IMG/VR virus record: IMGVR_UViG_3300027628_000007
DNA length: 64,000 bases
DNA from: a virus
Taxonomy: Duplodnaviria; Heunggongvirae; Uroviricota; Caudoviricetes
Direction: 5' to 3' (one strand)
In this document: positions 1-64,000 of the stretch, one piece after another
Layout of the letters: the number at the start of each line of letters is the position of its first letter
Numbering within the stretch: position 1 is the stretch's first letter
Translations under genes and position numbers: made by a program
Notes under the pieces: model-generated
The model's input: the letters and a program-made list of their open reading frames with translations, nothing else
Databases searched by the model: none
Told to the model about the DNA's origin: nothing

Positions 1-110
1 GAATATCGTCAATCTTGTCACGTTTCATAGTGAAATTGGAATATGTAATACACATTCCGCATTTGATTGTCATAGTAATATCTAACGCACCGCCTAAACT
101 GTTATTCATC

Positions 111-389
111 TTATTTATCCTCCTTATAATGCTCAAATGCATTTAATGTGTGAAGCTCAACTTCTAACTGGCTCAATCTATGTTGTGCTTGGATTAAGCT
201 AGGCATAACCATATCTACAGTGTTGCTATGAATATTATCTGCTCCATTGCGTAAAATTGTGTGTAGAAGCGATTCAATTTGCTTTTGAGCATCGCCAATC
301 TGTAACTTTAAAACCTCTTTACGATTTTCCAATAAGCTTTTAGCCTTCATTCTGCTCACGCTCCCTAACTTTTGTAATTGTAAAATCAC
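111..389 (-). CDS. Hypothetical coiled-coil protein
   Basis: ORF co-oriented with the minus-strand cluster; start uncertain. Confidence 0.6.
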   Translation of the reverse strand: MILQLQKLGSVSRMKAKSLLENRKEVLKLQIGDAQKQIESLLHTILRNGADNIHSNTVDMVMPSLIQAQHRLSQLEVELHTLNAFEHYKEDK

Positions 390-506
390 CGTATATATTG
401 CTATCTAAATGGAATACTCTACCATCCTTCATGATGATGTTTACACCATCAATACTATTGCCCTTGACTGCTTCAATCTTGTCTCCTTCAATATTTAAAA
501 TGGTTT

Positions 507-722
507 TCATTCCGCTTCCTCCTTGTGCTCACATCTTTTAAGATTAAACAATACAGCATTACCTTTAACCTCTACAACGTCATCATTAAATGGCTTTACA
601 AAGCATTTTGCAAGCTTGATTTCAAACTCTTTACCAGTATTGTCATAACTTGCAAAGAAGCTTTCTCTATCATAAAACAATTCAATACCATCTTGATTCG
701 TGTACAAAGTAACGATTTCCAT
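507..722 (-). CDS. Hypothetical protein
   Basis: ORF with GGAGG RBS. Confidence 0.75.
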   Translation of the reverse strand: MEIVTLYTNQDGIELFYDRESFFASYDNTGKEFEIKLAKCFVKPFNDDVVEVKGNAVLFNLKRCEHKEEAE

Positions 723-733
723 GTCAATTCCTC

Positions 734-937
734 CTAATCTATTTTGTATCCATTCTCTTTGACTGCTGTTAGCAATGCAATTATATCGTCAATTTCATCT
801 TTGTGTAGGAATATATTACCATTTTGAGATAGGTCGCATAATAAGAACTCATCATCACCTATGTCAACTATTCTTACGCTATCTTTATCTCCCCCAATTG
901 AAAGTGCTCCACCGATATTTACAATTTTATCCTTCAT
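734..937 (-). CDS. Hypothetical protein
   Basis: ORF with RBS, tightly packed. Confidence 0.75.
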   Translation of the reverse strand: MKDKIVNIGGALSIGGDKDSVRIVDIGDDEFLLCDLSQNGNIFLHKDEIDDIIALLTAVKENGYKID

Positions 938-1100
938 ATCAAATTCCTCCCTTGTGTTTTAAAATCAGACTTTTATCTACTCTTCATCATCATAATCCCC
1001 ACAACTACACATCTCACTAGGTCTTCCGCATTTTGTACAACTATAGTCATCTAATTCATCCCACATAATTTAAACCTCCTTTCTTGTTAAAATGAGAATT

Positions 1101-1412
1101 TTATTTTGGCACAACTGCTTTTAATCTATTTCCATCCCAATACGCAACTACTTTATCTCCTAATTCTAACTTTTTACCTACCTGCTGTCTTATAAACTCC
1201 AACCCTTTTATCATACCATAGCTGTCATACTCGTTACTTGCACCTGTATACACATCGCCCTCAACTTTAACTACCTCATATTCAACTTTTCGTTCTGGCT
1301 GTATCTCTTCTTGAACATCTGCATTCTGTCGATTCTCATGTGCGTGATATCCAATTGCAAACCCTCCAAGGAGGGTTGTTGCAAGTGACATTGTTATAAT
1401 AAACTTCTTCAT
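1101..1412 (-). CDS. Membrane-anchored/secreted protein
   Basis: N-terminal hydrophobic helix; resembles 18428..19504. Confidence 0.75.
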   Translation of the reverse strand: MKKFIITMSLATTLLGGFAIGYHAHENRQNADVQEEIQPERKVEYEVVKVEGDVYTGASNEYDSYGMIKGLEFIRQQVGKKLELGDKVVAYWDGNRLKAVVPK

Positions 1413-1425
1413 GTTTTACCCCTCC

Positions 1426-1749
1426 TTAGTTATATGTGTCAATCGTTAATGTCAATGTTCTCTTTTCAAAGTCAATTTTATAATGACTGTAGCAAATTTG
1501 CTCTGTTAAATGATTGTCAATAACGAAGTCTGCTCCTAATTCTCCATCTGAATATTCTCTTACAGACTGGATATAGTCTTGTCGGATATACCTTTCATCT
1601 TGTGTTGTATCTAAATCTCCTAATGAGATGTTTCCGCAAACCGCAACCAAATCCTCATAACTAGTTTCTAATTGTTTACCGTTGATGATTACAACCCCTT
1701 CGCTGATTCCTTCAATTTCATTACCACCGATTAAATGTGCTACTATCAT
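1426..1749 (-). CDS. Hypothetical acidic protein
   Basis: ORF with RBS. Confidence 0.75.
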   Translation of the reverse strand: MIVAHLIGGNEIEGISEGVVIINGKQLETSYEDLVAVCGNISLGDLDTTQDERYIRQDYIQSVREYSDGELGADFVIDNHLTEQICYSHYKIDFEKRTLTLTIDTYN

Positions 1750-1797
1750 TTTTCATTTCCCCTTTTCGTTTATAATTTGTTTTTCTTAACTGTCTTT

Positions 1798-1830
1798 ATC
1801 TTACCATGTTATTAATCTGCTGTCAACAGA
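1798..1830 (-). promoter_or_regulatory. SigA-type promoter, class A (TCTG-TTGACA-GCAGA)
   Basis: TTGACA-17-TAAGAT. Confidence 0.8.
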
Positions 1831-1846
1831 CTTTAGGATAAAATTT

Positions 1847-2179
1847 TTATTTTCCTAGCAATCCTTTATTATGCAGGTCTTTCTTGTGTTCTCGGTGCTT
1901 TTTCATGTACTCCTTATGCTTATCTTTGCTGTAGTAAGCACCTTGCTTTTGCTTCTCTGCTAAACGTTGTTTAGCTAACTCTTTTCTTTCTGGAAACAAT
2001 GTGAACTGTATTAATCGCTTGCTTACTTTGTATTTTCTAGCTAAAGCATTGATACTGATTGAACCAGTTTCATACTCCTGTACAATCTGTTCTTTGTCTG
2101 CAACTGTTAGCTTAACTCGTTTGTCAAGCTTTTCATTGTTTATAGCTACTTTATCTAATTTTGATGGCACTTGAATCAC
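1847..2179 (-). CDS. HTH DNA-binding protein
   Basis: SINALARKYKVSKRLIQF HTH-like segment, basic C-terminus. Confidence 0.65.
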   Translation of the reverse strand: MIQVPSKLDKVAINNEKLDKRVKLTVADKEQIVQEYETGSISINALARKYKVSKRLIQFTLFPERKELAKQRLAEKQKQGAYYSKDKHKEYMKKHREHKKDLHNKGLLGK

Positions 2180-2199
2180 CTCTTAATGTTATTATATTC

Positions 2200-2232
2200 A
2201 ATATACACCACCTCCATTCGTCTGTCAACAGA
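2200..2232 (-). promoter_or_regulatory. Class A promoter
   Basis: TCTG-TTGACA-17-TATATT. Confidence 0.75.
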
Positions 2233-2241
2233 TTTTTAAAT

Positions 2242-2436
2242 TTATTTCCATACCTTTCTAGGTGTAATGTAAGCCTTCTTAAATCCGTTCCAATTACGTT
2301 TATTCCTCACAAATAGTCCTTGCTTTGGAGAGAACCCTTCTACCTTTAGATATTCCTTTGCATCATCATAGCTTTCAAATATGTATTCGCAAACCCACTG
2401 GTTGTGGGTTTCGTTTTCAAATGTGATTGTAAACAT
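2242..2436 (-). CDS. Hypothetical protein
   Basis: ORF with RBS. Confidence 0.7.
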   Translation of the reverse strand: MFTITFENETHNQWVCEYIFESYDDAKEYLKVEGFSPKQGLFVRNKRNWNGFKKAYITPRKVWK

Positions 2437-2533
2437 GTTGTCACCCTCTTTTTATCATTTCAATTAATCTACCAATTCCAACCGCTCCACAAATCATGCT
2501 ACCTACAGCAAACCATTCCATGCTACCATCTCC

Positions 2534-2728
2534 TTATTCTTTTTTGCTCCATATATTTAATAATATATAACTATCCTCATTTAACGGTACTTTTTCTGAA
2601 TTAACTAAATTACCATCCTTCATTAATTCATCTCTCTTCTCCCACGCTCTTGTTTGACTTGTGTACGCACCTGCAATTGTAACACGATTATCATCACCTT
2701 GGATAAACACTAAGTATACATATTTCAT
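2534..2728 (-). CDS. Hypothetical protein
   Basis: ORF with GGAGG RBS. Confidence 0.7.
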   Translation of the reverse strand: MKYVYLVFIQGDDNRVTIAGAYTSQTRAWEKRDELMKDGNLVNSEKVPLNEDSYILLNIWSKKE

Positions 2729-2956
2729 AAGTAATCCTCCTTAATCAAACTAAAATTTTATCCATTTATACGTTCAAGTATATCAACAATCCACTCACAT
2801 TCTTCACAAACAACTGTTAGCAGTTTATTTGTTTCTTTGTCTCTAACTTCACTCACTCTTGTTCCGCAAATATCACAACATTCATTAGTTTCTATAAATT
2901 TAATATCTGATTCTGTGTATGTTTTCATATTATCACCCTTTCATAAAACAATCCTT

Positions 2957-3139
2957 TTATTCATTATCTTTAAAGAATAAACCAACTTCTCTTACTGATA
3001 TTACATCACCATATTTACCATCAGCATAAATAACTGCATCTACAATATTCTTTGCTCCATATGTTGCAAATTCAACATATGTTCCTTGGTCATCGCCTTG
3101 CCAATACTCGACACGAAATTCTTTAAACATGATAACCAC
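2957..3139 (-). CDS. Hypothetical protein
   Basis: ORF with RBS. Confidence 0.65.
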   Translation of the reverse strand: MVIMFKEFRVEYWQGDDQGTYVEFATYGAKNIVDAVIYADGKYGDVISVREVGLFFKDNE

Positions 3140-3277
3140 CCCTTTATTTGGTCAAATACTTAATCTTCTTCATTGCTTCCTCATAGCTGATTAAACCCTT
3201 TTCAGCTTTATCACATATAGCTTTGATTTGTCTAAGTGTTTCGCCCATGCTATCACTCCTTTATAAAAAGATTTCTT

Positions 3278-3472
3278 TTATCTGTTACTACACACATATC
3301 TAAACGCTCCACCTAGCTCTCCATAGCTTACGAAGTAAGTGGCAACATCTTGACCATACTGTCTTTGCATAATTGTATATACATAACAGCTACCGTCTGC
3401 ATGTTTTATTTTACCAACTACTGTGTACTCATAGTCCTTTCTTGAATACACCTCTCCTATGTTCATCTCCAT
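3278..3472 (-). CDS. Hypothetical protein
   Basis: ORF with RBS. Confidence 0.7.
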   Translation of the reverse strand: MEMNIGEVYSRKDYEYTVVGKIKHADGSCYVYTIMQRQYGQDVATYFVSYGELGGAFRYVCSNR

Positions 3473-3580
3473 ATTATCACCTCATAAAAGATTTATTTTA
3501 TCCCATTAATAACCAAATTGATATTATTAGTACCGCACCACATATAAAACCATTGACAAATGAATCCGCTTCACGTTCAA

Positions 3581-3814
3581 TCATATGTCATACCCCATTA
3601 CAAGTTTTACGTTTCCAAAATCACGATGCATTTCGCATGATATCTCCCACAGTAAATTAGCACTTAGTTCCAACCCCTTTTTAAAAGCTAACACTGAATT
3701 GTGTGTATCTCTTTCATCATATATAAACTTCCCTATTTTTTCCATATTGCAATATAATTCATATATTTCAAAGTCATTATGTGATACCTCTACTTCATGG
3801 AAGTCTACTCTCAT
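3581..3814 (-). CDS. Hypothetical protein
   Basis: Start refined to the ATG overlapping the upstream TGA (ATGA coupling). Confidence 0.7.
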   Translation of the reverse strand: MRVDFHEVEVSHNDFEIYELYCNMEKIGKFIYDERDTHNSVLAFKKGLELSANLLWEISCEMHRDFGNVKLVMGYDI

Positions 3815-4107
3815 AATCCCTTCACCTTCTCTTCCCATTTATCAACTTTTTCACGTGTCAATCTGTGAATATCAGAATTGTTGCCACCAAGTTTAAATAT
3901 CAATGAGTATGCCACAATCATCACATCTACACACTCTTCAATTACGTCCTCTGCACCTAGCTTTTTATATTCAGAGCCACTTGCCTTTAGATGTGATAAA
4001 AGAGCCTGTGACACCTCTCCTACCTCTTCTGACATCTTTAAAGCAATTTGTTCTAGTGATTTTTCATTCTCCATGCTTAACTTGATAATCTTATCCATTG
4101 TTCCCAT
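3811..4107 (-). CDS. mazG: MazG-like nucleotide pyrophosphohydrolase
   Basis: EEVGEV ... EECVDV acidic MazG motifs. Confidence 0.85.
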   Translation of the reverse strand: MGTMDKIIKLSMENEKSLEQIALKMSEEVGEVSQALLSHLKASGSEYKKLGAEDVIEECVDVMIVAYSLIFKLGGNNSDIHRLTREKVDKWEEKVKGL

Positions 4108-4127
4108 GATATCACCTCATAAAATAT

Positions 4128-4328
4128 TTAATTTATAATTTCAAAATGCTGTTGAAACCATTTATCTTTGTCATTTAAAGTTCCTAAACTATGCTCTTCT
4201 CCTTGATTGTTAATCGCTTCCAAATATGTTGCATCGAAATCTGTCTCATATGTCTCTCCCTTTGTAAATGCAACTTCCAATGACTCATCCATAACAACAT
4301 CCTTAATACATTTAATTCGCTGTTTCAT
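4128..4328 (-). CDS. Hypothetical protein
   Basis: ORF with GGAGG RBS. Confidence 0.7.
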   Translation of the reverse strand: MKQRIKCIKDVVMDESLEVAFTKGETYETDFDATYLEAINNQGEEHSLGTLNDKDKWFQQHFEIIN

Positions 4329-4363
4329 TTCGATTTCCTCCCTATATAAAATTTGTTTTATAA

Positions 4364-4912
4364 TTATTCGAAATAACTTTCCATAGGTTTATTGCCACCG
4401 ATTAGCTCAAATCTATCTAGAATAAACTTATCTAATTCATCGCTTGTTATACCGTTGTGCTCTTTCTTCATCCCATACATGATTTCATCAAATGCTCCAC
4501 CATGTTCTGGATATTTCTTTCTAAGAATAAATCCAACCGTTTGCCAATGCTCTGCAAAGTTGCATTCGTAAAATGTCTTATCTGAATTATCAGCCACACC
4601 CAAACCACTACAGCCTTGTTTTTGATATCTAAATACTAAATCATTAAATCTATCTGTAAGCATCATGTAGTGTGCAATCCGTTCGCAATCCTTATTGTCT
4701 TCGAATGTGATATACTCAATGCTGTCTTTAGTCACATACTCATTCAAAAGACCTTCTAACTCTTCATCCTCTAATGTTCTAAGATATTCGAACACTGCAA
4801 ACCTAACACTTTGAGAATGCTCTTCATTTCCGTTATACTCTTTCTCTAAATGAATTTGCAACATCAATCTTGTTAAAGCCAAAGGCTCATATGTGAATCC
4901 AATCTTTTCCAT
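4364..4912 (-). CDS. Hypothetical protein
   Basis: 182-aa ORF in operon. Confidence 0.8.
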   Translation of the reverse strand: MEKIGFTYEPLALTRLMLQIHLEKEYNGNEEHSQSVRFAVFEYLRTLEDEELEGLLNEYVTKDSIEYITFEDNKDCERIAHYMMLTDRFNDLVFRYQKQGCSGLGVADNSDKTFYECNFAEHWQTVGFILRKKYPEHGGAFDEIMYGMKKEHNGITSDELDKFILDRFELIGGNKPMESYFE

Positions 4913-4913
4913 A

Positions 4914-5180
4914 TTAATCTCTCCCTTTATAATTTCTGTAATATGGTTCTAGGTCTTTCATGATACTTACTAATGCTCCATACTGGTCATTCTCTAAAGA
5001 GTTTTGATATAGAAACATATTAGATAGAAGATGTCTGAATGCTCCTAGCTGTTGAATAACTTCATTTACCTCTTCTTCTGATAGTGTGATACCATTATCT
5101 TCACTACGCATCTGTTTAAGATAAAGGTGTCTGTGAAGCAAATCAAGCTTTCCTAAGTTTCCTGCTTTTTCAAATTCCAT
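4914..5180 (-). CDS. Hypothetical protein
   Basis: ORF with RBS. Confidence 0.75.
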   Translation of the reverse strand: MEFEKAGNLGKLDLLHRHLYLKQMRSEDNGITLSEEEVNEVIQQLGAFRHLLSNMFLYQNSLENDQYGALVSIMKDLEPYYRNYKGRD

Positions 5181-5192
5181 TACAATTCCTCC

Positions 5193-5432
5193 TTAAAATT
5201 CAATCTTCACTTCTGCACCATCTCTTGATAAGAAGTCGATAGATTCTCTTAATACATGCTCTGCATCGTCATATACTCTATTCCCTAATACTAAACTAAT
5301 GTAACCATCCATACCATCTCCACCAACCCAACCATCAGCAGGTGCGATTTCGTAATCATAACCCTCACATACAAGCGTCACTTCCATACCTTCTTTTAGC
5401 ATTTCAACTGCTTCTTCAAATGTGTTAGTCAT
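5193..5432 (-). CDS. Hypothetical protein
   Basis: Start refined by RBS. Confidence 0.75.
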   Translation of the reverse strand: MTNTFEEAVEMLKEGMEVTLVCEGYDYEIAPADGWVGGDGMDGYISLVLGNRVYDDAEHVLRESIDFLSRDGAEVKIEF

Positions 5433-5458
5433 CTCAATCTCTCCCTTATGTTTTATTT

Positions 5459-5851
5459 TCAATCAATATAATTATATCTAACTTTACCTGTGAATGAATC
5501 ATGCACACTACCCATGCGAATATCAACAAATGTGCTGTTAGTAAAGTACATTCTAATCTTTACTGGATTACCTTCTATGTGTTCAAGTTCTACGACTTTA
5601 TATACTGTCAAGCCCTCTGTTAACTTTAAAGCCATGATTGGACAAACAAAGTCATCCTTTAATCTGTCGATTTCATCTTCTTTAAACTTGCATACATAAC
5701 CATTTATGAACTCACACACATACGGTCTTTCTACTTCTTCACCTATATAGTCTGTGATAGTGAACAATGAACCTGCTTGTAAGCCACCATGCTCATCACC
5801 ACACCAGATTCGAAACAATGTTTTAAGCACTTGCCCTTTTTCGTATTTCAT
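5459..5851 (-). CDS. Hypothetical protein
   Basis: Start refined by AGGAGG RBS, directly behind a class A promoter. Confidence 0.75.
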   Translation of the reverse strand: MKYEKGQVLKTLFRIWCGDEHGGLQAGSLFTITDYIGEEVERPYVCEFINGYVCKFKEDEIDRLKDDFVCPIMALKLTEGLTVYKVVELEHIEGNPVKIRMYFTNSTFVDIRMGSVHDSFTGKVRYNYID

Positions 5852-5882
5852 ATTCATCCTCCTTTGTGTTTGGCTTACTTAT

Positions 5883-5918
5883 AATATACTATATTCAAGT
5901 TCTGCTGTCAACAGAACT
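5883..5918 (-). promoter_or_regulatory. Class A promoter with 7-bp inverted arms around -35
   Basis: AGTTCTG-TTGACAG-CAGAACT; TTGACA-17-TATATT. Confidence 0.8.
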
Positions 5919-6089
5919 TGAAATTTATTTTTATTTTACCAATCGTCATCGTCACTGTAATAATCGCTACTGCTAGAGCTTGAATTGTTATTCTTATTAT
6001 TACTACGACCAGAGCTACCACCCCTAGCGGAAGATGCTAATACTACTGAAAGCAGAAACGCTACAGTACATATAATCGCTATCCACATA

Positions 6090-6422
6090 TTATTTCTCTC
6101 CTTTTGATTCTGATTTTAATTCTGTGAATACAAAGTATCCATTGACATAATTAAACTCCGTACCTTCTTGTGCATCCTGCTCTACTTGTTTAATCTTTAG
6201 ATGCGGATTCTTTTCTTTAAAGTTCTTGTACTGTAGTGGGAAATCCTTTTTACCGCTATCATGAGGTAAGTAGTAAACTTCATTCTCCACTAATTCAGTA
6301 TAACTAGGATTTGGCAAATCCTTCTCTGTTGATTCGTTATAGTTCTTGTATCCACTGCTACAACCCATTAAAGATATTGACAGACCCATCATTGCAATAA
6401 TACCGATAATTTTCTTTTTCAT
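6090..6422 (-). CDS. Lipoprotein
   Basis: Signal peptide ending in LMGC lipobox. Confidence 0.8.
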   Translation of the reverse strand: MKKKIIGIIAMMGLSISLMGCSSGYKNYNESTEKDLPNPSYTELVENEVYYLPHDSGKKDFPLQYKNFKEKNPHLKIKQVEQDAQEGTEFNYVNGYFVFTELKSESKGEK

Positions 6423-6423
6423 A

Positions 6424-6897
6424 TTATTTCCCTCCATTTAATTCAATAATAAATCCTTCTCCACCTTTACGACCCTTTGCCACTTCATCACCATCTTTAT
6501 ATGTGTGCACATGACGACTTATTCTTGCACGTGATTTAATTGTACCACTTAACTCATACGCTTCCGCATTCGTCTTGATGATTAGGTTGCCTTCTAATGT
6601 CACAATAGCAATACCAAGTCTCCCATTATGTATTTCAATCTCATCTCCTGTGTATAACTCTATTCCATTTAAATAATGACCAGTTGGTTTACCTATTGAA
6701 AATCTAGTTACATTGCGAAGATGTGCACGACCTGTCTGTGAGAACATCTTTTTCGTTTCGTTGGCAAAATTAGCGTACTCATCTCTAATCTCCTTAATTT
6801 CTTCCTTATGATTATCGTTAATCTCTTCAATTTTCTTATGCACCGCCTTTAATGATACTGACATGTCTTTATCAGCAAATATGACCATTATCCTCAA
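6424..6897 (-). CDS. Hypothetical protein (weak YopX-like segment)
   Basis: Coiled coil followed by TGHYLNGIELYTGDEI. Confidence 0.65.
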   Translation of the reverse strand: MRIMVIFADKDMSVSLKAVHKKIEEINDNHKEEIKEIRDEYANFANETKKMFSQTGRAHLRNVTRFSIGKPTGHYLNGIELYTGDEIEIHNGRLGIAIVTLEGNLIIKTNAEAYELSGTIKSRARISRHVHTYKDGDEVAKGRKGGEGFIIELNGGK

Positions 6898-6966
6898 ATC
6901 CCTTCATAAAATGTGGTTTTTATCAATATTTTCTATGTATCTAAAACCCTCTCAATAGAGAGGATT

Positions 6967-7329
6967 TTAGTATGTTGGGTCTTGGTACGCTCTGGCACTC
7001 CCAAACCCTACTCCCATATGGTCATTGCCTGCAATCTTCCATTTACCGTTTTTACGCTTTGTCACCCTCTGTTCTTGTGATTTTGGCTCTGGTGTGACAA
7101 TCCACTTCTGACTTCCAAAATAATCATGACCGCCTTCTTTATCTGCTGTGAAATGTGCTCTCTTAATCCATACACTCTTCCCAGATTCACTTATGCGTGA
7201 TACATGAGCAGGATATAAATCACTGCCCACATTGAACGTACATGGCATTCCTGCCACAATCTCACGCTCTTCTGAAATCCAACCTTGACCTTCTACATGC
7301 TCTTCATGAATATACATTGCCTTTGCCAT
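6967..7329 (-). CDS. Hypothetical phage protein
   Basis: ORF with RBS. Confidence 0.8.
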   Translation of the reverse strand: MAKAMYIHEEHVEGQGWISEEREIVAGMPCTFNVGSDLYPAHVSRISESGKSVWIKRAHFTADKEGGHDYFGSQKWIVTPEPKSQEQRVTKRKNGKWKIAGNDHMGVGFGSARAYQDPTY

Positions 7330-7330
7330 A

Positions 7331-7591
7331 TTACATTACCTCCCCAATGATAGCTTTGATTAAATCTGCATCATATGAAACTGACTCATTAGTGACAGTG
7401 TTGTAAATCACATATTTATCAGTTATTGCCTTGTAAATTAAGTATGCTTGCGGATATCTTTCACTAAATTCTGTTTGTTTCTCGAACACTTTAGAATCAG
7501 CTTTATGCCATTGTTTAGCTCTGTTGACACCGTTCTTTGCATATCTACCATACTTATCTTCAATTGCTTTCATTGTGATTGGTTGTAACAT
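7331..7591 (-). CDS. Hypothetical protein
   Basis: ORF with RBS. Confidence 0.75.
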   Translation of the reverse strand: MLQPITMKAIEDKYGRYAKNGVNRAKQWHKADSKVFEKQTEFSERYPQAYLIYKAITDKYVIYNTVTNESVSYDADLIKAIIGEVM

Positions 7592-7617
7592 CTTAATCGC
7601 TCCCTTTTATGTTTATA

Positions 7618-7860
7618 TTAGTTTTTATTCCAACGTCCTGCAAATGTCTCACCATCATGTGCACCGTTTGCATCGTAGTAGTTAACTCGAACCCATCCGT
7701 TATTCTGGAATGTTTTTACTTCCATTCCTACGCCTTGCTCTAATGCGATTACCACATCTTCACCATCTTCATTAATAGTGCTATAAAGGTTGCTTTCTCT
7801 ATTCTGAACTAAACCCTTACGAACTTCAATATCTGTCATATCAATCGCTAATTTTTTCAT
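7618..7860 (-). CDS. Hypothetical protein
   Basis: ORF with RBS behind a class A promoter. Confidence 0.75.
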   Translation of the reverse strand: MKKLAIDMTDIEVRKGLVQNRESNLYSTINEDGEDVVIALEQGVGMEVKTFQNNGWVRVNYYDANGAHDGETFAGRWNKN

Positions 7861-7890
7861 CTCAATCTCTCCTTTTGTTTTGTTAAGTTA

Positions 7891-7923
7891 ATCTTATCAG
7901 TTATTTACTCTGCTGTCAACAGA
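7891..7923 (-). promoter_or_regulatory. Class A promoter overlapping the end of the upstream CDS
   Basis: TCTG-TTGACA-GCAGA, 17-TAAGAT. Confidence 0.75.
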
Positions 7924-8244
7924 TTGTTGAGCAAATCTTTCATTTGTTTCTTCAATCCTATTTTCCATAAACTCAATTGCTACTCTTTGACTAGGTTGAT
8001 GCCATGAATATGAACGATAGTTATCTTTTTCATGTGTAGTAATGTAAAGACCTGCGGGATTTCCTTTTCTACCTCCACGAACGCTAGTGTACATTGTGCT
8101 CTCATTGATTTCTGCTTCAAAGTAAATGTTCTCATTTGCTCTTACAATAACTCTTGGCTTCCAAGATACAAGATTCTTATCCTCAACTGTGTAACCCATT
8201 TCTTCTGCCCATTTACGGATTTTAGTGAACGTTTTCTTTGTCAT
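7897..8244 (-). CDS. Hypothetical protein
   Basis: ORF with RBS. Confidence 0.75.
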   Translation of the reverse strand: MTKKTFTKIRKWAEEMGYTVEDKNLVSWKPRVIVRANENIYFEAEINESTMYTSVRGGRKGNPAGLYITTHEKDNYRSYSWHQPSQRVAIEFMENRIEETNERFAQQSVDSRVNN

Positions 8245-8261
8245 TTGTGTTTCCTCCCTTA

Positions 8262-8555
8262 TTATACTTGATATACTTCAATTTCTCCATCAACTACGTT
8301 ATAGTTAGCTTTTAATGTCTTTCTGACTGCTTCTGCACGCTTCATTGCTTCTTTCTCTGTGCCATACGTATTTAAATCAAAATACGTATCGTCATCCGTC
8401 ATAAAGTTTGATACAACTTCTACAATGAAACCTTCTTCATCATTATCATCATAATTGTAAATTCGAACCGTTAAATCATTTAAGCTTCTTAGCTTATTTA
8501 GCTTTTGTTTAAGCTCTCTGATACTCATGTGAACTTGATTTTCTAGTTTAGTCAT
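8262..8555 (-). CDS. Hypothetical protein
   Basis: ORF with RBS behind a class A promoter. Confidence 0.75.
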   Translation of the reverse strand: MTKLENQVHMSIRELKQKLNKLRSLNDLTVRIYNYDDNDEEGFIVEVVSNFMTDDDTYFDLNTYGTEKEAMKRAEAVRKTLKANYNVVDGEIEVYQV

Positions 8556-8587
8556 TTATGTAACCCCCTGCTCTTTATCTTGATATC

Positions 8588-8630
8588 ATCTTACCATATC
8601 CTCAACTCTGCTGTCAACAGAATTGAGGAT
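8588..8630 (-). promoter_or_regulatory. Class A promoter with 13-bp inverted arms
   Basis: ATCCTCAATTCTG-TTGACAG-CAGAGTTGAGGAT; 18-TAAGAT. Confidence 0.8.
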
Positions 8631-8638
8631 ATTTTTTA

Positions 8639-8806
8639 TTATTTATTTTCTGGCTTCTCTTTATGCGAGAATGTGAATACACCTATATGATAATCCTTGT
8701 TCTTTAGCTCTGTTTCATGTACAATCTCCACACTTCTTTTACTTGTGTACGGTCTTCCAATCATTACATCGCCCTTCATTAAAATGTAAATTTCATTTGT
8801 ATTCAT
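8639..8806 (-). CDS. Hypothetical protein
   Basis: Start refined by GGAGGA RBS. Confidence 0.65.
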   Translation of the reverse strand: MNTNEIYILMKGDVMIGRPYTSKRSVEIVHETELKNKDYHIGVFTFSHKEKPENK

Positions 8807-8807
8807 A

Positions 8808-9236
8808 TTATTTTCCTCCTTCATTAGTTGGTTTTTCGTAGTAATTATACATCGACTTATTACCACAATCCCATGAGTCATAGTAATACCCATCTTGGCA
8901 CGTTACGATGTGATTTGCTACGTTTAATACATATGTACCCTTCTTGAACTTTTCAGCGAACTGTGCCACTCTAAGGCGTTTGTCACCCTTTTTAATTACC
9001 ATCTTACGAAGGATGAATCCGTTTCTTACAAGATACTCTTTCCACACCTCATCAGAGTTTGGCATACATTTTAATTCAAACCCTAATTCGAACAATTCTC
9101 TGTATACTGTATCCCAGTCTTTACCTGTTGCTTTACACATTGCACGAACTACACAATCACCTGTTTCTAGTTTCTTTGGATTTGGATTAAAATATCTGTT
9201 TCTAGTTTTCTTTTTAACTGATATTACTCTTGTCAT
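8808..9236 (-). CDS. Conserved phage hypothetical protein (DCVVRA family; Cys/His, papain-like possible)
   Basis: NPNP...GDCVVRAMCKATG...NHIVT; start refined by RBS. Confidence 0.75.
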   Translation of the reverse strand: MTRVISVKKKTRNRYFNPNPKKLETGDCVVRAMCKATGKDWDTVYRELFELGFELKCMPNSDEVWKEYLVRNGFILRKMVIKKGDKRLRVAQFAEKFKKGTYVLNVANHIVTCQDGYYYDSWDCGNKSMYNYYEKPTNEGGK

Positions 9237-9249
9237 GTCAATCTCTCCC

Positions 9250-9693
9250 TTAGTATAGTTTTCTCTTAATCTCATCTTGCTTTGCGAACGCTCTAGTATC
9301 CATTTCACTCATTCTTATCCAATATTTATGGTCATCGCTCATATTCCAATACTCATCAATATCACTAGCGAACTTAATCTCACGATACTCTTGTAATAGT
9401 GCTAATGCTTCTGCATTGCTCTTTACACGATTTGGATTAGGGTCTAGGTTATCTCCATCTATAATCTCTACAGTGAGCTTATCATTATTCTCTTCAACTA
9501 GAACTCTTGCGAACCATCCATAATCATAATCGCAAACTGTTTTGATTGCACCTCTTTCTAGCCATTCAGTTCCACTTGGATGATGAGGTAGTAATGTTAA
9601 GAACTTTAAGATATTGTCACGCAATTCAACTGTAAACGGCTTACCATTGGCTTTAACAACATAATCTAATGCTTCTCGAACTGTCATTTGCAT
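9250..9693 (-). CDS. Hypothetical protein
   Basis: ORF with RBS. Confidence 0.75.
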   Translation of the reverse strand: MQMTVREALDYVVKANGKPFTVELRDNILKFLTLLPHHPSGTEWLERGAIKTVCDYDYGWFARVLVEENNDKLTVEIIDGDNLDPNPNRVKSNAEALALLQEYREIKFASDIDEYWNMSDDHKYWIRMSEMDTRAFAKQDEIKRKLY

Positions 9694-9861
9694 TTTAATT
9701 CCCCCTTATTGGATATGTATTGCCTTGATAAGCTCATGACCTTCTGCTAAAAACAATGATAGCTTACTTTTAGTCTCAAACTCTAGCGTTACTAACTCAC
9801 CTGTATTAAGCTTAATTCTTGCTTTAATCATTTTCATTTCCCCTCTCTTTAACTTACCTTC

Positions 9862-9894
9862 ATTTTATCATATGTTGTTTCTGCTGTCAACAGA
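9862..9894 (-). promoter_or_regulatory. Class A promoter
   Basis: TCTG-TTGACA-GCAGA, 17-TAAAAT. Confidence 0.75.
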
Positions 9895-10083
9895 CTATTT
9901 TGTATTTGTTTTTTTATTTTGTGCGAATCCGTAAACTAAATTCATTGCGTAGTTTATGTATGTATCAATGTTCTTGCCTTTACCTGTTTCGATTGCAGTT
10001 TCTACAATTTCAATCGCCATTAGTTTAGGTACGCCATGCTTCATTACTTCTTTAACATGTTTTCTCATTAACAATTCATTCAT
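9895..10083 (-). CDS. Hypothetical protein
   Basis: ORF with RBS. Confidence 0.7.
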   Translation of the reverse strand: MNELLMRKHVKEVMKHGVPKLMAIEIVETAIETGKGKNIDTYINYAMNLVYGFAQNKKTNTK

Positions 10084-10171
10084 ATGTAATCTCTCCCTTT
10101 CGCCTTATACTATAATGTATGCGGTTATATCATTATTATTACCTTTTGTGGAAGATTTTACACACTTATTT

Positions 10172-10324
10172 TTAGAATAGTTTTTCAACTACCATTAATA
10201 GAACAAATGTGATTGGGGCTAAGATAACTAACCTTCTGCCATGCTCCACACGATTTGCAATCGTTACTGCTCCAAATATAATAGCCATGAAAACAAAGAA
10301 CTTAATGAATCCTAATGCGAACAT
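10172..10324 (-). CDS. Small two-TM membrane protein
   Basis: Start refined: the track ORF's N-terminal part runs through a promoter; RBS precedes ATG 10324. Confidence 0.6.
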   Translation of the reverse strand: MFALGFIKFFVFMAIIFGAVTIANRVEHGRRLVILAPITFVLLMVVEKLF

Positions 10325-10355
10325 ATTCAACATCTCCCTTTGATTTGATAATTTT

Positions 10356-10388
10356 ATTATAAATGAAGTTCTATCTCCTGTCAACAGA
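10356..10388 (-). promoter_or_regulatory. Class A promoter
   Basis: TCTG-TTGACA-17-TATAAT. Confidence 0.8.
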
Positions 10389-10413
10389 TAATATAATAAA
10401 AAGGAGATGGTAA

Positions 10414-11577
10414 TCATCTCCTTTTTTCACGTGCCACTTTGAAGCCTTCATTCATACGTTTTCTGTCATGACCCCAAGGTTGGAAGAAGTGCTTCTTGTT
10501 CTTCTTCTGGTCTATAAGCTCCTGCATTGACTTTGGTCTTGTATTTTTCGACTCTAAGTCTCCATAATTAAAGCAGTTGCGTAAACCCCTACCTGCAAAT
10601 CCACGACCACCAAAACAATTAATTATGTGACCTTTACCCATCATCATTCCACCTTGCATACCAACAATATTAAAACCAATATCTCTATGCTTATTGTCAT
10701 CTGCAATACGTTTTATTTGCTTTACATAATCTACCCATGACTGCTTATGAGAAACTTTATCAAATTCCATGTCAAATATGATGCGTCTATGCATTTGTGG
10801 TTTCGGTCTTTCCTTTTGAATCTTAGCTTTCAATATCATTTCGCCAAGTTCAGCAGGGTTATGTATAGCTTCAATTTGCTCTTCTAGGTCTTTCTTCGCT
10901 TCTTCTTCTTTATCTGCTGTTATGTATTTCTCTGTACGCTCACAAACCCAACCAATAGCGTTCTGGATTGCATCAACATCATCTTCTAAAGAGTTTGTGT
11001 TTTTAATATATTTCATCATTTGTGGGCTATACTTCTCAAAGAATCCAACATCCACTAGTACAGGCATACCAGTTTTAGAATCAATCATTACATTCTTAGA
11101 ATGCATATCATTTGGCTCAAATCCTGCCATTGCAATGTCTCTTAGCATTTGTTTGAATGCTACATTGAATCTAGGGTTAATAAATGCACTTTTACCGCTT
11201 CTTCTCTTATTTACAAACTCATCCACTGTTATCCCACGTACTCGACTAACAATCATAAAGTCACTGCCGTATGTAGCATATAGGCGTGGGACGAAATCAA
11301 ATTGTTGAAGCTCTTTTAAAGTTTGAGCATCTTCTGGCTCATCTCCCTTGTGCCAATGTACATGTCTACGAGAATATTTAATTGCATAGTCTTTATAGCC
11401 GTATACTGTGCCATACTGCCCACGCCCTAATTCTTTTAAGTCTTCATCCATAGATTCTGAACCGTTTTCCATCAACGATACTAAATATTCTAATTCATGT
11501 TGGGGGATACCATCATTATAAATTTTAGCTCCTTTAAACTCTCGTACAGTTTCAACGCAAGATAATACTGCTGTCAT
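10414..11577 (-). CDS. Ser/Thr protein kinase-like protein
   Basis: LGRGQYGTVY Gly loop, AIK lysine, DMHSKN catalytic loop, DVG. Confidence 0.85.
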   Translation of the reverse strand: MTAVLSCVETVREFKGAKIYNDGIPQHELEYLVSLMENGSESMDEDLKELGRGQYGTVYGYKDYAIKYSRRHVHWHKGDEPEDAQTLKELQQFDFVPRLYATYGSDFMIVSRVRGITVDEFVNKRRSGKSAFINPRFNVAFKQMLRDIAMAGFEPNDMHSKNVMIDSKTGMPVLVDVGFFEKYSPQMMKYIKNTNSLEDDVDAIQNAIGWVCERTEKYITADKEEEAKKDLEEQIEAIHNPAELGEMILKAKIQKERPKPQMHRRIIFDMEFDKVSHKQSWVDYVKQIKRIADDNKHRDIGFNIVGMQGGMMMGKGHIINCFGGRGFAGRGLRNCFNYGDLESKNTRPKSMQELIDQKKNKKHFFQPWGHDRKRMNEGFKVAREKRR

Positions 11578-11650
11578 AGATAATCTCTCCTTTTTTAATA
11601 GTGTTTGGGTATCTATGTTGTAATTCGTGTGTGTTTTAGTTCTTGTCTAT

Positions 11651-11683
11651 AATATACTATTCTATTTTTCTGTTGTCAACAGA
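11651..11683 (-). promoter_or_regulatory. Class A promoter of the kinase gene
   Basis: TCTG-TTGACA-ACAGA, 17-TATATT. Confidence 0.75.
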
Positions 11684-12026
11684 TTATATAATTATTTTTT
11701 GCTTTTATTTTAAATAGGGGTAATAAAATTGAAATTTGGCTATAAATATAGATTTGAAGCCGTTTTGTGGCAAGGCAATTGGGCATGGATAATGATAATT
11801 ATGTTTATAGAGGGGATTTGCTTTACATTTGTAGCAAGGCAATTTCTGCATAAAATACGAATTTTATCAATATTTTAGGGGTCTGTTTCTTCCCTCTATA
11901 GACAGTGTTTTAACATTGCTCTTGTTTTGTACCAACGCAAGCGTACATTTAGGAGGGTCTTGTGGCTCAAATTCGCCTAGTTTTACAGGTTTGCAATGCT
12001 TTTGTACCAAGGCAAAGAAAAAGAGC

Positions 12027-12419
12027 CTAAATCGGCTCTACTGCTCTCCCCATCAACATATCCATCATCACTTCGAATGTCCACGCATCGCTATACTTTA
12101 TATCCAGTTCCGCTTGCGTTAACAGGTCGTCAATGTTGACTTCTAAGTCCATTATTCCATCCTGCTTGTGCTTATATATTGTTATGATTGGCTTTTTGTT
12201 CTCGTAAACTATCACCACCACATCATCATTAGTATATGTTTCGCCATTAATTTCTATTTCATCTTGCAATCGTGTTACTTCATATCCTTCCATCTCTCTA
12301 ATCTTCATTACTGTGTCATTATATAATCCATATCGACCTTTGTTACCTCTTCTAATTGCTTCCTGTAATACAATCACCATACCATTACGAATTGCAACCA
12401 ATTTGTCTCTATTCATCAT
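12027..12419 (-). CDS. Hypothetical protein
   Basis: ORF with RBS. Confidence 0.75.
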   Translation of the reverse strand: MMNRDKLVAIRNGMVIVLQEAIRRGNKGRYGLYNDTVMKIREMEGYEVTRLQDEIEINGETYTNDDVVVIVYENKKPIITIYKHKQDGIMDLEVNIDDLLTQAELDIKYSDAWTFEVMMDMLMGRAVEPI

Positions 12420-12472
12420 TATCTCTCCCTTATATAATTATTATTTGTTTTTATTATGTAAATACAGATAGC

Positions 12473-12799
12473 CTACGATAGACTATCTGCTCCTTTTGGT
12501 ATATCTGCGATGCACTGCAATGTTTGTTCTGGATTCGGTATTGTTTTTAATAATGCATTCTGTATTGTTGTTGTTGATTGACTATATTTACTTACATTTA
12601 CTATATATGTGTAGCTACCATCTCTTTTACGTTTACGTTCTCCCAGACATGTGTTATGATGATACAGTCTGTCACCATCAATGAATAAGTTCTTTGTTCT
12701 CTGTCTGCTCAATCCTGTTACAAATGCGAATACAACATCTACGTTTCTCATGTTTATCACTCCATTTATTTTATTTGTTGATGCTATTGTATTACTCAT
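12473..12799 (-). CDS. Hypothetical phage protein
   Basis: ORF; true start may be the downstream ATG (MRNVD). Confidence 0.7.
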   Translation of the reverse strand: MSNTIASTNKINGVINMRNVDVVFAFVTGLSRQRTKNLFIDGDRLYHHNTCLGERKRKRDGSYTYIVNVSKYSQSTTTIQNALLKTIPNPEQTLQCIADIPKGADSLS

Positions 12800-12819
12800 T
12801 ATAATCTATTGTCAACAGA
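12786..12819 (-). promoter_or_regulatory. Class A promoter (first of the leftward arm)
   Basis: TCTG-TTGACA-18-TACAAT. Confidence 0.65.
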
Positions 12820-12886
12820 TTTATGATAAAAATAAAAAATAATTATTTAAACCATGTTTCTTCCTATATGTATGTTGTGTGCATCG

Positions 12887-13118
12887 CCCACGAATATTTG
12901 AAGTGCCATTATTATACTGCGTTTTGTGAGATTTTTTTGAGTTTTTCTTTTTTCTCGAAAAATCCCACAGGCAAACGCACGCACGCCCCACGCCTGCGAA
13001 TACACATGCGTATGCATACACGCACGCACGCACACGTACACACGTTACCCCACGAATTTCGCACGTGCCGAAATTATATAGCGTTTTCTGGGATTTTTAT
13101 GAGTTTTTCTTTTTTCTC
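12887..13118. repeat. Two 70-bp direct repeats (12887-12956, 13049-13118) flanking an alternating purine-pyrimidine tract (13000-13045)
   Basis: 57/70 identical without gaps by manual alignment. Confidence 0.9.
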
Positions 13119-13286
13119 AGATTTTTTACCAGACTATTTTAAAAACGGAAATCTGAATTTAGGAAGCCCGAATAGCCACACATTTGAATACTACGATATA
13201 TATACTTGAATTACAATAGCTACTAATATTAAATAAGTCACACATATATATATAGTTAGTTATTAAATGTTGGTCGCTACATAAAA

Positions 13287-13610
13287 GTAAGTAACAAATA
13301 ATATGTCATTAAAGAATAAAAAATGCACTGCTGTATAATAGTAAGAAAGACTACTAAAGGTAATCGGTATGACAATTTGTAACTAACTATATAAATGTAA
13401 GTAAACATATTATTCATTAGTTGTTTATTAAATGTAAGTACAGCCACATTATATTAATTGCTAATAATAAGTAAGTAACAATACATAAAGTAAGTAACTA
13501 CAGAAAATATATAAAATAACAAAATATAATAAACTATTATAAATTCACCTGCTAATAAAATATACACATGCTAACATAAAGTAAGTTACAAATTAAATAT
13601 AGTTACTTAC
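13287..13610. repeat. Iteron-like GTAAGT(A/T)AC array in AT-rich DNA
   Basis: Copies at 13287, 13397, 13434, 13471, 13490, 13581 and inverted at 13602. Confidence 0.8.
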
Positions 13611-14198
13611 ATTTGTATAGCAAATAATAAATAATCTATATCGCAATCATACAATATATAATATGTCAAGAAAAACTTGTATTTTGGGCTTGTTTTTCTC
13701 CTAAATATTGGATATACATTTATGCAGTGATATGCATTATTTTTGCATAAAGGTTTAAAACCTCTTTAAACGTTATTATATCAATGGTTTATCATTATTT
13801 TTTACGCTCATTATCTATTTTTAAAAGTACCAAACGTGCATAAATCCAATATAGGTACAAATACCTTAAAAGAGCTTAAAAACGATTCTGGGGCAATCTG
13901 GGGCTTCTAAATAAATATCATAAAAATACAATATAAATCATGGGTTATATTACAAATTTAGCTTGTATTTGAAATATATTTGTAACACTACTGCAATATA
14001 AATATGAAAAGTTGGCACGAAAATTGCTATCTATATAAAGCGGATTTTTGCCCCAAATTCGAACGCAAATTTTCCCTTATAATAGAAGAAACTCGAAATC
14101 ATAAAAAAACGTGTTTTGTAACATAACTGTAATATTCCTGTTATTTGTTTGTAACATAATCCATGATATATTATGTGTGTAGCAAGGGAACAACAAAA

Positions 14199-14212
14199 GA
14201 AACAAACGTTCG
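14199..14212. promoter_or_regulatory. LexA/DinR SOS-box-like site
   Basis: Reverse strand CGAACGTTTGTTTC. Confidence 0.55.
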
Positions 14213-14235
14213 GTTTTCTTATCGAAAACAGGATG

Positions 14236-14264
14236 TTGACAGCAGATTCAAAAGGTGCTAATAT
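14236..14264 (+). promoter_or_regulatory. SigA-type promoter (class A-like)
   Basis: TTGACA-GCAGA..-17-TAATAT. Confidence 0.75.
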
Positions 14265-14302
14265 AAAGGAGTACCAAATAACACAAAAGGAGTTGTCAAT
14301 AA

Positions 14303-14560
14303 ATGACAATTAGAAAATTCATTAAAGTAAATAGTATCGAAATTCAACAGGGACTATGTTCTGTATGTTTCCGAATTGTAAGTGACTTAGATTCAATGCA
14401 TAGCGTTGAAATAACACATGGTAAACTTTACGAACTGTTAGACAGTGCGAACGAAGTTAAAACATGTGAAATGAACGAAAATAACCAAACTAGATTTTGC
14501 AAGTTCCGTCAAGGTATGATTTGGTATACTGCTTACATTAATCAGTATTACAAAAAATAA
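14303..14560 (+). CDS. Hypothetical protein
   Basis: ORF with AAGGAG RBS. Confidence 0.7.
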   Translation: MTIRKFIKVNSIEIQQGLCSVCFRIVSDLDSMHSVEITHGKLYELLDSANEVKTCEMNENNQTRFCKFRQGMIWYTAYINQYYKK

Positions 14561-14578
14561 AAAATAATTTCTTAAAAA

Positions 14579-14608
14579 GAAGGAATTAAAACAAGCGATA
14601 GCGAATAT
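14579..14608 (+). promoter_or_regulatory. SigH-type promoter
   Basis: GAAGGAATT-12-AGCGAATAT. Confidence 0.7.
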
Positions 14609-14662
14609 AATTAAGTATAGAAACAAAAACAAAAAATAATGATATAAAAGGAGCTAACAAAA

Positions 14663-14911
14663 ATGGCTAAATTATTAGGTGAAAAAGCAGTGTTCAACAG
14701 ATTACAAAAGGAGCTTGACAAACGTTTTACAGAGGAACAACAGGAATTTATCGGTTTTGGAAATGATATAGAAGGCGAAAAGAGTCATACATGGGTTTGC
14801 GAACATGAAGGAAAAACCTTCCACCTCATTTGTAACAAGGTAAACGGAAAAGTAGAATATAAGGAGTTCGGAACAACTCGCAAAAATAATAACGTGAATG
14901 TTAACTACTAA
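14663..14911 (+). CDS. Hypothetical protein
   Basis: ORF with RBS. Confidence 0.8.
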   Translation: MAKLLGEKAVFNRLQKELDKRFTEEQQEFIGFGNDIEGEKSHTWVCEHEGKTFHLICNKVNGKVEYKEFGTTRKNNNVNVNY

Positions 14912-14927
14912 TTTTTGAAATGATACT

Positions 14928-14952
14928 CTGCTTACTAAAAGTTAGTAAGCAG
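14928..14952. repeat. Intergenic palindrome family, copy 1
   Basis: CTGCTTACTAA-AAG-TTAGTAAGCAG. Confidence 0.8.
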
Positions 14953-14994
14953 GAATGATTTTAAAAATTATAACACAAAAGGGGAAATGACAAA

Positions 14995-15432
14995 ATGAAA
15001 CAAACAATTACTTTAGGTGAATACAAAGATTTACAAATGGTGCAAAATGAATTACATTCAGCAGAGGATAAAATCGTAAATACTGGATATGGTTTGGATA
15101 TGGTACACAAATTGCAGGAAACTTTTACAGAGGAATTGGAAGAAAATGAAGTAAATGAAATCTTTGAACTATTGCAAGAACATGGAACAGAAACAATTGC
15201 AACTTATACAATTAGTAATAATATGGGATATGAAATCATTTATACAGATGATGAACAGGCAATAATTAAAAAGGAAGACGACTTGTATTTATGTGAAGTG
15301 TTAGGATTTTCGGAAACTGTCGAAGAATTGGAGATAGACGAAGACGACAGGGAAGACATGAACGAAGATACATTCTATATCATTTACGAAAATTCATACA
15401 TTCCATTAGATGAATGTATGAGAACAAACTAA
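14995..15432 (+). CDS. Highly acidic protein (DNA-mimic candidate)
   Basis: About 39 D/E vs 8 K/R by manual count. Confidence 0.75.
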   Translation: MKQTITLGEYKDLQMVQNELHSAEDKIVNTGYGLDMVHKLQETFTEELEENEVNEIFELLQEHGTETIATYTISNNMGYEIIYTDDEQAIIKKEDDLYLCEVLGFSETVEELEIDEDDREDMNEDTFYIIYENSYIPLDECMRTN

Positions 15433-15615
15433 AAGGAGCGGTTAACATGTTAAAATGGTTTGCAAGGCTTTTCAAAAAGGAATCGCATCAAGATGTATAT
15501 ATCAGAAAAATTAATTCGGTTGCACAGTTAGCCGATGAACTAGCTTTAAAAGTTCGCAAATAGTTTCACGTGAAACATAACAAAAAACTAAAAAATGAAA
15601 AGGTGGAAAATTAAA

Positions 15616-16209
15616 ATGACAAACTCAACTAAATTCGAATTATCAAACACAAAAGGCTCTTACTATGTTAGTGATTTACGAAATGAAATGTATGTGTATA
15701 ACAACATTGATGAAAACATTTTCAACATTCAAGGACATGATGAAGGCGTTTCGGTTGACTTTACACAAATGACTCATGAGGAAATTGTGGAATATCTGGA
15801 AAACAATTACAGTGTAGAAATTGAGGATATGGAAGGAAAGGACATCATTGAATTAATCCAAAATATAGCAAATGATACGACAAACAATGTTACAAAAGAG
15901 GTTGCCGAGTATTTACTAGGCTATACGGATAGTAGGGAAGATTTGGAAAGTCATATGAGCGACATATTAAATTATGGATGTGTGAGCGGTTGTGTCAGTC
16001 CTATGATTTATTACAAGGATACTAATGAATTTTTCGATAAGCATTATGAGGAAATACAAGAATTAGCACAAGAAGAAAGACGAATGACAGGTTTTGACAT
16101 CCTTAAACAAATTGCAGAACATGAACAGGATTTAAAGAATTATATGTCATGGTTTGCATGGGAAACTACTGTACGTAACATTGCAAATCAAATTGAATTA
16201 GATATTTAA
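15616..16209 (+). CDS. Acidic phage protein with GCVSG..IYY.DT motif
   Basis: Start refined by RBS. Confidence 0.8.
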   Translation: MTNSTKFELSNTKGSYYVSDLRNEMYVYNNIDENIFNIQGHDEGVSVDFTQMTHEEIVEYLENNYSVEIEDMEGKDIIELIQNIANDTTNNVTKEVAEYLLGYTDSREDLESHMSDILNYGCVSGCVSPMIYYKDTNEFFDKHYEEIQELAQEERRMTGFDILKQIAEHEQDLKNYMSWFAWETTVRNIANQIELDI

Positions 16210-16213
16210 AAAA

Positions 16214-16243
16214 GAAGGAATATAACAGGCACACGTTGAATAT
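16214..16243 (+). promoter_or_regulatory. SigH-type promoter
   Basis: GAAGGAATA-12-GTTGAATAT. Confidence 0.7.
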
Positions 16244-16290
16244 AATATAGTAAGAACAAAAAATAATGATATAAAAAGGAGCGGTTAACA

Positions 16291-16497
16291 ATGGCATATC
16301 CACAAGCTTATGACCCAGTACAAGGACAAAAATTTCAAATTTTGGTAAAAACTCCATATGATAGAGCTTATGAACATTGCGACTATGCAGAGGACAAAGC
16401 GGAATTAAAACACTTATTAGAAAACTATCGCATGTCATATGGTGGCGGTTTCACTTTCAAAACAATTACACTGCCCCAAAAGTATTGGAAGAAATAG
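16291..16497 (+). CDS. Hypothetical protein (YEHCDYA motif)
   Basis: ORF with RBS. Confidence 0.8.
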   Translation: MAYPQAYDPVQGQKFQILVKTPYDRAYEHCDYAEDKAELKHLLENYRMSYGGGFTFKTITLPQKYWKK

Positions 16498-16500
16498 GAT

Positions 16501-16562
16501 TTTTAAAAATGAATCTGCTTACTAGTTACTTACAATTAGTAAGCAGGATTGATTTTTAAAAA
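16501..16562. repeat. Intergenic palindrome family, copy 2
   Basis: About 25-bp arms; GTTACTTACA in the loop. Confidence 0.8.
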
Positions 16563-16613
16563 TTAATAAAATAGTTCTTTTATTAAAATAATTATAAACA
16601 AGGAGTGTTTACA

Positions 16614-16946
16614 ATGTGGAAAAATTTAGAATTATACAGTGATACTTATGTTAAAAATAGTGATAATATGATTTACAAGTTAACTGACTTTAGACAGTTA
16701 CAAGATTCGGAAATAGGCTTTTTGTTCTCTATGGAATTGGTGGCAGGCTATGACTATATCAATCCAGATTACAACAATGTTCAAGGTTATGTATCTAAAG
16801 AAAATTTTGTCGAAGATGTACATTCTTATGATATTACATTCTACCCACTAGCAGAAACATTAAAGGAAGCATTAAGCGACAACGATTTTGAAATTATCAA
16901 TATTAATGATTACACAATACACCAGTTTAAAGGATGTGAAGAATGA
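16614..16946 (+). CDS. Hypothetical acidic protein
   Basis: Start refined by RBS. Confidence 0.75.
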   Translation: MWKNLELYSDTYVKNSDNMIYKLTDFRQLQDSEIGFLFSMELVAGYDYINPDYNNVQGYVSKENFVEDVHSYDITFYPLAETLKEALSDNDFEIININDYTIHQFKGCEE

Positions 16947-17133
16947 TGAAAGGTTTCTATCATTATGACTCACATAAAGGAAAGTATATATGGATTATTG
17001 AATGTATGGGCGTTCAAGTCGATTCTGGGGAATGTGGTACAAAATCCCAAATGACAGAAACTAGAATCAAACATCCTTTAGTTAGTTGGAGCGAATACTA
17101 AATAATAATTATTATAAATAAGGAGTGGTTACA

Positions 17134-17334
17134 ATGAGAATGGATTGGTCAATGTTCCCAATTACAGAAAATGGAATTACAGAGTATTACATGACAAATG
17201 CACCACTAAATATTTTAACTGCCATGTTTTTACAGTCTGAAAATGTAAATGAATTTATTGAAGTATTACAAGAATTGAATTTTGATATTGGAAAATATTT
17301 TCCATCCGTTTCATTAGATTTTGATAGTAAATAA
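17134..17334 (+). CDS. Hypothetical protein
   Basis: Start refined by RBS. Confidence 0.7.
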   Translation: MRMDWSMFPITENGITEYYMTNAPLNILTAMFLQSENVNEFIEVLQELNFDIGKYFPSVSLDFDSK

Positions 17335-17335
17335 C

Positions 17336-17398
17336 TTTTAGTTTGATTCTGCTTATTAAATAGCTACTTACATTTAATAAGCAGTGGTGAAACTAAAA
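17336..17398. repeat. Intergenic palindrome family, copy 3
   Basis: CTGCTTATTAAAT/ATTTAATAAGCAG arms; GCTACTTAC loop. Confidence 0.8.
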
Positions 17399-17711
17399 TT
17401 TAAAAAACACTTGACAAAATGAATTTTATCACCTCATTCTATATGCGAAAAATACAATATCCTCACAGTAAGGTTTTAGCGTCCTACCTAATACACTTAC
17501 AAGGGCATATCCTTAAATCTGCTCACAGGCGATTTTGGAGCGTTTAAAAGGTATGTTGACAAAATCAAAAATCTATGATTCGAAAAATTGGGTCTTGACA
17601 AAATTTATTTTTATGCTTATGCCTAAAATCGTTATTTTTGTTGCATAATCGTTTGACAGAAGATTTACTTCTATGTTAATATATAAGAGTACCAGATAGG
17701 ACAACGAAACA

Positions 17712-17725
17712 AGAACGGCTGTTCG
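17712..17725. promoter_or_regulatory. LexA/DinR SOS-box-like site
   Basis: AGAACGGCTGTTCG, just downstream of a TTGACA-18-TAATAT promoter (17654-17683). Confidence 0.55.
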
Positions 17726-17769
17726 GTTTCTTGTCAAGTAAAATCTTTTTAAAAAACTTTTTATTAAAA

Positions 17770-17798
17770 GAAGGAATATAAAAAGATTTGGCGAATAT
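17770..17798 (+). promoter_or_regulatory. SigH-type promoter
   Basis: GAAGGAATA-11-GGCGAATAT. Confidence 0.7.
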
Positions 17799-17849
17799 AT
17801 ATAAGTATAGAACAAAAACAAAAAATAATGATTTAATGGAGGTTTTAAA

Positions 17850-18188
17850 ATGGAAACTTACAATCAATTACCAAAAGCAATGATGTTATTAAACCAAGGA
17901 TGTGATGAGGACTTTGTAGCAAGCGAAGTTTTAAAAGGCTTGCAAGATGTAAATGTTTATTCTCGTTACGGTATCGCACATAAAATTGTTGATAAGGCTG
18001 TAAAGGAATTAAATGCTCTCTATAATAAGAAATACGAAATTACGTTCTTGTTCGATGGTAAAAAAGAGGTAATACAAGTTGATGCTAGAAATTGTGCCCA
18101 CGCTGATTATTTGGCAGATGAACACGCTATAAAAAATGATTTCCCCACTCATACATGCAGAATCAAACAATTGGAGGTGAACAACTAA
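17850..18188 (+). CDS. Hypothetical protein
   Basis: ORF with GGAGG RBS. Confidence 0.8.
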   Translation: METYNQLPKAMMLLNQGCDEDFVASEVLKGLQDVNVYSRYGIAHKIVDKAVKELNALYNKKYEITFLFDGKKEVIQVDARNCAHADYLADEHAIKNDFPTHTCRIKQLEVNN

Positions 18189-18346
18189 TGAAGTTAAATT
18201 CATATGTTGGTTTGGTTGTGGATAACATGGTAATAACTGGAATAGGTAAATATTACGATTTTTCAACTGATAGAGTAGAACAAAGTTTCGTTATAAATGA
18301 TAGATATGAAATAAATTGTCAACTATTTATAAAATCATATATGTAA
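18188..18346 (+). CDS. Hypothetical protein
   Basis: Coupled start with GGAGG RBS. Confidence 0.65.
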   Translation: MKLNSYVGLVVDNMVITGIGKYYDFSTDRVEQSFVINDRYEINCQLFIKSYM

Positions 18347-18402
18347 TTTTTGGTAAAACCTGCCTACTTACTAAATGTAAGTAGTTGGGATTGTATCAAA
18401 AA
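18346..18402. repeat. Intergenic palindrome family, copy 4 (divergent)
   Basis: CTACTTAC-TAAAT-GTAAGTAG core. Confidence 0.7.
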
Positions 18403-18427
18403 TAAAACATAAAAAGGTGGAATTAAA

Positions 18428-19504
18428 ATGAAAAATCTATTTAAAAAAGTGGTAACAGTTGGAGCAATTGCAGGTGCATTTGTAACAGGTTATTTTGTAA
18501 ATGAAAATGATAGTGTGAAAGTAGAAACACCAGTACAAGCGGAAACAAAACAAACTGATAGAATTGCAGTAGCTCCAAACGATGAAAGAAACGTGTTCAC
18601 GCAATACTTTACAATTACGAAGCTTGACGAAAAAGGTGCAGACGTTCAAAACCAATATAATGAAAAAGATAACTATTACATTGACAAACATGATTTTGAT
18701 ACTGATTTCGATAAATTACAAGTTGGCACGAAAATTGCAGTAACATTTGACCATGACACAACAATAACAGCCGAATTGGATACACGAGAAACTTATATAT
18801 TCAATGTTATTGATTCTAAAGAATATGGAATCGAAATTGATAACGAAAAATTCGTGTTCGCTGTTAATAAGGATAATTCAGCAGATATGACAACAATTGA
18901 CAAAAAAGATTATGTGATTGGCGACATGGTAGAAGTTACATTCAAAGATAATGATATAGAAATTGCGACAGATAAGAAAATTGGGTCGTGGAAAGATAAG
19001 GAAAAAATTGTCGAAAAAGTAGTAGAAAAGCCAGTGGAAAAAACTGTATATGTTGAAAAAGAAGAAAATCAAAAAAGTCAAGTAAAAAATGATTCTCAAA
19101 ATGTTGAAAAATTAGTGCAACAAAATACCGAAATTGTCAAGGAAAAAGAAAAGCCTGTTCAAAAACAAGAATCAAAACCACAAAATGAGCAAAAAGTCAA
19201 CAAAAATGTAGAAACACCAAAAACCGAACAAAAAGCAGTTAAAAAAGAAGAAAATACGGAAAAACAAACACCTGCTAAAAACGAACAAAAACAAGAAATT
19301 AAAAAGGAAAGTTCGGATTCTAAAAAAGACCCAAATGAAGGAAAACAAGGTTATATACAGGATGGTAACGGAAAATGGATTACAGAACAAGAATATGACA
19401 AAATGGCATTCGAAGAAAATGCAAAAGAAGACCCAAACAGAAATAATCCAGATTATGTACAAACAGAGGATGGAAGTTTTGTCCCTAAAAACTTTTGGGA
19501 TTGA
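18428..19504 (+). CDS. Membrane-anchored surface protein with two beta-rich repeats and a K/E/Q-rich linker
   Basis: N-terminal hydrophobic helix, low-complexity middle. Confidence 0.8.
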   Translation: MKNLFKKVVTVGAIAGAFVTGYFVNENDSVKVETPVQAETKQTDRIAVAPNDERNVFTQYFTITKLDEKGADVQNQYNEKDNYYIDKHDFDTDFDKLQVGTKIAVTFDHDTTITAELDTRETYIFNVIDSKEYGIEIDNEKFVFAVNKDNSADMTTIDKKDYVIGDMVEVTFKDNDIEIATDKKIGSWKDKEKIVEKVVEKPVEKTVYVEKEENQKSQVKNDSQNVEKLVQQNTEIVKEKEKPVQKQESKPQNEQKVNKNVETPKTEQKAVKKEENTEKQTPAKNEQKQEIKKESSDSKKDPNEGKQGYIQDGNGKWITEQEYDKMAFEENAKEDPNRNNPDYVQTEDGSFVPKNFWD

Positions 19505-19629
19505 TTCATACAATTGGGGATATGTCAAATAAAAATTTCATATCCCTGTAGAATTGAAACCGTTTTGAGCCGAGGAAATATGATTTTAGAATAATTTTAG
19601 AAATTACAAAAATTGGAGGAATTAACATT

Positions 19630-20400
19630 ATGAAAACATTTATTGATTCTTTAGAAGTTTGTCAAGAAAGTAATTTATTGGAAAATATCTTTTTGGGGCA
19701 AAAAGAACAAATGGAAGAAACACAAGAAAGTCAAGTAAAAAGCGTTTATACTAGTTCGTATATAGCAAGTGATAATATGCATGATTATACAAGTGATTAT
19801 ATGAATGTTATTAATAGGATAATAGAAAGTAATATGAGTATATCCAATAATACCGATATTCTCTATAGCGAAATACAGGAAAGGTTTATATTGGATAATG
19901 GTATTACAGTATTAGTAAATACGAATATAGGTAAAACGGAATATAGTAGAAGTCATAATATGGAATTAGTAATATTAGGAAATACCAATAAAAGGAATAA
20001 TGACAAATGGATATATTCTTTATTAGAAAGATTATTGGAAAGGATTTATTATAGGAAAGGAAACATTATTCCTTATTCCTATATTCGAAATAGAGATAAG
20101 AAACATATTAAGATATTACAATCTATTGTTTCTAAAAAGGATTATGGTATATATGCAATATGGAATATAGATATTAATATAGGATATATTGAATATAGTA
20201 TAAGCGAATATAACAGGATTATGAATAACGAATATAGCGATTGTATTCTATACCAACATATGGATAATAGGATTATGGAATGTAATAGTAATAACATATC
20301 CAATATTGTAAATATAGAAACAATAAACATATTAAGATATAGTAATATACATAATGTATTATATGATAGTAGTAATAGTAATGTAATAGATACAATATGA
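19630..20400 (+). CDS. Low-complexity N/I/S/Y-rich ORF (doubtful beyond its 5' part)
   Basis: Good GGAGG RBS but composition merges into AT-rich repeats. Confidence 0.35.
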   Translation: MKTFIDSLEVCQESNLLENIFLGQKEQMEETQESQVKSVYTSSYIASDNMHDYTSDYMNVINRIIESNMSISNNTDILYSEIQERFILDNGITVLVNTNIGKTEYSRSHNMELVILGNTNKRNNDKWIYSLLERLLERIYYRKGNIIPYSYIRNRDKKHIKILQSIVSKKDYGIYAIWNIDINIGYIEYSISEYNRIMNNEYSDCILYQHMDNRIMECNSNNISNIVNIETINILRYSNIHNVLYDSSNSNVIDTI

Positions 20401-20720
20401 TAATGATTATAATGTAATAGTAATAACAATATAGTAATGTATATAACATAATAGTATAATAGTATATCATAACATAGTAATGTATATGTATATCATATGT
20501 AATGTATATAACATAGTAATATATATAATATAATAATATATATAATGTATATAACATAAGTATATAACATATGTATAACATGATAGTATGATATAACATA
20601 AGATGATATACATCATGATAGTACAATGTAATGATAATGATATGATAAAGTATATTGTATTTGTTGAATGTTTTAATGACAAACTGAATAGAGTGAATAT
20701 GACCCAATATGACATAACAG
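20400..20720. repeat. Extremely AT-rich low-complexity tract with TATAACAT repeats
   Basis: Exact copies at 20442, 20507, 20550, 20563, 20574, 20592. Confidence 0.85.
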
Positions 20721-20991
20721 TCATGTTGGGTTATTTTTGTTGTGGTAATATCTGGTGAAATTTAAAATCACAATAGTTGTGAGTTGTCAAGTTATTTGTG
20801 TGGTGTTTATTGTGGTGAATATGTGGGCAAAAAATGAGAGCACACAATGTAATTGTGTGGTGTTTGTGGTGTATATACTGCATTTCGTGCACTCTATTAC
20901 AATTATGTAGCGTGCATGTGTTCCCCACAATCCCCAAATTCCCCAAAATCCATAAACCGCAAAATCCGACAAAATCAAGGTGGGCGAAAAA

Positions 20992-21005
20992 CGAACGAAT
21001 GTTTG
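20992..21005. promoter_or_regulatory. LexA/DinR SOS-box-like site
   Basis: CGAACGAATGTTTG. Confidence 0.5.
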
Positions 21006-21134
21006 AGTAATTCATACATGCAGGGAATACGATAAAAGAAACGTGGGAAGGGAAGCCGAACTACGTCATGTACCTTAAAATTTTCTAAGTATCCTATAAT
21101 TAATCTTATGGGGCTACTTTCCACCAATCGAAGT

Positions 21135-21148
21135 CGAACAATTGTTCA
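21135..21148. promoter_or_regulatory. LexA/DinR SOS-box-like site
   Basis: CGAACAATTGTTCA. Confidence 0.5.
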
Positions 21149-21480
21149 ATATCAATATAGCTCTACAACACGACCACTCAGAAAATTTTCCACGTGCAAC
21201 GTGTGATTTGCCCTCAAAATTCCATTTTCCCAAACGACAAAAAATCCCCTCAATTTACATACGTTTTAACACACGTAAAAAACCTCTCAATAGACAACAT
21301 AAATCAGCACCCCAAATCATACAATAAAGGGGAGGGGGCTATGTTTTGACAAAAGAAAAACCCTCTCTGTAGAGGGCACTATACCGTATATACAGAAAGG
21401 GTGATATATTTTTGTATGTAGTTTTACACAAACAAATATTCTTAATAGAGAGGATTTTTTACTGTGAATAGTCCGTATAA

Positions 21481-21804
21481 TTACAGACCTCTAAAATTAC
21501 CTTTGTTTTCATTTTCTTTAACATAAGAATCTAAAATATCCAATGTTAATTTATCCGCATCCACTTCTACTTCTGTAGTTGTTCTAACAATCTTAATGAC
21601 ACTAACTTTACCTAAGTTGTGTTTCTCTGCATGTAATTTCGCATACAGATAACATTCTTTGAATGCGTTACGTCTATGGTCAAACTCACTTGCATACTCT
21701 TGAATTGGTGTTAAATTAATTGTTTCCGACCCAACATCTTTAACAAACAACTCTCCAACCTTCAAATAATATCTTTCGTTTTTCCATTCTTCTAGTAATT
21801 TCAT
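21481..21804 (-). CDS. Hypothetical protein
   Basis: ORF with RBS. Confidence 0.75.
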   Translation of the reverse strand: MKLLEEWKNERYYLKVGELFVKDVGSETINLTPIQEYASEFDHRRNAFKECYLYAKLHAEKHNLGKVSVIKIVRTTTEVEVDADKLTLDILDSYVKENENKGNFRGL

Positions 21805-21820
21805 TTTTATTCCACCTTAA

Positions 21821-22018
21821 TTATTTTTTAATGTAATCAATAATCTTAGCTGAATGTCCTGCATCGGCAAGACCTTTCATGATGTAACTAATAGCACTCC
21901 AATTCAAATCTGAAATATCTGTAGCATCTTTAATATGGTTAGTTGTTCTAACTCCACCAGTATGCATTTCCAAATAGAATCGTTGTTTATCAATCTGGAT
22001 AACTTTAATCTTCTTCAT
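21821..22018 (-). CDS. Hypothetical protein
   Basis: Start refined by RBS. Confidence 0.7.
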   Translation of the reverse strand: MKKIKVIQIDKQRFYLEMHTGGVRTTNHIKDATDISDLNWSAISYIMKGLADAGHSAKIIDYIKK

Positions 22019-22394
22019 TCTCTTCACCTGTTAACTCTTCGTAGCAATATTTACAAACCATTTCATCATAATGTTGTATTAAATCTTCTTCATCACATTC
22101 TTCTCTACAAGAATCGCAACGAGTTTCAATGTAGTCTAATGGATTAAATCCGCTCCAAGAAGTTCCTAAATGCTTTGCAACTTCTTCAACTGCTTCTGGC
22201 GAAACATTTAATTTAGTAATATCTCCTTTTTCTAAATCTCCATAGACCTCACTGTGTTTACCTAAGACTTCACCGAAATACATGTAAGCCCCAATAGCAT
22301 CTTCTACTTCTTTTTCTGTAGCAACGAATAATCCTTCAAGGCATCCGCTACGTCCACAATCCCAATAAAACTGATATAAGAATCTTTTACTCAC
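22005..22394 (-). CDS. Hypothetical protein with C-terminal Zn ribbon
   Basis: CDSC...CKYC. Confidence 0.8.
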   Translation of the reverse strand: MSKRFLYQFYWDCGRSGCLEGLFVATEKEVEDAIGAYMYFGEVLGKHSEVYGDLEKGDITKLNVSPEAVEEVAKHLGTSWSGFNPLDYIETRCDSCREECDEEDLIQHYDEMVCKYCYEELTGEENEED

Positions 22395-22653
22395 TTAATT
22401 CACCTAACTCCTTCAAACGTCTTGTAATGGACTCTACACGTTCTGTAAAGTATTTCAATTTATGCTTTGCTTCCATAACTTCAATAGCCCATTTATCTTC
22501 TTCTTTTAATTGTAAATCTCCCATTAAGCCACACCATATACACCAATCAGCACCGTCTTCAAACGTAGCAGTATAAGGTTCTAGTTCACCGCAATGCTCA
22601 CACCAAGGCTCTTCTTTGTATTGAATATCATCAATAGTAAAAACTTCACACAT
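22387..22653 (-). CDS. Zn-ribbon protein
   Basis: CEHC...CIWC. Confidence 0.75.
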   Translation of the reverse strand: MCEVFTIDDIQYKEEPWCEHCGELEPYTATFEDGADWCIWCGLMGDLQLKEEDKWAIEVMEAKHKLKYFTERVESITRRLKELGELSE

Positions 22654-22692
22654 TTTAAAATCCCCTTTTTAATCAAATAAAAGAAGCAGAAA

Positions 22693-22887
22693 TTAATCTG
22701 CTTCACGTTCCTGCTTAAAGATTAGTGGCAGTTCTTTTGATAAGTAATCCATGCAGACCTTATGACCTTGAAACATTTTTTCAACATAAACGTCATCATA
22801 GATTTTTATTGCAAATTTATCTTCATTCTCATCTAGGAATCTGAAACACTTATCGCACATGTGTTCAAACTTTAATTCTTTACTCAT
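22693..22887 (-). CDS. Small Zn-finger protein
   Basis: CDKC...HKVC; start refined. Confidence 0.7.
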   Translation of the reverse strand: MSKELKFEHMCDKCFRFLDENEDKFAIKIYDDVYVEKMFQGHKVCMDYLSKELPLIFKQEREAD

Positions 22888-23095
22888 CTTTAAACTTCCT
22901 TGATGTAAGTACATCTACAAATTTTTCAATCCACCACATAGACCATTTAGGATATTTAATCCAACCTGCAACTAGCCCATCCTTGATGGAGAAGTCCCAA
23001 AATCCAATTTGCTCCCAAGATTTCAATACAGCGTAGGCATATTGAGATAAGCCTAACGCCATATAGAATCCAACGACCCATAGAATAAATTCCAT
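22880..23095 (-). CDS. Small membrane protein
   Basis: N-terminal TM, Trp-rich. Confidence 0.7.
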   Translation of the reverse strand: MEFILWVVGFYMALGLSQYAYAVLKSWEQIGFWDFSIKDGLVAGWIKYPKWSMWWIEKFVDVLTSRKFKDE

Positions 23096-23096
23096 A

Positions 23097-23489
23097 TTAT
23101 CGTCCTGTTTTCTTAGTTAATTTCGCAATCTCTGATGTTAATTCTTTCATGAAAGCATCTACTTCTTCTGCTGATGCACCTTCGTCTTGAAGTTCTTTAG
23201 CGATAGCATTTGTATTCTCCATTAAGATATTTGCTTGATGATTAAATTCTTGCATGTAGAAACCAACATATTTACCTAATTGAGTAAGTGCATCAACTAA
23301 AGCGTAATGCTTACCAATTTCGAAATCAAAATCAGCAGGGTTTGCACAACCGCTAGTACCAACAATTTCAAATCCGTTCTGCAATGTGATTAAAGCGATG
23401 GTTGTTTTTTCTCCAACCTTCTGATATGATTCTTTAACAATATGTTGTAGCAATCCTTTTTGAAATTCATTCAATTCTAATTTAGCCAT
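23097..23489 (-). CDS. N4 gp49/Sf6 gp66-like family protein (Acb4-like sponge candidate)
   Basis: TTIALITLQNGFEIVGTSGCANPADFDFEIGKHYA motif. Confidence 0.7.
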   Translation of the reverse strand: MAKLELNEFQKGLLQHIVKESYQKVGEKTTIALITLQNGFEIVGTSGCANPADFDFEIGKHYALVDALTQLGKYVGFYMQEFNHQANILMENTNAIAKELQDEGASAEEVDAFMKELTSEIAKLTKKTGR

Positions 23490-23742
23490 TTTGTTTATCT
23501 CCCTCTTGTAATTCTTTTAATGTCTGTAATCCTATACGTCTTACATTGCTAACACCCTGCTCTTGATTCCATACTCTAGTGATTCCTTCAACTTCTCCTG
23601 CACTCGCTAAAAGAAATGTGAATCCAGTTATCCCAACATTCGTACCATCTTCTGAAACTGAAATTATCTCAATCTCTTCTGGTATGTTTAGCAATTTTTT
23701 TAAATCCTCAATACTTACATATAGCGGTCTTTTCGCTAACAT
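23482..23742 (-). CDS. Hypothetical protein
   Basis: ORF with RBS. Confidence 0.75.
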   Translation of the reverse strand: MLAKRPLYVSIEDLKKLLNIPEEIEIISVSEDGTNVGITGFTFLLASAGEVEGITRVWNQEQGVSNVRRIGLQTLKELQEGDKQNG

Positions 23743-23789
23743 TTAAATCTCTCCCATCTAAATATAAGGCAGGGGATATACCCCTACCA

Positions 23790-24062
23790 TTATGCAATAA
23801 ACTCGCTGACTTTATCTTGTAACTTTTTGTTCTTTTCAAGTTGTGCTTGTGCCTTCGCAATATTAGCTTCTGCTTTTTCTTTGATTACTGTTTCATCTTC
23901 AACGATAGTATTTAATTCGTTGTTAACGTTTTCTAGTTGTTTATGCATTAAACCAAATTTTGCAAAGATACCTTGTACTTCTTCACTTAGGGTTTCAATT
24001 TTTCCATCTCCATCTAAGTCTACTACTTTCTTATTGAATAAGTTTTTAAAGAAATCTAACAT
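23790..24062 (-). CDS. Coiled-coil protein
   Basis: Heptad pattern; DLDGDGK segment. Confidence 0.75.
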   Translation of the reverse strand: MLDFFKNLFNKKVVDLDGDGKIETLSEEVQGIFAKFGLMHKQLENVNNELNTIVEDETVIKEKAEANIAKAQAQLEKNKKLQDKVSEFIA

Positions 24063-24116
24063 AATATCATCCTCCTAGTTTATTGGTTTAAAAGTTTATA
24101 AGGGGCAAAGCCCCTC

Positions 24117-24884
24117 TTATTCCCAAGGGTCACACTGACATTCTTCGATATATTCTTCACAGTCTTGACAAATATCTTCGTCTTCTTCTTTTTGTTCATC
24201 TACATCTGTGTCGATTCGACCATGTTGTGCTAAAGGTGTCATAGCTAAAGATTCAACCTCTTTTGCATCAACTTCTTCGAATAGCTCTGACTCTAAGTAT
24301 TGGATATAATCCTCATGAGAAATTGTGATACGCACGTATTCTCCATCTAAGATGTGTGACCCAACATTAATTACTTTAATTAAATCAATTTCTTCTCGCT
24401 CACTGTCATTGAAAGCGTAGAAGTATGTACCCTCATCTGATTTTTCACGTACAACTCTAACGTTGAAGTTTAAATCAAACTCTGGTAATTCCTCTTGCAT
24501 CTCGTACTTGTTTCCAACTAAAGTTAGAATTTCACCTAACGCTTCAAACTTATCTTCTTGGAATGTCTCACCAGATTTCACACGCTCTAATCTATCATTA
24601 AGCAAGTGTAACTGGAAAATACGTTCCTCTCTGTCTTCGATTGAGATTTCATATAATTGTTGACTCTGTGCCATTAGCACATCATGTTCAAAAATAACTT
24701 CTTCTCCAAATGCACCAAGAGCTTCTAAGTAAATTACGTCCTCCATTTTTTCAATGACTAATGTGTCATCTGCTGTTACTAGTGTGATAGTTCCATCTAG
24801 GAAACTTATATTGCCAATCGCTCCCAGAATTTTTGCTTCTTTTGCGAATCCGATTACATTTTTATCAAAAATAGTTTCTAACAT
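24117..24884 (-). CDS. Acidic hypothetical protein with C-terminal Cys cluster
   Basis: Start refined by RBS; ends CQDC..ECQC. Confidence 0.8.
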   Translation of the reverse strand: MLETIFDKNVIGFAKEAKILGAIGNISFLDGTITLVTADDTLVIEKMEDVIYLEALGAFGEEVIFEHDVLMAQSQQLYEISIEDREERIFQLHLLNDRLERVKSGETFQEDKFEALGEILTLVGNKYEMQEELPEFDLNFNVRVVREKSDEGTYFYAFNDSEREEIDLIKVINVGSHILDGEYVRITISHEDYIQYLESELFEEVDAKEVESLAMTPLAQHGRIDTDVDEQKEEDEDICQDCEEYIEECQCDPWE

Positions 24885-24939
24885 ATTATCATCCTTTCGA
24901 TATGTATTTGCGTTGTTCAACGCCCTACCCTATGAATTT

Positions 24940-24981
24940 ATTATATCATTATCTTTTACTTCTGTCAAACTAATGTGTTAC
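24940..24981 (-). promoter_or_regulatory. Class B promoter (GTAACACA-N5-TTGACA)
   Basis: TTGACA-17-TATAAT with TG extension. Confidence 0.85.
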
Positions 24982-25005
24982 ATAGAATAATCTTTATTGA
25001 GAGGA

Positions 25006-27300
25006 TTACTTAAAGCAATCCTCTTCTTCATCATCTGTTTCTCTGTACGAATCTGCAAGCAGTTCGGCTTCTGCATTTGGGTTGCCGTTATACATATCAA
25101 TCATTTCTTGTAAGAAACTTCTACGTTCCATGTTGGCAAACTTTCCGATACCGACATTGACTGCTTCTGCTTGACCTAAAACTAATAGGAAGTCTTTAGC
25201 ACGTGAAATACCAGTATAGATTAAGTTAGCGTTTAATTGATATTTCATAGATTTATCAATTACTACAATTACTACTTTATATTGTGACCCCTGTGATTTG
25301 TGAATCGTAGTAGCCCAACAATGTAGCAGTGAATTTAGTACGTTTTCGAATCTGACTTTAACGACAATTCCTTCAAAGTCAACGATGACCGCTTTTTGTA
25401 CTTCATCAATGTCAACGATTTTACCAGTGTCTCCATTGAAGATATCCGCAACGCCACCATCAATTGTTTCGATTTCATATGTATTAACAGTGTTCATAAC
25501 TGCATCGCCTACACGATACAATGTCTTCTCTTTTTTACCAAACTCTTTTTCTTTTCTTGTTGCACTCTTAGGGTTAACAATCTTTTGAAGTTCCTTGTTG
25601 ATTTCAACTGTGCCAAGTTTACCCTTCTTAGTTGGTGATAGTACAACAACGTCATCTGGATTGAATCGTTTCACAACGTTCTTATAGTGATGCAGGATTC
25701 CATCTCTTACATATTGTTGGTCAACTAAATGGAATACGCAATCTTTACCAAAGACGATTCTTCCGCTATCTGTATCGTTTAGGAATTTTACACCTTCACG
25801 CACTTTGGTTGCAACTTCTAAGATACCACCGTTTGCTTGACGGAATACTTTTTTCAGTTTAGAAACTGGCACAGCGTTACTATGTATAACATCGTACAAG
25901 AAGTTCCCAACTCCAACAGATGGTAACTGGAAATCATCTCCAACGAATAATACTCTGGCACTTGTATTAGTGATAGCGTTAAAGAATTTAGCAAGAATGA
26001 AAATATCACACATAGAGCTTTCATCAACGATAATTACATCTTCTGTGATATCCTTATTTGCTTCTTCTTCGTTATCGAATACTCCTGCCTTACGATGGAT
26101 TGTACTAGCATCACGACCAGTGTAGCCCTGCATAACTTTACTTGCTTTACCAGTTGGAGCAAGCAATGCAGTTCGTAGATTCCTAGTATCAATGAGTTCA
26201 AGTAAGATTCTTTGAAGCCATGATTTACCCATACCTCCACCACCAATTAATAGCATGACAGAGTTTTCGTTCCAATCAAAGAAGAATTGTCTTTGATTTT
26301 CTTCAAGCTCAACACCATGAGTTGCACAGTATTCATCTAAAAACTCATTCAACTCTTCGTCAGTGAAAAGTTTTCGAGAGCGACTTCTAAATTCTGTAAG
26401 TTTTCTAGCTACGTATTTTTCAGCTTCATAGACGACCTTAGTAGTATAGCGTTCATCCTTACATAATATTCCTTCTGACCCATTAACTAAAGCTTCATCA
26501 ATAAGTTTTTTAGGAATATTTAGAAGTTCAACTGCTCTGTTGGTAAGTTGTTTATGAGCAATCCAAGAGTTTCCGTTCATGTTCTCTTCACCGATGATAT
26601 ATCGGAAGCAAGAATCAATTCGGAATTTAGATGTCATTTCATGACCAACTGCTTTAGCAATCTCATCCGCTTTCTTAAATCCTACACCTTTGATTTCAGT
26701 TAGTAAGTATGGGTTTTTATTAATCTTGTCAATTACGATTTGAGGGTTCTTGTACTCTTTTACTAGTTTGGCAATCATATTGTACTTGATTCCATACTTA
26801 GACAAGAATGCTAGAATCTCACTCATATCAAGATTTGTTAATACCTTCTCACGTAATTTCTCAAATGTCTTATCTCCAAGACCCTTAACTGATTGGTAAT
26901 CAAATGTGCCATCTTGAATCATGCCAATGATATCTTCTCCATTATTATAAACTTCAAAGATATTTTGAGATTGTGATTCTGTTAGAATCGACTTCAAGAA
27001 ATCACGTTGCTGTTCAACAGTGATTGGCTTATCCTGTTTAATTGATTCTAAGATGTAGCTACCTGCATATGTAGAAGCAGTATCAGCTTTAATTGTTGCT
27101 AGGTATTCTGCACCGATTTCTAATGATGGGCAAAATCCTTTAAATGAAATATTTCCGTATCGTGTAAGTGTCCATTCTTTCTCTGTTATCTTTTTGATAT
27201 CATCTAGGTTCACATCACATCGGTAAATTCCATAATAGTCTTCTTCATTGAAAAACATTTCCTGTGTTGGCGTAATTCGAATTTCAACCGTATTGCTCAA
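25006..27300 (-). CDS. recD2: RecD2-like SF1B DNA helicase
   Basis: GGGGMGKS Walker A, VDESSM, GDDFQLPSVG, TIHKSQGSQY, YTGISRAK; N-terminal HhH region. Confidence 0.95.
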   Translation of the reverse strand: MSNTVEIRITPTQEMFFNEEDYYGIYRCDVNLDDIKKITEKEWTLTRYGNISFKGFCPSLEIGAEYLATIKADTASTYAGSYILESIKQDKPITVEQQRDFLKSILTESQSQNIFEVYNNGEDIIGMIQDGTFDYQSVKGLGDKTFEKLREKVLTNLDMSEILAFLSKYGIKYNMIAKLVKEYKNPQIVIDKINKNPYLLTEIKGVGFKKADEIAKAVGHEMTSKFRIDSCFRYIIGEENMNGNSWIAHKQLTNRAVELLNIPKKLIDEALVNGSEGILCKDERYTTKVVYEAEKYVARKLTEFRSRSRKLFTDEELNEFLDEYCATHGVELEENQRQFFFDWNENSVMLLIGGGGMGKSWLQRILLELIDTRNLRTALLAPTGKASKVMQGYTGRDASTIHRKAGVFDNEEEANKDITEDVIIVDESSMCDIFILAKFFNAITNTSARVLFVGDDFQLPSVGVGNFLYDVIHSNAVPVSKLKKVFRQANGGILEVATKVREGVKFLNDTDSGRIVFGKDCVFHLVDQQYVRDGILHHYKNVVKRFNPDDVVVLSPTKKGKLGTVEINKELQKIVNPKSATRKEKEFGKKEKTLYRVGDAVMNTVNTYEIETIDGGVADIFNGDTGKIVDIDEVQKAVIVDFEGIVVKVRFENVLNSLLHCWATTIHKSQGSQYKVVIVVIDKSMKYQLNANLIYTGISRAKDFLLVLGQAEAVNVGIGKFANMERRSFLQEMIDMYNGNPNAEAELLADSYRETDDEEEDCFK

Positions 27301-27332
27301 AGTGTAACCACCCTTCCGTATTTGATGTAATC

Positions 27333-27361
27333 ATTATACCATTATTTTTAGCTTTTGTCAA
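27333..27361 (-). promoter_or_regulatory. SigA promoter of recD2 (class B-like spacer)
   Basis: TTGACA-17-TATAAT. Confidence 0.8.
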
Positions 27362-27531
27362 AGAAGTGTGCTGTCTATTGACAACTTTTTCCGACTCGAC
27401 TTCCATAGTATATAATTATTATTTATGCTTGTCAACAAAAAAACTGAAAAAAATTGGTATCACAAATAACTTTCAAACATATGTTAAAGTATAGGCGATG
27501 ACCTAACTTAACTTGAAAGGGGTTTTAAACA

Positions 27532-28368
27532 ATGGCTAAAAAACAATGTGGGGTAATTTCAATTGATGATGGTGGGCATTCAACTTGTGTGGTAACGAAA
27601 GATGTAGCATTACAGTTTCCTAGTGTGAAAGGTTTATATGGAACGAGAACATTAACTGATGCATCTGAACCATTTGATTTCATAGTTGAGTATAAGGAGA
27701 GAAAATATGTAATGGGTACACTTGCTAAATACGATTGCAAATATCCATTACAGATGCACACAAAATCTAAGTGCAATGATTTCTTTGACTTATCCATACT
27801 TGTATCTATTCACCAATATGGATATGCTAACAACCTATTAATCACTTCTGTACCAATCGCTTATCACAATGATGCAGAGAAGGCAGGACGAATCAACCGA
27901 TTAGTTGGAGAGCACACGATTAAAGTTAATGGGGTAGAGAAAACTTTCACAATCCAAGATACAAAGGTTGCACCAGAATCAGCAGTTGCCTTCTGGTTAT
28001 ATGAGCCAAACGGTAAGAGTCGCTTCATTGATTTAGGAAGTCGTACAATCGGATATGCAACAACATTGTTAGATGATGGGAATGTGAGATTCATTGATTC
28101 AGAGAGTGGAACAATTAAAGGTAAAGGTCTTGAAGCATTAGATGATGACTATGACCAACAATCACTTGCTGATTTGATTTGTGGTAAGCTTGCATCTGTT
28201 TGGAATGAAAATGACCGCATCCATATGTTGGGTGGTGGTGCAGGTGATATAAGATTAGTTGAAGCAATTCAAGGATACTTCCCAAATGCAATTGTAATGG
28301 ATGACCCACAAATGGTGAATGCGAAAGCGATGTACCAGTTAGGAATGGTGACTTATGACATGGTTTAA
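27532..28368 (+). CDS. parM: ParM/StbA-like actin ATPase
   Basis: IDDGGHST, IDLGSRT and GGGA actin motifs. Confidence 0.85.
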   Translation: MAKKQCGVISIDDGGHSTCVVTKDVALQFPSVKGLYGTRTLTDASEPFDFIVEYKERKYVMGTLAKYDCKYPLQMHTKSKCNDFFDLSILVSIHQYGYANNLLITSVPIAYHNDAEKAGRINRLVGEHTIKVNGVEKTFTIQDTKVAPESAVAFWLYEPNGKSRFIDLGSRTIGYATTLLDDGNVRFIDSESGTIKGKGLEALDDDYDQQSLADLICGKLASVWNENDRIHMLGGGAGDIRLVEAIQGYFPNAIVMDDPQMVNAKAMYQLGMVTYDMV

Positions 28369-28678
28369 ATCAGAAGAAGAAGTAGATGAAGTAATTGCTA
28401 ACATGGTCGCTAGGACGAAAGGTAAGTATATAACACAAGGCGTTTCTTTTAATAAAACCTGCCCAAGACAAATGGATTTATTAAAGAAGGCTCTTATGTC
28501 ATCCGCTTCTTTTAGCGGATTGGCAAAAGAGTCTTTGGCTCTAAGATTTTCAAGCCCTGCCCCTGCTTCTCCTGCTGATAATAGAGTATATGTCCAGAAA
28601 CAACCTAGTATGTCTAGAAATGTGGAAAACTTATCAGAAAATAAGAAGAAGCCAAAGAATACAGGAAACTTTCTATAA
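28355..28678 (+). CDS. Putative ParR-like adaptor
   Basis: Small basic protein overlapping the parM stop; disordered C-tail. Confidence 0.6.
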   Translation: MTWFKSEEEVDEVIANMVARTKGKYITQGVSFNKTCPRQMDLLKKALMSSASFSGLAKESLALRFSSPAPASPADNRVYVQKQPSMSRNVENLSENKKKPKNTGNFL

Positions 28679-28720
28679 TTTAAAGGAACTTTTAAACTAT
28701 GGTGGGCATATGCTGATATT

Positions 28721-28820
28721 AGATAAAAAAGTTTAAAATAACTTTAAAAATCTTTAAAAATACGAAAAAATAGCAAAAAATACGTAAAAAGTTAGAAAAA
28801 ATCAAGGAAAATCAATAAAA
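28721..28820. repeat. Ten consecutive 10-bp phased A-tract units
   Basis: Each 10-mer ends in an A-rich run. Confidence 0.85.
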
Positions 28821-28832
28821 GGAGAGATTTTT

Positions 28833-29039
28833 GTGGAAATTATCAAGTTTAATGACTTTATGAGTGGGAATTATAGCCATAAGAAGTATATATCCGTTTC
28901 AGAAGCGGTTTTAATGACAGCATTCAAGACTATAGCCATCATGGGTGTTGCGATATTTGGGATGATATTCTTTGAGCAATTCATGCACATGATGCAGGTG
29001 ACAGACGTGCTTACATTTAGACCAATAGGAGGTGTCTAA
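28833..29039 (+). CDS. Small membrane protein
   Basis: One TM helix, RBS. Confidence 0.65.
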   Translation: MEIIKFNDFMSGNYSHKKYISVSEAVLMTAFKTIAIMGVAIFGMIFFEQFMHMMQVTDVLTFRPIGGV

Positions 29040-29118
29040 AGGTAAGAGGGTGAAATGTCTAAATGAAATGCGGAAAGTGTCTAAAGGTCGATGGTATATT
29101 TCTAGATTAAGTGTCTAA
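29033..29118 (+). repeat. Four TGTCTAA direct repeats
   Basis: At 29033, 29056, 29078, 29112. Confidence 0.75.
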
Positions 29119-29234
29119 GAGGGGGTGCTAAATTGCAATTTGGTACTTTTGAGACATGATAAATCCCATTGTTACCAAGGGGTTTCGAGATTTTCTGATT
29201 TGCTAACTTTATTATATAAAGGAGTCGATTCGAG

Positions 29235-29732
29235 ATGGCAAATGCGACTATGAGTTTTAAGAGAAAAGGGAATGATTTAGTTTGGAGCAAAGGAGAGAAT
29301 GCGTTGGTTGTAATGCAGAAATCCTTACCACTTTCTACGGCACTTGTCGTAGATGTCCCACGCATCAAGGAATCAATTAAGGCGTATGCCAAAAAGGGAT
29401 TAGGTGATGGTCGGTTTGCAACTGTAGCTGTCGGTAGCAGTGGAGTATTCTGGAAAGCGTTTCTGGTTTACATCTTCCCTTGGATGCTTGATATTGCCAA
29501 AGTATATTGTGCTATCAAAATATGTCAAGCTTTCTATGAAGAGAAGCGTGGAGGTCGTGAAGGTGGAACAGGATTTGGGGCATTGGTACAATATGGTAAA
29601 TGGTATCTAGTATTCTGGTTAATCCCTTGGGGCGTAGAACTTATCGACCAATTAGGCGGTCAAATGTTTAATGACCTTAAAACAAAAGGATTGGAGTTAG
29701 ATAATCCAACATTTAGTCCTTACAGAAAGTAG
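29235..29732 (+). CDS. Two-TM membrane protein (VirB2/TrbC pilin-like topology)
   Basis: Two hydrophobic helices around a short Gly-rich charged loop. Confidence 0.6.
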   Translation: MANATMSFKRKGNDLVWSKGENALVVMQKSLPLSTALVVDVPRIKESIKAYAKKGLGDGRFATVAVGSSGVFWKAFLVYIFPWMLDIAKVYCAIKICQAFYEEKRGGREGGTGFGALVQYGKWYLVFWLIPWGVELIDQLGGQMFNDLKTKGLELDNPTFSPYRK

Positions 29733-29740
29733 GTGATATT

Positions 29741-30436
29741 ATGAAGGTTAAATTAAATGGTAATTATTACTACGAAGTGTCGAGTCCATTTGGCGTGACG
29801 GACTCTGTGCACAAAACGGCTCATACAGGTATTGATTTAGTCATGGAAGAGGGAACGAGATTATTCAGTCCTGTGCATGGAGTTGTAGATAAAATAGTGG
29901 ATTATGGGAATGATAATATAGGGAAGGGTGTAATGATTAAGACGGATACAGGTGAGACAGTGATAATGGGTCACATGTCTGACACATCTAGTATCCATGT
30001 AGGTGATGAGGTCAACGTAGGTGGGTTTGTCGGTTTGTCTGGGAATACAGGTCATAGCACTGGTGCTCATCTGCATCTAGGGTTGAAAGACCGATGGGGT
30101 AATATCATCAACCCAGACAGACTGCTTGCTCATGAAGAGTTGAACAAAGTCGCAGATAAGAGTTGGATTGAATTTCTAAATGATTGGAGGAAAGAAGGGT
30201 TCTGGCACGCAATGTATGACAAGAGCTTCTTCGAAGTTATGAAAGATGGATTTACACAGTTGTTTCACGATGCATCACGATTTGTATTAGAAAATTCAGA
30301 TTTATTCTTTTTACTACCTGCAATAATATTGATGTTTGGAACATTCTTTATAGGGAAGAATAAATACTCAAAATTTATAATTCCTTTATGGATGGGTTAT
30401 TTTGTCACAAGCATTCTGAATAAACTATATATGTAG
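29741..30436 (+). CDS. M23 peptidase with C-terminal TM segments
   Basis: HTGID and HLHLG zinc motifs. Confidence 0.9.
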   Translation: MKVKLNGNYYYEVSSPFGVTDSVHKTAHTGIDLVMEEGTRLFSPVHGVVDKIVDYGNDNIGKGVMIKTDTGETVIMGHMSDTSSIHVGDEVNVGGFVGLSGNTGHSTGAHLHLGLKDRWGNIINPDRLLAHEELNKVADKSWIEFLNDWRKEGFWHAMYDKSFFEVMKDGFTQLFHDASRFVLENSDLFFLLPAIILMFGTFFIGKNKYSKFIIPLWMGYFVTSILNKLYM

Positions 30437-30460
30437 ACTAAAACAAAGGGAGAGGTTAAT

Positions 30461-30613
30461 ATGGAATTTTGGTTATTGGCAAAAGTTGGCATGGTTGTTA
30501 AAGCTATCGTTTCTGGTGGATATGCGGTTGCATCTGGATACGCAATCAAAGCAAGTATGAGATATGTATCTGATTACAAAGAATCAGTAGCTAATGAGAA
30601 AGAGGTGAAATAA
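30461..30613 (+). CDS. Small membrane protein (50 aa, not in ORF track)
   Basis: GGAGAGG RBS; stop abuts the ATPase ATG. Confidence 0.65.
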   Translation: MEFWLLAKVGMVVKAIVSGGYAVASGYAIKASMRYVSDYKESVANEKEVK

Positions 30614-33421
30614 ATGTTAGAATATCCTCCTGTAATAGTTGAACCTGCACAACCACCTGCATTATGGAAGAAAAAGCGTAAAAGCTTCAACCTTAAAGAG
30701 TTTGTTAATTTATATCGTGAACCTGTAATCACATACTGCATCACTCCAAATAATGCACCAGAAGTCACCCATAGAGAAAGAGGTGGCAGAAGAAGACCAG
30801 TGGATTTTGAAGAGGATGTGTACAATCAACGTCACACATCCGAACTTCTTTTAAATACAATTAACGGATTATTCGCAAAGTTTTATGCACCAGAGAGAAT
30901 TAGATTTTACAAGAATGGTATCAAGATTAAAATGAATGATGTCGTAAGTTATAAGATTGCTATAATAGATGGAGCGATGAAATTTTATCTGACTGTCCCT
31001 AAGAAGTGGGCTAAGAGTTTTACTAGTGCCATTAGGAAAGATTGGGGTCAAGTTGATATTTCGGAAGTATCCGAAAAAATAATAGACTTTAATCCTTCTA
31101 GGACTAAGGCTATGGAGGTGCACTTACGACATCATTACGCTCTGTCTTTGAAACACGATAAAAATCATACGGATTCCTTTTACTCATCACTTGCATCATT
31201 AGCATCAACGATGAGTGCAGAAGATAAATTGCTGATTGACTTTAATATTGAACCAATTAATAACGGTTGGAAAGATAAGGCAAGTAAAAAGATTAAGCAG
31301 TTTAAAGATGGCAAAGCACCAAATAGAGAAGATGGGTTTACAGTTGGTGGGATATTGGGCAGAGTGTTTGATATGTTTAATGTGATATTTGATGAGTTTA
31401 TTGATATGTTGGAGAGCATCATGGGAGCAGAGACTAAGAAAATTAAGAAATCAGAACAGTTGTTCGATTTAAGATATAGTGATTATAAGATGCACGCAAA
31501 CTCAAAAGGATATAAGATGCAAACTAGAGTGCTAGGTCAATCCACTGATGATAAGAAAATAAAACATGCTTTCCGAAATATCGAAACATCATTCCAATTG
31601 TTAAATGGTGATAATAAATTTACAGTCACTCATATCAAAACTAAACGTGGTATCAAAGCTGTGATAAATGCAGTGGAAGAAAATAGACCGATACTTGGAA
31701 GAACACCAGATGTCTTTTTTGAGAAAGAGATGAACAATGTTTTACGTATACCTAGTAAGACAACTCTTAAAGAATATCATAAGATTATCCTGCAAGACAA
31801 CTTTACTAGGACTGAAATCAGTGCAGACTTCTTTTCAGAGAAACATGGTGCGATTCCACTTGGATATACTCTTGAAAAAGAATCTAGAAAAATATACTTT
31901 GGTGGATACAAAAGGGACTGGTGGGACAGCAAGGGTAGATATGTTAAGGATAAGACACGCTTAGATGACCGTAGCACTGCCACCATGCTCTTTGGGACGA
32001 TGGGTAGTGGTAAGACTACCATGAGCGAAACACAAGCTCTATACACCTTTGGAGCACATTTAAACGATAGGGAGGAATGGGAGAAGCAAAGTAAGTCTGT
32101 TGTAGTGTTTGATGTAGCGGATGGAGGTATGATAAAGAACATCTATAACCATGTACCAGAGTGGTTGAGAGATAGGGTTGTAATATTGAATCATAGTAAC
32201 TTCAAGAATCCAATCGCAGTTAACAATGCAGACCTTCAAGAATATAATGAAGAAGTAATGCAAGACGAAGATTATGCTTATACGCTTGCCGAAATGGAGT
32301 CAAGACTAGTGTTGGAGATTTTAGAATCAGATAAAACTATGGCAATGAATAGATGGTTTACATCTGCACTGCAAGCTGTGCACATGATTGATAAGGATTG
32401 GGGATATATAGAAGCAATGAAGATACTAATTGATGATGATTTCAGAGCAGAGAAAGTAATCCCTAGACTTACAGATAGACGTTTGAAGTTAGAGATTAGC
32501 ACTTACCATAATATGGCAATGAATGGTGAGACATTAAAAATCATACAAACAATCGAAAATAGATTCTCACAATTAGAACGTGACCAGAAGCTCTGGGATT
32601 GTATCGCTCAAAAGCCGTTACGAGATGAAGATGGTAAAGTGAAGTTGAATTTCCGTAAGATGATGGATGGAGATAAAGATGGGGCATATATGATTCTTGT
32701 ATATATTCCAAAGACTGGTGTATCAGATATTTACAGAAAATTCATATTTGCTCATTACTTTACTAAAGTTTGGAATGTAGCATTGTCACGTGAAGCAGGA
32801 TTTGCAGGACGTGAATGGCGACCAGAGACATTGGTTGTACTGGATGAGATTCACCAGATATTGGATATTAAGATGATAGCCAAATTGTTTATTGATTTAT
32901 TTAAAGAGCCAAGGAAATACTCTCTACGACTCTGGTTGACTCTGCATGGATGGTCGTCATTGGCGAAAGCAGGTAGAGGTTATGAAGGAGATATAAAACA
33001 GTCTATTATGGATAATGGATGTAACTTAGTTATGTTAAAAGGTGGAGGGGAAGCATTTGAGAGTTTAGTTGACTTTCTGCAACCTATGACAATTGCAGAC
33101 TTCAACAATCTAATGAATATGGAATACTGTGGAATATTTGCAATCCGTTGGAAGAATAAGAACCATGTGTTTCAAGCAAGGCTTGGCGAACCTTTAGATA
33201 AGAATTCAGATTTTACAGAATTTAGCAAATTTGATTCAGATTTCTTGAAGACATATCAGTCTCCATATGGTAGAAGTAAGGATGAAGTTAGGGATGATAA
33301 TCTGGACAGAAGCTATGACATGATTAAGAAGGCAATCGAAAATGACATTGGAGGTGACGAACCTTGGGACGATTTAGAAGAGGTTGGTATGAAAGAGAAG
33401 AAGTCTCCAAAGTTACACTAG
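30614..33421 (+). CDS. VirD4/VirB4/HerA-FtsK superfamily ATPase
   Basis: GTMGSGKT Walker A, VVLDEIHQ Walker B, RKY.L motif. Confidence 0.85.
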   Translation: MLEYPPVIVEPAQPPALWKKKRKSFNLKEFVNLYREPVITYCITPNNAPEVTHRERGGRRRPVDFEEDVYNQRHTSELLLNTINGLFAKFYAPERIRFYKNGIKIKMNDVVSYKIAIIDGAMKFYLTVPKKWAKSFTSAIRKDWGQVDISEVSEKIIDFNPSRTKAMEVHLRHHYALSLKHDKNHTDSFYSSLASLASTMSAEDKLLIDFNIEPINNGWKDKASKKIKQFKDGKAPNREDGFTVGGILGRVFDMFNVIFDEFIDMLESIMGAETKKIKKSEQLFDLRYSDYKMHANSKGYKMQTRVLGQSTDDKKIKHAFRNIETSFQLLNGDNKFTVTHIKTKRGIKAVINAVEENRPILGRTPDVFFEKEMNNVLRIPSKTTLKEYHKIILQDNFTRTEISADFFSEKHGAIPLGYTLEKESRKIYFGGYKRDWWDSKGRYVKDKTRLDDRSTATMLFGTMGSGKTTMSETQALYTFGAHLNDREEWEKQSKSVVVFDVADGGMIKNIYNHVPEWLRDRVVILNHSNFKNPIAVNNADLQEYNEEVMQDEDYAYTLAEMESRLVLEILESDKTMAMNRWFTSALQAVHMIDKDWGYIEAMKILIDDDFRAEKVIPRLTDRRLKLEISTYHNMAMNGETLKIIQTIENRFSQLERDQKLWDCIAQKPLRDEDGKVKLNFRKMMDGDKDGAYMILVYIPKTGVSDIYRKFIFAHYFTKVWNVALSREAGFAGREWRPETLVVLDEIHQILDIKMIAKLFIDLFKEPRKYSLRLWLTLHGWSSLAKAGRGYEGDIKQSIMDNGCNLVMLKGGGEAFESLVDFLQPMTIADFNNLMNMEYCGIFAIRWKNKNHVFQARLGEPLDKNSDFTEFSKFDSDFLKTYQSPYGRSKDEVRDDNLDRSYDMIKKAIENDIGGDEPWDDLEEVGMKEKKSPKLH

Positions 33422-34230
33422 ACTGGTTAAAGTCCAATGTACGGTTAACCCATAGGGAAATGGAGTTGCTACAGGTCGTATCGGAACGCAAGCTAGTTAA
33501 CCGAGAACATTTGGAGACTCTAGTACCATCATACAGACACTTGGGTGAAAATAGAACAAGGCTCATTAATCGCTCTATTAGGAAGTTATTTGATAACATG
33601 TGTCTGGATAAGATACATGAGAAACAAGATTTAGGCAAAGGTAACTCACCTTGTATAGTTGCTTTAGATAGGGGTGGCTCTTTACTACTAAACCTCTCTC
33701 ACAAAAGAAGGATACCACATCACAAGATGATGGTCAATGGTCAAGCTGAAATAAGAAGAAGTGTCCCACTGACGTATAGACATGCAAACGGTATTAATCA
33801 GACAGAAGTCGATACTATATTGTTTTGTGAAGAGAATGGGTATGAGATTCTGGAATGGTCACATGAAAAAGGCAAGGCATTTAATTACAATAATGAGAAG
33901 ATTCTAATGATTCCAGATGTTTCCATAAAGTTGAAAATCAAAAATAAGACCATAAATATATTCTTAGAATACGATACAGGTAAGGAAGGTATAAGAAGTA
34001 AGAAATCATTTCCAGTCATTCATGAGAAGGTCTTGAACTACAGGAAGTATAAGCTGTCTAAATTATGGGCAGAGGATTTCACTTACTTCCCATTAGTATT
34101 TTTGGTAACGGAAGATGAGCATCGGATTCCATATTTCAACCAGAAATGTAAAGAACATGGGGTGCAGGGGTATGGAATCTATTATGAAAATTACATTAAA
34201 TTTCTATCGCATCTAGCCAAAAAGGTCTAG
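33364..34230 (+). CDS. Replication-relaxation (Replic_Relax-like) protein
   Basis: N-terminal wHTH, H..GIN, IPD...FLEYDTG PD-(D/E)xK-like core. Confidence 0.8.
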   Translation: MGRFRRGWYEREEVSKVTLDWLKSNVRLTHREMELLQVVSERKLVNREHLETLVPSYRHLGENRTRLINRSIRKLFDNMCLDKIHEKQDLGKGNSPCIVALDRGGSLLLNLSHKRRIPHHKMMVNGQAEIRRSVPLTYRHANGINQTEVDTILFCEENGYEILEWSHEKGKAFNYNNEKILMIPDVSIKLKIKNKTINIFLEYDTGKEGIRSKKSFPVIHEKVLNYRKYKLSKLWAEDFTYFPLVFLVTEDEHRIPYFNQKCKEHGVQGYGIYYENYIKFLSHLAKKV

Positions 34231-34386
34231 ATGCTTTTTTCGCACGCTTAATGGACAAGTAATGCAATTGCACCAGAATTAAATTAGAAACGCTGTATGA
34301 GCCTTCTAGGGGCTTTAAAACGCATTCTGGATAGCGTGAGGATGTGCACGTAAAAAAAATAATTACATAATATGTGTTATATTCTG

Positions 34387-34415
34387 TTGACTCTGTTCAT
34401 AAAGTATACTATAAT
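34387..34415 (+). promoter_or_regulatory. Promoter of recombinase 1 (class A half-site)
   Basis: TCTG-TTGACT-17-TATAAT. Confidence 0.75.
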
Positions 34416-34459
34416 TTCGTTATAGGGTACTTAGGTACGAAAACAGGAGGATGATAAAT

Positions 34460-35476
34460 ATGAGTAAATTAGGAAACGTTGTACAGTTAAATGGTAAAGG
34501 TGAAAATAAAGACCCATACGCTACTATCCACACATACTTAACACGTAAAGGTCAAGACAGTGTAAATACGAGAGATACTTACGGAAGACATATCCGAGAC
34601 TTCTTTAAAACAATGAGAAATAAAGAAATTGAGGAATTAGTTGAAGCAGACCTAATCTTTGACAAGAAGCAAATTAAAGCTTATCAAGTTGCTCTGAAAG
34701 AACAGTATAAGGGTAGTACGGTTAACAATACAATGACAGCACTAAAAGAATGCTACGACCAACTTCAAGAAGATGGTTTCGCAGTGGATGTAGCTTGGTT
34801 TAATGTAGAGCGTTACGATGAGCACGATTCTGAAAGTTGGGATGCCTTCACACATGAGGAAGTAGTTGAGGTTATTAATTTAATTTCCAAGACAAGAAAA
34901 GGAAGAGAGAAAGCTTTATTAGTACGTTTGGCATATGCAACTGCATTCCGTAAAGAATCTTTGCTTCGCTTGAAATTTAGTGACATCACTGACATCAACG
35001 GTATCTGGTTTATCAAGACATTAGGTAAAGGTAATAAGTGGTCACACAAGAAGCTCACTGACGATTTGTATGCAGAGATTATGGACTTTAAGGAAGAAGT
35101 TGGCAGAGAGAAAATCTTCACACTGACGAACAAGACTGTTAGAAAGATGATGGATTTAATCAGAGAGAATATGGATTTTGGTGACAGAAGAATCGTCTTC
35201 CACAGTTTCAAGAAAGCTTCTGTTGAGGAAGTTAATGTAATCAGTGGTGGAGATTTAAAAGCAATGCAGGCTCACGCTGACCATAGTGACGGTACAACTA
35301 CAGTTAATAATTATCTTGCCAAAAAGAAATTAGAAGACCTTGTTACTGTAGATGTAAATAACCACGTACCAGTTGAGAAGTTTGAAGAGCTGTCAAAAGA
35401 AGAACTTGTAGAGCTTCTGAAAAAGACAGACCGCAACACACAAATAAAATTACTTCGTGAGATGGGTGCAATGTAA
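34460..35476 (+). CDS. Tyrosine recombinase-fold protein with HxxK instead of HxxR
   Basis: TAFRKE, GKGNK, HSFKK, HADH, NNY; start refined by RBS. Confidence 0.85.
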   Translation: MSKLGNVVQLNGKGENKDPYATIHTYLTRKGQDSVNTRDTYGRHIRDFFKTMRNKEIEELVEADLIFDKKQIKAYQVALKEQYKGSTVNNTMTALKECYDQLQEDGFAVDVAWFNVERYDEHDSESWDAFTHEEVVEVINLISKTRKGREKALLVRLAYATAFRKESLLRLKFSDITDINGIWFIKTLGKGNKWSHKKLTDDLYAEIMDFKEEVGREKIFTLTNKTVRKMMDLIRENMDFGDRRIVFHSFKKASVEEVNVISGGDLKAMQAHADHSDGTTTVNNYLAKKKLEDLVTVDVNNHVPVEKFEELSKEELVELLKKTDRNTQIKLLREMGAM

Positions 35477-35553
35477 CCCATCTTTTTTATTATTTGACAA
35501 ACATCTTCTAGGAGCATCCTGCATATAATAACAGTAGAAAGGGGGCTGATAAC

Positions 35554-35805
35554 ATGCAGTATTACACTAAAGAAGGTTTGAAGATGTGTGGTAAAGGACT
35601 TACACTTGCAACTATAGGAGCTTCATCGCAGGCGTTAATGACAATAGGTGCGAGTATGGTTTTGCAAGTACCGTTAGTTTTAGGGTTTGGGTATGTTATG
35701 TATTCCACTGGAAAGCAACTTTTCAAATTCTCGAAGAATGAATACAACAATATCCAAGGTGAAAGAATAAAGCTCATACAACTTAAAGAAAAAAAGAAAA
35801 AGTAG
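35554..35805 (+). CDS. Small membrane protein
   Basis: Hydrophobic core, basic tail, RBS. Confidence 0.65.
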   Translation: MQYYTKEGLKMCGKGLTLATIGASSQALMTIGASMVLQVPLVLGFGYVMYSTGKQLFKFSKNEYNNIQGERIKLIQLKEKKKK

Positions 35806-35880
35806 GAAACATTTAGGCAAACGCACATATAATAAAGTATAGAAAGAGAAAGCAAAAGAAACCAAAAGGAGAGGGTTTAA

Positions 35881-36117
35881 ATGACAGCAACGACAATCGA
35901 AAAGGTAAGTTTAGGAAGTTTATCTTTGGAAGCGGTAAGAGAGATTGTGGTAGTTATGAAGAAAAGAAAAATGAGTCATATTTATCCAAACAAAATCTCC
36001 AACGCTTCGTTGAGAAACGAAATCATTAGTGAAATAATCATTGACGAAGAGGATACGGTTTTCATTATGGTAAATGACGAACCAGTAATGCTTCCACAAT
36101 TCGCAATGGTTGTTTAA
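35881..36117 (+). CDS. Hypothetical protein
   Basis: ORF with RBS. Confidence 0.75.
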   Translation: MTATTIEKVSLGSLSLEAVREIVVVMKKRKMSHIYPNKISNASLRNEIISEIIIDEEDTVFIMVNDEPVMLPQFAMVV

Positions 36118-36129
36118 AATATAGCATCG

Positions 36130-36157
36130 CCCTCTCCTTGCGAGAGGGTTTTTATTT
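36130..36157 (+). terminator. Rho-independent terminator
   Basis: CCCTCTC-loop-GAGAGGG then T tract. Confidence 0.8.
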
Positions 36158-36174
36158 TCCAGTTTTTAGGCGAA

Positions 36175-36337
36175 TTTTAGGTGGTAGCTTAAATCGACTA
36201 ATATACAATATATATAAAACATATATATATACTAGATATGTATATAACTTAGAATAATATCTAAATTAGATATATATCTAAGTTTAATATATATCTAAAT
36301 ATATATTGTGTTAGTCGAAATAAGCTACCTGCTAAAA
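36175..36337. other. Putative replication origin: about 40-bp imperfect inverted arms around a very AT-rich core
   Basis: TTTTAGgtGGTAGCTTAaaTCGACTAA / TTAGTCGAaaTAAGCTACCtgCTAAAA; ATATCTAA repeats inside. Confidence 0.65.
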
Positions 36338-36358
36338 ATGCTATCAAAAAAAGGTGTC

Positions 36359-37210
36359 TTAGACACCTTTGAATTGATACTCATTTGCTTCCATGCTTTC
36401 TGACGTGCCTGTCGCTTCGCCAGACATAACCCAACCTTTATGATGGACATTTATATACCCTCTGTTCTTTAACGTCCCTAGATGCTTGTAGAAGGTGTCT
36501 CTGCTTATCCCCATTTCCAAAGTAATCTTATAAAGTGCAATTGCCTTTACATTATTGTTATAGCCATGACATTTATATTTAAAAAAGGAATACAGCATGA
36601 AGTCTATATTGTCTAGGTTCTCATCGTAGACAAAACTAAGAAACTCCTTTAACGTTATTCTATGGGTATTGTCGTAGTTATATAGAGTTCCGACATCTCC
36701 ATTGTATTCAAAGAAGAACACAGGCTCTTTGACTTCGTAGTTCCTATTCTTGACAATGGACTTAATTATGCTATAATTTACATCATCAACATCTAACATG
36801 TTGAAGGTCGTAAACTCTCTCATCAACATATTATTTAGTTTCTCTTCGGTATATTCAACATACACAGGATACTCCTTCGTTGTTCTCAACAATCCTGTCG
36901 TGTCGAGTATGCCGTTCTTTTTTATAACTTTATCAATGGTCTTGGTTGTTTTGTCATAGCCTAGAATTTGTTTAATGTCACTGTTCTGAATATATGTGCC
37001 ATTGTCAATATCGACAAAGTGAGCATACTTATATAAAAACGACACTGCAATTATGTAGGCATAAGCAAATGATGACTGTTGAATGTTCGTTTGTTTTCTG
37101 TTTTTGATTGAATCCGACAATTGACGAAATACACCATTAGGTATTTGTACATAGGCATTGTTTCCGTACAGTTGTTCGATATTCTTAAAGTGTTTATACA
37201 TATACATCAT
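36359..37210 (-). CDS. Putative replication initiator (wHTH-containing)
   Basis: C-terminal HTH (LYKITLEMGISRDTFYKHLGTLKNRGYI); abuts the origin-like repeat. Confidence 0.6.
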   Translation of the reverse strand: MMYMYKHFKNIEQLYGNNAYVQIPNGVFRQLSDSIKNRKQTNIQQSSFAYAYIIAVSFLYKYAHFVDIDNGTYIQNSDIKQILGYDKTTKTIDKVIKKNGILDTTGLLRTTKEYPVYVEYTEEKLNNMLMREFTTFNMLDVDDVNYSIIKSIVKNRNYEVKEPVFFFEYNGDVGTLYNYDNTHRITLKEFLSFVYDENLDNIDFMLYSFFKYKCHGYNNNVKAIALYKITLEMGISRDTFYKHLGTLKNRGYINVHHKGWVMSGEATGTSESMEANEYQFKGV

Positions 37211-37230
37211 ATCAACTCCTTACGTCTGTT

Positions 37231-37284
37231 TAAGCTACCTGCTTAACAATTACGATTATAGCATGTTGAAAGATTGGCTGTCAA
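37231..37284 (-). promoter_or_regulatory. rep promoter plus operator identical to the origin arm
   Basis: TTGACA-18-TATAAT (37255-37284); TAAGCTACCTGCT at 37231 equals 36321-36333. Confidence 0.75.
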
Positions 37285-37328
37285 ATAAACATCTATAATT
37301 TATACTTACGTTTATATAGCACGTTTCT

Positions 37329-37357
37329 TTGACAGAAGCTAAAAATAATAGTATAAT
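37329..37357 (+). promoter_or_regulatory. SigA promoter (class B-like spacer)
   Basis: TTGACA-17-TATAAT. Confidence 0.85.
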
Positions 37358-37413
37358 ATATACATAGAGGGTGGTCAAGACATCCTCACACATAGGATAG
37401 GTGGTGAGTAGAA

Positions 37414-37836
37414 TTGGGGTCTGTAGCAATAGACACGAAGAAAAAAGAGAGAGAGTTCGAACATTTAACTCTTTCTGACGAAAACGTAGTTAAATACCTA
37501 ATTCTATACAGAAGCAAAGTGGATACAACTTATGGTGCAAATACAAATATAGAAATCAACAGTGCAGGAGACACCTTCGACTTCAATCAAGAAATCGTAA
37601 CATTATACGCTTCCTTGGACAAGGCAGTTGGAGAAGCACTCCTAACACAGAAACAAGAGAAACTTTTGGAGATTCTTTATGAAGGCAATACAGTAAACGA
37701 TGCAAGCTTACTCTTAGGACAAAGTAGAGTAGCGGTGTTTAAAATGCTAGAACGAATCATCAAAAAGATTGTAGATGCGGATAATCAGATGTGGTATTAC
37801 ACAATGGGTAAAAACGGATTAATAATAACGGAATAA
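37414..37836 (+). CDS. Sigma-70 region 4-like HTH protein
   Basis: LTQKQEKLLEILYEG.TVND.S..LG.SR.AV. Confidence 0.75.
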   Translation: MGSVAIDTKKKEREFEHLTLSDENVVKYLILYRSKVDTTYGANTNIEINSAGDTFDFNQEIVTLYASLDKAVGEALLTQKQEKLLEILYEGNTVNDASLLLGQSRVAVFKMLERIIKKIVDADNQMWYYTMGKNGLIITE

Positions 37837-37914
37837 TGAAAGAAGGTATCGTTTAAATGAAAGCATTTTTAAAAACATCGGCAGACTTTGGCAATATGGA
37901 AGGGAATGTTAATA

Positions 37915-38253
37915 ATGAAGATTCAGCTACCCGATGGGAAACAGCGAACGCTAGATGAGCATATTCCTCTAGAAGACAAGAAACGTATCGTTGAAGACTT
38001 GACGGAAGAATGGATGACCATTATTAAATTGAATTGGCATAGTAATTCGGTAAAGTATTTTCTTGATTCGTTAGCAAATTATTTGGTTTGGCATAAGGAA
38101 GAAGACAAAAAAGGCTTGGAAGACAAAGAGATTCTATCTAGGAAAAAGTTAGAGCAAATGTCTAAAATGAAGAAGACAAGCAAACAAGTTAATTTTTCAG
38201 ATTTGCCGAAGGAACAATACGAGTTGTTATTTGGCGAAAGAGGTGCTGAATAA
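37915..38253 (+). CDS. Hypothetical protein
   Basis: Start refined by RBS. Confidence 0.8.
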   Translation: MKIQLPDGKQRTLDEHIPLEDKKRIVEDLTEEWMTIIKLNWHSNSVKYFLDSLANYLVWHKEEDKKGLEDKEILSRKKLEQMSKMKKTSKQVNFSDLPKEQYELLFGERGAE

Positions 38254-38549
38254 TGATGACAAGATTAGAAAAAAGCACTGCAATCATTTCAAAAGCGAAA
38301 GTATCAAAATGGTGCTACGTGAATACGGAAAATGAATTTAGATTCAAAGACCATACATATGTGATTGATAATAGTGTTGAAGAGTACAAAGTACATAACA
38401 AAGCAGGCACTACATACGACTATACGAATGAAGCGTACATGTTTGAAGTGTTAGCAGTAATTGACCAAGACGACAATATTAAATTCTATAATCAGAACTA
38501 CGATTATATTAAACCAGAAAATGTATATGTAAGATATGTTACTTGGTAA
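38253..38549 (+). CDS. Hypothetical protein
   Basis: Coupled ORF. Confidence 0.8.
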   Translation: MMTRLEKSTAIISKAKVSKWCYVNTENEFRFKDHTYVIDNSVEEYKVHNKAGTTYDYTNEAYMFEVLAVIDQDDNIKFYNQNYDYIKPENVYVRYVTW

Positions 38550-38564
38550 GAGGGGTGAAAGAAC

Positions 38565-38867
38565 TTGAATTTATCTAAACTAATTCATGAAGTATGGAAG
38601 GACAAACGTGTAAAAGACTTGGGCATTAGAAAGAGCGAAGTAAAGGTGGTAGTTAAAGTAGCGGTAGACCATATGGTTAAAGGTTTACTTGAATACGGAA
38701 AACTCAAATTAACAGGATTGTTTACCTTAGTAGTAAAACAAGCAAAGGGTCGCAGAATTAGAAACCCTCAAACTGGTGAAGAAATGTACAGCAAAGATTA
38801 CAACAAGATTGGTATTGAGCCTTCTAAGAGACTTAAAGATGGATTAAAAAAATTCAAAAAGCAATAG
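38565..38867 (+). CDS. HU/IHF-like DNA-binding protein
   Basis: GLFTL...RRIRNPQTGE...PSKRLK signature. Confidence 0.9.
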   Translation: MNLSKLIHEVWKDKRVKDLGIRKSEVKVVVKVAVDHMVKGLLEYGKLKLTGLFTLVVKQAKGRRIRNPQTGEEMYSKDYNKIGIEPSKRLKDGLKKFKKQ

Positions 38868-38886
38868 CCAAAGGGAGAAATGACAA

Positions 38887-40104
38887 ATGAAATACATCAT
38901 TGATACGAATGTATTACTTAGAAATCCAGAAATTGTAAAAGAGTATGATGCAGTAATTCCTTCTCATGTATTAAGAGAAATCGAAGACCTAGAGTTAAAA
39001 AGAAAAAGCGATAGAACATTGCAGTTTGAGATTCGCAGATTAAAGAAATTCTTAGATGCGAATGACCATATTTACGTTGACAAAAGAGATTACAAGTTTA
39101 CACTTGATGATGAATTAGATGGTCAATATGTGGACAACATCTTATTACAGGTAGCTGTAGACAACGGTTGGGGTATCGTTACTGGTGACCGTTTAATGAA
39201 GCTGAAATGCAGAGATTACAATATTCCTTTCGTAAATCTAGAAGAAGACCATTTCGTGGAGCACAAAGGATTCAAAGAAGAAGAGCTTTCAGAGACAGAG
39301 TGGATTAATATGATGGACACACCATTTATAAACTACTTTGAGTTAATGATTAATGAATACGCTATCATTAACAATGTAAAAGATGGAGAGCTGTTAGACA
39401 TCGTTAAATGGGATGGAAAAGAGACAAAATCATTACGAGATGCAAATGGCAATCTAGGTGCTAAATTCTCAACTTTACAATTTGGTGAGTTTAAGCCGTT
39501 TGATGAACAACAAATCATGGCAATTGATAGTATTAGAAGTAATCAGTTAACATCTATTCGTGGGCGTGCAGGTAGTGGTAAATCACTAATCACGTTAAAC
39601 ACTGCTTGGAGACTAGTTGAGGAAGAAGGATACAAGCTAGTAATGTTTGTTAACCCAACACCTCTTCGTGAAGCACAAGAGCTTGGATTCTACAAGGGTG
39701 ACCGTAAAGAGAAGTTAATGCAATCAGCAGTAGGTACAATGCTTAAATCTAAATTCGGTAGCGAAGAAGAAATTGAAAAGCAAATCATCTATGAGCGTTT
39801 AGAAATCCTTCCATTCGTAGATTTACGTGGTTGGGACTCTGGTGATAATAAAACTATCGTATGGATTCTAGAAGCACAGAATTTAACGGCAGACCTTATG
39901 AAACTTGGTCTACAACGTATCACAGAGAATACTAAAGTAGTAGTAGATGGAGATTTCCATGCACAGGTCGATAAAGACTCTTACGCTTCTAACAACGGTA
40001 TGAAACGTATGTCAGAGGTGTTTAGAGGGGATGTACTATATGGTGAAGTTGAATTACAAACTGTACACCGTAGCCGTTTAGCAGACCTTGCAGACAAAAT
40101 GTAA
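38887..40104 (+). CDS. phoH: PIN-PhoH fusion (PhoH2-like RNase/ATPase)
   Basis: IIDTNVLL PIN motif; GRAGSGKS, EAQN, VDGD PhoH motifs. Confidence 0.92.
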   Translation: MKYIIDTNVLLRNPEIVKEYDAVIPSHVLREIEDLELKRKSDRTLQFEIRRLKKFLDANDHIYVDKRDYKFTLDDELDGQYVDNILLQVAVDNGWGIVTGDRLMKLKCRDYNIPFVNLEEDHFVEHKGFKEEELSETEWINMMDTPFINYFELMINEYAIINNVKDGELLDIVKWDGKETKSLRDANGNLGAKFSTLQFGEFKPFDEQQIMAIDSIRSNQLTSIRGRAGSGKSLITLNTAWRLVEEEGYKLVMFVNPTPLREAQELGFYKGDRKEKLMQSAVGTMLKSKFGSEEEIEKQIIYERLEILPFVDLRGWDSGDNKTIVWILEAQNLTADLMKLGLQRITENTKVVVDGDFHAQVDKDSYASNNGMKRMSEVFRGDVLYGEVELQTVHRSRLADLADKM

Positions 40105-40108
40105 GAAG

Positions 40109-40133
40109 AGTGGGGTGACTCATCCCACTTTTA
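40109..40133 (+). terminator. Terminator after phoH
   Basis: AGTGGG-loop-CCCACT-TTT. Confidence 0.65.
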
Positions 40134-40156
40134 TATATTAAGAAAGGATGAATAAA

Positions 40157-40576
40157 TTGAGTAACAGAGAAACAAGTTTTAGTATGGATAAGGTTGAATT
40201 ATTCCATTGGGATGAAACAGCAGGAGTATTTAAACCATTATCAATCAATGGGGGAATCCCTGTAACGATTGTTGGTGGAGGAACAGGAGGAACTAGCGTG
40301 ACATTTTTAAGCGGTACTGTAGCACCTACGGCAGACAAGGGTGTAGATGGCGATGTGTATTTAAATGCATCTAATGGAGATTTACATAAGAAAGTATCTG
40401 GTGCTTGGACACTATTAATGAACCTTAAAGGAGCAACAGGGGCTACAGGTTTAACTGGTGCAAAAGGTGATAAGGGAGATAAGGGTGACACTGGTGCTAA
40501 AGGTGCAGATGGTTTCGGTACACAAGCTCAATACGATGACATCATCGCTCGTTTAACTGCTTTAGAAACAAAATAA
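40157..40576 (+). CDS. Collagen-like repeat protein
   Basis: G-X-Y run GATGATGLTGAKGDKGDKGDTGAKGADG; start refined. Confidence 0.8.
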   Translation: MSNRETSFSMDKVELFHWDETAGVFKPLSINGGIPVTIVGGGTGGTSVTFLSGTVAPTADKGVDGDVYLNASNGDLHKKVSGAWTLLMNLKGATGATGLTGAKGDKGDKGDTGAKGADGFGTQAQYDDIIARLTALETK

Positions 40577-40582
40577 TAAATC

Positions 40583-40624
40583 GTAACACATTTGGTTGAC
40601 AAGCGTAAATGATAATGATATTAT
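40583..40624 (+). promoter_or_regulatory. Class B promoter
   Basis: GTAACACA-N5-TTGACA-17-TATTAT. Confidence 0.75.
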
Positions 40625-40723
40625 ATAACTACAGCAAGTAACTGTAATTGGACAATCGCATACGCCAATATGTGGGAGTTAAGAAGTTCTCCTAAAAAAA
40701 ACTTCAAATCTTTTTCAACGAAC

Positions 40724-40765
40724 GTAACACATTCAGTTGACAAAAGCAAATAGTAATGATATAAT
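40724..40765 (+). promoter_or_regulatory. Class B promoter driving the tRNA/ncRNA array
   Basis: GTAACACA-N5-TTGACA-17-TATAAT, extended -10. Confidence 0.9.
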
Positions 40766-40794
40766 ACTTATTACAAGGTTAAGAAATTAACCGA

Positions 40795-40856
40795 AAGGCA
40801 CGAACAGCAAACTCACAAACAACTATTCAATTGGTATGAAAATGTGAAGTGCCTTG
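40795..40856 (+). ncRNA. ACAGCAA-stem RNA Y1
   Basis: AAGGCAC-GA-ACAGCAA ... GTGCCTTG; inner TCACA/TGTGA stem. Confidence 0.75.
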
Positions 40857-40863
40857 TTATCAT

Positions 40864-40936
40864 GCTCCTATAGCTCCAATGGTAGAGCGACAGATTGTTA
40901 ATCTGGGTGTTGTTGGTTCGAATCCATCTAGGAGCG
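40864..40936 (+). tRNA. trnN: tRNA-Asn (GTT)
   Basis: Cloverleaf; loop TTGTTAA. Confidence 0.9.
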
Positions 40937-40987
40937 TAAACGTGGCGTACTATCCGCAGACACGTAAAGAAATAGATAGTGATTTAT

Positions 40988-41061
40988 GGCTCATTAGTTT
41001 AATGGTAAAACGGTGCACTGTCTATGCACAGTTAGGGGTTCGATTCCCCTATGGGTCGCCA
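40988..41061 (+). tRNA. trnD: tRNA-Asp (GTC), CCA encoded
   Basis: Cloverleaf; loop CTGTCTA. Confidence 0.92.
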
Positions 41062-41062
41062 T

Positions 41063-41136
41063 ACGTCTTTAGTGTAGTGGTAACACTCTAGTCTCCAAAA
41101 CTAGCATCCTTGGTTCAAATCCAAGAGGGCGTGCCA
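41063..41136 (+). tRNA. trnW: tRNA-Trp (CCA), CCA encoded
   Basis: Cloverleaf; loop CTCCAAA. Confidence 0.92.
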
Positions 41137-41137
41137 C

Positions 41138-41208
41138 GTGGAATTAGTTTAGCGGTAGAATTTCTGATTGCCATTCAGAAGGCAGGGTTTCGATTACCCT
41201 ATTCCACA
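41138..41208 (+). tRNA. trnG: tRNA-Gly (GCC)
   Basis: Cloverleaf; loop TTGCCAT. Confidence 0.88.
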
Positions 41209-41214
41209 TATTAT

Positions 41215-41288
41215 TTCGGTGTAGACAAACTGGTAAAGTCACTAGCCTTTGAAGCTAGGGTTTGGAGGTTCGAAGCCTTCCACCGAAG
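41215..41288 (+). tRNA. trnQ: tRNA-Gln (TTG)
   Basis: Cloverleaf; loop CTTTGAA. Confidence 0.92.
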
Positions 41289-41357
41289 TCTAACCAAAGT
41301 TTCACACTTTGGAAACTAGATATTAATTTCTTAATACTAATATTAGTATCTAGTTTC

Positions 41358-41428
41358 CAGTGTGTGGCGTAATGGTAACGCAGTGGACTGTGAATCCATG
41401 AATGAGAGTTCGATTCTCTCCATGCTGA
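41358..41428 (+). tRNA. trnH: tRNA-His (GTG), lacking G-1/C73
   Basis: Cloverleaf; loop CTGTGAA. Confidence 0.85.
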
Positions 41429-41483
41429 TAAGAGAATGTTTACAGTATTATTCAACTCTTTAAAAAGAAACTGTCCACAACGA

Positions 41484-41556
41484 TGCGGTGAGGACAAATG
41501 GTTAAGTTGCTTGGCTCATAACCAAGAGATAGAGGGTTCGACTCCCTCCACCGTAA
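41484..41556 (+). tRNA. trnM: tRNA-Met/Ile2 (CAT)
   Basis: Cloverleaf; loop CTCATAA; paired 1:72, so not an initiator. Confidence 0.88.
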
Positions 41557-41560
41557 TTTA

Positions 41561-41678
41561 AAGACACTAACAGCTACTACTTACAGAGCAAAACCTTCTA
41601 TCGTTGGTTCGAATCCAACCGTAGGCTTGATGCCTACGTGGACAAGTGGTTAAGTCAAAGGTCAATTAAAGTGTCTTG
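41561..41678 (+). ncRNA. ACAGC-stem RNA Y2 with circularly permuted tRNA module (YrlA-like topology)
   Basis: T arm, closed acceptor hairpin, D arm, ACCTT/AAGGT stem inside AAGACAC/GTGTCTT. Confidence 0.85.
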
Positions 41679-41683
41679 ATTAT

Positions 41684-41764
41684 GCGTGGGTGATGGAACT
41701 GGTAGACATGTGGGACTTAAAATCCCATGCCTAGTGCGTGAGGGTTCGAATCCCTCCCTACGTA
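41684..41764 (+). tRNA. trnL: tRNA-Leu (TAA)
   Basis: Cloverleaf with long variable arm. Confidence 0.9.
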
Positions 41765-41780
41765 TCAACTTTTTACCATA

Positions 41781-41854
41781 GGGGCTGTGGTGAAGGGGTT
41801 TAACACGCTAGTCTGCAAAACTAGTATCCGCCAGTTCAAATCTGGTCAGTCCCT
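41781..41854 (+). tRNA. trnC: tRNA-Cys (GCA)
   Basis: Cloverleaf; U73. Confidence 0.9.
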
Positions 41855-41869
41855 CTCAATTATTATTAC

Positions 41870-41943
41870 GCTCTGTTGGACAAATCGGTCAAGTCGCTAC
41901 CCTTTCAAGGTAGAGAATGCGAGTTCGAATCTCGTACAGAGTA
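41870..41943 (+). tRNA. trnE: tRNA-Glu (TTC)
   Basis: Cloverleaf; loop CTTTCAA. Confidence 0.92.
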
Positions 41944-41947
41944 TACA

Positions 41948-42066
41948 AAGACACATACAGCAACTACATTAAATACACTTTCAGAACAAGTAAGGTCTAG
42001 GTTCGAATCCTAGCGTGGCGTGACTAAGCCATGTGGTGTAATGGGAGCATTAAATAATGTGTCTTG
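41948..42066 (+). ncRNA. ACAGCAA-stem RNA Y3 with permuted T/acceptor/D module
   Basis: CTAGG-TTCGAAT-CCTAG, CGTGGC/GCCATG, GTGT-AATGGGA-GCAT inside AAGACAC/GTGTCTT. Confidence 0.85.
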
Positions 42067-42094
42067 CAGAGAGTCTAGTCAACTCTCACCACAT

Positions 42095-42165
42095 GGTCAG
42101 TTCGTATAGTGGAAATACAATCGGCTGATAACCGATAAACGGAAGTTCAATTCTTTCACTGACCA
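42095..42165 (+). tRNA. trnI: tRNA-Ile (GAT)
   Basis: Cloverleaf; loop CTGATAA. Confidence 0.9.
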
Positions 42166-42175
42166 TTTATATTAT

Positions 42176-42259
42176 GTTGGTGCGGTAACGTTGGAGTGTT
42201 ACGGTGGGCTGTAACCCCATTGGCATTTGCCTTAGTAGGTTCGAATCCTATCACCTTCA
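42176..42259 (+). tRNA. trnY: tRNA-Tyr (GTA), two acceptor mismatches
   Basis: Long variable arm; T.T at 2:71 and 3:70. Confidence 0.75.
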
Positions 42260-42270
42260 TCTTTTATTAT

Positions 42271-42343
42271 GGCGAAGTAATCCAACGGCAGAGATAGTGG
42301 TCTTAGAAGCCATCCAGTGAGGGTTCGAATCCCTCTTTCGCTA
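42271..42343 (+). tRNA. trnL: tRNA-Leu (TAG) with short variable loop
   Basis: Cloverleaf; 5-nt variable region; A73. Confidence 0.85.
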
Positions 42344-42349
42344 TTCCTA

Positions 42350-42473
42350 AAGGCATGTACAGCAATTAAAAAATTCGGTCAGCCATTATTTGACTAGTAG
42401 CTCAACTGGTTAGAGCATCCGATTGATAATCGGAAGGTTGTTGGTTCGAGTCCAACCTTAATTGTGTGCCTTG
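42350..42473 (+). ncRNA. ACAGCAA-stem RNA Y4 enclosing an acceptor-less tRNA-Ile(GAT) body
   Basis: Intact D, anticodon and T arms nested in AAGGCAT/GTGCCTT and CAATTAA/TTAATTG. Confidence 0.85.
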
Positions 42474-42481
42474 TTTATTAC

Positions 42482-42555
42482 GTGGATATGGGGCAGTCTG
42501 GTAGCCTACTCCTTTTGGAAGGGAGATGTCGCAGGTTCAAATCCTGCTATCCGCA
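42482..42555 (+). tRNA. trnP: tRNA-Pro (TGG)
   Basis: Cloverleaf; loop TTTGGAA. Confidence 0.9.
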
Positions 42556-42626
42556 CTAATCTTACTGGTGTTCTAGATTTCAAAGACGAAGACTAGAGTT
42601 AAGCTTCTCTTATAAAAAGCATTCTT

Positions 42627-42710
42627 GGACGGTTAGACATAATGGTATTGGGTCGGTCTTGAAAACCGATGGGGGTAAAACCTTTGGGAGTTCGAATCTC
42701 TCACCGTCCG
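42627..42710 (+). tRNA. trnS: tRNA-Ser (TGA)
   Basis: Long variable arm; G73. Confidence 0.88.
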
Positions 42711-42716
42711 TATCTT

Positions 42717-42806
42717 GGATAGTTGTCAGAGTTAGGCTTATCGTGCTTCCCTGCTAAGGAAGTGTGGGTAACACCACCACAGGTTCAAATCCTGTACTAT
42801 CCGCCA
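42717..42806 (+). tRNA. trnS: tRNA-Ser (GCT), CCA encoded
   Basis: Long variable arm; loop CTGCTAA. Confidence 0.9.
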
Positions 42807-42807
42807 C

Positions 42808-42879
42808 GTGGAATTAGTGTAATTGGCAACATCGGTGATTTCCAATCATCTGTTACGAGTTCGACCCTCGTATTCCACA
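42808..42879 (+). tRNA. trnG: tRNA-Gly (TCC)
   Basis: Cloverleaf; same acceptor stem as the GCC copy. Confidence 0.9.
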
Positions 42880-42884
42880 TATTT

Positions 42885-42956
42885 ATCTCTATAGTGTAAT
42901 GGACAACACACAGGACTACGAATCCTGTAATTGAGGTTCGAATCCTCATAGGGATG
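42885..42956 (+). tRNA. trnR: tRNA-Arg (ACG)
   Basis: Cloverleaf; loop CTACGAA. Confidence 0.92.
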
Positions 42957-42962
42957 TATTTT

Positions 42963-43036
42963 CTCCACTTAGCTCAATTGGACAGAGCGGTAGGTTTCTA
43001 CCCTATAGGTTAGGGGTTCGAGTCCTCTAGTGGAGG
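42963..43036 (+). tRNA. trnR: tRNA-Arg (TCT)
   Basis: Cloverleaf; loop TTTCTAC. Confidence 0.92.
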
Positions 43037-43040
43037 TATG

Positions 43041-43103
43041 TAGGCTCTAACAGCAATCATAATCCATTTGACTGTTAATCAAAAAAAGGTATAAAGAGCC
43101 TAG
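43041..43103 (+). ncRNA. ACAGCAA-stem RNA Y5 carrying an isolated tRNA-Asn anticodon stem-loop
   Basis: TAGGCTC/GAGCCTA stem; TTTGA-CTGTTAA-TCAAA. Confidence 0.8.
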
Positions 43104-43116
43104 TTTTTAAAATAAT

Positions 43117-43158
43117 GTAACACACTTGCTTGACAAAAGCAAAAGATAATAGTATAAT
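43117..43158 (+). promoter_or_regulatory. Class B promoter of Y6-Y7-TROVE
   Basis: GTAACACA-N5-TTGACA-17-TATAAT. Confidence 0.9.
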
Positions 43159-43165
43159 TAACTCA

Positions 43166-43242
43166 TAGACTCACACAGCAATCTACATACATATGACCAA
43201 ATTTAAAGATTAAAAGAATTTATCAAAAGTATTAGAGTCTAG
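43166..43242 (+). ncRNA. ACAGCAA-stem RNA Y6
   Basis: TAGACTC-AC-ACAGCAA ... GAGTCTAG, starting about 8 nt after the -10. Confidence 0.75.
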
Positions 43243-43255
43243 CAATACTGTTTTA

Positions 43256-43355
43256 AAGACACACACAGCAATCCTAAACCAAACAACTTACATTAAAAGA
43301 TGAATATTATGTGAACTTGGGGTAACAGCCGACTCACAAAAGGTTTAGTGTCTTG
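43256..43355 (+). ncRNA. ACAGCAA-stem RNA Y7
   Basis: AAGACAC-AC-ACAGCAA ... GTGTCTTG; inner TAAACC/GGTTTA. Confidence 0.8.
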
Positions 43356-43451
43356 TTATTAAACAGTTTCTTGCATTTTAAATAACATGATTTAGAGTTT
43401 GAGAAAGTATTTAATAAAAACAATTAAAAGAGAAAAAGGAGTAGTGATACT

Positions 43452-44933
43452 ATGTTAAATCATTTGCAAAACGAGTTTAACAAATCAAAAACAGCGAATG
43501 GGGCATTTGCTTATAAGAGCACAAAGTCAGATGTACTTGACTTGTTTTCTACTGGTGGTGCATTCCGTAATCGCAGTGACGAAGATGTAAAGGTTTTAGT
43601 TTCTAAAGCTTATGGTGAAAATCCAGAATTAGCTATGAAAACCTTATTCTATCTTCGTGATATTACAGAGGGTCAAGGTGAAAGACGTTTCTTCCGAGTT
43701 GCTATGCAACATTTAGCTCTTCATCACAAAGAGTCATTAAAGAAGAATTTAGCGTTAGTGCCTGCATTTGGTCGATGGGATGACTTATGGGTGTTGCTAG
43801 ACACAGACTTAAAGGCAGACGTATTAGCTTTAGTTAAACGTCAATTAAATGCTGATAAGAAAGCAGAACATCCAAGCTTACTAGCTAAGTGGATGCCATC
43901 TGAAAATGCTTCTAGTTACAAGACTAAGAAGTATGCAAAAATCATGCGTGAGCATTTTGGTGTAAAACCAAAGCAATACCGTAAGACATTATCTGCTTTA
44001 AGAGCGAAGTTGAACTTAGTTGAGACTAAGCTTACAGATAAGCGTTATGGAGAAATTCAATATGATAAACTGCCATCACGTGCAGGATTAATTTATCGTG
44101 GAGCATTCTTCCGTAATGATGAAGACCGTTACAAAGACTTTTTGGACAGCTTGACTAAAGGTGAAGTTAAGATTAATGCTAAAACATTATATCCATACGA
44201 CATCGTTAGCAAATGTTTCCAAGGTTTTAGAGGTCAAAACATCTGGGGTGGATTTGGGAAAGAACTAACAAGAGAAGAAATTCAATTGTTAGATGCACAA
44301 TGGAAAGCGTTGCCAGACTTCATTGATGGTGCGAGTGAAAACTCTATCGCTGTCGTGGACACATCTGGTAGCATGACTGGAAATCCAATGAACGTTGCAG
44401 TGTCTTTAGGTATCTACCTAGCTGAACGTAACAAAGGAGTATTCCATAATCACTTCTTAACTTTCAACAGCAGACCAGACCTTAAAAAAGTCGTAGGTGG
44501 CAATATTGTTGAAAAGGCACGTAACTTGTCTGATTCAAGTTGGGGTGGCTCAACTAACATTGAAGCCGTATTCCAAAAAATCTTGGACACAGCAGTTAAA
44601 AACAACGTACCTAAAGAAGAAATGATTGCCAAAGTGTACATCATCTCTGACATGCAGTTTAACCAATGTACGCAAGGTGCTGATACACACATCTTCAAGC
44701 ATATGGCAGAGAAATTCGAAGCTAAAGGTTACGAATTGCCAAACTTAGTATTCTGGAATGTGAACGCATTCGTGAGTAACACACAGTTTACTATGAATGA
44801 GCAAGGAGTGCAATTAGTATCTGGATTGTCACCATCCATCTTCAAGCAATTGTTAGATGCGAATGGCAAGACTGCATATGAGTTGATGTTAGATGTAATT
44901 GAGTCTGATAGATACAAAGAGGTAACAGCGTAA
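43452..44933 (+). CDS. TROVE/Ro60-like (DUF2828-type) protein with C-terminal vWA domain
   Basis: T.NGA.A..ST, LFYLRD..GQGERR, GRWDDL, LAKW.PSE helical region; DTSGSM MIDAS and ISDMQFN. Confidence 0.85.
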   Translation: MLNHLQNEFNKSKTANGAFAYKSTKSDVLDLFSTGGAFRNRSDEDVKVLVSKAYGENPELAMKTLFYLRDITEGQGERRFFRVAMQHLALHHKESLKKNLALVPAFGRWDDLWVLLDTDLKADVLALVKRQLNADKKAEHPSLLAKWMPSENASSYKTKKYAKIMREHFGVKPKQYRKTLSALRAKLNLVETKLTDKRYGEIQYDKLPSRAGLIYRGAFFRNDEDRYKDFLDSLTKGEVKINAKTLYPYDIVSKCFQGFRGQNIWGGFGKELTREEIQLLDAQWKALPDFIDGASENSIAVVDTSGSMTGNPMNVAVSLGIYLAERNKGVFHNHFLTFNSRPDLKKVVGGNIVEKARNLSDSSWGGSTNIEAVFQKILDTAVKNNVPKEEMIAKVYIISDMQFNQCTQGADTHIFKHMAEKFEAKGYELPNLVFWNVNAFVSNTQFTMNEQGVQLVSGLSPSIFKQLLDANGKTAYELMLDVIESDRYKEVTA

Positions 44934-45057
44934 GCTGTTCCTCATAATAGAATAATTCTTGCGTAAGCAAGTGGTCGGGAAGAGAAATAGAAAAGGTCAA
45001 GGGCATACGCTCTTGGCTTATTCTAGTGTTATAAACAATAAAAAGGAGTTTTTAAGA

Positions 45058-45258
45058 ATGGCAAAAAGAACAAATTCATTTCAAGTAAAAGGTGAACTAA
45101 GCCTAGCAGAAGGTGTAATTTACGAAGTTAAAAAAGAAGAAGTGTTAACAATCCCTTTCTTTGATATCTTAAAAGAATTTGAAGGAAAAACAATTACATT
45201 CTCTATTAAAGAAGAAAATGAAATTACAGGCGATGAAGCACCAGAATTAGAAGACTAA
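45058..45258 (+). CDS. yonK: YonK-family protein
   Basis: Sequence resemblance and SPbeta-like position; start refined by RBS. Confidence 0.7.
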   Translation: MAKRTNSFQVKGELSLAEGVIYEVKKEEVLTIPFFDILKEFEGKTITFSIKEENEITGDEAPELED

Positions 45259-45275
45259 GAGTAAGGGTGATTACA

Positions 45276-46517
45276 ATGAGGTCATATACTAACAAGAGCG
45301 GTGAACTTATCAAGGTAAGTGAAGAGCATTTAAATACTGCTGTTAGAATTAAGAAAGAACTACAGAACGCATCACCATCAAGAAAGTGCTCATGGTCACT
45401 TCTAGTTAAGATGATGGAGCGTGAGGGCTACTTTGATGCAGATAACAATGAATCATATAGATGCATGATTAAAGCCTTCCAGAAGAGCGTAGGAGAGCTT
45501 CCAGAAGCTCCTAAATATGCTAACATGGTAGCCGACTCAAAGCTTGAATCAATCAAGGAACTGGTTGGAGAAGTGGCGTATGAGAAGCGTGAGAATCAAC
45601 ATGTACTACGAGAGCTTAATAAAGTTAAACGAGATGTGATTGATTTCGCTATCACAGCAGAACAAATTGGCAATGCATTAAAAGAACATGATTTCACTGC
45701 ATTAAAATTTGAAGCACAACCTATCAATATTATTGGCAAGTCTAAGATGGTAGTTAGTTTATCTGATTTACATATCGGTGCAGTTGTTGATAATAAAGTA
45801 AATACATATGATTATGATATTGCGATTAAAAGAATGCAGAAATATTTAAACAAGATTGTAGCAGAGATAAAAGCTAACAACATTTCAGAAGTATATGTTA
45901 TGAATCTTGGAGATACAGTAGAACATTCTTCTATGAGATTTGCACAAGGTTATAAAGTAGAGTTTTCATATTCAGAACAGATTGTAAGAGCATCTGATTT
46001 AATTCAAAAATTCTTAATCGGTCTTGCGGAATATGCAGAAGTAAAATACGCAGGCATAGCAGGAAATCACGATAGAGTAGATGGAGATAAGAATAAAGGT
46101 ATTGATGGTGACCATGCGGTTAAAGCTATCAATTATACAATCAAGCAATTTATCGAAAATGCTAGAATCGAAAGAATCACATATGAACAAGCAGAAGATT
46201 ACAAACATTCGTTTGTAGTAGGTGGTAAGAATATTTTAGCATTACATGGTGATTTAGACAACCAGAACAATCCTAATCTATTAGCAAACCATTCTAAGAA
46301 TGACGGTATTGATTATGACTTAGTATTAATGGGTCACACTCATACACGATTCTTAAAAGAAGTACATGATAATAAATTCATTTCAGTAAGTGGAAGCTTG
46401 AAGGGTGCAGATGATTTCGTATTGAATAAATTACGCAAAGTTTCATCGCCATCACAGAGCTATCACATCATTAGAGAAGATGGAGAAATCGAAGTAAGAT
46501 GGGTAACATTCTTCTAG
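45276..46517 (+). CDS. Calcineurin-like metallophosphoesterase (YonJ-like)
   Basis: SDLH, GD, GNHD, HGD, GHTH motifs. Confidence 0.9.
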   Translation: MRSYTNKSGELIKVSEEHLNTAVRIKKELQNASPSRKCSWSLLVKMMEREGYFDADNNESYRCMIKAFQKSVGELPEAPKYANMVADSKLESIKELVGEVAYEKRENQHVLRELNKVKRDVIDFAITAEQIGNALKEHDFTALKFEAQPINIIGKSKMVVSLSDLHIGAVVDNKVNTYDYDIAIKRMQKYLNKIVAEIKANNISEVYVMNLGDTVEHSSMRFAQGYKVEFSYSEQIVRASDLIQKFLIGLAEYAEVKYAGIAGNHDRVDGDKNKGIDGDHAVKAINYTIKQFIENARIERITYEQAEDYKHSFVVGGKNILALHGDLDNQNNPNLLANHSKNDGIDYDLVLMGHTHTRFLKEVHDNKFISVSGSLKGADDFVLNKLRKVSSPSQSYHIIREDGEIEVRWVTFF

Positions 46518-46577
46518 ATAAAAACTGAATTTTATCAAAAGGTTAACAAAACACCTTAGTTGAAGGCATTATTAGTG

Positions 46578-46650
46578 AGGGGTATTTTATATCGCCTTAA
46601 TTGCATACTCTCCCTTTGCAGTTAAGACGATATGAAAATACTCTTTTTAT
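46578..46650 (+). other. Long hairpin followed by a T run
   Basis: GTATTTT/AAAATAC, ATATCG/CGATAT, TTAATTGCA/TGCAGTTAA. Confidence 0.65.
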
Positions 46651-46678
46651 ATTTCAGAGAAAAAGGAGTGTAACATTA

Positions 46679-47578
46679 GTGAGCACTAGAAAAAGAAAAA
46701 CAGAATCTACTCCCAAGAAGAAATGTTCGTCATGTGGCAAAGAAAAAGCTACAACATTTTTCTTCAAAGTAGACAGTCCTTTATTCCCAGATGGAATGAT
46801 TAACACTTGTCGTGACTGTGTACGTAAGCAAGTAGATGTAAATGATATGGAGCAAGTAATTAGCTTCTTACGACAAATAGACAAGCCGTTCATTCAAGAT
46901 TATTGGAACGAAGCACTTCAATCTAAGAATCATCCATTAGGAGAATATATTAGAAAAATCAATTCTTTAAATCAAGTTAAAAACAAAACATTTGACAATA
47001 GTGATATTGTCGGTGCAGGCACAACAATTGATTTTCAAGCTTCACAAATTTCCGATGAAATAGAAACAGAGGACGGAGAAATTATTAGGTATTCCGACTC
47101 CCTAATTTCAAGATGGGGTGTAGGATACAAAAAGCATGAGTATCTTCGATTAGAGAAATTCTATCAAGATATGATGATGACATATGAGGTTAAAACTACT
47201 AACCACAAACATATGTTAAAGCAATTAGCGAAACTATCTGTAGAAGCAGATAACGCTTTAGCGATTAAAGACTTTACTCTTTATTCAAAGATTAACAAAG
47301 AGTACGATATCATTCTTAAATCAGCAGGTATGCGACCTGTAGATAAAAAGTCTGGTTCGGAAGCAACTGGTCTTTTCTCATTCGCACAAGTTTGGGCAGA
47401 AATCGAAAGAGAGGGATTCGTTCCTCCACAAATGATTGATACACCAAAAGATGACATTGACTACATGTTAATGTGGTATATGCAATTCGCACAGAGACTA
47501 GTTGGTAAACCTGCTAGTACCGAACCTCCTGTTGGATGGAGAGAAGAGGTAATGCCAAGTGACGAATCAGACGAATAA
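46679..47578 (+). CDS. Probable terminase small subunit/packaging accessory with Zn finger
   Basis: CSSC...CRDC; GTG start after AAGGAG; directly before terL. Confidence 0.6.
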   Translation: MSTRKRKTESTPKKKCSSCGKEKATTFFFKVDSPLFPDGMINTCRDCVRKQVDVNDMEQVISFLRQIDKPFIQDYWNEALQSKNHPLGEYIRKINSLNQVKNKTFDNSDIVGAGTTIDFQASQISDEIETEDGEIIRYSDSLISRWGVGYKKHEYLRLEKFYQDMMMTYEVKTTNHKHMLKQLAKLSVEADNALAIKDFTLYSKINKEYDIILKSAGMRPVDKKSGSEATGLFSFAQVWAEIEREGFVPPQMIDTPKDDIDYMLMWYMQFAQRLVGKPASTEPPVGWREEVMPSDESDE

Positions 47579-49247
47579 AGGCATTAGCTCATATGACCAA
47601 GTGAAAGAAGAGTTTAAAAAAGCTCTTTCATTCTTTAGGGAATATCCAGATTATTTTATTGATTTTATTAGAACTGAAAATACACGATTTAGATTAACCC
47701 CTTTCCAAAGAGTATTCCTAAGAGCTTTCTTTAGAAAAAAGAAAGTAGGAATTGTTGCAAGTCGTGGTATTTCAAAGACATACATAGACGTAATGGCACA
47801 TTACTTAAAGTGCATTATGTATCCAAACTCTAGCATCTGTTTAGCGATGCCAACTAAAACTCAAAGTGCGAAAGTAGTTGAGGAAAAAGTTGAAGAGCTT
47901 TGGACAGATTATCCTCTATTAAAGAATGAGGTAATCTTTGAGAAATGTAAGTTCCAGAAGGACTATGTGAGATTAGTATTTCGCAATGGTTCTTCATTAG
48001 ATACATTAACAGTTGGAGAATCATCACGTGGTCTACGTGCTAACAGTATTGCGTTAGAAGAGATTGTCGATGAGAAAATGGATAGAGATACGATAAACAA
48101 CGTTATCCTTCCAATTCTAGCACAACCACGTATGACAAGACATGGTGCAGACCCAAATGAGTATTCTAAGACACAAGCTTACATTACAACTGCTTCTCAC
48201 AAACAATCATATTGTTACGAGAAGTACATGGAATTATTTAATGAAATGGTTGATGGTAAACCAACAATCGTATTAGGTAGTTCTTATGAAATGGGTGCAA
48301 GATTCGGTACATTAGATTTAGATGACGTAACGGAAAAAATTAACTCTGCTACATATTCTCCACTATCATTTGATAGAGAGTATCGTAGTATCTTTACTGG
48401 TTCAAGTGAAAAATCTCTTGTAACAGTTGAAGATATTAATAGATGTAGAACAGAGAAGAAAGCAGAATTTAGAGCCGATAAGAAAGCCAAGGATGCTATG
48501 TACGTATTATCTTACGATATTGCACGTGCAGAAGGTAAACAAACGGCTAACTCATCTCTAGCGGTATTTAAATGCTTACCAAGAGGTGACGGAACTTATC
48601 AGAAGTTCTTAGTTAATATGTTCGTAATGGAAGGTACTCACTTCCATGAGCAGGCATTATTCTTGAAACAAAAAGTAGTAGAGTATAATGCAAGCGTACT
48701 AGTTCTCGACCACAACGGTATCGGTAGAGCGGTAACGGATATTCTGGTAACAGAGATTGATGGAAACCCTCCATACTCTGTAATTAATGATGATAGATAC
48801 GATAAATACAAACGTCCTAACAGTATTCCAATGTTGTACTTAATTTCAGCACAATCAAGAGATACTAATAACAGTGATATTGTAAACGTATTTATGGCAA
48901 CAATTGCCAACAAAGATGTATTCATGCTTAAATCAGAAAGCAATATGCGTGGGATTATTAAAGAGCAAGACCCAACGCTTTTAGGTGAACAACTAATTCC
49001 ATTTATCCAAATAGATAGAATGGTAGACGAAATCATGAACCTTGAATATGTACAAAGTGGTAATAAAACAAGCGTTAAACAAATTTCTAGAAGCGTAGAG
49101 AAAGATAGATATTCTGCCTTTGCTTATGGCTTATTCTATCTGTACTTACTAGAAAAGAAAAATAAAGAAAGACAAAGAGAAACTTACGATGCGACAGGCT
49201 TCTTCGCTGTGAAGAAAGCAAACTATCGTGTTAAGAGTTGGGGATAG
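47559..49247 (+). CDS. terL: Terminase large subunit
   Basis: ASRGISKT Walker A, ALEE Walker B, SYDIAR RNase H-like nuclease, KDRYSA. Confidence 0.92.
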   Translation: MTNQTNKGISSYDQVKEEFKKALSFFREYPDYFIDFIRTENTRFRLTPFQRVFLRAFFRKKKVGIVASRGISKTYIDVMAHYLKCIMYPNSSICLAMPTKTQSAKVVEEKVEELWTDYPLLKNEVIFEKCKFQKDYVRLVFRNGSSLDTLTVGESSRGLRANSIALEEIVDEKMDRDTINNVILPILAQPRMTRHGADPNEYSKTQAYITTASHKQSYCYEKYMELFNEMVDGKPTIVLGSSYEMGARFGTLDLDDVTEKINSATYSPLSFDREYRSIFTGSSEKSLVTVEDINRCRTEKKAEFRADKKAKDAMYVLSYDIARAEGKQTANSSLAVFKCLPRGDGTYQKFLVNMFVMEGTHFHEQALFLKQKVVEYNASVLVLDHNGIGRAVTDILVTEIDGNPPYSVINDDRYDKYKRPNSIPMLYLISAQSRDTNNSDIVNVFMATIANKDVFMLKSESNMRGIIKEQDPTLLGEQLIPFIQIDRMVDEIMNLEYVQSGNKTSVKQISRSVEKDRYSAFAYGLFYLYLLEKKNKERQRETYDATGFFAVKKANYRVKSWG

Positions 49248-49258
49248 GAGGTGCAAAT

Positions 49259-50779
49259 ATGACAGAACAAAACAGTAATGAAAAGGTCGAAAGACCGATA
49301 GCAATGACATTTGACAGTATGGCGTTCGCAAAACTTATGGTTAATGACTTATCTAAATCTAGAGAAGGTCGCAGAATGCTAAAGAAATATAAGCAGAGTG
49401 AAGTACGAGAAATTGTAGAAAACTACAAGATGCCTAAGAACCAAGAGAAGTTGAGAGAGATTTCAAATATCTTGTTTGCGAAGAGTCCACAATACCAGAG
49501 ATTGTTATTCTATCTTTCTGGAATGGCGTTATTTGCACACATTATCGCTCCTATTAAGGATATCAAGAAAGCTAATAAAGCTAAAGTTATTAAACAGTAT
49601 ACTCAAATTGGTGAACTGTTAAAGCTTATGAATCTTCGACATGAAATGACAAAGGTTTTAAAAATCGCATTTCGTGAAGATACTTTCTTTGGATATATTC
49701 ACAGAGATAAGAAATCATTCTACATTCAACATATTGATGCTAATATTTGTCAAATCACGTCTATTGAAGATGGCGTATTTAACTACAGTATTGACATGAG
49801 ATATTTTGAAAAAGATGAAACTAGATTACAAATGTATGGCAAGGAAATCCAAGTCAAATACAGACAATGGAAGAGAACTAAAGGAATGAGGGGCAACAAT
49901 TCACAGCTTGAATCATTCGTAGAACTTAGCCCAGAAAATACAATTTGTATCAAAATTAATGAGGATATGCTAGAGTCATTCCCACCATTTGCAGGTTCAT
50001 TCGATGCGATTTTTGATATCGAAGGATTTAAACAACTTCGTAAAGATAAAGAAGAATTAGGAAACTATATGATTCTTACACAAGAATTGCCAATGCGTAA
50101 AGACAGTGATAATAACAATGACTTTATGATTGACGAAAAGATGATGAGATTCTTCCACGATATGGCTTCTGATACAGTGCCAGAAAACGTAGGAGTAATT
50201 ACATCTCCAATGAAAATTGAACCAGTTAAATTCGACAGAGACAGAGCTGATAGTGACGGTGTTGCGAAAGCAGAACGTGACTTATGGAGCGGTCTTGGGG
50301 TTTCTCAATTATTATTCAATGCAGATAAGTCAACTTCACAGGGTTTAATGATGTCTATCAAGACAGATGAAGAAATCGTGTTTGGAGTGCTTACACAAAT
50401 CCAGAGATGGGTTAATAGATATTTAAAATTTGAGTTTTCAGATTTGATGTTCAATGCACAAATCTTACACGTAACTCATTTTAATAGAGATGAGATGTTC
50501 CAGATGTATCTAACATCCGCTCAATATGGTATTCCAGTAAAGAATCATGTTAGTGCAGTGGTTGGTTTAGACCCAATCGAAACTATGAACATGGCTTACT
50601 TGGAAAATGATTTACTAGAAATGCATGAAGAATTTATTCCTCTAATGTCATCTCACACAATGGGTGCAGAGGGCGTAGCAGGCGTTCAGAATGCAGAAGA
50701 TGGTAGACCTAAGAAAGACCCTAAAAAGGTTTCAGATGAGACAGCGAGAGGGCAGGATAAGCCTAACGCTAATGCTTAA
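49259..50779 (+). CDS. Portal protein
   Basis: Size and position after terL; start refined by RBS. Confidence 0.85.
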   Translation: MTEQNSNEKVERPIAMTFDSMAFAKLMVNDLSKSREGRRMLKKYKQSEVREIVENYKMPKNQEKLREISNILFAKSPQYQRLLFYLSGMALFAHIIAPIKDIKKANKAKVIKQYTQIGELLKLMNLRHEMTKVLKIAFREDTFFGYIHRDKKSFYIQHIDANICQITSIEDGVFNYSIDMRYFEKDETRLQMYGKEIQVKYRQWKRTKGMRGNNSQLESFVELSPENTICIKINEDMLESFPPFAGSFDAIFDIEGFKQLRKDKEELGNYMILTQELPMRKDSDNNNDFMIDEKMMRFFHDMASDTVPENVGVITSPMKIEPVKFDRDRADSDGVAKAERDLWSGLGVSQLLFNADKSTSQGLMMSIKTDEEIVFGVLTQIQRWVNRYLKFEFSDLMFNAQILHVTHFNRDEMFQMYLTSAQYGIPVKNHVSAVVGLDPIETMNMAYLENDLLEMHEEFIPLMSSHTMGAEGVAGVQNAEDGRPKKDPKKVSDETARGQDKPNANA

Positions 50780-50797
50780 AGGAGGTGAAAAGAAAAA

Positions 50798-52192
50798 ATG
50801 GGAAAGAGACTAGACTTCCAATCTAGTATTAGTGAAGTCAAACAAGTAAACCCACTTTTCTCCACCTGTAAAGTAAGAGTGTTGTACACAGGGAAGAATC
50901 GTAACATGTCTATCATTCCAAGAGAAGCGGTAGATAAGGCGATGCCAACTATTTACAACATCCCAATCGTAGGTGAGTTTTTAGTAGAGAATCAAGACTA
51001 CAAAGGTCATGGCGGTAGATTAGATTTAGATTCATACAAATTTATGCATACTACAAAGCCTTATGGTGTTGTTCCAGAATCAGCTACATATGAATGGGAA
51101 ACTGTTAAGAGTGCGGATGGTACGGTACGTGAGTATCTAGTTATCAACGGCTGTTATTTATGGACAGGTAGATATGAAGAGACTTTCAGTGTTGTAGATA
51201 AAGGCAAAGGTCAATCAATGGAAATTGAAGTAACTAGTGGTGAATGGGTAGAAGAAGAAGAAGCATACAGAATTGATGACTTCGTTTTCTCTGCTTTATG
51301 CATACTAGGTGACGATGTTGAACCTGCCTTTGAAGATGCAAACATTGTAGGTTATTCATTAAATAGAGATTCATTCAAAGAAGAGTTCTCTCAAATGTTG
51401 AATGAACTAAAAGTTTCTTTAAAAGAAGAGAAGGAGGTTATTAATTTGACTTTACAAGAATTACTAGAAAAATATTCTATTACAGTTGATGAGCTACAAT
51501 CAGCAGGAGTTGTTATTGAAGGTATCGAAGGTGATGCTTTAGAAACTGTTATCTCTGACTTCGCTAAGAAGAAAAAAGATGACAAAGAAGAAAAACCAGA
51601 AGATAAAAAAGAGGATGCTCCTAAAGAGGAAAAGCCAGAAGACAAAGCTAAGTCTAAAGATGACAAGGAGGAAAAGCCTTCTGACAAGAAAGATGAGGAA
51701 AAACCATCTGACAAGAAAGAAGAAAAGCCTGCTGATAAAAAAGACGAAGCTCCATCTGATAAAAAAGATGAAGAAGAAGATGACGAAGATAAGAAGAAGA
51801 AAAAAGGTAAATTCTCACAAGAAGATTACGATGCTCTTTTAGATGAAATCAAGTCACTTAAAGCAGATAATGCTAAACTATTAGCTTTCAAGAAAGCAGT
51901 AGAAGATGCACAGCATGAAGAAAAAGTATTTGAAGCTATCGCAGAACTAGGTTTAACAGATGAGGATGAAGGAGTTGCAGAACTTAAAGCACAAGCAATG
52001 GAAATCACTTTAGAACAAGTTGAGGAAAAATGCTACAGCCTATTAGGTCGCAAAGCTTTCGCAAGCAAAAAACAATTCTCTAAAGAGAAAGAAAAGGAAA
52101 CTGTTCGTATCCAATTAGGAAACGAAAAAGACCAAAAGGATAACAAATCATATAATCCATATGGTGACTTATTCGAAAAATTTAATAAATAA
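50798..52192 (+). CDS. Prohead protease/scaffold
   Basis: QSME and ALCILG.DVEPAF protease-like N-domain; K/E/D-rich scaffold tail. Confidence 0.8.
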   Translation: MGKRLDFQSSISEVKQVNPLFSTCKVRVLYTGKNRNMSIIPREAVDKAMPTIYNIPIVGEFLVENQDYKGHGGRLDLDSYKFMHTTKPYGVVPESATYEWETVKSADGTVREYLVINGCYLWTGRYEETFSVVDKGKGQSMEIEVTSGEWVEEEEAYRIDDFVFSALCILGDDVEPAFEDANIVGYSLNRDSFKEEFSQMLNELKVSLKEEKEVINLTLQELLEKYSITVDELQSAGVVIEGIEGDALETVISDFAKKKKDDKEEKPEDKKEDAPKEEKPEDKAKSKDDKEEKPSDKKDEEKPSDKKEEKPADKKDEAPSDKKDEEEDDEDKKKKKGKFSQEDYDALLDEIKSLKADNAKLLAFKKAVEDAQHEEKVFEAIAELGLTDEDEGVAELKAQAMEITLEQVEEKCYSLLGRKAFASKKQFSKEKEKETVRIQLGNEKDQKDNKSYNPYGDLFEKFNK

Positions 52193-52217
52193 TTGAAATT
52201 ATTAGGAGGAAAAAATA

Positions 52218-52724
52218 ATGGCTATCGTAAGAAAAGATAAACTATTAGCAGGTTACAACGGTAACTTAGAATCTGTAATCGTTCATGATTCAGCAGACAA
52301 GACTTTAGAAATTACAAACGGTGTATTCGTTACAATCGGTGGTTTACTAGTTGGTCGTGAGACTAAAAAAGCTAACTTAACTAAGGCAGGCGACCACATC
52401 AAGGAAGTATACTTAATTCACAATTCAGAGGTTATGTATGACGAAAGAAAATACAAACTAGCAGACTTCCGTATTCGTGCAGGTAAAGTAGCACGTGCTT
52501 ACCGTTTATACGATGGAGATATCATCACATTAACTACTGACCTATTCAACGGTACTGTAAAAGTTGGAGATGTTTTAATCGCAGGTAAAGACGGTAAATT
52601 AATCAAAGAAGACACAACAAACAAAGCTGTAGATGCAAAAGTTACTTTCACAGTAATTGAAGATGCAGGTTTTGAATTAGACGTAACTATGGGAGCATTT
52701 GCTGTACAAGTTGCACGCAACTAA
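52218..52724 (+). CDS. Capsid decoration protein
   Basis: Position between scaffold and capsid; beta-rich. Confidence 0.65.
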   Translation: MAIVRKDKLLAGYNGNLESVIVHDSADKTLEITNGVFVTIGGLLVGRETKKANLTKAGDHIKEVYLIHNSEVMYDERKYKLADFRIRAGKVARAYRLYDGDIITLTTDLFNGTVKVGDVLIAGKDGKLIKEDTTNKAVDAKVTFTVIEDAGFELDVTMGAFAVQVARN

Positions 52725-52754
52725 TTCTAGCAAATTATAAGGAGGAAAACAAAA

Positions 52755-53825
52755 ATGAGTAAAACTATTGTTAAATTAGGAGTAGACCTAGCAAAAGGTA
52801 GAGTACAAAATTTCTCTGCAAACGAAGCAAACGATACATTACGTAAAGCTTTCGCAGACTTAATGGAGTTCTCTGTAGAAGATGCAAAAGGTCGTGTGGA
52901 AATCCCACGTAAAACTATGCGTAAGCATAAAGTAGAAATCTTCGAGATTTTAGAAGAAATCGTAAATGAAACTTTACAAGAAGGTTTAAAATCTCAATTT
53001 GATGGTTTCGCAGAATATCGTAACCTAGCATGGGGTGACGAAAACTTATTCAAAGTACCAGTGAAGAATATCTTCCGAGTATCATTAGTATCTGATGGTA
53101 ACGGTAATATCAGACGTCAAAGATTACGTGATGGTCAAGAGTTCGCAGTGAGCTTAGACACTTACGCAATCAAAATCGGTGAAGACTTCCACCGCTTCTT
53201 AGCAGGTCGTGTACAATGGGCTGAATTAATGGGCTTAATCGCTGAATCATTCCAACGTGAGTTAACTAAACGTATCTACAGAGCTATCTTAGCTTCTTAC
53301 GGACGTTACAACGGTACATACCACATGAGCGGTAACTTAACAGAGCAAGACCTAATTGAGTTAGCAATGCACATTGAAGCTCGTACAGGTGAGAAAGTTG
53401 CAGTATACGGAACTAAATTAGCTCTACGTAGATTAGCTCCTGCACAGGGTACAATCACAGAAGCTATGAACGATGCTCGTAACAAAGTAGGTTACTACGG
53501 AACAATCGCAGGTATTGACTTACGTGAAATCGAACAATCTCACGACTACGATACTGATTCATTCGTAATCGACAACAACATGTTACTAGTATTACCTCAA
53601 TCTGCTGATAAAATGGTTAAGATTGTAAACGAAGGTGACTCAATCATCCAAGACCAACAAGCAGGCGTATCTAGCGACATGATGCAAGAATACTTCATTG
53701 CAAACCGTTTCGGTGTAGCAATCATCACTACAAAAGTATTCGGCTTCATCAAACTTGCTGATAGCGGTGTTACAAGTTCTATGCAACCTGCACCACCAGT
53801 AGCACAAGGTTATGAAGTTTACTAA
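52755..53825 (+). CDS. Major capsid protein
   Basis: 356 aa, strong codon bias, position. Confidence 0.88.
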   Translation: MSKTIVKLGVDLAKGRVQNFSANEANDTLRKAFADLMEFSVEDAKGRVEIPRKTMRKHKVEIFEILEEIVNETLQEGLKSQFDGFAEYRNLAWGDENLFKVPVKNIFRVSLVSDGNGNIRRQRLRDGQEFAVSLDTYAIKIGEDFHRFLAGRVQWAELMGLIAESFQRELTKRIYRAILASYGRYNGTYHMSGNLTEQDLIELAMHIEARTGEKVAVYGTKLALRRLAPAQGTITEAMNDARNKVGYYGTIAGIDLREIEQSHDYDTDSFVIDNNMLLVLPQSADKMVKIVNEGDSIIQDQQAGVSSDMMQEYFIANRFGVAIITTKVFGFIKLADSGVTSSMQPAPPVAQGYEVY

Positions 53826-53844
53826 GAGTAGGTTTCTAAATTGA

Positions 53845-53873
53845 TATAGTGAGAGGGTTTCCCTCTCCTATAT
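53845..53873 (+). terminator. Hairpin after the capsid gene
   Basis: GAGAGGG-TTT-CCCTCTC. Confidence 0.55.
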
Positions 53874-53924
53874 TATATGATGTTTTCGGACAAAAAACAA
53901 GGGGATAAAAGGAGATAAATAAAT

Positions 53925-54629
53925 ATGGCACAATTAAAGAAACAAGATTTAATTAACATTTTGGTGGAAGAATACGGTTACGAAAAAGAAGATTTAAAAT
54001 TCGATGCTAACGGTAATCCATATACAAATGCAAAACTTAAACTGTTAATCAAGGCAGAAGAAAAAGATGCAGAAAGATTAGAAGATGAAGACTTATTAGA
54101 AGAAGAAGCAAGTCATGCGGATTCTGACAAGATTCCTGTGATGAGTGGTTCAACAGGTACAATTATCTATCGTTCTGAAACTAGCAATAAGTTCTGGAAG
54201 TTTACTCAATTTGGTCAAAAGGATAAAATCCCATATGGCGAATTAGTAGCAATGATGAATAAATATCCACGTTACTTCTTAGAAGGTTGGATTATCATTC
54301 GTGATAGAGCAGTGGTTGAAGAATTTAGATTAGCTGAATTATACAAAAATATTGAAAAGATTGTTTCACCAGAAACATTTGATGAAGTATTTAGCTATCC
54401 AGTAGATAAACTAGAAGCGATTATTAACAGTCTACCAGACGGAATGATTAATACATTTGTCAATAGAGCACAACAATTATATAGTGCAAGACGTTTAGAC
54501 AGTCTGCATGTTAAAAACTTGATTGAAGAAAAATTTAAGTTCTCATTAGATGATAATGCACCAATTAGCGACATCGCACTGGAAACAGACACAGGCGTAC
54601 AAAATATTATCTATGTAGACCATAATTAA
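53925..54629 (+). CDS. Hypothetical virion-module protein
   Basis: ORF with RBS. Confidence 0.8.
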   Translation: MAQLKKQDLINILVEEYGYEKEDLKFDANGNPYTNAKLKLLIKAEEKDAERLEDEDLLEEEASHADSDKIPVMSGSTGTIIYRSETSNKFWKFTQFGQKDKIPYGELVAMMNKYPRYFLEGWIIIRDRAVVEEFRLAELYKNIEKIVSPETFDEVFSYPVDKLEAIINSLPDGMINTFVNRAQQLYSARRLDSLHVKNLIEEKFKFSLDDNAPISDIALETDTGVQNIIYVDHN

Positions 54630-54641
54630 GGGTGATTTACA

Positions 54642-55103
54642 ATGTCAGAATTAGTACCAGTAAATCCAACAAGTGTATCAGAAGTATTCGACAACTTTCT
54701 ATCCAAAATTTCGGATTATAGTTTCCTATCTGTAAATATCACAGATGATGAAATTAATGAAGAGTTAATGGGGTATCTAAAGTCTGCAACTGTAAGATTC
54801 TATAAGTGTAACAATAATTTAAAAATAGTAATGAATGATGAAGAAGAATATATGTTCGTTTCAGAGTTAACGCCTTTTGAAATAGAGGTTCTAACAGTCC
54901 TTATGATTGTAGAATACATGAAACCACAGGTTCTATCAAGTGAAGTAATCAAGCAATCATTAAGTGATAAAGATTTCAGAATCTATTCACAGGCAAATCA
55001 ATTACGAGAATTAAATCTATTATACAGAATGTTTAGAACAGAAGCAACTAAAATGATTACAGAATACACGTACTTCAACTTAGATAAGGAGAATTTTAAA
55101 TGA
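54642..55103 (+). CDS. Probable head-tail adaptor
   Basis: Position; helical. Confidence 0.6.
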   Translation: MSELVPVNPTSVSEVFDNFLSKISDYSFLSVNITDDEINEELMGYLKSATVRFYKCNNNLKIVMNDEEEYMFVSELTPFEIEVLTVLMIVEYMKPQVLSSEVIKQSLSDKDFRIYSQANQLRELNLLYRMFRTEATKMITEYTYFNLDKENFK

Positions 55104-55417
55104 TACAAGACAATGAAAAGCTAGTAATCTATTTAAATTCTATAGTAAACAGTGTATTTAAAGTTTTACCATTGTATGAGGAACAAAATGTGGGCGTAAC
55201 AACTTATGTTGAATCTTTACTATTTGAACTATACGGCTTGCAAGAAGCTGTAGAAATTCAGCATAGCTATGAATATATTTCACTGCTATCAACTCTTGAA
55301 TCTGTGAAGAAAGAGATGGGTAGAGAGCAGAGTAAAAAAGCTACTGTAAAGAGAGAAGTATTCAAGTGTATCAATATCATTAAGAATATGATTGGTAAGC
55401 TTGAAGAGGGTGAATAA
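55100..55417 (+). CDS. Hypothetical head-tail region protein
   Basis: Coupled ORF. Confidence 0.75.
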   Translation: MIQDNEKLVIYLNSIVNSVFKVLPLYEEQNVGVTTYVESLLFELYGLQEAVEIQHSYEYISLLSTLESVKKEMGREQSKKATVKREVFKCINIIKNMIGKLEEGE

Positions 55418-55419
55418 CC

Positions 55420-56178
55420 ATGAGTGACCACATTGGAAAATACAGAAGACGTTTAAATCGTAGCGGTAAAGATGTAGGCGAAGTCTACAAGAATAACACC
55501 ATTGCTTTTATAGAAGCTACATTCCACAAGTCTCCTACATTTAGGGTATTGGAAGTTGTTAGTACAGAATTTCCAGATATCAAGAATATGGATTCTAGGG
55601 TTGTAGAGGTAGAGAGAATGGGTTCTCTACGAGAAGTGATATTCAAACCAAACGAGAGTTTGGGAATAGGCACATATGTAAAGTTCGATGGCGATACATG
55701 GCTATTATTCGATAAGTACGGTGGAACAGGTTCTACTAGTATTAAGATGTTAGCACAAAAATGTAATCGTAGTTTGAAGTGGAAAGATGAAAGCGGTAAC
55801 ATCCATGAGTTTGAATGTGTTGCAGGGGCAACAGATTTAGGGTCAAAGGCAAAACAAAGTAAGAATGATATCTATTGGAATAAGTACGATGTACGTTTGC
55901 CAATCGGTCAATTGTTTGTTTTCGTTGAGCTGAATGATACTACTAAACATATCAGATTGAATCAGAGATTTATATTTGGTAGCAACGTTTATGAAGTATC
56001 TGGTGTGGATGACACAACAGGCGTATCTAGAAACGGATTCGGACTAATGCAATTTACGATTAAATTAGCAACTAAGCGTGACGAAGATGACTTTGTGAAT
56101 GGAATTGCTTACAACAATTACAAAGAGCAACCTAGCACAGAGCCACCAGTAGACAACGGTGAGGGGGATATTTGGTAA
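55420..56178 (+). CDS. Probable head closure protein
   Basis: Position; duplicated beta-rich halves. Confidence 0.55.
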   Translation: MSDHIGKYRRRLNRSGKDVGEVYKNNTIAFIEATFHKSPTFRVLEVVSTEFPDIKNMDSRVVEVERMGSLREVIFKPNESLGIGTYVKFDGDTWLLFDKYGGTGSTSIKMLAQKCNRSLKWKDESGNIHEFECVAGATDLGSKAKQSKNDIYWNKYDVRLPIGQLFVFVELNDTTKHIRLNQRFIFGSNVYEVSGVDDTTGVSRNGFGLMQFTIKLATKRDEDDFVNGIAYNNYKEQPSTEPPVDNGEGDIW

Positions 56179-56675
56179 TGAGATTAGATTCGCTATCTAA
56201 AAATGTAGTAAAAGTTATGAAGACTTTATGTAACAATGAAGGGTTAGTAAAACTATTAATTAATAATCAGTATGACCCATTTGATACTAGTATACCAGTA
56301 ATCAAAAATCCTTACGACTTAGTTAATCCTAAGAGCGTAAATTGCAAAATTAAACCATTCCCATTTGAGGTTGATGCAACCACACAAGACGGTTCTTACA
56401 TTCGTGTTTATTACAACGATGCAGAGTTCAATGAGAATGAAGTTATTGCAGAAACAAGACTTCACATTGATATTATCTGTGCGAAAAGCCTATGGTTGAT
56501 TGAGGGTTCGATGATTCGTCCTTATGAAATTCTAGCAAGAGTAACAAACATGGTTGGTCAAAGAGCTGTTGGAAATGGCATCAAACTTAAATTTAATGGT
56601 TTCCAACATCTTGCAGTCAATGAAAAATTTGATGCTATCAGACTATATAGTGATTATTTCACTGTAGAAACGTGA
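56178..56675 (+). CDS. Probable tail terminator protein
   Basis: Position; start refined. Confidence 0.55.
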   Translation: MRLDSLSKNVVKVMKTLCNNEGLVKLLINNQYDPFDTSIPVIKNPYDLVNPKSVNCKIKPFPFEVDATTQDGSYIRVYYNDAEFNENEVIAETRLHIDIICAKSLWLIEGSMIRPYEILARVTNMVGQRAVGNGIKLKFNGFQHLAVNEKFDAIRLYSDYFTVET

Positions 56676-56681
56676 TGCATC

Positions 56682-57533
56682 ATGAGAGATTACAAGGGGT
56701 TAAAAGATGTTGACGTTAAACTAATTCTACTAAGTGGTAGTAGTATTACAGTTGACAATATTGAGATTATCCCATATACGATGGAAGAAATCAAAAATTA
56801 TGGGTACTCAAATTATATGCGAAGTTTACAACTGCTTTCATTAACAGTTGAAGACTTTATGGATTCAGTCAAAGATTTAGAGAAAAGAATGATACTAGAG
56901 GTTGAAAAAAAGAATCTAAAAGCATTTGACTTTTACGTCAAACTTGGTGGAGAAGATTTTCAAAATATTCTCTTGGTAGCGTTATCAGTCTTGTTAAGAA
57001 CGGATGATATCCGTTTTTTAGATGAGAACGTTTTAGCTATTGACTTTATGAAAATGGGAGTCTTATATGAAGACGAATTTGGAATGATTCAAGTCAATGG
57101 CGAGAAGCTTGAAAGTATATCGGAAGATAATATTAAGCTCATACATAGAGATAATTTTGACAAAATCGTTGAAGTTATTAAGATGCAGAACTATTTAATG
57201 AAAATGGATGACAGAACAGATGATGAGTTTGATAATCCTGCCAATGAAGAAACAAGACTACTAGCAGAACAAATCAAGAAAAACCGAGAGAGAGTAAAAG
57301 CAAAAAAGAAACTGCAAAATGAAGATGTGGATATTGATATATCTGACATCATTAGTGCAGTGTGCTCTAAGAGTAATTCTATCAATAAAATAAATGTATG
57401 GGATTTCACTCTATATCAAGTATACGATGAGTATGCACGACTAGAATTAATAGATAACTATGATTTCAGCATTAAAGCTATGATGGCAGGTGCAGAAAAA
57501 GTAGATTTAAAGCATTGGTCTAGCAGGTTATAA
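56682..57533 (+). CDS. Probable tail assembly chaperone-like protein
   Basis: C-terminal DIISAV...VWDFTLYQ...SIKAMMAGA. Confidence 0.5.
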   Translation: MRDYKGLKDVDVKLILLSGSSITVDNIEIIPYTMEEIKNYGYSNYMRSLQLLSLTVEDFMDSVKDLEKRMILEVEKKNLKAFDFYVKLGGEDFQNILLVALSVLLRTDDIRFLDENVLAIDFMKMGVLYEDEFGMIQVNGEKLESISEDNIKLIHRDNFDKIVEVIKMQNYLMKMDDRTDDEFDNPANEETRLLAEQIKKNRERVKAKKKLQNEDVDIDISDIISAVCSKSNSINKINVWDFTLYQVYDEYARLELIDNYDFSIKAMMAGAEKVDLKHWSSRL

Positions 57534-57579
57534 ACTGCTTGATACATAAACTTTTTTAAATTATTAGGAGGAAATTATA

Positions 57580-58344
57580 ATGGCAAACAAGCGTTATGGT
57601 ATGAAAGAGGTTGCAAACGTTATCTTTTTCGATGTTGCAACTAACAAACCAGTATTATTCTTTGATACATTAAAAGTATCAACAATTGAGAACGAAAGTG
57701 ACAGTGCAGAAGCAACAGGTGGACAAGGTAATGGTCGTCTATTATCTTGGGACTTCGGACGTAAAGCTACATTAACAATGCAAGATGCTTTACTATCTGA
57801 TATTTCTTTAAGCTTACTAGCAGGTACTACAGTAAAAACTACAGGTATCAAAGCAGTAGGACGTGAAGTATTAACAGCAGTTAAAGATGCAACAGCAGGA
57901 GTTAAAGTTACTCTTAAAGAAGAACCATTAGCTATGAACACTGTAGCAGTTTACAAAGTAGACAAAGGTGTTATGGGTCAAGAAGTAACAGGTGTTACAC
58001 AAGATGGCACTGACAAGAAAACTTTAAAAATCGCAACTGGTGGAGATGTAGCAGAAAACGAACAAATCATGGTATTCTATGAGTACACAGTTACAGCACA
58101 AGATGCTACACAAGTAACTTTCAACGGTTCTGCATTCCCTGCTACATACAAAGTAGTTGGAGATACAATCGTTCGTGGAGAAGACGGTGTTGACCGTAAG
58201 ATGCAATTCGTAATTCCAAAAGCGAAATTACAATCTAACTTCTCACTAACAATGGATGCTGAAAACGTATCTACGTTCGACTTCACTCTAGATATCCTAG
58301 TAGAAGCAGGAACAAACAAATTATACGACATCATTCGTCTATAA
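57580..58344 (+). CDS. Major tail tube protein
   Basis: Strong codon bias, beta-rich, followed by a terminator. Confidence 0.8.
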   Translation: MANKRYGMKEVANVIFFDVATNKPVLFFDTLKVSTIENESDSAEATGGQGNGRLLSWDFGRKATLTMQDALLSDISLSLLAGTTVKTTGIKAVGREVLTAVKDATAGVKVTLKEEPLAMNTVAVYKVDKGVMGQEVTGVTQDGTDKKTLKIATGGDVAENEQIMVFYEYTVTAQDATQVTFNGSAFPATYKVVGDTIVRGEDGVDRKMQFVIPKAKLQSNFSLTMDAENVSTFDFTLDILVEAGTNKLYDIIRL

Positions 58345-58363
58345 TTTAAACAATAAAAAATTA

Positions 58364-58399
58364 AGGGTAGAGAACATGATTCTCTGCCCTATTTTTTTT
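58364..58399 (+). terminator. Rho-independent terminator
   Basis: AGGGTAGAGA-loop-TCTCTGCCCT then T tract. Confidence 0.85.
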
Positions 58400-58519
58400 G
58401 GATAATCGTAATGTATAAAATTGAAGTTTTATCAAGTATATGTTATAATGATAATGTAGCACAAGTCTGGTATTTTTACGACAAGTGCTAAAAATAATGG
58501 TATAAAAGGAGTTTTTATA

Positions 58520-59041
58520 GTGACTAAGGATATTAAAAAATTAACTCTTGATGAGTTGAAAAAACAGGATGAAAAATTAAATAAGCAATTCGAAGCATAT
58601 GTTTCAATTGGTGATGATGTCTACGAAGTGAAAATTGATGAGGTGTTCCGTACTTCTAAACAAGGTAAAGTTTTAGATGATATGATTGCATTCTTCCAAG
58701 AGGGCGGTAAACGTATTGAATTACTAGAACTTGCTACGCCTTATACGTCTTTACTATTAATCAAGCATTTCACAGACTTAGAGATTCCAGATGATTTCGA
58801 TGATGCTATCGCACATCTACATTCTTTAATCGACCTTGGAATTTTCGAAGCGGTCTTAAATGAACTTCCAGAAAAAGAAGTTATTCAGACATATGACAAA
58901 TTGAGAAATGTGCTTAACGAAATGACTGAAAAGATGGAAATCGCACAAGCCGAAGCAGACCTAGTTGCAGAACAGCTAGAGAACGAAGTAGTTAAGAAGA
59001 TGTTTATAGATGGCGAAGAAGCAATCACAGAGCAAGAGTAA
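58520..59041 (+). CDS. Hypothetical protein (tail chaperone candidate)
   Basis: Acidic helical ORF after the tail tube gene. Confidence 0.6.
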   Translation: MTKDIKKLTLDELKKQDEKLNKQFEAYVSIGDDVYEVKIDEVFRTSKQGKVLDDMIAFFQEGGKRIELLELATPYTSLLLIKHFTDLEIPDDFDDAIAHLHSLIDLGIFEAVLNELPEKEVIQTYDKLRNVLNEMTEKMEIAQAEADLVAEQLENEVVKKMFIDGEEAITEQE

Positions 59042-59492
59042 TGGTTTTTACTTTGAGACAGAAGCGGAAGCTATTAGAGTCTTAAATGCAGAGGGAAAAA
59101 AATTAAAAGCGATAGCACTCAAAGTATGGAGAAGATACTTGGGTAGCTATCAACCTCAAATGTACGTTCGTACTGGACGTTCAGAAAAGGGTATAAAGCT
59201 TAAACCAGTAAGAAAAGTTGGTGTGAATACTTATACAATCGAACTTACATTCGAAAACGGTCTAATGTATCATGATTCAGTATTTGGCAAAGGACAGCCA
59301 AAAGGTCACTCAATCATGCTTATTAGTAGCGGTTGGCACTCTAAGAAATTGGAAAACAGAATTGGAGTAGTTCCAAATTTTACATACAAAGGTGGATTCG
59401 ACTATCTAGGTCAAGTTCAATCAGAGTACAACAACGTTAGAAATAAAAAAGTATTCTTAGATATCCAATGGAGCGGTCAAGCTTATAAATAG
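59010..59492 (+). CDS. Probable tail completion protein (HK97 gp10-like)
   Basis: Basic; YVRTGR motif. Confidence 0.5.
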   Translation: MAKKQSQSKSNGFYFETEAEAIRVLNAEGKKLKAIALKVWRRYLGSYQPQMYVRTGRSEKGIKLKPVRKVGVNTYTIELTFENGLMYHDSVFGKGQPKGHSIMLISSGWHSKKLENRIGVVPNFTYKGGFDYLGQVQSEYNNVRNKKVFLDIQWSGQAYK

Positions 59493-59507
59493 AAGTAGGT
59501 GAAATAT

Positions 59508-60485
59508 ATGGCATACAAAAAAATACAAGAAGTTACAGATGAGTTTTGGGATAATGAATTTGACATAGATGATAGAGAGATAGTTGAAAGCTTTCTTAAA
59601 CAGGGTCATCTAAGTCCTGCAACTCTAAAACAATACAAATCATCTCTACGTATCTTTTGCAAATGGGCACATGATAAATATAGAGGTAGAAAGAGAATCA
59701 CAGATTTAAAGATACGTGATGGATTAGATTATCAGAACGACCTAATAAAATTAGGGTTGAGTAGTTCTGCTATTAAATTCAAGCGTTCATCTGTTAGTTC
59801 TTTATACAATTTCATAGAATTATATTATGGTGAAGAATATCCAAAATTAAAAAACATTTTCAATAAGGCAGTTCCTAACGTGGCAAATGTGAAGAAAAAA
59901 GAGAAGAATCCAATTACGAAGATTGAGCTTGAAAAGCTCATCAAGACTTTGAAGAAAAAAGAGGAATGGCAGAAACTAGCTTATCTCTTATATACATATG
60001 GTACAGGATGTCGTAGGGAAGAGTCAAGACAATTATTAAAAGAAGTTGTAACTTACGATAAATTTGTTAATAAGAAAGGCATCCAGAAAGAATATTACCA
60101 AACTCATGCTATTAGAGCAAAAGGTAAAGGCATAGAAGGAAAAGTTCGTAAATTCAAATTTAGTCAAGAAGTAATGGATGCACTTAGAAAGTGGATAGAA
60201 GTACGTGGCGAAGATGATTGTCCATATCTATTTGTTAGTAAAACAAAAGATGGATATAGACAGATTAGCGGAAACGCTTTCAATCTATGGTGTGAAGAGT
60301 TCGGTGAAATCATCGGCAAGAAAATCCATCCTCACTTATTACGTTCAAGTAGAGCAACTATAGCAGTTGTTGAGGAAGGTATAGATATCAAAAAGGTACA
60401 AGAAATGTTGGGACACAACGATGTTTCAACAACAGAGATATATGTCGTTCGTGATGACGATGACGATGATGACGATTTATATTAG
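59508..60485 (+). CDS. XerC/D-like tyrosine recombinase with canonical active site
   Basis: TGCRREE, KGKG, HPHLLRSSRAT, LGH...TTEIY; start refined. Confidence 0.92.
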   Translation: MAYKKIQEVTDEFWDNEFDIDDREIVESFLKQGHLSPATLKQYKSSLRIFCKWAHDKYRGRKRITDLKIRDGLDYQNDLIKLGLSSSAIKFKRSSVSSLYNFIELYYGEEYPKLKNIFNKAVPNVANVKKKEKNPITKIELEKLIKTLKKKEEWQKLAYLLYTYGTGCRREESRQLLKEVVTYDKFVNKKGIQKEYYQTHAIRAKGKGIEGKVRKFKFSQEVMDALRKWIEVRGEDDCPYLFVSKTKDGYRQISGNAFNLWCEEFGEIIGKKIHPHLLRSSRATIAVVEEGIDIKKVQEMLGHNDVSTTEIYVVRDDDDDDDDLY

Positions 60486-60513
60486 GAAGATTAAGAGTAA
60501 CATCTTAATCTTC
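60486..60513. other. Perfect 11-6-11 inverted repeat (dif/lox-like site candidate)
   Basis: GAAGATTAAGA-GTAACA-TCTTAATCTTC immediately after the recombinase stop codon. Confidence 0.7.
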
Positions 60514-60561
60514 TGATTAGGATGTTACAGCATCCTCTAGAATAACAAGGGGTGAAACAAT

Positions 60562-63500
60562 TTGGCAGGTAGTAACGATTTAAATATGATACTGAAAGCC
60601 CAAGTGGTGAAGTTAAAGGTAGAGCTTGATGCAAAAGGTAGTAAGTTGCCTTCACAGGTAAATGCTATTAGCAAGATGTTAGCAGGTAATCCAGTAAAAC
60701 TTAAAGTTAAACTAGATACAAAAGATATCAACAAGCAGATTACTAGTATCAATAATTTAGTAAAAAACAAACCAATGAAGTTGAAAGTAGAGCTTGATAC
60801 AAAAGGCACTACAAAGCAAATACAGGATATGTATAAAGCTTTCAACGATATGAATAAAAAATATGTGCAACAAACTAAGCAAGCACAGCAACAAGCAAGT
60901 AAGATTGCATCTTCTGCACAGAAGCAGAGCGTTCCTACTTCTGCACCTGTAGGCAACTTCAATAATATCAAACAATATTTGAAGCAAATGGAAGATGCAG
61001 AGAGAGTCCTTCGTTCTAAATTTAACGATGGTGGCGGTATCTTTAAAACAACTCAATTTAAAGATGCACAAGGAAATCTAAAAGGTTTCGTTGCAGAACT
61101 ACAACGTGCAAATGGTGTTGTTGAGAAACTTAGATATGACTGGAATGCAGGTAGCAAGAAGTTTCAAATCATTGATAGACAAACTATTACAGACACTCAA
61201 AAGAGTCTGGCACAAGCAGAAGCTTCTTTAAACAAGCTTAAAGGCTCTATTAACCAACTTAAAAACACAGATGGCAAGATTGGACTGCTTTCTCAATTCG
61301 ATGCGTTAAAAGGCAAAGGAGATAGCTTAACTAGAGACATGGTTAAAGGTCTTCAAGAAGCTGTAAGAGCAGAACAACAATTACAACAACAAATCTCTCA
61401 AACAAACAAGTTAACAGCTCAACAAGCTAAGTTGTTAAATGACATCGGTAAAGCTAGAGCTAAAGATGTTAACAATGCTCAACTTAAAGGTCTTGAATCT
61501 ATGGCGAAAAACGGCACAGATAGAGATGGTAAGGCTGTTGCAGATTTGGCAAATCATTATAGACAACTTGCTAGAGAAGTTCAAGTATATAATGAAAACG
61601 TTAGAAAAGGCAATGCTGATATGAAAGCATCGCAAGAAGTTACTAAACAACGTTTACAATTAGAGCGTGAGTTAAGAAAACTTCAACAACAAACTCCTGC
61701 AAATAATCCAAACGGTCAAGCGAAAAAGGCATTCGTTGATGAGACAATGGCAATGGTTCGTAACATTGCAACAATCAATGATATGAATAAAGCTTATTCT
61801 CAATTAGCTATTGTTAGAAATAGAATTGGTGAAGCGAAAACTAATGCTTGGATGGATGCAGAGCAAGCTAAGTCTCAAAGATTAATTGAGAGTTTAAAAG
61901 CCGTTCAACGTCAAATGAAAGACAGAGGAATGGATGTTACTGGCATTGATGCATCACTAAAGAATTACGCTAAAAATGTAAATACTAGTGCTGTAGAGGT
62001 AGAACGTGCGTTAGCTCAATACCAAAGAATGCTAACAGACAAGAAACAACAAATCCGTAATGCAGAAAGAAACCTTCGTTTAGGTGAAGATATTTCTGAC
62101 AAATACGGTGGTGCAGACAAGATTAAACAAATGAACCAAAAGTTATTTAGCGGTGGAGCACCAGATGCAAATACGATTGCAAGTATTAAAAGTTATGTTA
62201 GTGCTGTAGAAGGTGCTAAAGTAGCTTCTGTATCATTCGCTAGAGATGGCGTAGATGCAATGGGTAACAGAATGAAAAACGTTCAAGTTACATTTGCAGG
62301 TACAGGTGAACACGTAAGACGTATGAATCTATCATTTACACAAGGAACTAACGTTGTTAGACAGGCTTCTGACGAAATGGTTCGTAACGTTAACCGTAAC
62401 TTAGGTGCATGGGAAAAACTACGTAGCATGATGTCATCAGCTCCAATGTGGATGCTAAGTCAAGCTATGATGACTGCTCCAATTCAAGGCTTACAAGCTA
62501 TGACTAGAGAGATTCTAGAAGTAGACAAAGCTATGACAAACATTCGAAGAGTTGCAGATGCAAGTCTTAACACAGATATCATGTTTGGAAACGCAGTAGG
62601 ATTGTCAAAAGAATTAGGTAACAATATTCATGATATCCTAAACGGTATGGAAGAGTTCTCACGTACATTCGGTGACTTCAATGAAAGACAGTTAACAGCT
62701 ATCACTAAGACAGCTACAGTAATGTCAAACGTATCAGACCTAAAAGTACAAGATGCACAAGCATCTCTAGTAGGTACAATGAACGCATTCAATATTGAAG
62801 CAGAAGATTCTATCGGTATCGTAGATAAATTAAACCAAGTAGATAATGATTACGCTATCAGTACGCAACAGTTAGCAACAAGTTTACAAAAATCTGCATC
62901 TACTGCAAAAACATATGGAGTTAGCTTGGAAGAAACTATTGGACATACAACTGCAATCGGTGCGGTAACAATGGAATCTGGTAACATTATCGGTAACTCA
63001 TTAAAGGCTATTTACTCACGTATCACAGGTTTACAAGCATCGGAAGGAACACTGAAAAGTGTTGGTGTTGCAATGTATGACATGGGTGAAAATGGTAAAG
63101 AGCTAAGACCTGTTGGCGATATCCTAAATGACTTAGGTGCAAATTGGGGTGGCTTAACAGCTCAACAAAGACAGAACACAGCAGTTACATTAGCAGGACG
63201 AAACCACTTAACACGTTTCTTAGCCCTAATGAATAACTACCCAACAGCGATTAAAGCAACTGTAACAGCATATAACTCACAAGGTAGTGCAATGCGTGAG
63301 AACGAGAAGTATATGCAGTCTATGGAAGCTAAAATCAATCAAACGAAAAACTCATTCACAACTATGTCTGTAGCATTCGGTAAGGCATTCGTGTCTGACG
63401 GTATCATTGCTGTAGCACAAGGTTTAGGTGCGGTATTAAACGTTATCACACAGATTGCTAATGCAGGTGGAGGTCTAGCTCTAGTTGGTGTTGCTATCGG

Positions 63501-64000
63501 TGCAATCATGACCCAAATGGGTAAATTCGGTGGTATTCAAACTGCTGTCGGTGGGTTCTTTAGCAAGTTTAAAGAAGGTTTCACAAGCGTACAAAGAGAT
63601 GGTAATGCTACTATCACAGTAATGGATAGAATGCGTAGCGGTATGCAGAATACTGGTACTGCAACAACAACTGTTGGTGGAGCATTCATGAATGCAGGTA
63701 AATCAGTTCTATCATTCGGTTTAAGCTTTGGTAAAGCTGTATTATCAATGGGTGCATTCGGTCTTGCTATCGGTGCAATCGGTTGGGCTATTGAAGCTGT
63801 AATCGGTCATTTCTCTAAGTTAAAAGCAGAACAAGAAGCGGTAGATAGAGCTACGCAAAAAATGGTAGACGGATACCGTAAAAACATGGATACAGTTGGA
63901 GGTCTAGTTGAGAAATACGATGCAATGAGTAAAGCCTTTGCAAGTGGAGCAATCCAAAAGGGAACGCAGGAATATGACCAATTCTTAATCGTACAATCTA
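60562..64000 (+). CDS. Tail tape measure protein (3' truncated by window; absent from ORF track)
   Basis: TTG start after GGGGTGA; open at both ends and in all segments translated; TP901-type core (VDKAMTNIRRVA...TAIGAVT.ESGNIIGNSLK). Confidence 0.9.
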   Translation, partial: MAGSNDLNMILKAQVVKLKVELDAKGSKLPSQVNAISKMLAGNPVKLKVKLDTKDINKQITSINNLVKNKPMKLKVELDTKGTTKQIQDMYKAFNDMNKKYVQQTKQAQQQASKIASSAQKQSVPTSAPVGNFNNIKQYLKQMEDAERVLRSKFNDGGGIFKTTQFKDAQGNLKGFVAELQRANGVVEKLRYDWNAGSKKFQIIDRQTITDTQKSLAQAEASLNKLKGSINQLKNTDGKIGLLSQFDALKGKGDSLTRDMVKGLQEAVRAEQQLQQQISQTNKLTAQQAKLLNDIGKARAKDVNNAQLKGLESMAKNGTDRDGKAVADLANHYRQLAREVQVYNENVRKGNADMKASQEVTKQRLQLERELRKLQQQTPANNPNGQAKKAFVDETMAMVRNIATINDMNKAYSQLAIVRNRIGEAKTNAWMDAEQAKSQRLIESLKAVQRQMKDRGMDVTGIDASLKNYAKNVNTSAVEVERALAQYQRMLTDKKQQIRNAERNLRLGEDISDKYGGADKIKQMNQKLFSGGAPDANTIASIKSYVSAVEGAKVASVSFARDGVDAMGNRMKNVQVTFAGTGEHVRRMNLSFTQGTNVVRQASDEMVRNVNRNLGAWEKLRSMMSSAPMWMLSQAMMTAPIQGLQAMTREILEVDKAMTNIRRVADASLNTDIMFGNAVGLSKELGNNIHDILNGMEEFSRTFGDFNERQLTAITKTATVMSNVSDLKVQDAQASLVGTMNAFNIEAEDSIGIVDKLNQVDNDYAISTQQLATSLQKSASTAKTYGVSLEETIGHTTAIGAVTMESGNIIGNSLKAIYSRITGLQASEGTLKSVGVAMYDMGENGKELRPVGDILNDLGANWGGLTAQQRQNTAVTLAGRNHLTRFLALMNNYPTAIKATVTAYNSQGSAMRENEKYMQSMEAKINQTKNSFTTMSVAFGKAFVSDGIIAVAQGLGAVLNVITQIANAGGGLALVGVAIGAIMTQMGKFGGIQTAVGGFFSKFKEGFTSVQRDGNATITVMDRMRSGMQNTGTATTTVGGAFMNAGKSVLSFGLSFGKAVLSMGAFGLAIGAIGWAIEAVIGHFSKLKAEQEAVDRATQKMVDGYRKNMDTVGGLVEKYDAMSKAFASGAIQKGTQEYDQFLIVQS

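What the first reader, a model, noticed from the sequence alone, without database searches (positions are those of the whole stretch)
41561..42066. Y2 and Y3 are circularly permuted tRNA mimics
Seen in Y2: ACCTT-V-T arm (GTTGG TTCGAAT CCAAC)-acceptor closed by a loop (CGTAGGC TTGAT GCCTACG)-TG-D arm-A-AAGGT. This is a full cloverleaf opened at the anticodon loop, where the ACAGC handle is attached. GCA-AA before the stem and U at 73 hint at tRNA-Cys ancestry. Y3 (41948-42066) has the same T-acceptor-D order but no clear anticodon stem. Known: this is YrlA topology, and permuted tRNA genes exist in algae and archaea. Inference: elbow mimics that cannot be charged; alternatively permuted precursors.
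Basis: partly seen in the sequence, partly recalled or inferred. Interest (0 to 1): 0.85.

Follow-up and report, generated by a model that had tools for sequence, protein, structure and literature searches.

The report
Permuted tRNA-like Y RNAs in phage
Two spacers in a Bacillus phage tRNA operon are conserved small RNAs shaped like a tRNA opened at the anticodon loop and joined to a shared docking stem, most likely partners of the phage's Ro60-like ring protein, a pairing found widely but not yet catalogued.

Summary
Y2 (41561-41677) is a complete cloverleaf opened at the anticodon loop. Y3 (41948-42065) has the T arm, a closed acceptor-like hairpin and the D arm, but no conserved anticodon stem.

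All stems covary across 41 homologues from phages and six bacterial phyla: 95% of cells are paired and 25 of 28 pairs show compensatory change. The tRNA 15:48 tertiary pair also covaries.

Both RNAs carry the bulged handle (stem plus ACAGCWA). They lie 1.4-1.9 kb upstream of, and on the same strand as, a DUF2828 protein whose model has the Ro60 fold (Z 16.9).

A model built from Y2 finds hits only on that strand next to DUF2828 genes: 279 in phage loci and 54 in bacterial loci.

The topology is that of YrlA, but membership fails. Rfam YrlA scores 17-18 bits against a 69-bit cut-off, the GNCGAA motif is absent, and the protein is not a Pfam TROVE member.

New here:
- Y3's acceptor loop is complementary to the loop of a conserved hairpin just 3' of it (42069-42087), in four covarying sequence classes.
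- In phage arrays these RNAs start 1-4 nt after a tRNA.

The reading as a functional permuted tRNA precursor is unlikely. tRNA-Cys ancestry is unproven.

This scan has noted the same protein-RNA pairing before on other DNA (374 notes, at least 284 genomes). I found no paper or Rfam family for it.

The parts
41561..41568 (+). Y2 handle, 5' strand (AAGACACT)
   Evidence: Pairs with 41670-41677. The handle stem covaries across relatives (AAGACAC/GTGTCTT, AAGACGC/GCGTCTT, AAAGCAC/GTGCTTT and others) (helix 1 is 96.5% paired, 6 of 7 pairs compensatory).
41570..41576 (+). Y2 conserved bulge motif ACAGCTA
   Evidence: Of 172 distinct modules, 142 have ACAGCAA, 14 ACAGCTA and 9 ACAGCGA directly 3' of the 5' handle strand.
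41593..41597 (+). Y2 anticodon-stem strand, tRNA positions 39-43 (ACCTT)
   Evidence: Pairs with AAGGT at 41658-41662. Orthologues have GCTTT/AAAGC, ACTTT/AAAGT, AGTCC/GGACT, GGTTT/AAACC and ATCTT/AAGAT.
41598..41602 (+). Y2 variable loop CTATC; C48 is the Levitt partner of G15
   Evidence: Positions 15 and 48 covary G:C <-> A:U in 27 of 29 parsed homologues.
41603..41619 (+). Y2 T arm (GTTGG TTCGAAT CCAAC)
   Evidence: Recovered by the minimum-free-energy fold. Helix 3 is 99.5% paired and 4 of 5 pairs are compensatory.
41620..41638 (+). Y2 acceptor stem closed by the loop TTGAT (7 bp)
   Evidence: Recovered by the minimum-free-energy fold. Helix 4 has 7 of 7 pairs with changes on both sides.
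41639..41657 (+). Y2 U8-G9, D arm (GACA AGTGGTTA AGTC) and A26
   Evidence: Helix 5 is 94.5% paired. A14 is kept in 28 of 29 parsed homologues, and every parse has a GG in the D loop, which the parser required.
41658..41662 (+). Y2 anticodon-stem strand, tRNA positions 27-31 (AAGGT)
   Evidence: Same evidence as for 41593-41597.
41670..41678 (+). Y2 handle, 3' strand plus the conserved G
   Evidence: G follows the 3' handle strand in most modules. tRNA-Leu begins 3 nt after the match, which ends at 41679.
41948..41963 (+). Y3 handle 5' strand (AAGACACAT) and ACAGCAA motif
   Evidence: Present in all 13 relatives that were fetched.
41964..41996 (+). Y3 A/C-rich linker with no conserved anticodon stem
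   Evidence: The anticodon helix is gapped for Y3-type rows. Only 2-4 of 5 candidate pairs form in nearly all Y3-type parses.
41997..42013 (+). Y3 T arm (CTAGG TTCGAAT CCTAG)
   Evidence: Centroid fold. Compensatory variants include GAGAG/CTCTC, GTGAG/CTCAC and GTGGG/CCCAC.
42014..42033 (+). Y3 closed acceptor-like hairpin (6 bp, loop GTGACTAA)
   Evidence: The stem covaries. The loop holds TGACTA (42021-42026), which is complementary to the loop of the downstream hairpin.
42034..42050 (+). Y3 U8-G9 and D arm (GTGT AATGGGA GCAT)
   Evidence: Nearly invariant among Y3 orthologues. A15 pairs with T48 at 41996.
42057..42066 (+). Y3 handle 3' strand plus G
42069..42087 (+). Conserved hairpin 3' of Y3. 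Its loop TAGTCA (42076-42081) can pair with the Y3 acceptor loop.
   Evidence: The stem covaries (GAGAGT/ACTCTC, GAGAGG/CCTCTC, GAGAGA/TCTCTC, GAGGG/CCCTC, AGGGAG/CTCCCT). Loop-loop complementarity is kept in four sequence classes: TGACTA/TAGTCA, (T)GACC/GGTC(A), GTGATG/CATCAC and CTAGG/CCTAG.
41484..41556 (+). tRNA-Met, ending 3 nt before the Y2 model match (41560)
41870..41943 (+). tRNA-Glu, ending 3 nt before the Y3 model match (41947)
   Evidence: The same 1-4 nt spacing is seen in all 26 model matches that follow a tRNA directly, the two here included.
43452..44933 (+). Gene for the DUF2828/DUF7788 protein (493 aa), which has the Ro60 fold and is the presumed protein partner
   Evidence: Pfam. 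AF2 model with pLDDT 80. The top 13 Foldseek hits are all Ro60/TROVE. VIA Z 16.9 to 1yvr over 406 residues. MIDAS D303/S305/S307 are invariant.

Best explanation
Y2 and Y3 are genuine small non-coding RNAs of the Y-RNA type. Each has two modules.

The first module is a 'handle': a 7-9 bp helix joining the 5' and 3' ends, with the single-stranded motif ACAGCWA directly after its 5' strand. All seven modules of this locus share it. Inference: this is the docking site for the phage's Ro60-fold ring protein (DUF2828, 43452-44933).

The second module is a tRNA-like domain in circularly permuted order. In Y2 it is anticodon-stem strand, variable loop, T arm, acceptor stem closed by a loop, D arm, anticodon-stem strand. 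In Y3 it is the same without the anticodon stem, and its acceptor loop additionally pairs with the loop of a hairpin just 3' of the handle.

The D and T loops keep the nucleotides that build the tRNA elbow, so the domain should fold into the L-shaped body of a tRNA. It has no anticodon loop and no free CCA end, so as encoded it cannot decode or be charged.

Inference: both RNAs are transcribed as part of the tRNA operon and released by the enzymes that trim the flanking tRNAs. They begin 3-4 nt after a tRNA 3' end, and Y2 ends a few nt before the next tRNA.

Inference, by analogy with Rsr-YrlA and Rsr-Yrn1-PNPase: the RNA tethers the ring protein to a factor that recognises the tRNA body, or presents a tRNA-shaped bait to it. 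Candidates are RNase P, RNase Z, the CCA-adding enzyme, T-loop modifying enzymes, PNPase, or a host tRNA-directed nuclease.

Shown here: the structure, its conservation, its restriction to this gene's neighbourhood and strand, and the protein's fold. Not shown: binding, RNA ends, modifications and the effector.
For: Structure:
- The sequence read-out matches the cloverleaf.
- Re-permuted Y2 is called a tRNA by ARAGORN.
- Model R1 scores Y2 at 111.7 bits and Y3 at 52.3 bits.
- Pair counts are 93.1% and 95.0% of cells paired, 23 and 25 of 28 pairs with changes on both sides, and 178 and 315 compensatory cells. None of 500 shuffles reach these values, and slid controls pair 36-45%.
- The 15:48 pair covaries in 27 of 29 parsed sequences.

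Association with the protein:
- R1 gives 279 hits at E<=1 in the window plus 79 phage loci chosen only for a DUF2828 homologue. All are on the gene's strand.
- R1 gives 54 hits at E<=0.01 in 80 bacterial loci, all on the gene's strand and mostly less than 500 nt upstream. These include Chloroflexi, Synergistaceae, Muribaculaceae, Lachnospiraceae, Succinivibrionaceae and Akkermansia.
- In the whole 139.8-kb phage record, the only R1 hits are Y2, Y3, Y5 and Y7.
- Phage Kirov lacks the gene and keeps only one handle module.
- No other protein neighbour is conserved in the bacterial loci.

Protein fold:
- The top 13 Foldseek hits are all Ro60/TROVE, E 6e-8 to 6e-5.
- VIA Z is 16.9, with 406 residues aligned; the next fold class (vWA only) scores Z 10.7.
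- The MIDAS motif is invariant.
- PHROG 850 is annotated 'RNA-binding protein'.

Release by tRNA processing:
- All 26 model matches that follow a tRNA directly, Y2 and Y3 included, start 1-4 nt after its 3' end.

Precedent:
- YrlA has the same order of arms and lies within 4 kb of rsr on the same strand (PMC4201824).
- A phage Ro60 binds phage Y-like RNAs and host PNPase (PMC12135203).
Against: - There is no direct evidence of expression, RNA ends, protein binding or modification.
- The pair counts use alignments fitted to the model's structure.
- The phage loci are related to each other, so cells are not independent events. The bacterial set partly answers this.
- The protein's Ro60 likeness rests on a predicted model (pLDDT 80). 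It has no sequence-level match to TROVE.
- The handle does not resemble the known Ro60-binding helix of YrlA (no GNCGAA), so binding is an analogy.
- In bacterial loci the RNAs sit in the gene's 5' region, so a cis-regulatory role there is not excluded.
- The Y3 loop-loop pairing rests on only four sequence classes. In the Tsamsa group it is 4 bp, which shuffled loops reach 17-18% of the time.
Confidence: 0.75

Rival explanations
1. Permuted tRNA genes. The transcript would be circularised or re-ligated at the handle and then opened in the acceptor loop to give a functional, chargeable tRNA, as in the permuted tRNA genes of Cyanidioschyzon.
For: Re-permuted Y2 is a perfect cloverleaf with a 7-bp acceptor stem. 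Chen et al. 2014 report that M. smegmatis YrlA, which has a 7-bp acceptor stem, is cut by RNase P and receives CCA (PMC4201824), so opening of the Y2 loop is conceivable. Y2 occupies the slot where Tsamsa-like phages carry tRNA-Phe, and this phage has no tRNA-Phe.
Against: - About 25 + 7 nt plus a conserved helix and the ACAGCWA motif stand where a 7-nt anticodon loop is needed. The same handle occurs on modules with no tRNA part at all.
- No consistent anticodon remnant exists among orthologues, and isoacceptor likeness is inconsistent.
- Y3 has no anticodon stem.
- Bacterial homologues close the acceptor with short loops (GAAA, GTAA, TTT) and lie next to DUF2828, not in tRNA arrays.
- ARAGORN finds no tRNA when Y2 is read as a circle.
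Confidence: 0.03
2. Decaying leftovers of tandem tRNA duplication: the 3' half of one copy plus the 5' half of the next, with no present function and removed as spacer.
For: A tandem duplication followed by loss of the outer halves is the simplest origin of a permuted tRNA, and the elements lie in a tRNA array. tRNA finders ignore them, and records leave them unannotated.
Against: Decay would not preserve 28 base pairs through compensatory changes across phages and six bacterial phyla. It would not keep the 15:48 covariation, and it would not keep the elements on the DUF2828 strand in genomes without nearby tRNAs.
Confidence: 0.03
3. Structured RNAs that act on their own, independently of the DUF2828 protein. 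They could be processing or landing platforms for RNase P/Z within the tRNA operon, or free tRNA-shaped decoys for host tRNA-targeting nucleases.
For: The tight 1-4 nt abutment to upstream tRNAs. The complete tRNA body with elbow nucleotides. Other modules of the locus display other tRNA parts.
Against: The same RNAs occur next to DUF2828 in bacterial genomes with no tRNA array. The shared handle is only explained by a common binding partner. The one relative lacking the gene has lost nearly all modules.
Confidence: 0.1
4. Cis-regulatory leader elements of the DUF2828 mRNA, giving autoregulation or tRNA sensing, rather than trans-acting RNAs.
For: In bacterial loci the RNAs lie within a few hundred nt upstream of the start codon on the same strand. 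In the window, Y6 and Y7 follow a consensus promoter and precede the gene.
Against: Nine tRNA genes, a tRNA-like module (Y4) and a second consensus promoter at 43130-43158 separate Y2 and Y3 from the gene. They would be cut away from any mRNA by tRNA processing.
Confidence: 0.05

Closest known systems
YrlA, the tRNA-like bacterial and mycobacteriophage Y RNA bound by Rsr/Ro60 (Rfam RF02553; Chen et al. 2014, PMC4201824; structure preprint 10.1101/312249)
   Same: - The order is variable region - T arm - closed acceptor-like stem - D arm, held in a helix that joins the RNA ends.
- The tRNA elbow nucleotides are kept and the Levitt pair covaries.
- It is encoded within 4 kb of, and on the same strand as, a Ro60-fold gene.
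- It is the best-scoring Rfam family for both stretches.
   Different: - Scores are 17.0 and 18.5 bits against a 69-bit cut-off.
- The handle motif is ACAGCWA instead of GNCGAAN0-1G.
- The partner protein belongs to DUF2828/DUF7788, not to Pfam TROVE.
- Y2 keeps a full 5-bp anticodon stem and a 7-bp acceptor stem.
- The RNAs are embedded in a phage tRNA operon, directly abutting tRNAs.
- Y3 has an extra loop-loop contact with a 3' hairpin.
Thermus phage phiLo Ro60 with Yrl1/Yrl2 (PMC12135203; PDB 9KOP, 9L5Y)
   Same: It is a phage-encoded Ro60-fold protein with Y-like RNAs encoded upstream of its gene. 9KOP is the top Foldseek hit of the model here.
   Different: According to the paper, the phiLo RNAs are stem-bulge-stem RNAs with a CGAA motif, and no tRNA-like domain is described. 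Sequence identity to the protein here is 17-18%.
Circularly permuted tRNA genes of red and green algae and some archaea
   Same: The 3' half precedes the 5' half, and the acceptor strands are joined by a short linker.
   Different: Those genes yield functional tRNAs after circularisation at a splicing-type motif. Here the junction is a conserved protein-type handle, the anticodon loop is lost, and Y3 lacks the anticodon stem.
Class I RNAs of dictyostelid amoebae (PMC7919456)
   Same: A short stem joins the 5' and 3' ends, a conserved 11-nt single-stranded motif lies directly after the 5' strand, and the rest is variable (as described in the paper). From memory, that motif ends in ACAGCAA. Earlier notes of this scan make the same point.
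   Different: I did not test this here. The paper's text does not spell out the motif, and no amoeba sequence was at hand. Class I RNAs are 42-65 nt with no tRNA-like domain, and their known partner is an RRM protein.

Membership tests
YrlA (Rfam RF02553) | Score at or above the family's gathering threshold (69 bits) | tested here: not met
   No hit at gathering threshold in the window or in 13 related loci. Searched alone, Y2 scores 17.0 bits (E 0.21) and Y3 18.5 bits (E 0.094).
YrlA (Rfam RF02553) | Order V - T arm - closed acceptor-like stem - D arm inside a helix joining the ends | tested here: met
   Seen in the sequence, supported by covariation, and aligned by cmscan to model positions 23-85.
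YrlA (Rfam RF02553) | tRNA tertiary-contact nucleotides with a covarying 15:48 pair | tested here: met
   U8 and A14 are kept in nearly all parses (T8 in 26 and A14 in 28 of 29) and G53:C61 in all. The parser itself required a GG in the D loop and a TTC/TTA-type T loop. The 15:48 pair is G:C or A:U in 27 of 29 parsed homologues.
YrlA (Rfam RF02553) | GNCGAAN0-1G motif on the 5' strand of the Ro60-binding helix (PMC4201824) | tested here: not met
   The handle reads AAGACAC-NN-ACAGCWA. ACAGCAA, ACAGCTA or ACAGCGA occurs in 165 of 172 distinct modules.
YrlA (Rfam RF02553) | Encoded within 4 kb of, and on the same strand as, the Ro60 gene | tested here: met
   Y2 lies 1.8 kb and Y3 1.4 kb upstream of 43452-44933 on the same strand. 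All 279 + 54 model hits are on the gene's strand. The gene has the Ro60 fold but is not a Pfam TROVE member.
YrlA (Rfam RF02553) | Bound by Ro60 in vivo, and modified by TruB/DusA | not testable with these tools
   This needs immunoprecipitation and modification mapping.
Ro60 / TROVE proteins (partner gene 43452-44933) | HEAT-repeat ring followed by a vWA domain with a MIDAS motif | tested here: met
   AF2 model with pLDDT 80. The top 13 Foldseek hits are Ro60 over the full length. VIA Z 16.9, rmsd 4.2, 406 residues aligned. DxSxS is invariant.
Ro60 / TROVE proteins (partner gene 43452-44933) | Match to Pfam TROVE (PF05731) | tested here: not met
   Pfam gives DUF2828 + DUF7788 only. PF05731 finds nothing in the 139.8-kb record, while the control genomes are positive. 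A profile search of PDB sequences finds no Ro60.
tRNA (RF00005) / functional permuted tRNA gene | Complete cloverleaf after re-permutation | tested here: met
   Met for Y2: ARAGORN calls a tRNA with any of four anticodons inserted. Not met for Y3, which has no conserved anticodon stem.
tRNA (RF00005) / functional permuted tRNA gene | A recoverable 7-nt anticodon loop and a free or releasable CCA end | tested here: not met
   The anticodon loop is replaced by 25 + 7 unpaired nt plus the handle. The acceptor is closed by 3-11 nt loops. ARAGORN finds nothing in the linear or circular reading. The tRNA model matches only the T arm, at 14 bits.
Dictyostelid Class I RNAs | Short terminal stem plus a conserved 11-nt motif after its 5' strand | not tested
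   The architecture as described in PMC7919456 matches the handle. The identity of the motif is recalled from memory only. A search for the recalled motif's letters in the paper library found nothing.

The most novel reading that the evidence does not exclude
DUF2828 proteins and these handle RNAs would form a second, widespread Ro60/Y-RNA-like particle of bacteria and phages that has escaped description. In large Bacillus phages, its RNAs would be cut out of the tRNA operon by RNase P/Z and would display tRNA bodies (Y2, Y3) to capture or distract a host factor that reads the tRNA elbow. That factor could be a tRNA-directed defence nuclease or a tRNA-processing enzyme, making the particle a phage tool for protecting or policing its own tRNA supply.
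Probability: 0.2. Interest if true: 0.85.

Novelty: new variant of a known kind. Interest (0 to 1): 0.62.

Why it matters
tRNA-like Y RNAs have so far been tied to canonical Ro60 (TROVE) genes, and what their tRNA-like domain binds is still unknown. Here the same design recurs with a different docking motif and a protein family still filed as 'domain of unknown function'. It is found in cultured Bacillus phages (Thrax1, PBC2, Tsamsa group) and in gut and soil bacteria of several phyla.

This gives three things:
- a likely function for DUF2828;
- an explanation for 'empty' spacers and pseudo-tRNA calls in phage tRNA arrays;
- an experimentally easy system, with lytic phages of laboratory Bacillus strains, for asking what a tRNA-shaped arm on a Ro-type particle is for.

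The covarying loop-loop contact in Y3 is a concrete structural prediction that can be tested.

Tried and rejected
- **Expression.** Fifteen soil metatranscriptome runs hold parts of the stretch. I laid four of them. Contigs of close relatives (up to 2.5 kb) run through Y2, Y3 and the flanking tRNAs. Contigs show no ends or strand, and DNA carry-over in RNA libraries is not excluded, so this gives no verdict on transcription or processing.
- **Isoacceptor ancestry.** Global alignment of re-permuted Y2 orthologues against 512 phage tRNAs gave different best matches (Arg/Cys/Phe; Thr; Arg; Cys; His). No general ancestry can be named. I dropped the tRNA-Phe idea, which was suggested by Y2's syntenic slot and a TGAAAA remnant in PBC2.
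- **Conserved protein neighbours in bacterial loci.** I found only unrelated genes: subtilase, RapZ, radical SAM, adenylosuccinate synthetase. No RtcB-type repair partner emerged.
- **MAFFT alignments of Y3** misaligned the T arm between subgroups, so I used model-guided alignments instead.
- **A conserved anticodon stem for Y3.** Only short AU-rich pairings appear (for example AAACA/TGTTT in some orthologues and TTTAAA/TTTAAA in Thrax1), and none is consistent.
- **Literature.** Searches for DUF2828 (5 papers, none on RNA), for Y RNA with Bacillus phage, and for the recalled Class I motif found no description of this pairing.
- **Profile search of PDB sequences** with the protein family found only a weak vWA match.
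Full report
**Setting.** The window is part of a 139.8-kb virus record. It is related at about 80% DNA identity to large Bacillus siphophages of the Tsamsa/Thrax/PBC2 groups. Between 40863 and 43037 lie 19 tRNA genes, all on the + strand. The finding concerns two of the gaps in this array: 41557-41682, between tRNA-Met and tRNA-Leu, and 41944-42093, between tRNA-Glu and tRNA-Ile.

**The observation.** Read directly, Y2 consists of:
- a closing helix, AAGACACT (41561-41568) with AGTGTCTT (41670-41677);
- the motif ACAGCTA (41570-41576);
- a complete tRNA body in permuted order: ACCTT (41593-97), CTATC, T arm (41603-19), CGTAGGC-TTGAT-GCCTACG (41620-38), TG, D arm (41641-56), A, AAGGT (41658-62).

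The minimum-free-energy fold recovers the handle, T arm and acceptor hairpin (z -2.9). When I joined the two halves through any 7-nt loop, ARAGORN called a tRNA with each of four anticodons. It finds nothing in the native sequence, linear or circular.

Y3 has the same handle (41948-56 / 42057-65, ACAGCAA at 41957-63), a T arm (41997-42013), a closed 6-bp hairpin (42014-33), TG and a D arm (42036-50).

**Is it more than chance?** All 13 cultured relatives that I fetched keep a Y3 in the same slot, after tRNA-Glu. Thrax1, Thrax3 and PBC2 also keep a Y2. The raw sequences already show stems replaced wholesale:
- T stems GTTGG/CCAAC, GCAAG/CTTGC, GGAGG/CCTTC;
- acceptor stems CGTAGGC/GCCTACG, CATCTGC/GCAGATG, CATCGGA/TCCGATG;
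- anticodon stems ACCTT/AAGGT, GCTTT/AAAGC, ACTTT/AAAGT.

I built a covariance model (R1) from eight Y2-type sequences with the structure written by hand. It scores Y2 at 111.7 bits and Y3 at 52.3 bits.

On the 34 best phage matches, 93.1% of cells form standard pairs and 23 of 28 pairs have changes on both sides, with 178 compensatory cells. None of 500 shuffles reach any measure, and sliding the partner by 1-3 columns gives 36-45% pairing. Adding bacterial homologues (41 sequences) gives 95.0%, 25 of 28 pairs and 315 cells. These alignments are fitted to the model, which favours the structure. The margin over the slid controls and the raw sequences make the conclusion safe.

The anticodon helix is gapped in about half of the rows. 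Those are the Y3-type sequences.

**Tertiary fold.** An explicit parse of each homologue shows U8 and A14 in nearly all, G53:C61 in all, and a GG in the D loop and a TTCGA-type T loop, both of which the parser required. Nucleotide 15 and the last variable-loop nucleotide (48) are G:C or A:U in 27 of 29 parsed sequences. Y2 has G15:C48 and Y3 has A15:U48. Chen et al. 2014 used the same covariation to argue that YrlA folds like tRNA (PMC4201824).

The 23-29 nt between Y3 and the next tRNA form a small hairpin (42069-42087). Its stem covaries among relatives. Its loop (TAGTCA, 42076-81) is the exact complement of TGACTA in the Y3 acceptor loop (42021-26). The complementarity is kept in four different sequence classes:
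- TGACTA/TAGTCA;
- (T)GACC/GGTC(A) in the Tsamsa/Nate group;
- GTGATG/CATCAC in L028;
- CTAGG/CCTAG in L035.

Shuffled loops reach the 6-bp matches in at most 14 of 2000 trials. The 4-bp Tsamsa-group match is weak by itself, at about 17%. I read this as a probable loop-loop (kissing) contact. It would explain why Y3's acceptor loop is long and conserved, and it extends Y3 to about 42087. The independent events are few, so this is moderately supported.

**The partner protein.** The ORF at 43452-44933 matches Pfam DUF2828 and DUF7788 and not TROVE. PF05731 finds nothing in the whole record, while control genomes are positive. An AlphaFold model from 29 homologues (pLDDT 80) has all of its 13 best Foldseek hits in Ro60/TROVE structures, over the full length (E 6e-8 to 6e-5). 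VIA-align gives Z 16.9 to Xenopus Ro60 (406 residues, rmsd 4.2), with ten Ro60 entries ahead of the first vWA-only match at Z 10.7. The MIDAS residues D303, S305 and S307 are invariant. PHROGs calls the family 'RNA-binding protein'. So the protein has the Ro60 fold but belongs to a sequence family that is not annotated as such.

**Association of RNA and protein.**
- I fetched 80 viral and 80 bacterial loci solely because they encode a DUF2828 homologue, at 38-99% identity.
- R1 found 279 matches (E<=1) in the window plus 79 of the cultured-phage and viral loci, and 54 (E<=0.01) in the bacterial set. Every one is on the strand of the gene.
- In bacteria most lie within 500 nt upstream of the start codon. 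These include genomes of Chloroflexi, Synergistaceae, Muribaculaceae, Lachnospiraceae, Succinivibrionaceae and Akkermansia, and they have no tRNA gene nearby.
- In the whole phage record the model hits only Y2, Y3, Y5 and Y7.
- Phage Kirov, which lacks the gene, keeps one handle module and five tRNAs.
- Other neighbours of the gene in bacteria are unrelated to one another.

The conserved unit is therefore RNA(s) plus this protein, as for rsr and yrlA.

**How it probably works.** Shown: two conserved RNA structures with a shared handle and a tRNA-like body, confined to the neighbourhood and strand of a Ro60-fold gene.

Inferred:
- The handle (helix plus ACAGCWA; 165 of 172 distinct modules carry ACAGCAA, ACAGCTA or ACAGCGA) is the protein's docking site.
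- The RNAs are released from the operon transcript by tRNA processing. All 26 model matches that follow a tRNA directly, Y2 and Y3 included, start 1-4 nt after its 3' end, and Y2 ends a few nt before the next tRNA.
- The tRNA-like body tethers or baits a factor that reads the tRNA elbow. This follows the way Yrn1 tethers Rsr to PNPase, and the way a Thermus phage Ro60 with its Y-like RNAs binds host PNPase (PMC12135203).

Y2's 7-bp acceptor stem stacked on the T arm is the kind of substrate that RNase P cut in M. smegmatis YrlA (PMC4201824). Cleavage in the TTGAT loop is therefore a testable possibility. As encoded, neither RNA can be charged.

**Comparison with the known.** The closest family is YrlA. 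The order of arms, the elbow nucleotides, the Levitt covariation, and the position and strand relative to a Ro60-type gene are all the same. YrlA is the best Rfam family for each stretch when it is searched alone, aligning over the T/acceptor/D core.

Membership fails on three tested features:
- scores of 17.0 and 18.5 bits against a 69-bit cut-off;
- no GNCGAAN0-1G motif;
- a partner outside Pfam TROVE.

Chen et al. searched only genomes annotated with a TROVE protein, which would explain why these RNAs were not found. I found no paper linking DUF2828 to RNA.

The handle's architecture matches the published description of dictyostelid Class I RNAs (PMC7919456). I recall their motif as ending in ACAGCAA but could not verify that here.

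**Rivals.**
- Functional permuted tRNA genes are unlikely. The handle occupies the anticodon loop, Y3 lacks the anticodon stem, there is no consistent anticodon remnant, and bacterial homologues close the acceptor with short loops.
- Decaying duplication remnants are excluded as a present state by the covariation, although tandem duplication is a plausible origin.
- An RNA acting without the protein, or a cis-acting leader, cannot be fully excluded. Both fit the distribution less well.
- The tRNA-Cys hint is not general.

**Expression.** Contigs from four soil metatranscriptome libraries, from close relatives, run through Y2, Y3 and their flanking tRNAs. This cannot separate RNA from carried-over DNA and shows no ends, so I give it no weight.

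**Verdict.** Y2 and Y3 are circularly permuted tRNA mimics of YrlA topology. They belong to an RNA family that is absent from Rfam 15 and is paired with a Ro60-fold DUF2828 protein. This is a new variant of a known kind. Earlier notes of this scan report the same pairing on other DNA (374 notes in at least 284 genomes), including Felix O1-type phages and an Akkermansia-type bacterium. My tests here are independent of them and agree.

Noticed in passing
window 42350-42472 (Y4); L010 4515-4577; L136 2839-2899: A handle module holds a tRNA-Ile(GAT)-like D arm, anticodon arm and T arm in normal order but with no acceptor stem (Rfam tRNA positions 6-65). The same acceptor-less match recurs in PBC2 and next to a DUF2828 gene in a Leptolinea MAG, so this second way of grafting a tRNA onto the handle is also conserved.
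   Followed up: partly
window 41557-41682 compared with L002 3159-3235, L004 4568-4645: Y2 sits where Tsamsa-like phages carry tRNA-Phe (Met-Phe-Cys against Met-Y2-Leu-Cys). Among the records whose tRNA lists I read, those with Y2 have no tRNA-Phe. PBC2's Y2 keeps TGAAAA just before the anticodon-stem strand. Alignment scores did not single out Phe.
   Followed up: partly
L011 (Bacillus phage Kirov) 4859-4915: Kirov lacks the DUF2828 gene, has only five tRNAs, and keeps a single short handle module. The YonK and metallophosphatase genes follow the array directly.
   Followed up: no
window 42179-42255: An unannotated tRNA-like stretch lies between tRNA-Ile and tRNA-Leu. Rfam tRNA-Sec scores it at 25.1 bits, below threshold, and ARAGORN does not call it. 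It may be a degenerate tRNA.
   Followed up: no
window 41297-41351: A near-perfect long inverted repeat (GGAAACTAGATA...TATCTAGTTTCC) lies between tRNA-Gln and tRNA-His. Thrax1 has an HNH endonuclease gene at this position (L001 3043-3612), and one RNA-library contig skips exactly these 53 nt.
   Followed up: no
window 40737-40765 and 43130-43158: Two perfect TTGACA-17-TATAAT promoters (12 of 12 matches) stand just upstream of handle modules Y1 and Y6, inside near-identical ~30-nt boxes. A third box at 40596-40624 matches 11 of 12.
   Followed up: no
window 38887-40104 and 45267-46517: The array and the DUF2828 gene are flanked in all relatives by a PIN-PhoH (PhoH2-type RNA helicase/nuclease) gene upstream, and by YonK-like and metallophosphatase ('exonuclease', PHROG 284) genes downstream. 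This synteny is not seen in the bacterial loci.
   Followed up: partly

What the first reader, a model, noticed from the sequence alone, without database searches (positions are those of the whole stretch)
42350..42473. Y4: complete tRNA-Ile(GAT) D/anticodon/T arms grafted into the handle in place of an acceptor stem
Seen: GCTC/GAGC, TCCGA-TTGATAA-TCGGA and GTTGG/CCAAC are all perfect. The acceptor does not pair and is replaced by an extra hairpin plus CAATTAA/TTAATTG. A normal tRNA-Ile(GAT) is present at 42095, so this is not the decoding copy. Annotators would call it a pseudo-tRNA. Inference: a selected unchargeable decoy; the handle attaches at the opposite end from Y2, showing modularity.
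Basis: partly seen in the sequence, partly recalled or inferred. Interest (0 to 1): 0.8.

Follow-up and report, generated by a model that had tools for sequence, protein, structure and literature searches.

The report
Capped tRNA-Ile mimic on Ro60-like handle
A Bacillus phage encodes, inside its tRNA operon, a 124-nt RNA that copies the host isoleucine tRNA but has a closed acceptor end. It carries the "handle" shared by the probable partner RNAs of a phage Ro60-like protein, so it is most likely a tRNA mimic and not a decoding tRNA.

Summary
Window 42350-42473 holds perfect D, anticodon (GAU) and T arms, and no conventional acceptor stem. It sits in a Tsamsa-like Bacillus phage tRNA array.

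The element is one of seven RNAs in the window that share a 7-bp terminal stem, 2 nt, ACAGCWA and a closing G. In 80 viral loci holding homologues of the downstream DUF2828 gene, this handle occurs 149 times on the gene's strand and twice on the other. The AlphaFold model of that protein matches only Ro60/TROVE structures at the top of the list.

The acceptor is not simply missing. A 5-6 bp capped hairpin plus 2 bp (AG/CU) rebuild a 7-8 bp acceptor arm. The handle leaves sideways at tRNA position 67/68, so the RNA is a tRNA circularly permuted in the acceptor 3' strand.

Nine relatives in five lineages keep all six helices: 99% of cells pair and 21 of 29 pairs show compensatory change. They also keep positions 35-37 (AUA) of the anticodon loop (L081 excepted) and, in eight of the nine, a CC(A/U) in the cap loop. 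The body resembles cellular Bacillaceae tRNA-Ile far more than the phage's own tRNA-Ile.

Selection and modularity are supported. "Unchargeable decoy" remains inference. This scan has already noted the handle/DUF2828 family in at least 133 other genomes. I found no Rfam family, and no paper in the library searched, that describes it.

The parts
42350..42356 (+). Handle, 5' strand (AAGGCAU); pairs with 42466-42472
   Evidence: Six of the 7 pairs covary in 9 relatives.
42357..42365 (+). 5' bulge: 2-nt spacer GU plus the family motif ACAGCAA (42359-42365)
   Evidence: The motif is fixed in all seven window elements and in 149 elements beside DUF2828 genes. UCAGCAA is a variant in L132/L135.
42362..42368 (+). 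Second helix P2, 5' strand (GCAAUUA); pairs with 42459-42465 (UAAUUGU) and overlaps the end of the motif in this lineage
   Evidence: A P2 helix of different sequence exists in BcoS-136, L042 and L081. It is absent in the L059 variant.
42377..42395 (+). Capped acceptor mimic: GGUCAG / loop CCAUUAU / UUGACU. The 3' strand stands in for tRNA positions 1-5.
   Evidence: 6 of 6 pairs covary. The cap loop keeps CC in all Ile-type relatives.
42396..42397 (+). AG (tRNA positions 6-7), pairing with CU at 42457-42458 (positions 66-67)
   Evidence: Rfam tRNA match starts at model position 6. Both pairs covary.
42398..42417 (+). U8-A9, D arm GCUC-AACUGGUUA-GAGC, and A26
   Evidence: D stem changes compensatorily to GCUU/AAGC in L059. 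Positions 15:48 covary as A:U or G:C.
42418..42434 (+). Anticodon arm UCCGA-UUGAUAA-UCGGA; anticodon GAU at 42425-42427
   Evidence: Four of 5 stem pairs covary. Loop positions 35-37 (AUA) are invariant in all relatives except L081.
42435..42456 (+). Variable loop AGGUU and T arm GUUGG-UUCGAGU-CCAAC
42457..42473 (+). 3' side: CU (66-67), P2 3' strand UAAUUGU, handle 3' strand GUGCCUU, closing G
42094..42166 (+). The phage's canonical tRNA-Ile(GAU), shown for contrast. Only 33 of 59 core positions are identical to the element.
43452..44933 (+). DUF2828/DUF7788 protein, 493 aa, with a Ro60-like fold: the presumed protein partner of the handle
40795..43355 (+). The other six handle RNAs of the window, at 40795-40856, 41561-41678, 41948-42066, 43041-43103, 43166-43242 and 43256-43355

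Best explanation
The element is a small non-coding RNA. It is one member of a family whose shared handle (7-bp terminal stem, 5' bulge with ACAGCAA, second helix) most likely binds the phage's Ro60-like DUF2828 protein, in the way Y RNAs bind Ro60.

Its cargo is a complete L-shaped copy of the host-type tRNA-Ile(GAU): anticodon arm, elbow and acceptor arm. The acceptor end is closed by a loop, and the chain enters and leaves through the acceptor 3' strand at position 67/68.

It is probably transcribed with the tRNA array from the promoter at 40737-40765. It would be released when the flanking tRNA-Leu (ends 42344) and tRNA-Pro (starts 42482) are processed.

Bound to the protein, the tRNA-shaped part presents the Ile anticodon loop, the elbow and a CCA-like cap to some factor that recognises tRNA-Ile, without taking part in decoding. 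It could work as a decoy or competitor, or as a tether that brings that factor to the Ro60-like ring.

Shown: the structure, its conservation, its family membership, the genomic link of the handle to DUF2828, and the Ro60-like predicted fold. Inferred: binding, release as a separate RNA, no aminoacylation, and the identity of the target.
For: Structure:
- The arms and the composite acceptor can be read directly from the sequence.

Conservation:
- Nine elements from five lineages were aligned to one model. They are the window, PBC2, L013 and L059; vB_BcoS-136; L042; L081; and L132/L135.
- 99.2% of cells pair and 21 of 29 pairs changed on both sides. None of 500 shuffles reached this. Slid controls gave 17-45% paired.
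- The tertiary 15:48 pair covaries (A:U or G:C).
- Loop positions 35-37 (AUA) and the cap-loop CC are kept while neighbouring loop positions vary.

Host mimicry:
- The cores are 46-52 of 59 identical to cellular Bacillaceae tRNA-Ile. They are 32-35 of 59 identical to the window phage's own tRNA-Ile.

Not a decoder:
- There is no free acceptor ends as transcribed.
- The BcoS-136 orthologue has A33 instead of the universal U33.
- L132/L135 carry the anticodon AAU.

Family and protein link:
- 149 handle elements lie on the DUF2828 strand against 2 on the other, in 80 loci whose DUF2828 is 35-99% identical. Often one lies directly upstream of the gene.
- DUF2828 genes also lie beside handle elements in unrelated contigs found by DNA pattern alone.
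- The AF2 model has pLDDT 83 and pTM 0.83. The 12 best PDB matches are all Ro60/TROVE, with E from 2e-8 to 2e-5.

Cargo theme:
- 62 of 197 family elements carry a 5-bp stem with a 7-nt YU-NNN-R-N loop. The shuffled mean is 4.5.

Known precedent:
- Ro60 partners with tRNA-mimicking Y RNAs (PMC4201824, PMC12135203).
Against: - No direct evidence exists that the RNA accumulates or binds the protein. RNA-library contigs that cover it are 2-2.5 kb long and could be DNA carry-over or unprocessed precursor.
- The handle lacks the bacterial Y-RNA motif GNCGAAN0-1G. It scores only 17.8 bits against Rfam YrlA, whose threshold is 69.
- The protein does not match the Pfam TROVE family.
- The element is patchy. 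It is absent from Thrax3, Izhevsk and six further relatives sampled, so it is dispensable.
- In the closest variant (L059) the second helix is lost.
- The cap loop's CCA leaves room for processing into a chargeable two-piece RNA.
- No RNA ligase (RtcB, Rnl) was found in the 83%-complete phage record. An RNA-repair role therefore has no local support.
Confidence: 0.58

Rival explanations
1. It is a precursor of a working, unusual tRNA-Ile. RNase P cuts in the cap loop at +1, the upstream fragment is trimmed to ...CCA (or CCA is added), and the two pieces stay paired through the handle, P2 and the 5-bp cap stem. IleRS then charges this two-piece tRNA.
For: - The cap loop reads CC(A/U) directly after the strand that stands in for positions 68-72(73) in all Ile-type relatives. 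The phage's ordinary tRNA genes, by contrast, do not encode CCA.
- Positions 35-38 (AUAA) are kept in all six GAU-type relatives, though the anticodon itself is AAU in L132/L135.
- PBC2 shows no canonical tRNA-Ile in the part of its array that was examined.
- M. smegmatis YrlA is cut by RNase P in its acceptor loop and receives CCA (PMC4201824).
Against: - Half the variants have CCU, not CCA.
- A33 in BcoS-136 and the AAU anticodon in L132/L135 do not fit a decoder.
- A 14-bp side arm projecting from the acceptor stem would clash with EF-Tu and the ribosome. This is inference.
- The same handle carries cargo that cannot be a tRNA at all.
Confidence: 0.1
2. The handle is a cis-acting processing or stability stalk of the tRNA operon: a leader-trailer helix recognised by a nuclease such as RNase III/Mini-III or the upstream PIN-PhoH protein. 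The tRNA-like body is only a tolerated remnant, with no function in trans.
For: - The elements lie within polycistronic tRNA arrays and in the leader of the DUF2828 gene.
- A PIN-PhoH RNase gene is syntenic upstream in Tsamsa-like phages.
- Some relatives enclose tRNA bodies with full 7-bp acceptor stems (L076, L085, L098, L124). These could be released as tRNAs.
Against: A remnant would not keep six helices by compensatory change, the 15:48 tertiary pair, the anticodon loop and the cap CC across five lineages. Most tRNAs of the array have no handle.
Confidence: 0.14
3. It is a decaying pseudo-tRNA whose acceptor was disrupted by insertion of a repeat. The handle would be the terminal inverted repeat of a small mobile DNA element.
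For: Distribution among close relatives is patchy, the array is mosaic with HNH endonuclease genes, and P2 is lost in L059.
Against: - Handle stems differ in sequence between copies and covary, instead of being conserved as transposon ends would be.
- The strand bias is 149 to 2.
- The arms are perfect here and kept by compensatory change elsewhere.
Confidence: 0.04
4. The same RNP, but with a regulatory target. The mimic would engage a sensor of tRNA-Ile status, such as the ileS T-box leader or IleRS itself. It would read out as a permanently blocked or uncharged tRNA-Ile, so as to reset host isoleucyl-tRNA supply.
For: All three epitopes that a T-box reads are present and conserved: anticodon GAU, elbow, and NCCA in natural polarity. 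The body is host-like. The T-box mechanism is recalled from the literature, not tested here.
Against: This is pure inference. The closed 3' end would look 'charged' to a T-box. L132/L135 have AAU and L081 has another loop. Other family members display other anticodons, which argues for a more general role.
Confidence: 0.08

Closest known systems
YrlA-type bacterial and phage Y RNAs bound by Ro60/Rsr (Chen et al. 2014, PMC4201824; Rfam RF02553)
   Same: - A terminal stem made of the 5' and 3' ends, with a conserved motif on the 5' strand.
- A tRNA-like module whose acceptor stem is closed by a loop.
- The gene lies beside the gene of a Ro60-shaped protein.
- Several different RNAs per genome.
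   Different: - The motif is ACAGCAA, not GNCGAAN0-1G.
- There is no significant match to RF02553 (17.8 bits against 69).
- The protein is DUF2828, not Pfam TROVE.
- YrlA is opened at the anticodon and has no anticodon arm. This RNA keeps the whole anticodon arm and is opened in the acceptor 3' strand.
Thermus phage phiLo Ro60 with Yrl1/Yrl2 (PMC12135203; PDB 9KOP, 9L5Y)
   Same: A phage-encoded Ro60-fold protein with RNAs encoded just upstream. 9KOP is the second-best structural match of the DUF2828 model.
   Different: Those RNAs were picked by the CGAA motif and bind host PNPase. No tRNA-Ile body is described.
Class I RNAs of dictyostelid amoebae (Kjellin et al. 2021, PMC7919456; Rfam RF01414)
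   Same: The paper describes a short covarying terminal stem, a start at AAG, an end at CUGU, and an 11-nt motif next to the 5' stem with T3, C6, C9, A10 and A11 fixed. The handle here (AAG..., NNUNACAGCAA, ...CUUG-U) fits that pattern.
   Different: RF01414 gave no match at E up to 5-10 on three stretches of this window. Class I RNAs are 42-65 nt, without tRNA cargo. No link to DUF2828 was shown.
Circularly permuted tRNA genes, as in the red alga Cyanidioschyzon merolae (recalled from the literature, not checked here)
   Same: The 3' acceptor strand plus CCA-like letters lie upstream of position +1 and are joined to it by a short linker.
   Different: Those genes are processed through a circular intermediate into normal tRNAs. 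Here the break lies at 67/68 and is occupied by a conserved protein-binding handle.
Cellular tRNA-Ile(GAU) of Bacillaceae
   Same: 46-52 of 59 core positions are identical, with the same D loop, T loop, anticodon and A37-A38.
   Different: There are no free 5' and 3' ends on the acceptor stem. The acceptor is capped and has a side arm. A33 occurs in one orthologue.

Membership tests
tRNA (Rfam RF00005) | D, anticodon and T arms with a 7-nt anticodon loop and conserved loop residues | tested here: met
   55.5 bits against a threshold of 29; ARAGORN calls Ile(gat).
tRNA (Rfam RF00005) | 7-bp acceptor stem formed by the free 5' end and the 3' end, which carries N73-CCA | tested here: not met
   The model matches positions 6-65 only. 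Positions 1-5 pair with an upstream strand through a capping loop.
tRNA (decoding function) | U33 and a natural anticodon kept in orthologues | tested here: not met
   A33 in vB_BcoS-136; AAU in L132/L135; U33 is present in the window itself.
Y RNA / YrlA (RF02553) | Match to the covariance model and the 5'-strand motif GNCGAAN0-1G | tested here: not met
   17.8 bits against 69. The motif is ACAGCAA.
Y RNA / YrlA (RF02553) | Encoded next to a Ro60 orthologue | tested here: inconclusive
   The neighbour has a Ro60-like predicted fold, but it belongs to DUF2828/DUF7788, not Pfam TROVE.
Y RNA / YrlA (RF02553) | tRNA-like domain with a loop-closed acceptor stem | tested here: met
Y RNA / YrlA (RF02553) | Bound by the Ro60 protein | not testable with these tools
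   Needs RIP or EMSA.
ACAGCAA-handle RNAs beside DUF2828 (uncatalogued; defined in this scan) | 7-bp covarying terminal stem, 2 nt, ACAGCWA, closing G, same strand as a DUF2828 gene | tested here: met
Dictyostelid Class I RNA (RF01414) | Match to the covariance model | tested here: not met
   No match at E up to 5-10.
Ro60/TROVE protein (for the partner gene) | HEAT-repeat ring plus vWA domain | tested here: met
   Foldseek: the top 12 PDB matches are all Ro60, over about 520-580 aligned columns, TM 0.41-0.59. This rests on a predicted model only.
Ro60/TROVE protein (for the partner gene) | Sequence match to Pfam TROVE or to solved Ro60 chains | tested here: not met
   Pfam gives only DUF2828 and DUF7788. 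phmmer against PDB sequences gives nothing at E up to 1.

The most novel reading that the evidence does not exclude
Phages use a Ro60-like protein loaded with a set of interchangeable tRNA-part RNAs. This whole-body, closed-acceptor copy of host tRNA-Ile would be a dedicated bait. It would capture or misdirect a host factor that acts on tRNA-Ile, such as an anticodon nuclease of a defence system, a tRNA-modifying or charging enzyme, or a T-box sensor. That would make it a new kind of viral counter-measure built on tRNA mimicry. The handle may be shared with the so far orphan Class I RNAs of social amoebae.
Probability: 0.3. Interest if true: 0.85.

Novelty: new variant of a known kind. Interest (0 to 1): 0.66.

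Why it matters
Ro60/Y-RNA particles are known from animals to bacteria, yet the purpose of the tRNA-like domain of bacterial Y RNAs is still unknown.

This family displays tRNA parts in a graded series: a lone anticodon arm, the elbow only, or the whole body. It sits on one protein-binding handle, in phages that can be grown in the laboratory, such as PBC2 and vB_BcoS-136.

The whole-body Ile member gives a defined bait for finding which host factor these particles engage. It also warns annotators that some "tRNA-Ile" genes in phage arrays are not tRNAs.

Tried and rejected
- Rfam at gathering threshold and at permissive E-values found no family for the handle. This covered the whole window, then 40550-43460, 43035-43110 and 40790-40862.
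- A specific DNA pattern for the Ile-type element was scanned in metagenome contigs. It returned only contigs already seen in IMG/VR. In genome contigs it found nothing. No prophage copies were found this way.
- The first, looser pattern scan of viral contigs gave mostly short handle hairpins that merely precede an ordinary tRNA. They are useful for the family, not for this subclass.
- Six more close relatives were fetched through DUF2828 proteins. They hold no Ile-type element. The two best model hits there are a handle RNA followed by a normal tRNA-Asn, and a normal tRNA-Ile.
- Sequencing runs: soil metatranscriptome contigs of three studies cover the array, this element included, in 2-2.5 kb pieces of a related variant. 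Contigs cannot show ends, strand or level, and DNA may be present in the libraries. This is no evidence of expression or of processing.
- RtcB and Rnl RNA-ligase families were not found in the 83%-complete phage record.
- Removal of the 27-nt insert as an intron was considered. It would leave a 9-bp acceptor, and there is no bulge-helix-bulge or group I features. Rejected.
- The T-box/IleRS idea could not be tested.
- No protein-complex prediction was run, because the open question concerns an RNA-protein contact.

Full report
**Where it lies.** The window comes from a Tsamsa-like Bacillus phage. Its nearest database relatives are vB_BanS-Thrax3, PBC2, Izhevsk and Tsamsa. The source is an IMG/VR record of 139.8 kb. 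Positions 40863-43037 hold 19 tRNA genes. The array lies between a PIN-PhoH ribonuclease-type gene (38887-40104) and a 493-aa DUF2828/DUF7788 gene (43452-44933). After these come YonK and a metallophosphatase. Consensus sigma-A-type promoters sit at 40737-40765 and 43130-43158.

**The observation.** The D stem is GCTC/GAGC, the anticodon arm is TCCGA-TTGATAA-TCGGA, and the T arm is GTTGG-TTCGAGT-CCAAC. An extra hairpin and CAATTAA/TTAATTG are also there.
- ARAGORN forces a tRNA-Ile(gat) call at 42391-42465.
- The Rfam tRNA model aligns only positions 6-65 (55.5 bits). The body is therefore a very good tRNA, and the acceptor is not matched.
- The stretch folds more stably than all 200 shuffles (z = -3.15).
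- A normal tRNA-Ile(gat) is at 42094-42166.

**The handle family.** The element begins AAGGCAT-GT-ACAGCAA and ends GTGCCTT-G. Six other elements in the window have the same plan: a 7-bp stem, 2 nt, ACAGCWA, variable cargo, the complementary 7-mer and a G. Their stems differ from one another.
- A strict script for this plan found 149 elements on the gene's strand and 2 on the opposite strand. It was run on 80 IMG/VR loci chosen only because they encode a DUF2828 homologue of 35-99% identity. Often one element lies directly upstream of the gene.
- Conversely, contigs found by a DNA pattern alone often carry the handle, and five of them have a DUF2828 gene within the fetched flank.
- No Rfam family matches these elements.

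**The protein.** An AlphaFold model of the DUF2828 protein has pLDDT 83 and pTM 0.83.
- Its 12 best PDB matches are only Ro60/TROVE structures, aligned over the full length. They include Xenopus and human Ro60, Deinococcus Rsr and Thermus phage phiLo Ro60.
- Sequence methods do not see this relationship.
- The handle RNAs are therefore best read as the Y-RNA counterparts of a second, Ro60-like protein family.
- Earlier notes of this scan reached the same family-level reading in at least 133 other genomes. I re-derived it here independently.

**Anatomy of this member**. The order along the RNA is:
1. Handle 5' strand.
2. A bulge holding ACAGCAA.
3. The 5' strand of a second helix, P2 (GCAAUUA).
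4. An 8-nt linker.
5. GGUCAG, the loop CCAUUAU, then UUGACU.
6. AG, then U8-A9.
7. D arm, anticodon arm, variable loop and T arm.
8. CU, then the P2 3' strand (UAAUUGU).
9. Handle 3' strand and the closing G.

The 3' strand of the "extra" hairpin runs with no intervening base into AG-U8-A9. It therefore occupies tRNA positions 1-5, AG/CU are pairs 6:67 and 7:66, and the hairpin's 5' strand stands in for positions 68-72.

The acceptor arm thus exists as a capped 7-8 bp helix that can stack on the T stem. P2 and the handle leave at 67/68. In other words, the RNA is a tRNA circularly permuted in its acceptor 3' strand.

The window's elements at 41561 and 41948 also have a loop-closed acceptor. 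They are opened at the anticodon instead, like YrlA (PMC4201824). The zero-nucleotide junction between the cap hairpin and AG is kept in all relatives. This is why I prefer that stacking, but it is an inference.

**Relatives.**
- The same architecture occurs in PBC2 (95% identical, annotated tRNA-Ile).
- It occurs in two groups of metagenomic phages whose DUF2828 is 99% identical to the window's (L013/L062 and L059-L061).
- It occurs in Bacillus cohnii phage vB_BcoS-136 (78% identical, unannotated).
- It occurs in an unrelated 140-kb contig (L042), in L081, and in L132/L135. In L132/L135 DUF2828 is only 36% identical, and the element lies directly upstream of the gene.

A covariance model built from seven of these realigned all nine. 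On that alignment:
- 99.2% of cells form standard pairs.
- 21 of 29 pairs show changes on both sides: handle 6/7, cap hairpin 6/6, AG/CU 2/2, D 1/4, anticodon stem 4/5, T 2/5.
- No shuffle of 500 reaches these values.
- Sliding the partners drops pairing to 17-45%.

The caveat is that the alignment is fitted to the model. The helices can also be read directly in the unaligned sequences.

The Levitt pair 15:48 is A:U in the window, PBC2, L013, L059, BcoS-136 and L042, and G:C in L081, as in cellular tRNA-Ile. That speaks for selection on the three-dimensional L shape.

**What is kept in the loops.** The anticodon loop reads UUGAUAA (window group), CAGAUAA (BcoS-136), CUGAUAA (L042) and CUAAUAC (L132/L135). 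Positions 35-37 (AUA) are fixed, while 32-33 vary and include A33. L081 differs, with CAUUGAU.

The cap loop reads CCAUUAU, CCUAAAU, CCAAAAU, ACCAUUA, ACCUC and CCAAAA. A CC, followed by A or U, always sits right after the strand standing in for 68-72(73), in natural polarity. The phage's ordinary tRNA genes do not encode CCA. Cellular Bacillaceae tRNA-Ile genes do.

The cores are 46-52 of 59 identical to cellular tRNA-Ile(GAU). They are only 32-35 of 59 identical to the window phage's own tRNA-Ile.

The simplest origin is a host-type tRNA-Ile dimer from which a window running from position 68 of copy one to position 67 of copy two was retained. That is inference.

**Wider cargo pattern.** Among 197 family elements, 62 contain a 5-bp stem with a 7-nt YU-NNN-R-N loop, against a shuffled mean of 4.5. 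These are T arms in the long elements. In many 48-90-nt elements they are lone anticodon-arm look-alikes, for example CUGUUAA at window 43041-43103 and in BcoS-136. Other whole-body members carry other anticodons. Some of those have uninterrupted 7-bp acceptor stems. This member is thus the "whole body, capped" grade of a modular series.

**How it probably works.** I commit to the following, with about 0.58 confidence for the core.
- The RNA is released from the array transcript by processing of its flanking tRNAs. These lie 5 nt upstream and 8 nt downstream.
- Its handle binds the Ro60-like protein.
- Its body acts as a non-decoding mimic of host tRNA-Ile that engages a tRNA-Ile-recognising factor.

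Whether it sequesters that factor (decoy) or tethers it to the ring is open, and so is the factor's identity. The patchy distribution fits an accessory, conflict-type role. The element is absent from Thrax3, Izhevsk and six more relatives. Its fast divergence beside a 99%-identical protein gene fits the same role.

Rivals:
- A processed two-piece chargeable tRNA (0.10).
- A cis-acting processing stalk with a tolerated remnant (0.14).
- A regulatory mimic aimed at T-box or IleRS (0.08).
- A decaying pseudo-tRNA with a mobile repeat (0.04).

**Comparison with the known.** The element works like a YrlA-type Y RNA. It fails the membership tests for that family (motif, covariance model), and its protein is not a Pfam TROVE member. 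The handle fits the published description of dictyostelid Class I RNAs (PMC7919456), a lead from earlier notes of this scan, but RF01414 does not match here. I found no paper in the library that describes DUF2828-linked RNAs. Absence from that library is not proof.

**Verdict.** The feature is real and conserved. It is a new architectural variant of a tRNA-mimicking Y-like RNA: anticodon arm retained, acceptor capped with a CCA-like loop, and handle attached at 67/68. It belongs to an uncatalogued but widespread family. Function is inferred only.

Noticed in passing
window 42179-42255: A tRNA-Tyr-like gene (anticodon loop CTGTAAC, long variable arm) that ARAGORN does not call and Rfam scores only as a weak tRNA-Sec (25 bits). 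Its acceptor has two T-T mismatches. Izhevsk carries a near-identical, unannotated copy (L003:3003-3088). An annotated tRNA-Tyr sits in the corresponding part of the array in Thrax3 and BcoS-136.
   Followed up: partly
window 43041-43103 and L006:3054-3117: A 63-nt handle RNA whose only structured cargo is an Asn-type anticodon arm (UUUGA-CUGUUAA-UCAAA). It is conserved between the window and phage vB_BcoS-136. Similar lone anticodon-arm cargo with other anticodons occurs in many unrelated phages.
   Followed up: partly
L076:2251-2362, L085:2157-2269, L098:2268-2384, L124:3881-3983: Handle RNAs that enclose tRNA bodies with complete 7-bp acceptor stems. The anticodon loops include UCA, which reads UGA, plus UCU and UGA. 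These might be released as real tRNAs, so the handle could also serve as a leader-trailer clamp.
   Followed up: no
window 41290-41357: A long, nearly perfect inverted repeat (about 14 bp arms around an AT-rich loop) between tRNA-Gln and tRNA-His. Its purpose is unknown.
   Followed up: no
L009 (-) 9075-9488 and L046 (-) 5717-6313: Tandem arrays of near-identical ~50-nt handle hairpins (AGAGTGC... and TAACTGG... stems) in unrelated viral contigs. In L009 some are nested inside a second, larger handle element.
   Followed up: no
window 38887-40104 and 43452-46517; L001, L003, L006 (upstream PIN-PhoH cut off in L002): The synteny PIN-PhoH gene, tRNA/handle-RNA array, DUF2828, YonK, metallophosphatase, YonG_N-type gene is conserved across Tsamsa-like phages. 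HNH or GIY-YIG endonuclease genes are inserted at varying places in the array.
   Followed up: partly
window 40629-40648: Right after the promoter at 40596-40624 lies a small hairpin, TACAG-CAAGTAA-CTGTA, that contains ACAGCAA but lacks the 7-bp terminal stem of the family.
   Followed up: no

What the first reader, a model, noticed from the sequence alone, without database searches (positions are those of the whole stretch)
43041..43103. Y5 presents a lone tRNA-Asn anticodon arm
Seen: 5-bp stem plus canonical 7-nt loop C-U-GUU-A-A within a 63-nt handle RNA. Y1 (40795) has a weaker 4-bp hairpin with a 7-nt loop (ATTGGTA). Known: several colicin, VapC and PrrC-type nucleases recognise anticodon stem-loops, and Tgt modifies GUN anticodons. 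Inference: minimal decoy or sponge.
Basis: partly seen in the sequence, partly recalled or inferred. Interest (0 to 1): 0.7.

Follow-up and report, generated by a model that had tools for sequence, protein, structure and literature searches.

The report
Phage RNA displaying tRNA-Asn anticodon arm
A Bacillus phage encodes a 63-nt RNA whose only cargo is a copy of the asparagine-tRNA anticodon arm, mounted on a "handle" shared by the likely partner RNAs of a Ro60-shaped phage protein; the same design recurs in many unrelated phages, so it is a real, selected tRNA-part mimic whose target is still unknown.

Summary
Y5 (43041-43103) has an 8-bp closing helix, the family-wide ACAGCAA motif, and a 5-bp hairpin (43067-43071/43079-43083) with loop CUGUUAA (43072-43078).

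Real tRNA-Asn genes carry that loop in 56 of 60 cases. The 11-nt core GACUGUUAAUC equals chromosomal tRNA-Asn of a Bacillales genome.

- 23 non-redundant homologues (15 sequence clusters) keep the loop, while three stem pairs covary. The stem is exactly 5 bp.
- All 57 copies found beside the gene are co-oriented with a DUF2828 gene, median 181 nt upstream.
- The DUF2828 protein model matches Ro60 structures over its full length.
- In loci fetched through the protein alone, hairpins with loop C-N-(G/U)-UUAA number 9 against 0.07 expected. Asn (GUU) and Lys (UUU) loops dominate.

Caveats:
- One lineage lacks U33.
- The naked window RNA prefers a rival fold (handle ACAG with loop CUGU) by 4.8 kcal/mol.
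- Expression and protein binding are not shown.
- "Decoy or sponge" is plausible but untested.

The scan had already met the ACAGCAA handle with DUF2828 in at least 38 other genomes. I found neither an Rfam family nor a paper for it. I class it as a new variant of Y-RNA/Ro60 tRNA mimicry.

The parts
43041..43103 (+). Y5: complete 63-nt handle RNA (closing helix, ACAGCAA, anticodon-arm hairpin, conserved 3' G)
   Evidence: Sequence. Covariance model R1 scores it 61.4 bits, E 2e-11. It is identical in L004/L005/L006, and homologous in L003 and L020.
43041..43048 (+). P1 5' arm (TAGGCTCT) of the handle helix
   Evidence: It pairs with 43095-43102. In 23 homologues P1 is 97.5% paired, with compensatory changes at all 7 counted pairs.
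43050..43056 (+). ACAGCAA, the invariant single-stranded handle motif: the putative docking site of the Ro60-like protein
   Evidence: It is invariant in all 23 aligned homologues. It is shared by all seven Y elements of the window and by elements beside DUF2828 genes in distant lineages.
43067..43083 (+). Anticodon-arm mimic: stem 43067-43071/43079-43083, loop CUGUUAA 43072-43078 (GUU at 43074-43076)
   Evidence: The stem is exactly 5 bp: stem positions 3-5 are paired in 22-23 of 23 with TA/AT/GC/CG/GU variants, and positions 6-7 in only 4-5 of 23. The loop is identical to that of real tRNA-Asn.
43095..43102 (+). P1 3' arm (AGAGCCTA), followed by the conserved G at 43103 and a U-run (GTTTTT)
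42962..43037 (+). tRNA-Arg(TCT), last tRNA of the array. Y5 starts 3 nt after it and no CCA is encoded, so Y5 would be its 3' trailer.
   Evidence: ARAGORN; sequence. The processing route is inference.
40737..40765 (+). Consensus sigma-70-type promoter (12/12) driving Y1, the tRNA array and Y5
43130..43158 (+). Second consensus promoter (12/12). It starts the Y6-Y7-Ro60-like transcription unit, so Y5 lies outside that unit.
43452..44933 (+). Ro60-fold protein (DUF2828 + DUF7788/vWA, 493 aa), the putative partner of the handle RNAs
   Evidence: Pfam. PHROG 850 'RNA-binding protein'. The AlphaFold model has pLDDT 80.6. The top 12 PDB matches are all Ro60/TROVE over the full length. The MIDAS-type residues D303, S305 and S307 are invariant.
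40863..40937 (+). The phage's genuine tRNA-Asn(GTT). Its anticodon loop is UUGUUAA (U32), whereas Y5 has the canonical CUGUUAA.
40795..40855 (+). Y1, a sister handle RNA with a different conserved cargo (TCAATTGGTATGAAA)
41561..42472 (+). Y2 (41561-41677) and Y3 (41948-42065) carry permuted tRNA-like bodies. Y4 (42350-42472) is a tRNA-Ile body without an acceptor stem. All sit on the same handle.
   Evidence: Rfam matches only model positions 6-65 of tRNA in Y4.
43166..43354 (+). Y6 (43166-43241) and Y7 (43256-43354), handle RNAs in the leader of the Ro60-like gene

Best explanation
Y5 is a small non-coding RNA of the Y-RNA kind.

Docking (inferred). Its two ends form a helix which, together with the adjacent unpaired ACAGCAA, serves as a docking handle for the phage's Ro60-shaped DUF2828/vWA protein encoded 350 nt downstream.

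Cargo (shown by comparison). The rest of the RNA is a single 5-bp/7-nt hairpin that copies the anticodon arm of tRNA-Asn.

Biogenesis (inferred). It is transcribed as the last element of the phage tRNA operon. It is probably released as the 3' trailer of tRNA-Arg(TCT) when that tRNA is matured.

Action (inferred). In the particle, the hairpin is displayed to a factor that reads the anticodon loops of AAN-decoding tRNAs (Asn GUU and, in sister elements, Lys UUU). The factor is most likely a host anticodon-loop nuclease. It could instead be a modification enzyme or a class IIb synthetase.
- The RNA may act as bait that soaks up that factor.
- Alternatively, it may act as a tether that brings the Ro60-like protein to that factor.

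Possible gating (inferred). The invariant ACAG of the handle can pair with CUGU of the loop. Protein binding to the handle may therefore be what frees and presents the arm.
For: Real, selected structure:
- P1 is 97.5% paired, with compensatory changes at 7 of 7 pairs.
- The hairpin stem is 98.2% paired, with double changes at all 3 pairs that the search pattern left free. Slid controls give 35-46%.
- The stem is exactly 5 bp.

Anticodon identity:
- CTGTTAA is the loop of 56 of 60 real tRNA-Asn genes in these loci.
- The commonest real arm is TCTGA-CTGTTAA-TCAGA.
- Chromosomal Bacillales tRNA-Asn reads CCCGA-CTGTTAA-TCGGT.

Unbiased enrichment:
- 9 hairpins with loop C.KTTAA against 0.07 expected.
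- 7 cargo hairpins carry a genuine anticodon-loop 7-mer against 0.59 expected. Six of the seven are Asn or Lys.
- 16 of 86 loci have such a hairpin upstream of the gene, against 0 of 86 on the reverse complement.

Link to the protein:
- 57 of 57 Asn-type elements are co-oriented with a DUF2828 gene. 48 lie within 300 nt upstream.
- All 142 covariance-model hits lie on the gene strand and none on the other.
- The protein has the Ro60 fold.

Derivation from tRNA-Asn: other phages carry anticodon arm + T-arm + CCA bodies on the same handle.

Accessory behaviour: Y5 is cleanly present or absent between phages whose Ro60-like proteins are 99% identical.

Plausibility of a bait role: many defence nucleases cut anticodon loops, and isolated stem-loops can be substrates (PMC13692257). 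Ro60 Y RNAs are known tethers and tRNA mimics (PMC4201824, PMC12135203).
Against: - No experiment or read-level data show that Y5 exists as a discrete RNA, that it binds the protein, or that any nuclease or enzyme recognises it.
- RNA-library contigs cover the whole region, coding genes included.
- In one lineage (about 42% protein identity) the equivalent loops read CCGTTAA, CGGTTAA or CGTTTAA, without the universal U33. The selected core may therefore be C32 + K34-U35-U36-A37-A38 and not a full anticodon loop.
- The naked window RNA prefers the rival fold by 4.8 kcal/mol.
- The unsupervised consensus fold also picks the rival pairing.
- The Asn-type set of 23 was collected with a pattern that fixed the loop and two stem pairs.
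- No RNA ligase was found in the 83%-complete genome record. A repair role therefore has no local support.
Confidence: 0.5

Rival explanations
1. The hairpin is a binding site for the Ro60-like protein itself or another phage protein. The loop core (G/U)UUAA is what is recognised, and the likeness to the Asn and Lys anticodon loops is convergent or a relic of descent from tRNA. On this reading there is no present-day mimicry of tRNA towards host factors.
For: - Lineages with loops CCGTTAA, CGGTTAA, CGTTTAA or CATTTAA lack U33, which every real tRNA keeps.
- All loops at this position end in UAA.
- In distant lineages the element is the single RNA in the gene's 5' leader. That position would suit autoregulation by the protein.
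Against: - Exact 7-mer identity with real anticodon loops is enriched 12-fold and is concentrated on Asn and Lys.
- The stem is held at exactly 5 bp, with tRNA-Asn-like G30-C40 and A31-U39.
- Larger tRNA-Asn-derived cargos exist on the same handle.
- Sister RNAs in the same window display other tRNA parts.
- Window Y5 is not in the gene's leader; a promoter lies between them.
Confidence: 0.2
2. Y5 is a self-masking or switching RNA. The conserved loop letters CUGU exist to pair with the handle's ACAG. This hides the protein-docking motif, or hides the loop, until some signal arrives. The anticodon likeness is secondary.
For: - The MFE of the window RNA uses this pairing.
- RNAalifold chooses it for the 23-sequence alignment.
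- The two conformers are nearly isoenergetic across the family: mean difference -0.3 kcal/mol, with the hairpin favoured in 12 of 23.
Against: - All five rival pairs are invariant, so there is no covariation for them. The mutually exclusive hairpin stem does covary.
- ACAGCAA is invariant in every handle RNA, whatever its cargo.
- Lys-type (CUUUUAA) and other sister loops cannot pair with ACAG, yet they occupy the same position.
- The loop's UAA and the stem's A-U/G-C pairs are not explained by this pairing.
Confidence: 0.15
3. Y5 is a by-product without a function of its own: a decayed tRNA-Asn remnant, a transcription terminator, or a processing signal at the end of the tRNA operon.
For: - It lies at the operon's end, 3 nt after the last tRNA, and is followed by GTTTTT.
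- It is absent from close relatives.
Against: - It is conserved with compensatory changes in 15 sequence clusters from very different phages.
- In vB_BcoS-136 the homologue lies in mid-operon with no U-run.
- In most lineages it lies upstream of the Ro60-like gene.
- The simple terminator scan does not call it.
- A decaying remnant would not keep an exact 5-bp stem and an invariant loop.
Confidence: 0.05

Closest known systems
YrlA-type bacterial and phage Y RNAs bound by Ro60/Rsr (Rfam RF02553; Chen et al. 2014, PMC4201824)
   Same: - A small RNA encoded next to a Ro60-fold protein gene.
- The 5' and 3' ends form the protein-docking stem.
- The variable module mimics part of a tRNA.
- Several different RNAs can serve one protein.
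- Sister RNAs Y2 and Y3 in this window have the YrlA layout: T-arm, closed acceptor and D-arm.
   Different: - Y5 displays the one tRNA part that YrlA lacks, the anticodon arm, and nothing else.
- The docking motif is ACAGCWA beside a plain helix, not the canonical bulged helix with CGAA.
- The protein is DUF2828, not Pfam TROVE.
- The Rfam model does not match Y5.
Thermus phage phiLo Ro60 with Yrl1/Yrl2 (PMC12135203; PDB 9KOP, 9L5Y)
   Same: - A phage-encoded Ro60-fold ring + vWA protein with small partner RNAs encoded just upstream.
- Proposed hijacking of a host RNA enzyme as counter-defence.
- The structure is among the best fold matches of the window protein (TM 0.57-0.59).
   Different: - The phiLo RNAs carry the CGAA bulge and bind PNPase.
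- No anticodon-arm module and no tRNA array are described for them.
- Sequence identity to the window protein is only about 15%.
Phage tRNAs that counter anticodon nucleases (T5 and mycobacteriophage cases; reviewed in PMC13692257 and the papers it cites)
   Same: - Encoded in a phage tRNA array.
- Concerns the anticodon loops of tRNAs that defence nucleases target. Lys is a classical target.
- Accessory and variable between related phages.
   Different: Those are complete, decoding tRNAs that replace cleaved host tRNAs. Y5 cannot decode: it has no acceptor, D-arm or T-arm. It could act only as bait or tether.
Class I RNAs of dictyostelid amoebae (Rfam RF01414; Kjellin et al. 2021, PMC7919456)
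   Same: Architecture: about 42-65 nt, a short covarying stem joining the two ends, a conserved unpaired motif directly after the 5' stem arm, and a variable remainder.
   Different: - The Rfam model finds nothing in the Y region: best 13.8 bits elsewhere, E 0.9.
- The paper's text does not spell out the motif, so sequence identity could not be checked.
- The known partner there is an RRM protein.
D. radiodurans Yrn1
   Same: Chen et al. (PMC4201824) model a potential 'anticodon arm' with a 5-bp stem in this Ro60-bound Y RNA.
   Different: That loop has 6 nt and no anticodon-loop sequence. It sits within a larger tRNA-like fold and is not a lone arm.

Membership tests
Y RNA / YrlA (Ro60-associated RNAs) | Encoded beside a Ro60 (TROVE) gene | tested here: inconclusive
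   The neighbouring gene has the Ro60 fold: the top 12 PDB hits are Ro60, E 1e-6, TM up to 0.59. By sequence, however, it is DUF2828 + DUF7788, and Pfam TROVE does not hit. 57 of 57 homologous elements are co-oriented with such a gene.
Y RNA / YrlA (Ro60-associated RNAs) | Terminal stem formed by the 5' and 3' ends | tested here: met
   8-bp helix 43041-43048/43095-43102. 97.5% paired, with compensatory changes at 7 of 7 pairs.
Y RNA / YrlA (Ro60-associated RNAs) | Canonical Ro60-binding helix with bulge and CGAA-type motif; match to the Rfam model RF02553 | tested here: not met
   The conserved motif is ACAGCWA. The only RF02553 signal in the region is 17.8 bits at 42318-42416, far below the gathering score of 69, and it is not at Y5.
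Y RNA / YrlA (Ro60-associated RNAs) | tRNA-like T-arm/D-arm/acceptor module | tested here: not met
   Y5 has only a 17-nt anticodon-type hairpin. The module is present in the sister RNAs Y2 and Y3.
Y RNA / YrlA (Ro60-associated RNAs) | Physical binding to the Ro60 protein | not testable with these tools
   Needs RIP/CLIP or EMSA.
tRNA-Asn | Cloverleaf with acceptor, D-arm, anticodon arm and T-arm | tested here: not met
   Neither ARAGORN nor Rfam tRNA calls anything at 43041-43103.
tRNA-Asn | Anticodon arm: 5-bp stem, 7-nt loop C32-U33-G34-U35-U36-A37-A38 | tested here: met
Dictyostelid Class I RNA (RF01414) | Match to the family covariance model | tested here: not met
   The best hit in the genome is 13.8 bits (gathering score 41.5), and it is not in the Y region.
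Ro60/TROVE protein family (the neighbouring gene) | HEAT-repeat ring plus vWA domain with a MIDAS motif | tested here: met
   The model has pLDDT 80.6 and gives full-length Foldseek matches to Ro60. D303, S305 and S307 are invariant in 21 homologues.
Intrinsic terminator | Compact GC-rich hairpin followed by a U-run, conserved in homologues | tested here: not met
   The scan does not call it. The U-run is absent after the homologues in L003 and in the gut-type lineage.

The most novel reading that the evidence does not exclude
Phages of many lineages build a Ro60-like particle that displays copies of host anticodon arms as bait. The arms are those of Asn and Lys, the AAN decoders that defence nucleases favour. 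Presentation is gated by protein binding to the ACAGCAA handle, which otherwise pairs with the loop. The particle traps or neutralises an anticodon-loop nuclease, or reports its activity. This would make it a general RNA-based counter-defence and would give a long-sought function to a Ro60/Y-RNA system.
Probability: 0.22. Interest if true: 0.88.

Novelty: new variant of a known kind. Interest (0 to 1): 0.66.

Why it matters
Ro60 and its Y RNAs are conserved from bacteria to humans, yet it is still unclear what the tRNA-like modules of bacterial Y RNAs are for.

Here a large, uncatalogued phage branch (DUF2828 proteins with ACAGCAA-handle RNAs) offers the simplest possible module: a bare anticodon arm of defined identity, Asn or Lys. 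That narrows the candidate partners to factors that read the anticodon loops of AAN decoders:
- anticodon nucleases;
- t6A or queuosine enzymes;
- class IIb synthetases.

This makes the question directly testable with a 17-nt hairpin.

If the partner is a defence nuclease, this would be an RNA bait strategy distinct from the known replacement-tRNA strategy of phages. It would also explain why these RNAs live inside phage tRNA arrays and come and go between near-identical phages.

Tried and rejected
1. Plain MFE folding and RNAalifold do not return the hairpin. They return the invariant ACAG:CUGU pairing. I kept that as a rival and did not treat it as a refutation, because the hairpin stem covaries and the rival pairs cannot.

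2. A constrained-MFE loop census missed the Asn loops for the same reason. I replaced it with direct hairpin enumeration against shuffles.

3. Middle helix P2 is only 63-65% paired in the MAFFT alignment. It is only 2 bp in the window copy, so I make no claim for it.

4. Rfam finds no family at Y5 or at its distant homologues.

5. The motif letters were not found in the searched papers.

6. RNA-repair context: RtcB and RNA_ligase are absent from the 139.8-kb, 83%-complete record. The neighbours are an exonuclease-type phosphoesterase, terminase and portal.

7. Expression: four soil metatranscriptome runs hold contigs of relatives across the whole 5.5 kb, coding genes included. One 267-nt contig spans Y5. 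These are contigs in RNA libraries that may contain DNA, so this is no evidence for or against a discrete small RNA.

8. Terminator reading: rejected.

9. Tgt as the general partner: rejected, because the Lys-type and U33-less sister loops lack its U33-G34-U35 determinant (the Tgt determinant is from my own knowledge).

10. Literature searches for an anticodon-arm decoy RNA or for DUF2828 function found nothing relevant.

11. Complex prediction was not used, because it cannot model RNA.

Full report
**What is there.** The window is part of a Tsamsa-like large Bacillus siphophage; the record holds 139.8 kb and is 83 % complete. It carries 19 tRNA genes at 40863-43037.

Between and after these tRNAs lie seven elements of one design. 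Each has a 7-9-bp helix formed by the element's two ends, 1-3 nt, the invariant ACAGC(A/T)A, and then a variable cargo. Y5 is the fifth element:
- Closing helix: TAGGCTCT 43041-43048 pairs with AGAGCCTA 43095-43102.
- Handle motif: ACAGCAA at 43050-43056.
- Cargo: one hairpin, TTTGA 43067-43071, loop CTGTTAA 43072-43078, TCAAA 43079-43083.

Y5 starts 3 nt after tRNA-Arg(TCT), which has no encoded CCA. It is followed by GTTTTT and then by a perfect consensus promoter at 43130-43158. That promoter starts the next unit, which holds Y6, Y7 and a 493-aa gene.

**The neighbour is a Ro60-shaped protein.**
- ORF 43452-44933 is DUF2828 + DUF7788/vWA by Pfam and PHROG 850 'RNA-binding protein'.
- Sequence search finds no solved relative.
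- An AlphaFold model built on 21 homologues has pLDDT 80.6. Its 12 best PDB matches are all Ro60/TROVE structures over the full length. They include Xenopus Ro60 (1YVR, E 1e-6, TM 0.56) and Thermus phage phiLo Ro60 (9KOP, TM 0.57-0.59).
- A DxSxS MIDAS-type triad (D303, S305, S307) is invariant.

The handle elements are thus best read as Y-RNA-like partners. Earlier notes of this scan say the same for this window and for at least 38 other genomes. I reached it independently.

**Is the hairpin constrained? Loci fetched through the protein.** I first took loci through the protein only: 80 viral loci and 29 from bacterial genomes.
- Handle elements are strongly biased to the gene strand: 289 against 85 with a loose regular expression.
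- With a covariance model, 142 hits fall on the gene strand and none on the other.
- Among 98 unique short elements, hairpins of at least 4 bp with loop C-N-(G/U)-UUAA number 9, against 0.07 in shuffled cargo (0 of 2000 shuffles).
- A test blind to my pattern gave 7 loops identical to a 7-mer seen in at least 3 real anticodon loops, against 0.59 expected (0 of 2000). Two are Asn, four are Lys(UUU) and one is Ser.
- Within 400 nt upstream of the gene, 16 of 86 unique loci have such a hairpin, against 0 of 86 on the reverse complement.

- 66 of them are handle-enclosed elements of 58-79 nt.
- 57 copies lie in loci where a DUF2828-like gene was also fetched. All 57 are on the gene's strand. 48 lie within 300 nt upstream, with a median of 181 nt.
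- Twenty-three non-redundant sequences fall into 15 clusters at 75 % identity.

**Covariation.** On a MAFFT alignment of these 23 sequences:
- The handle helix is 97.5 % paired, with compensatory changes at all 7 pairs.
- The hairpin stem is 98.2 % paired. Double changes occur in 10 of 23 sequences at each of the three pairs that the search pattern left free.
- Sliding the 3' partners by 1-3 columns drops pairing to 35-46 %.

Counting outward from the loop gives the following:

| Stem position | Paired | Note |
|---|---|---|
| 1-2 | 23 of 23 | Fixed by the search pattern |
| 3-5 | 22-23 of 23 | TA, AT, GC, CG, GU variants |
| 6-7 | 4-5 of 23 | Mostly A·A or A·C |

The stem is held at exactly five pairs, which is anticodon-arm geometry.

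**Is it tRNA-Asn-like?**
- ARAGORN calls on all fetched loci give 60 tRNA-Asn(GTT). 56 have loop CTGTTAA, and the commonest arm is TCTGA-CTGTTAA-TCAGA.
- tRNA-Lys(TTT) has CTTTTAA in 38 of 39.
- Chromosomal tRNA-Asn of a Thermoactinomyces genome that also hosts a DUF2828 locus reads CCCGA-CTGTTAA-TCGGT. Y5's 11-nt core GACUGUUAAUC is therefore identical to genuine tRNA-Asn.
- Other phages carry larger tRNA-Asn-derived bodies (anticodon arm, T-arm, acceptor end with CCA) joined to a hairpin + ACAGCAA handle.
- The window's sister RNAs display other tRNA parts (Y2-Y4).
- The cultured phage vB_BcoS-136 has a Y5 homologue with an identical hairpin and a compensatory handle (TAGACACT/AGTGTCTA). It lies directly upstream of that phage's tRNA-Asn.

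**Caveats.**
- In a lineage at about 42 % protein identity the equivalent loops are CCGTTAA, CGGTTAA or CGTTTAA. L021, a locus at 47 % identity, has CATTTAA. These loops lack U33, which all tRNAs have. The selected core may be C32 + K34-U35-U36-A37-A38.
- All loops that the model aligns at this position end in U36-A37-A38, the signature of ANN decoders. The model is biased towards its training loop, so I give this little weight.
- ACAG of the invariant handle can pair with CUGU of the loop. This rival fold is the MFE of the window RNA (-15.0 against -10.2 kcal/mol). It is also what RNAalifold picks.
- Across the 23 homologues the two folds are nearly isoenergetic: the hairpin is more stable in 12, with a mean difference of -0.3 kcal/mol.
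- The rival pairs never vary, so they carry no covariation information. Lys-type sister loops cannot form them. I therefore treat the rival as a possible alternative conformer, perhaps displaced when the protein binds the handle, and not as the selected structure.
- Nothing shows expression as a discrete RNA. Metatranscriptome contigs of relatives cover the whole stretch, genes included.

**Function.** What is shown is a conserved, structured, gene-linked RNA with an anticodon-arm hairpin of Asn identity. What is inferred is docking on the Ro60-like protein through the handle, release as a tRNA 3' trailer, and presentation of the arm to a factor that reads AAN-decoder anticodon loops.
- The decoy reading is plausible. 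Many defence nucleases cut anticodon loops, and some accept isolated stem-loops (PMC13692257). Y RNAs act as tethers and tRNA mimics (PMC4201824, PMC12135203).
- Y5 is a clean presence/absence cassette between phages whose Ro60-like proteins are 99 % identical (L007). It is also absent from Thrax1 and PBC2. That is the behaviour of an accessory, conflict-related element.
- No RNA ligase accompanies it here.
- Tgt cannot be the general partner.
- Class IIb synthetases, the t6A machinery or a nuclease remain open as candidate partners.

**Comparison and novelty.** The closest known system is Ro60 with YrlA-type Y RNAs.
- Same: the terminal-stem design, the tRNA mimicry and the gene linkage.
- Different: the docking motif, the protein family by sequence, and the module. 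The module here is the one tRNA part that YrlA lacks.
- Rfam has no family for it.
- The dictyostelid Class I model does not match.
- I found no paper on it.

I class it as a new variant of a known kind.

Noticed in passing
window 42179-42255: A tRNA-like sequence with loop CTGTAAC (Tyr GTA?) is missed by ARAGORN. It gets only a weak Rfam tRNA-Sec hit (25 bits). Phage Thrax1 annotates a tRNA-Tyr at the equivalent position.
   Followed up: no
window 41296-41356: A long inverted repeat (GGAAACTAGATA...TATCTAGTTTCC) lies between tRNA-Gln and tRNA-His. This is exactly where Thrax1 carries an HNH endonuclease gene (L001 3144-3713). It may be an empty or footprint site of a homing element.
   Followed up: no
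window 40826-40840 (Y1) and L083 4875, L074 7189, L017 1088: The Y1 cargo core TCAAWTGG(N1-3)ATGAAA is conserved down to lineages with 37% protein identity. It is a second widespread cargo class of unknown meaning, and it is not anticodon-like.
   Followed up: partly
window 40895-40901: The phage's own tRNA-Asn has U32 (loop TTGTTAA), whereas Y5 keeps the canonical C32 loop. Relatives without Y5 (Thrax1) have the canonical loop in their tRNA-Asn. The numbers are too few to interpret.
   Followed up: partly
L007 4740-4800 versus window 43038-43110: A phage whose Ro60-like protein is 99% identical lacks Y5 and Y6. Its tRNA-Arg is followed directly by GTTTTTAAAA and the promoter, so Y5 behaves as a precise cassette gain or loss.
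   Followed up: yes
L104 4086-6512: In the gut-type lineage the Ro60-like gene is followed by a PP2C phosphatase and a protein kinase with a weak TCAD9 match. Together with the vWA domain, this is reminiscent of vWA-PP2C-kinase conflict systems.
   Followed up: no
L022 9294-9890: A ROOL RNA (RF03087, 207.7 bits) sits inside a phage tRNA array a few kb from a DUF2828 gene and a Lys-type handle RNA.
   Followed up: no
L013 3289, L003 4516, L020 3389, L001 5256: Another handle-RNA class carries an anticodon-type arm with loop CUUCAA(A/C) (anticodon UCA, which would read UGA) followed by a lone T-arm (GGTTCAATTCC). This class is absent from the window.
   Followed up: no
window 38887-40104: A PIN + PhoH (YlaK-type) ribonuclease/NTPase gene lies upstream of the tRNA/Y-RNA region. 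The arrangement is syntenic in Thrax1, PBC2 and vB_BcoS-136.
   Followed up: no
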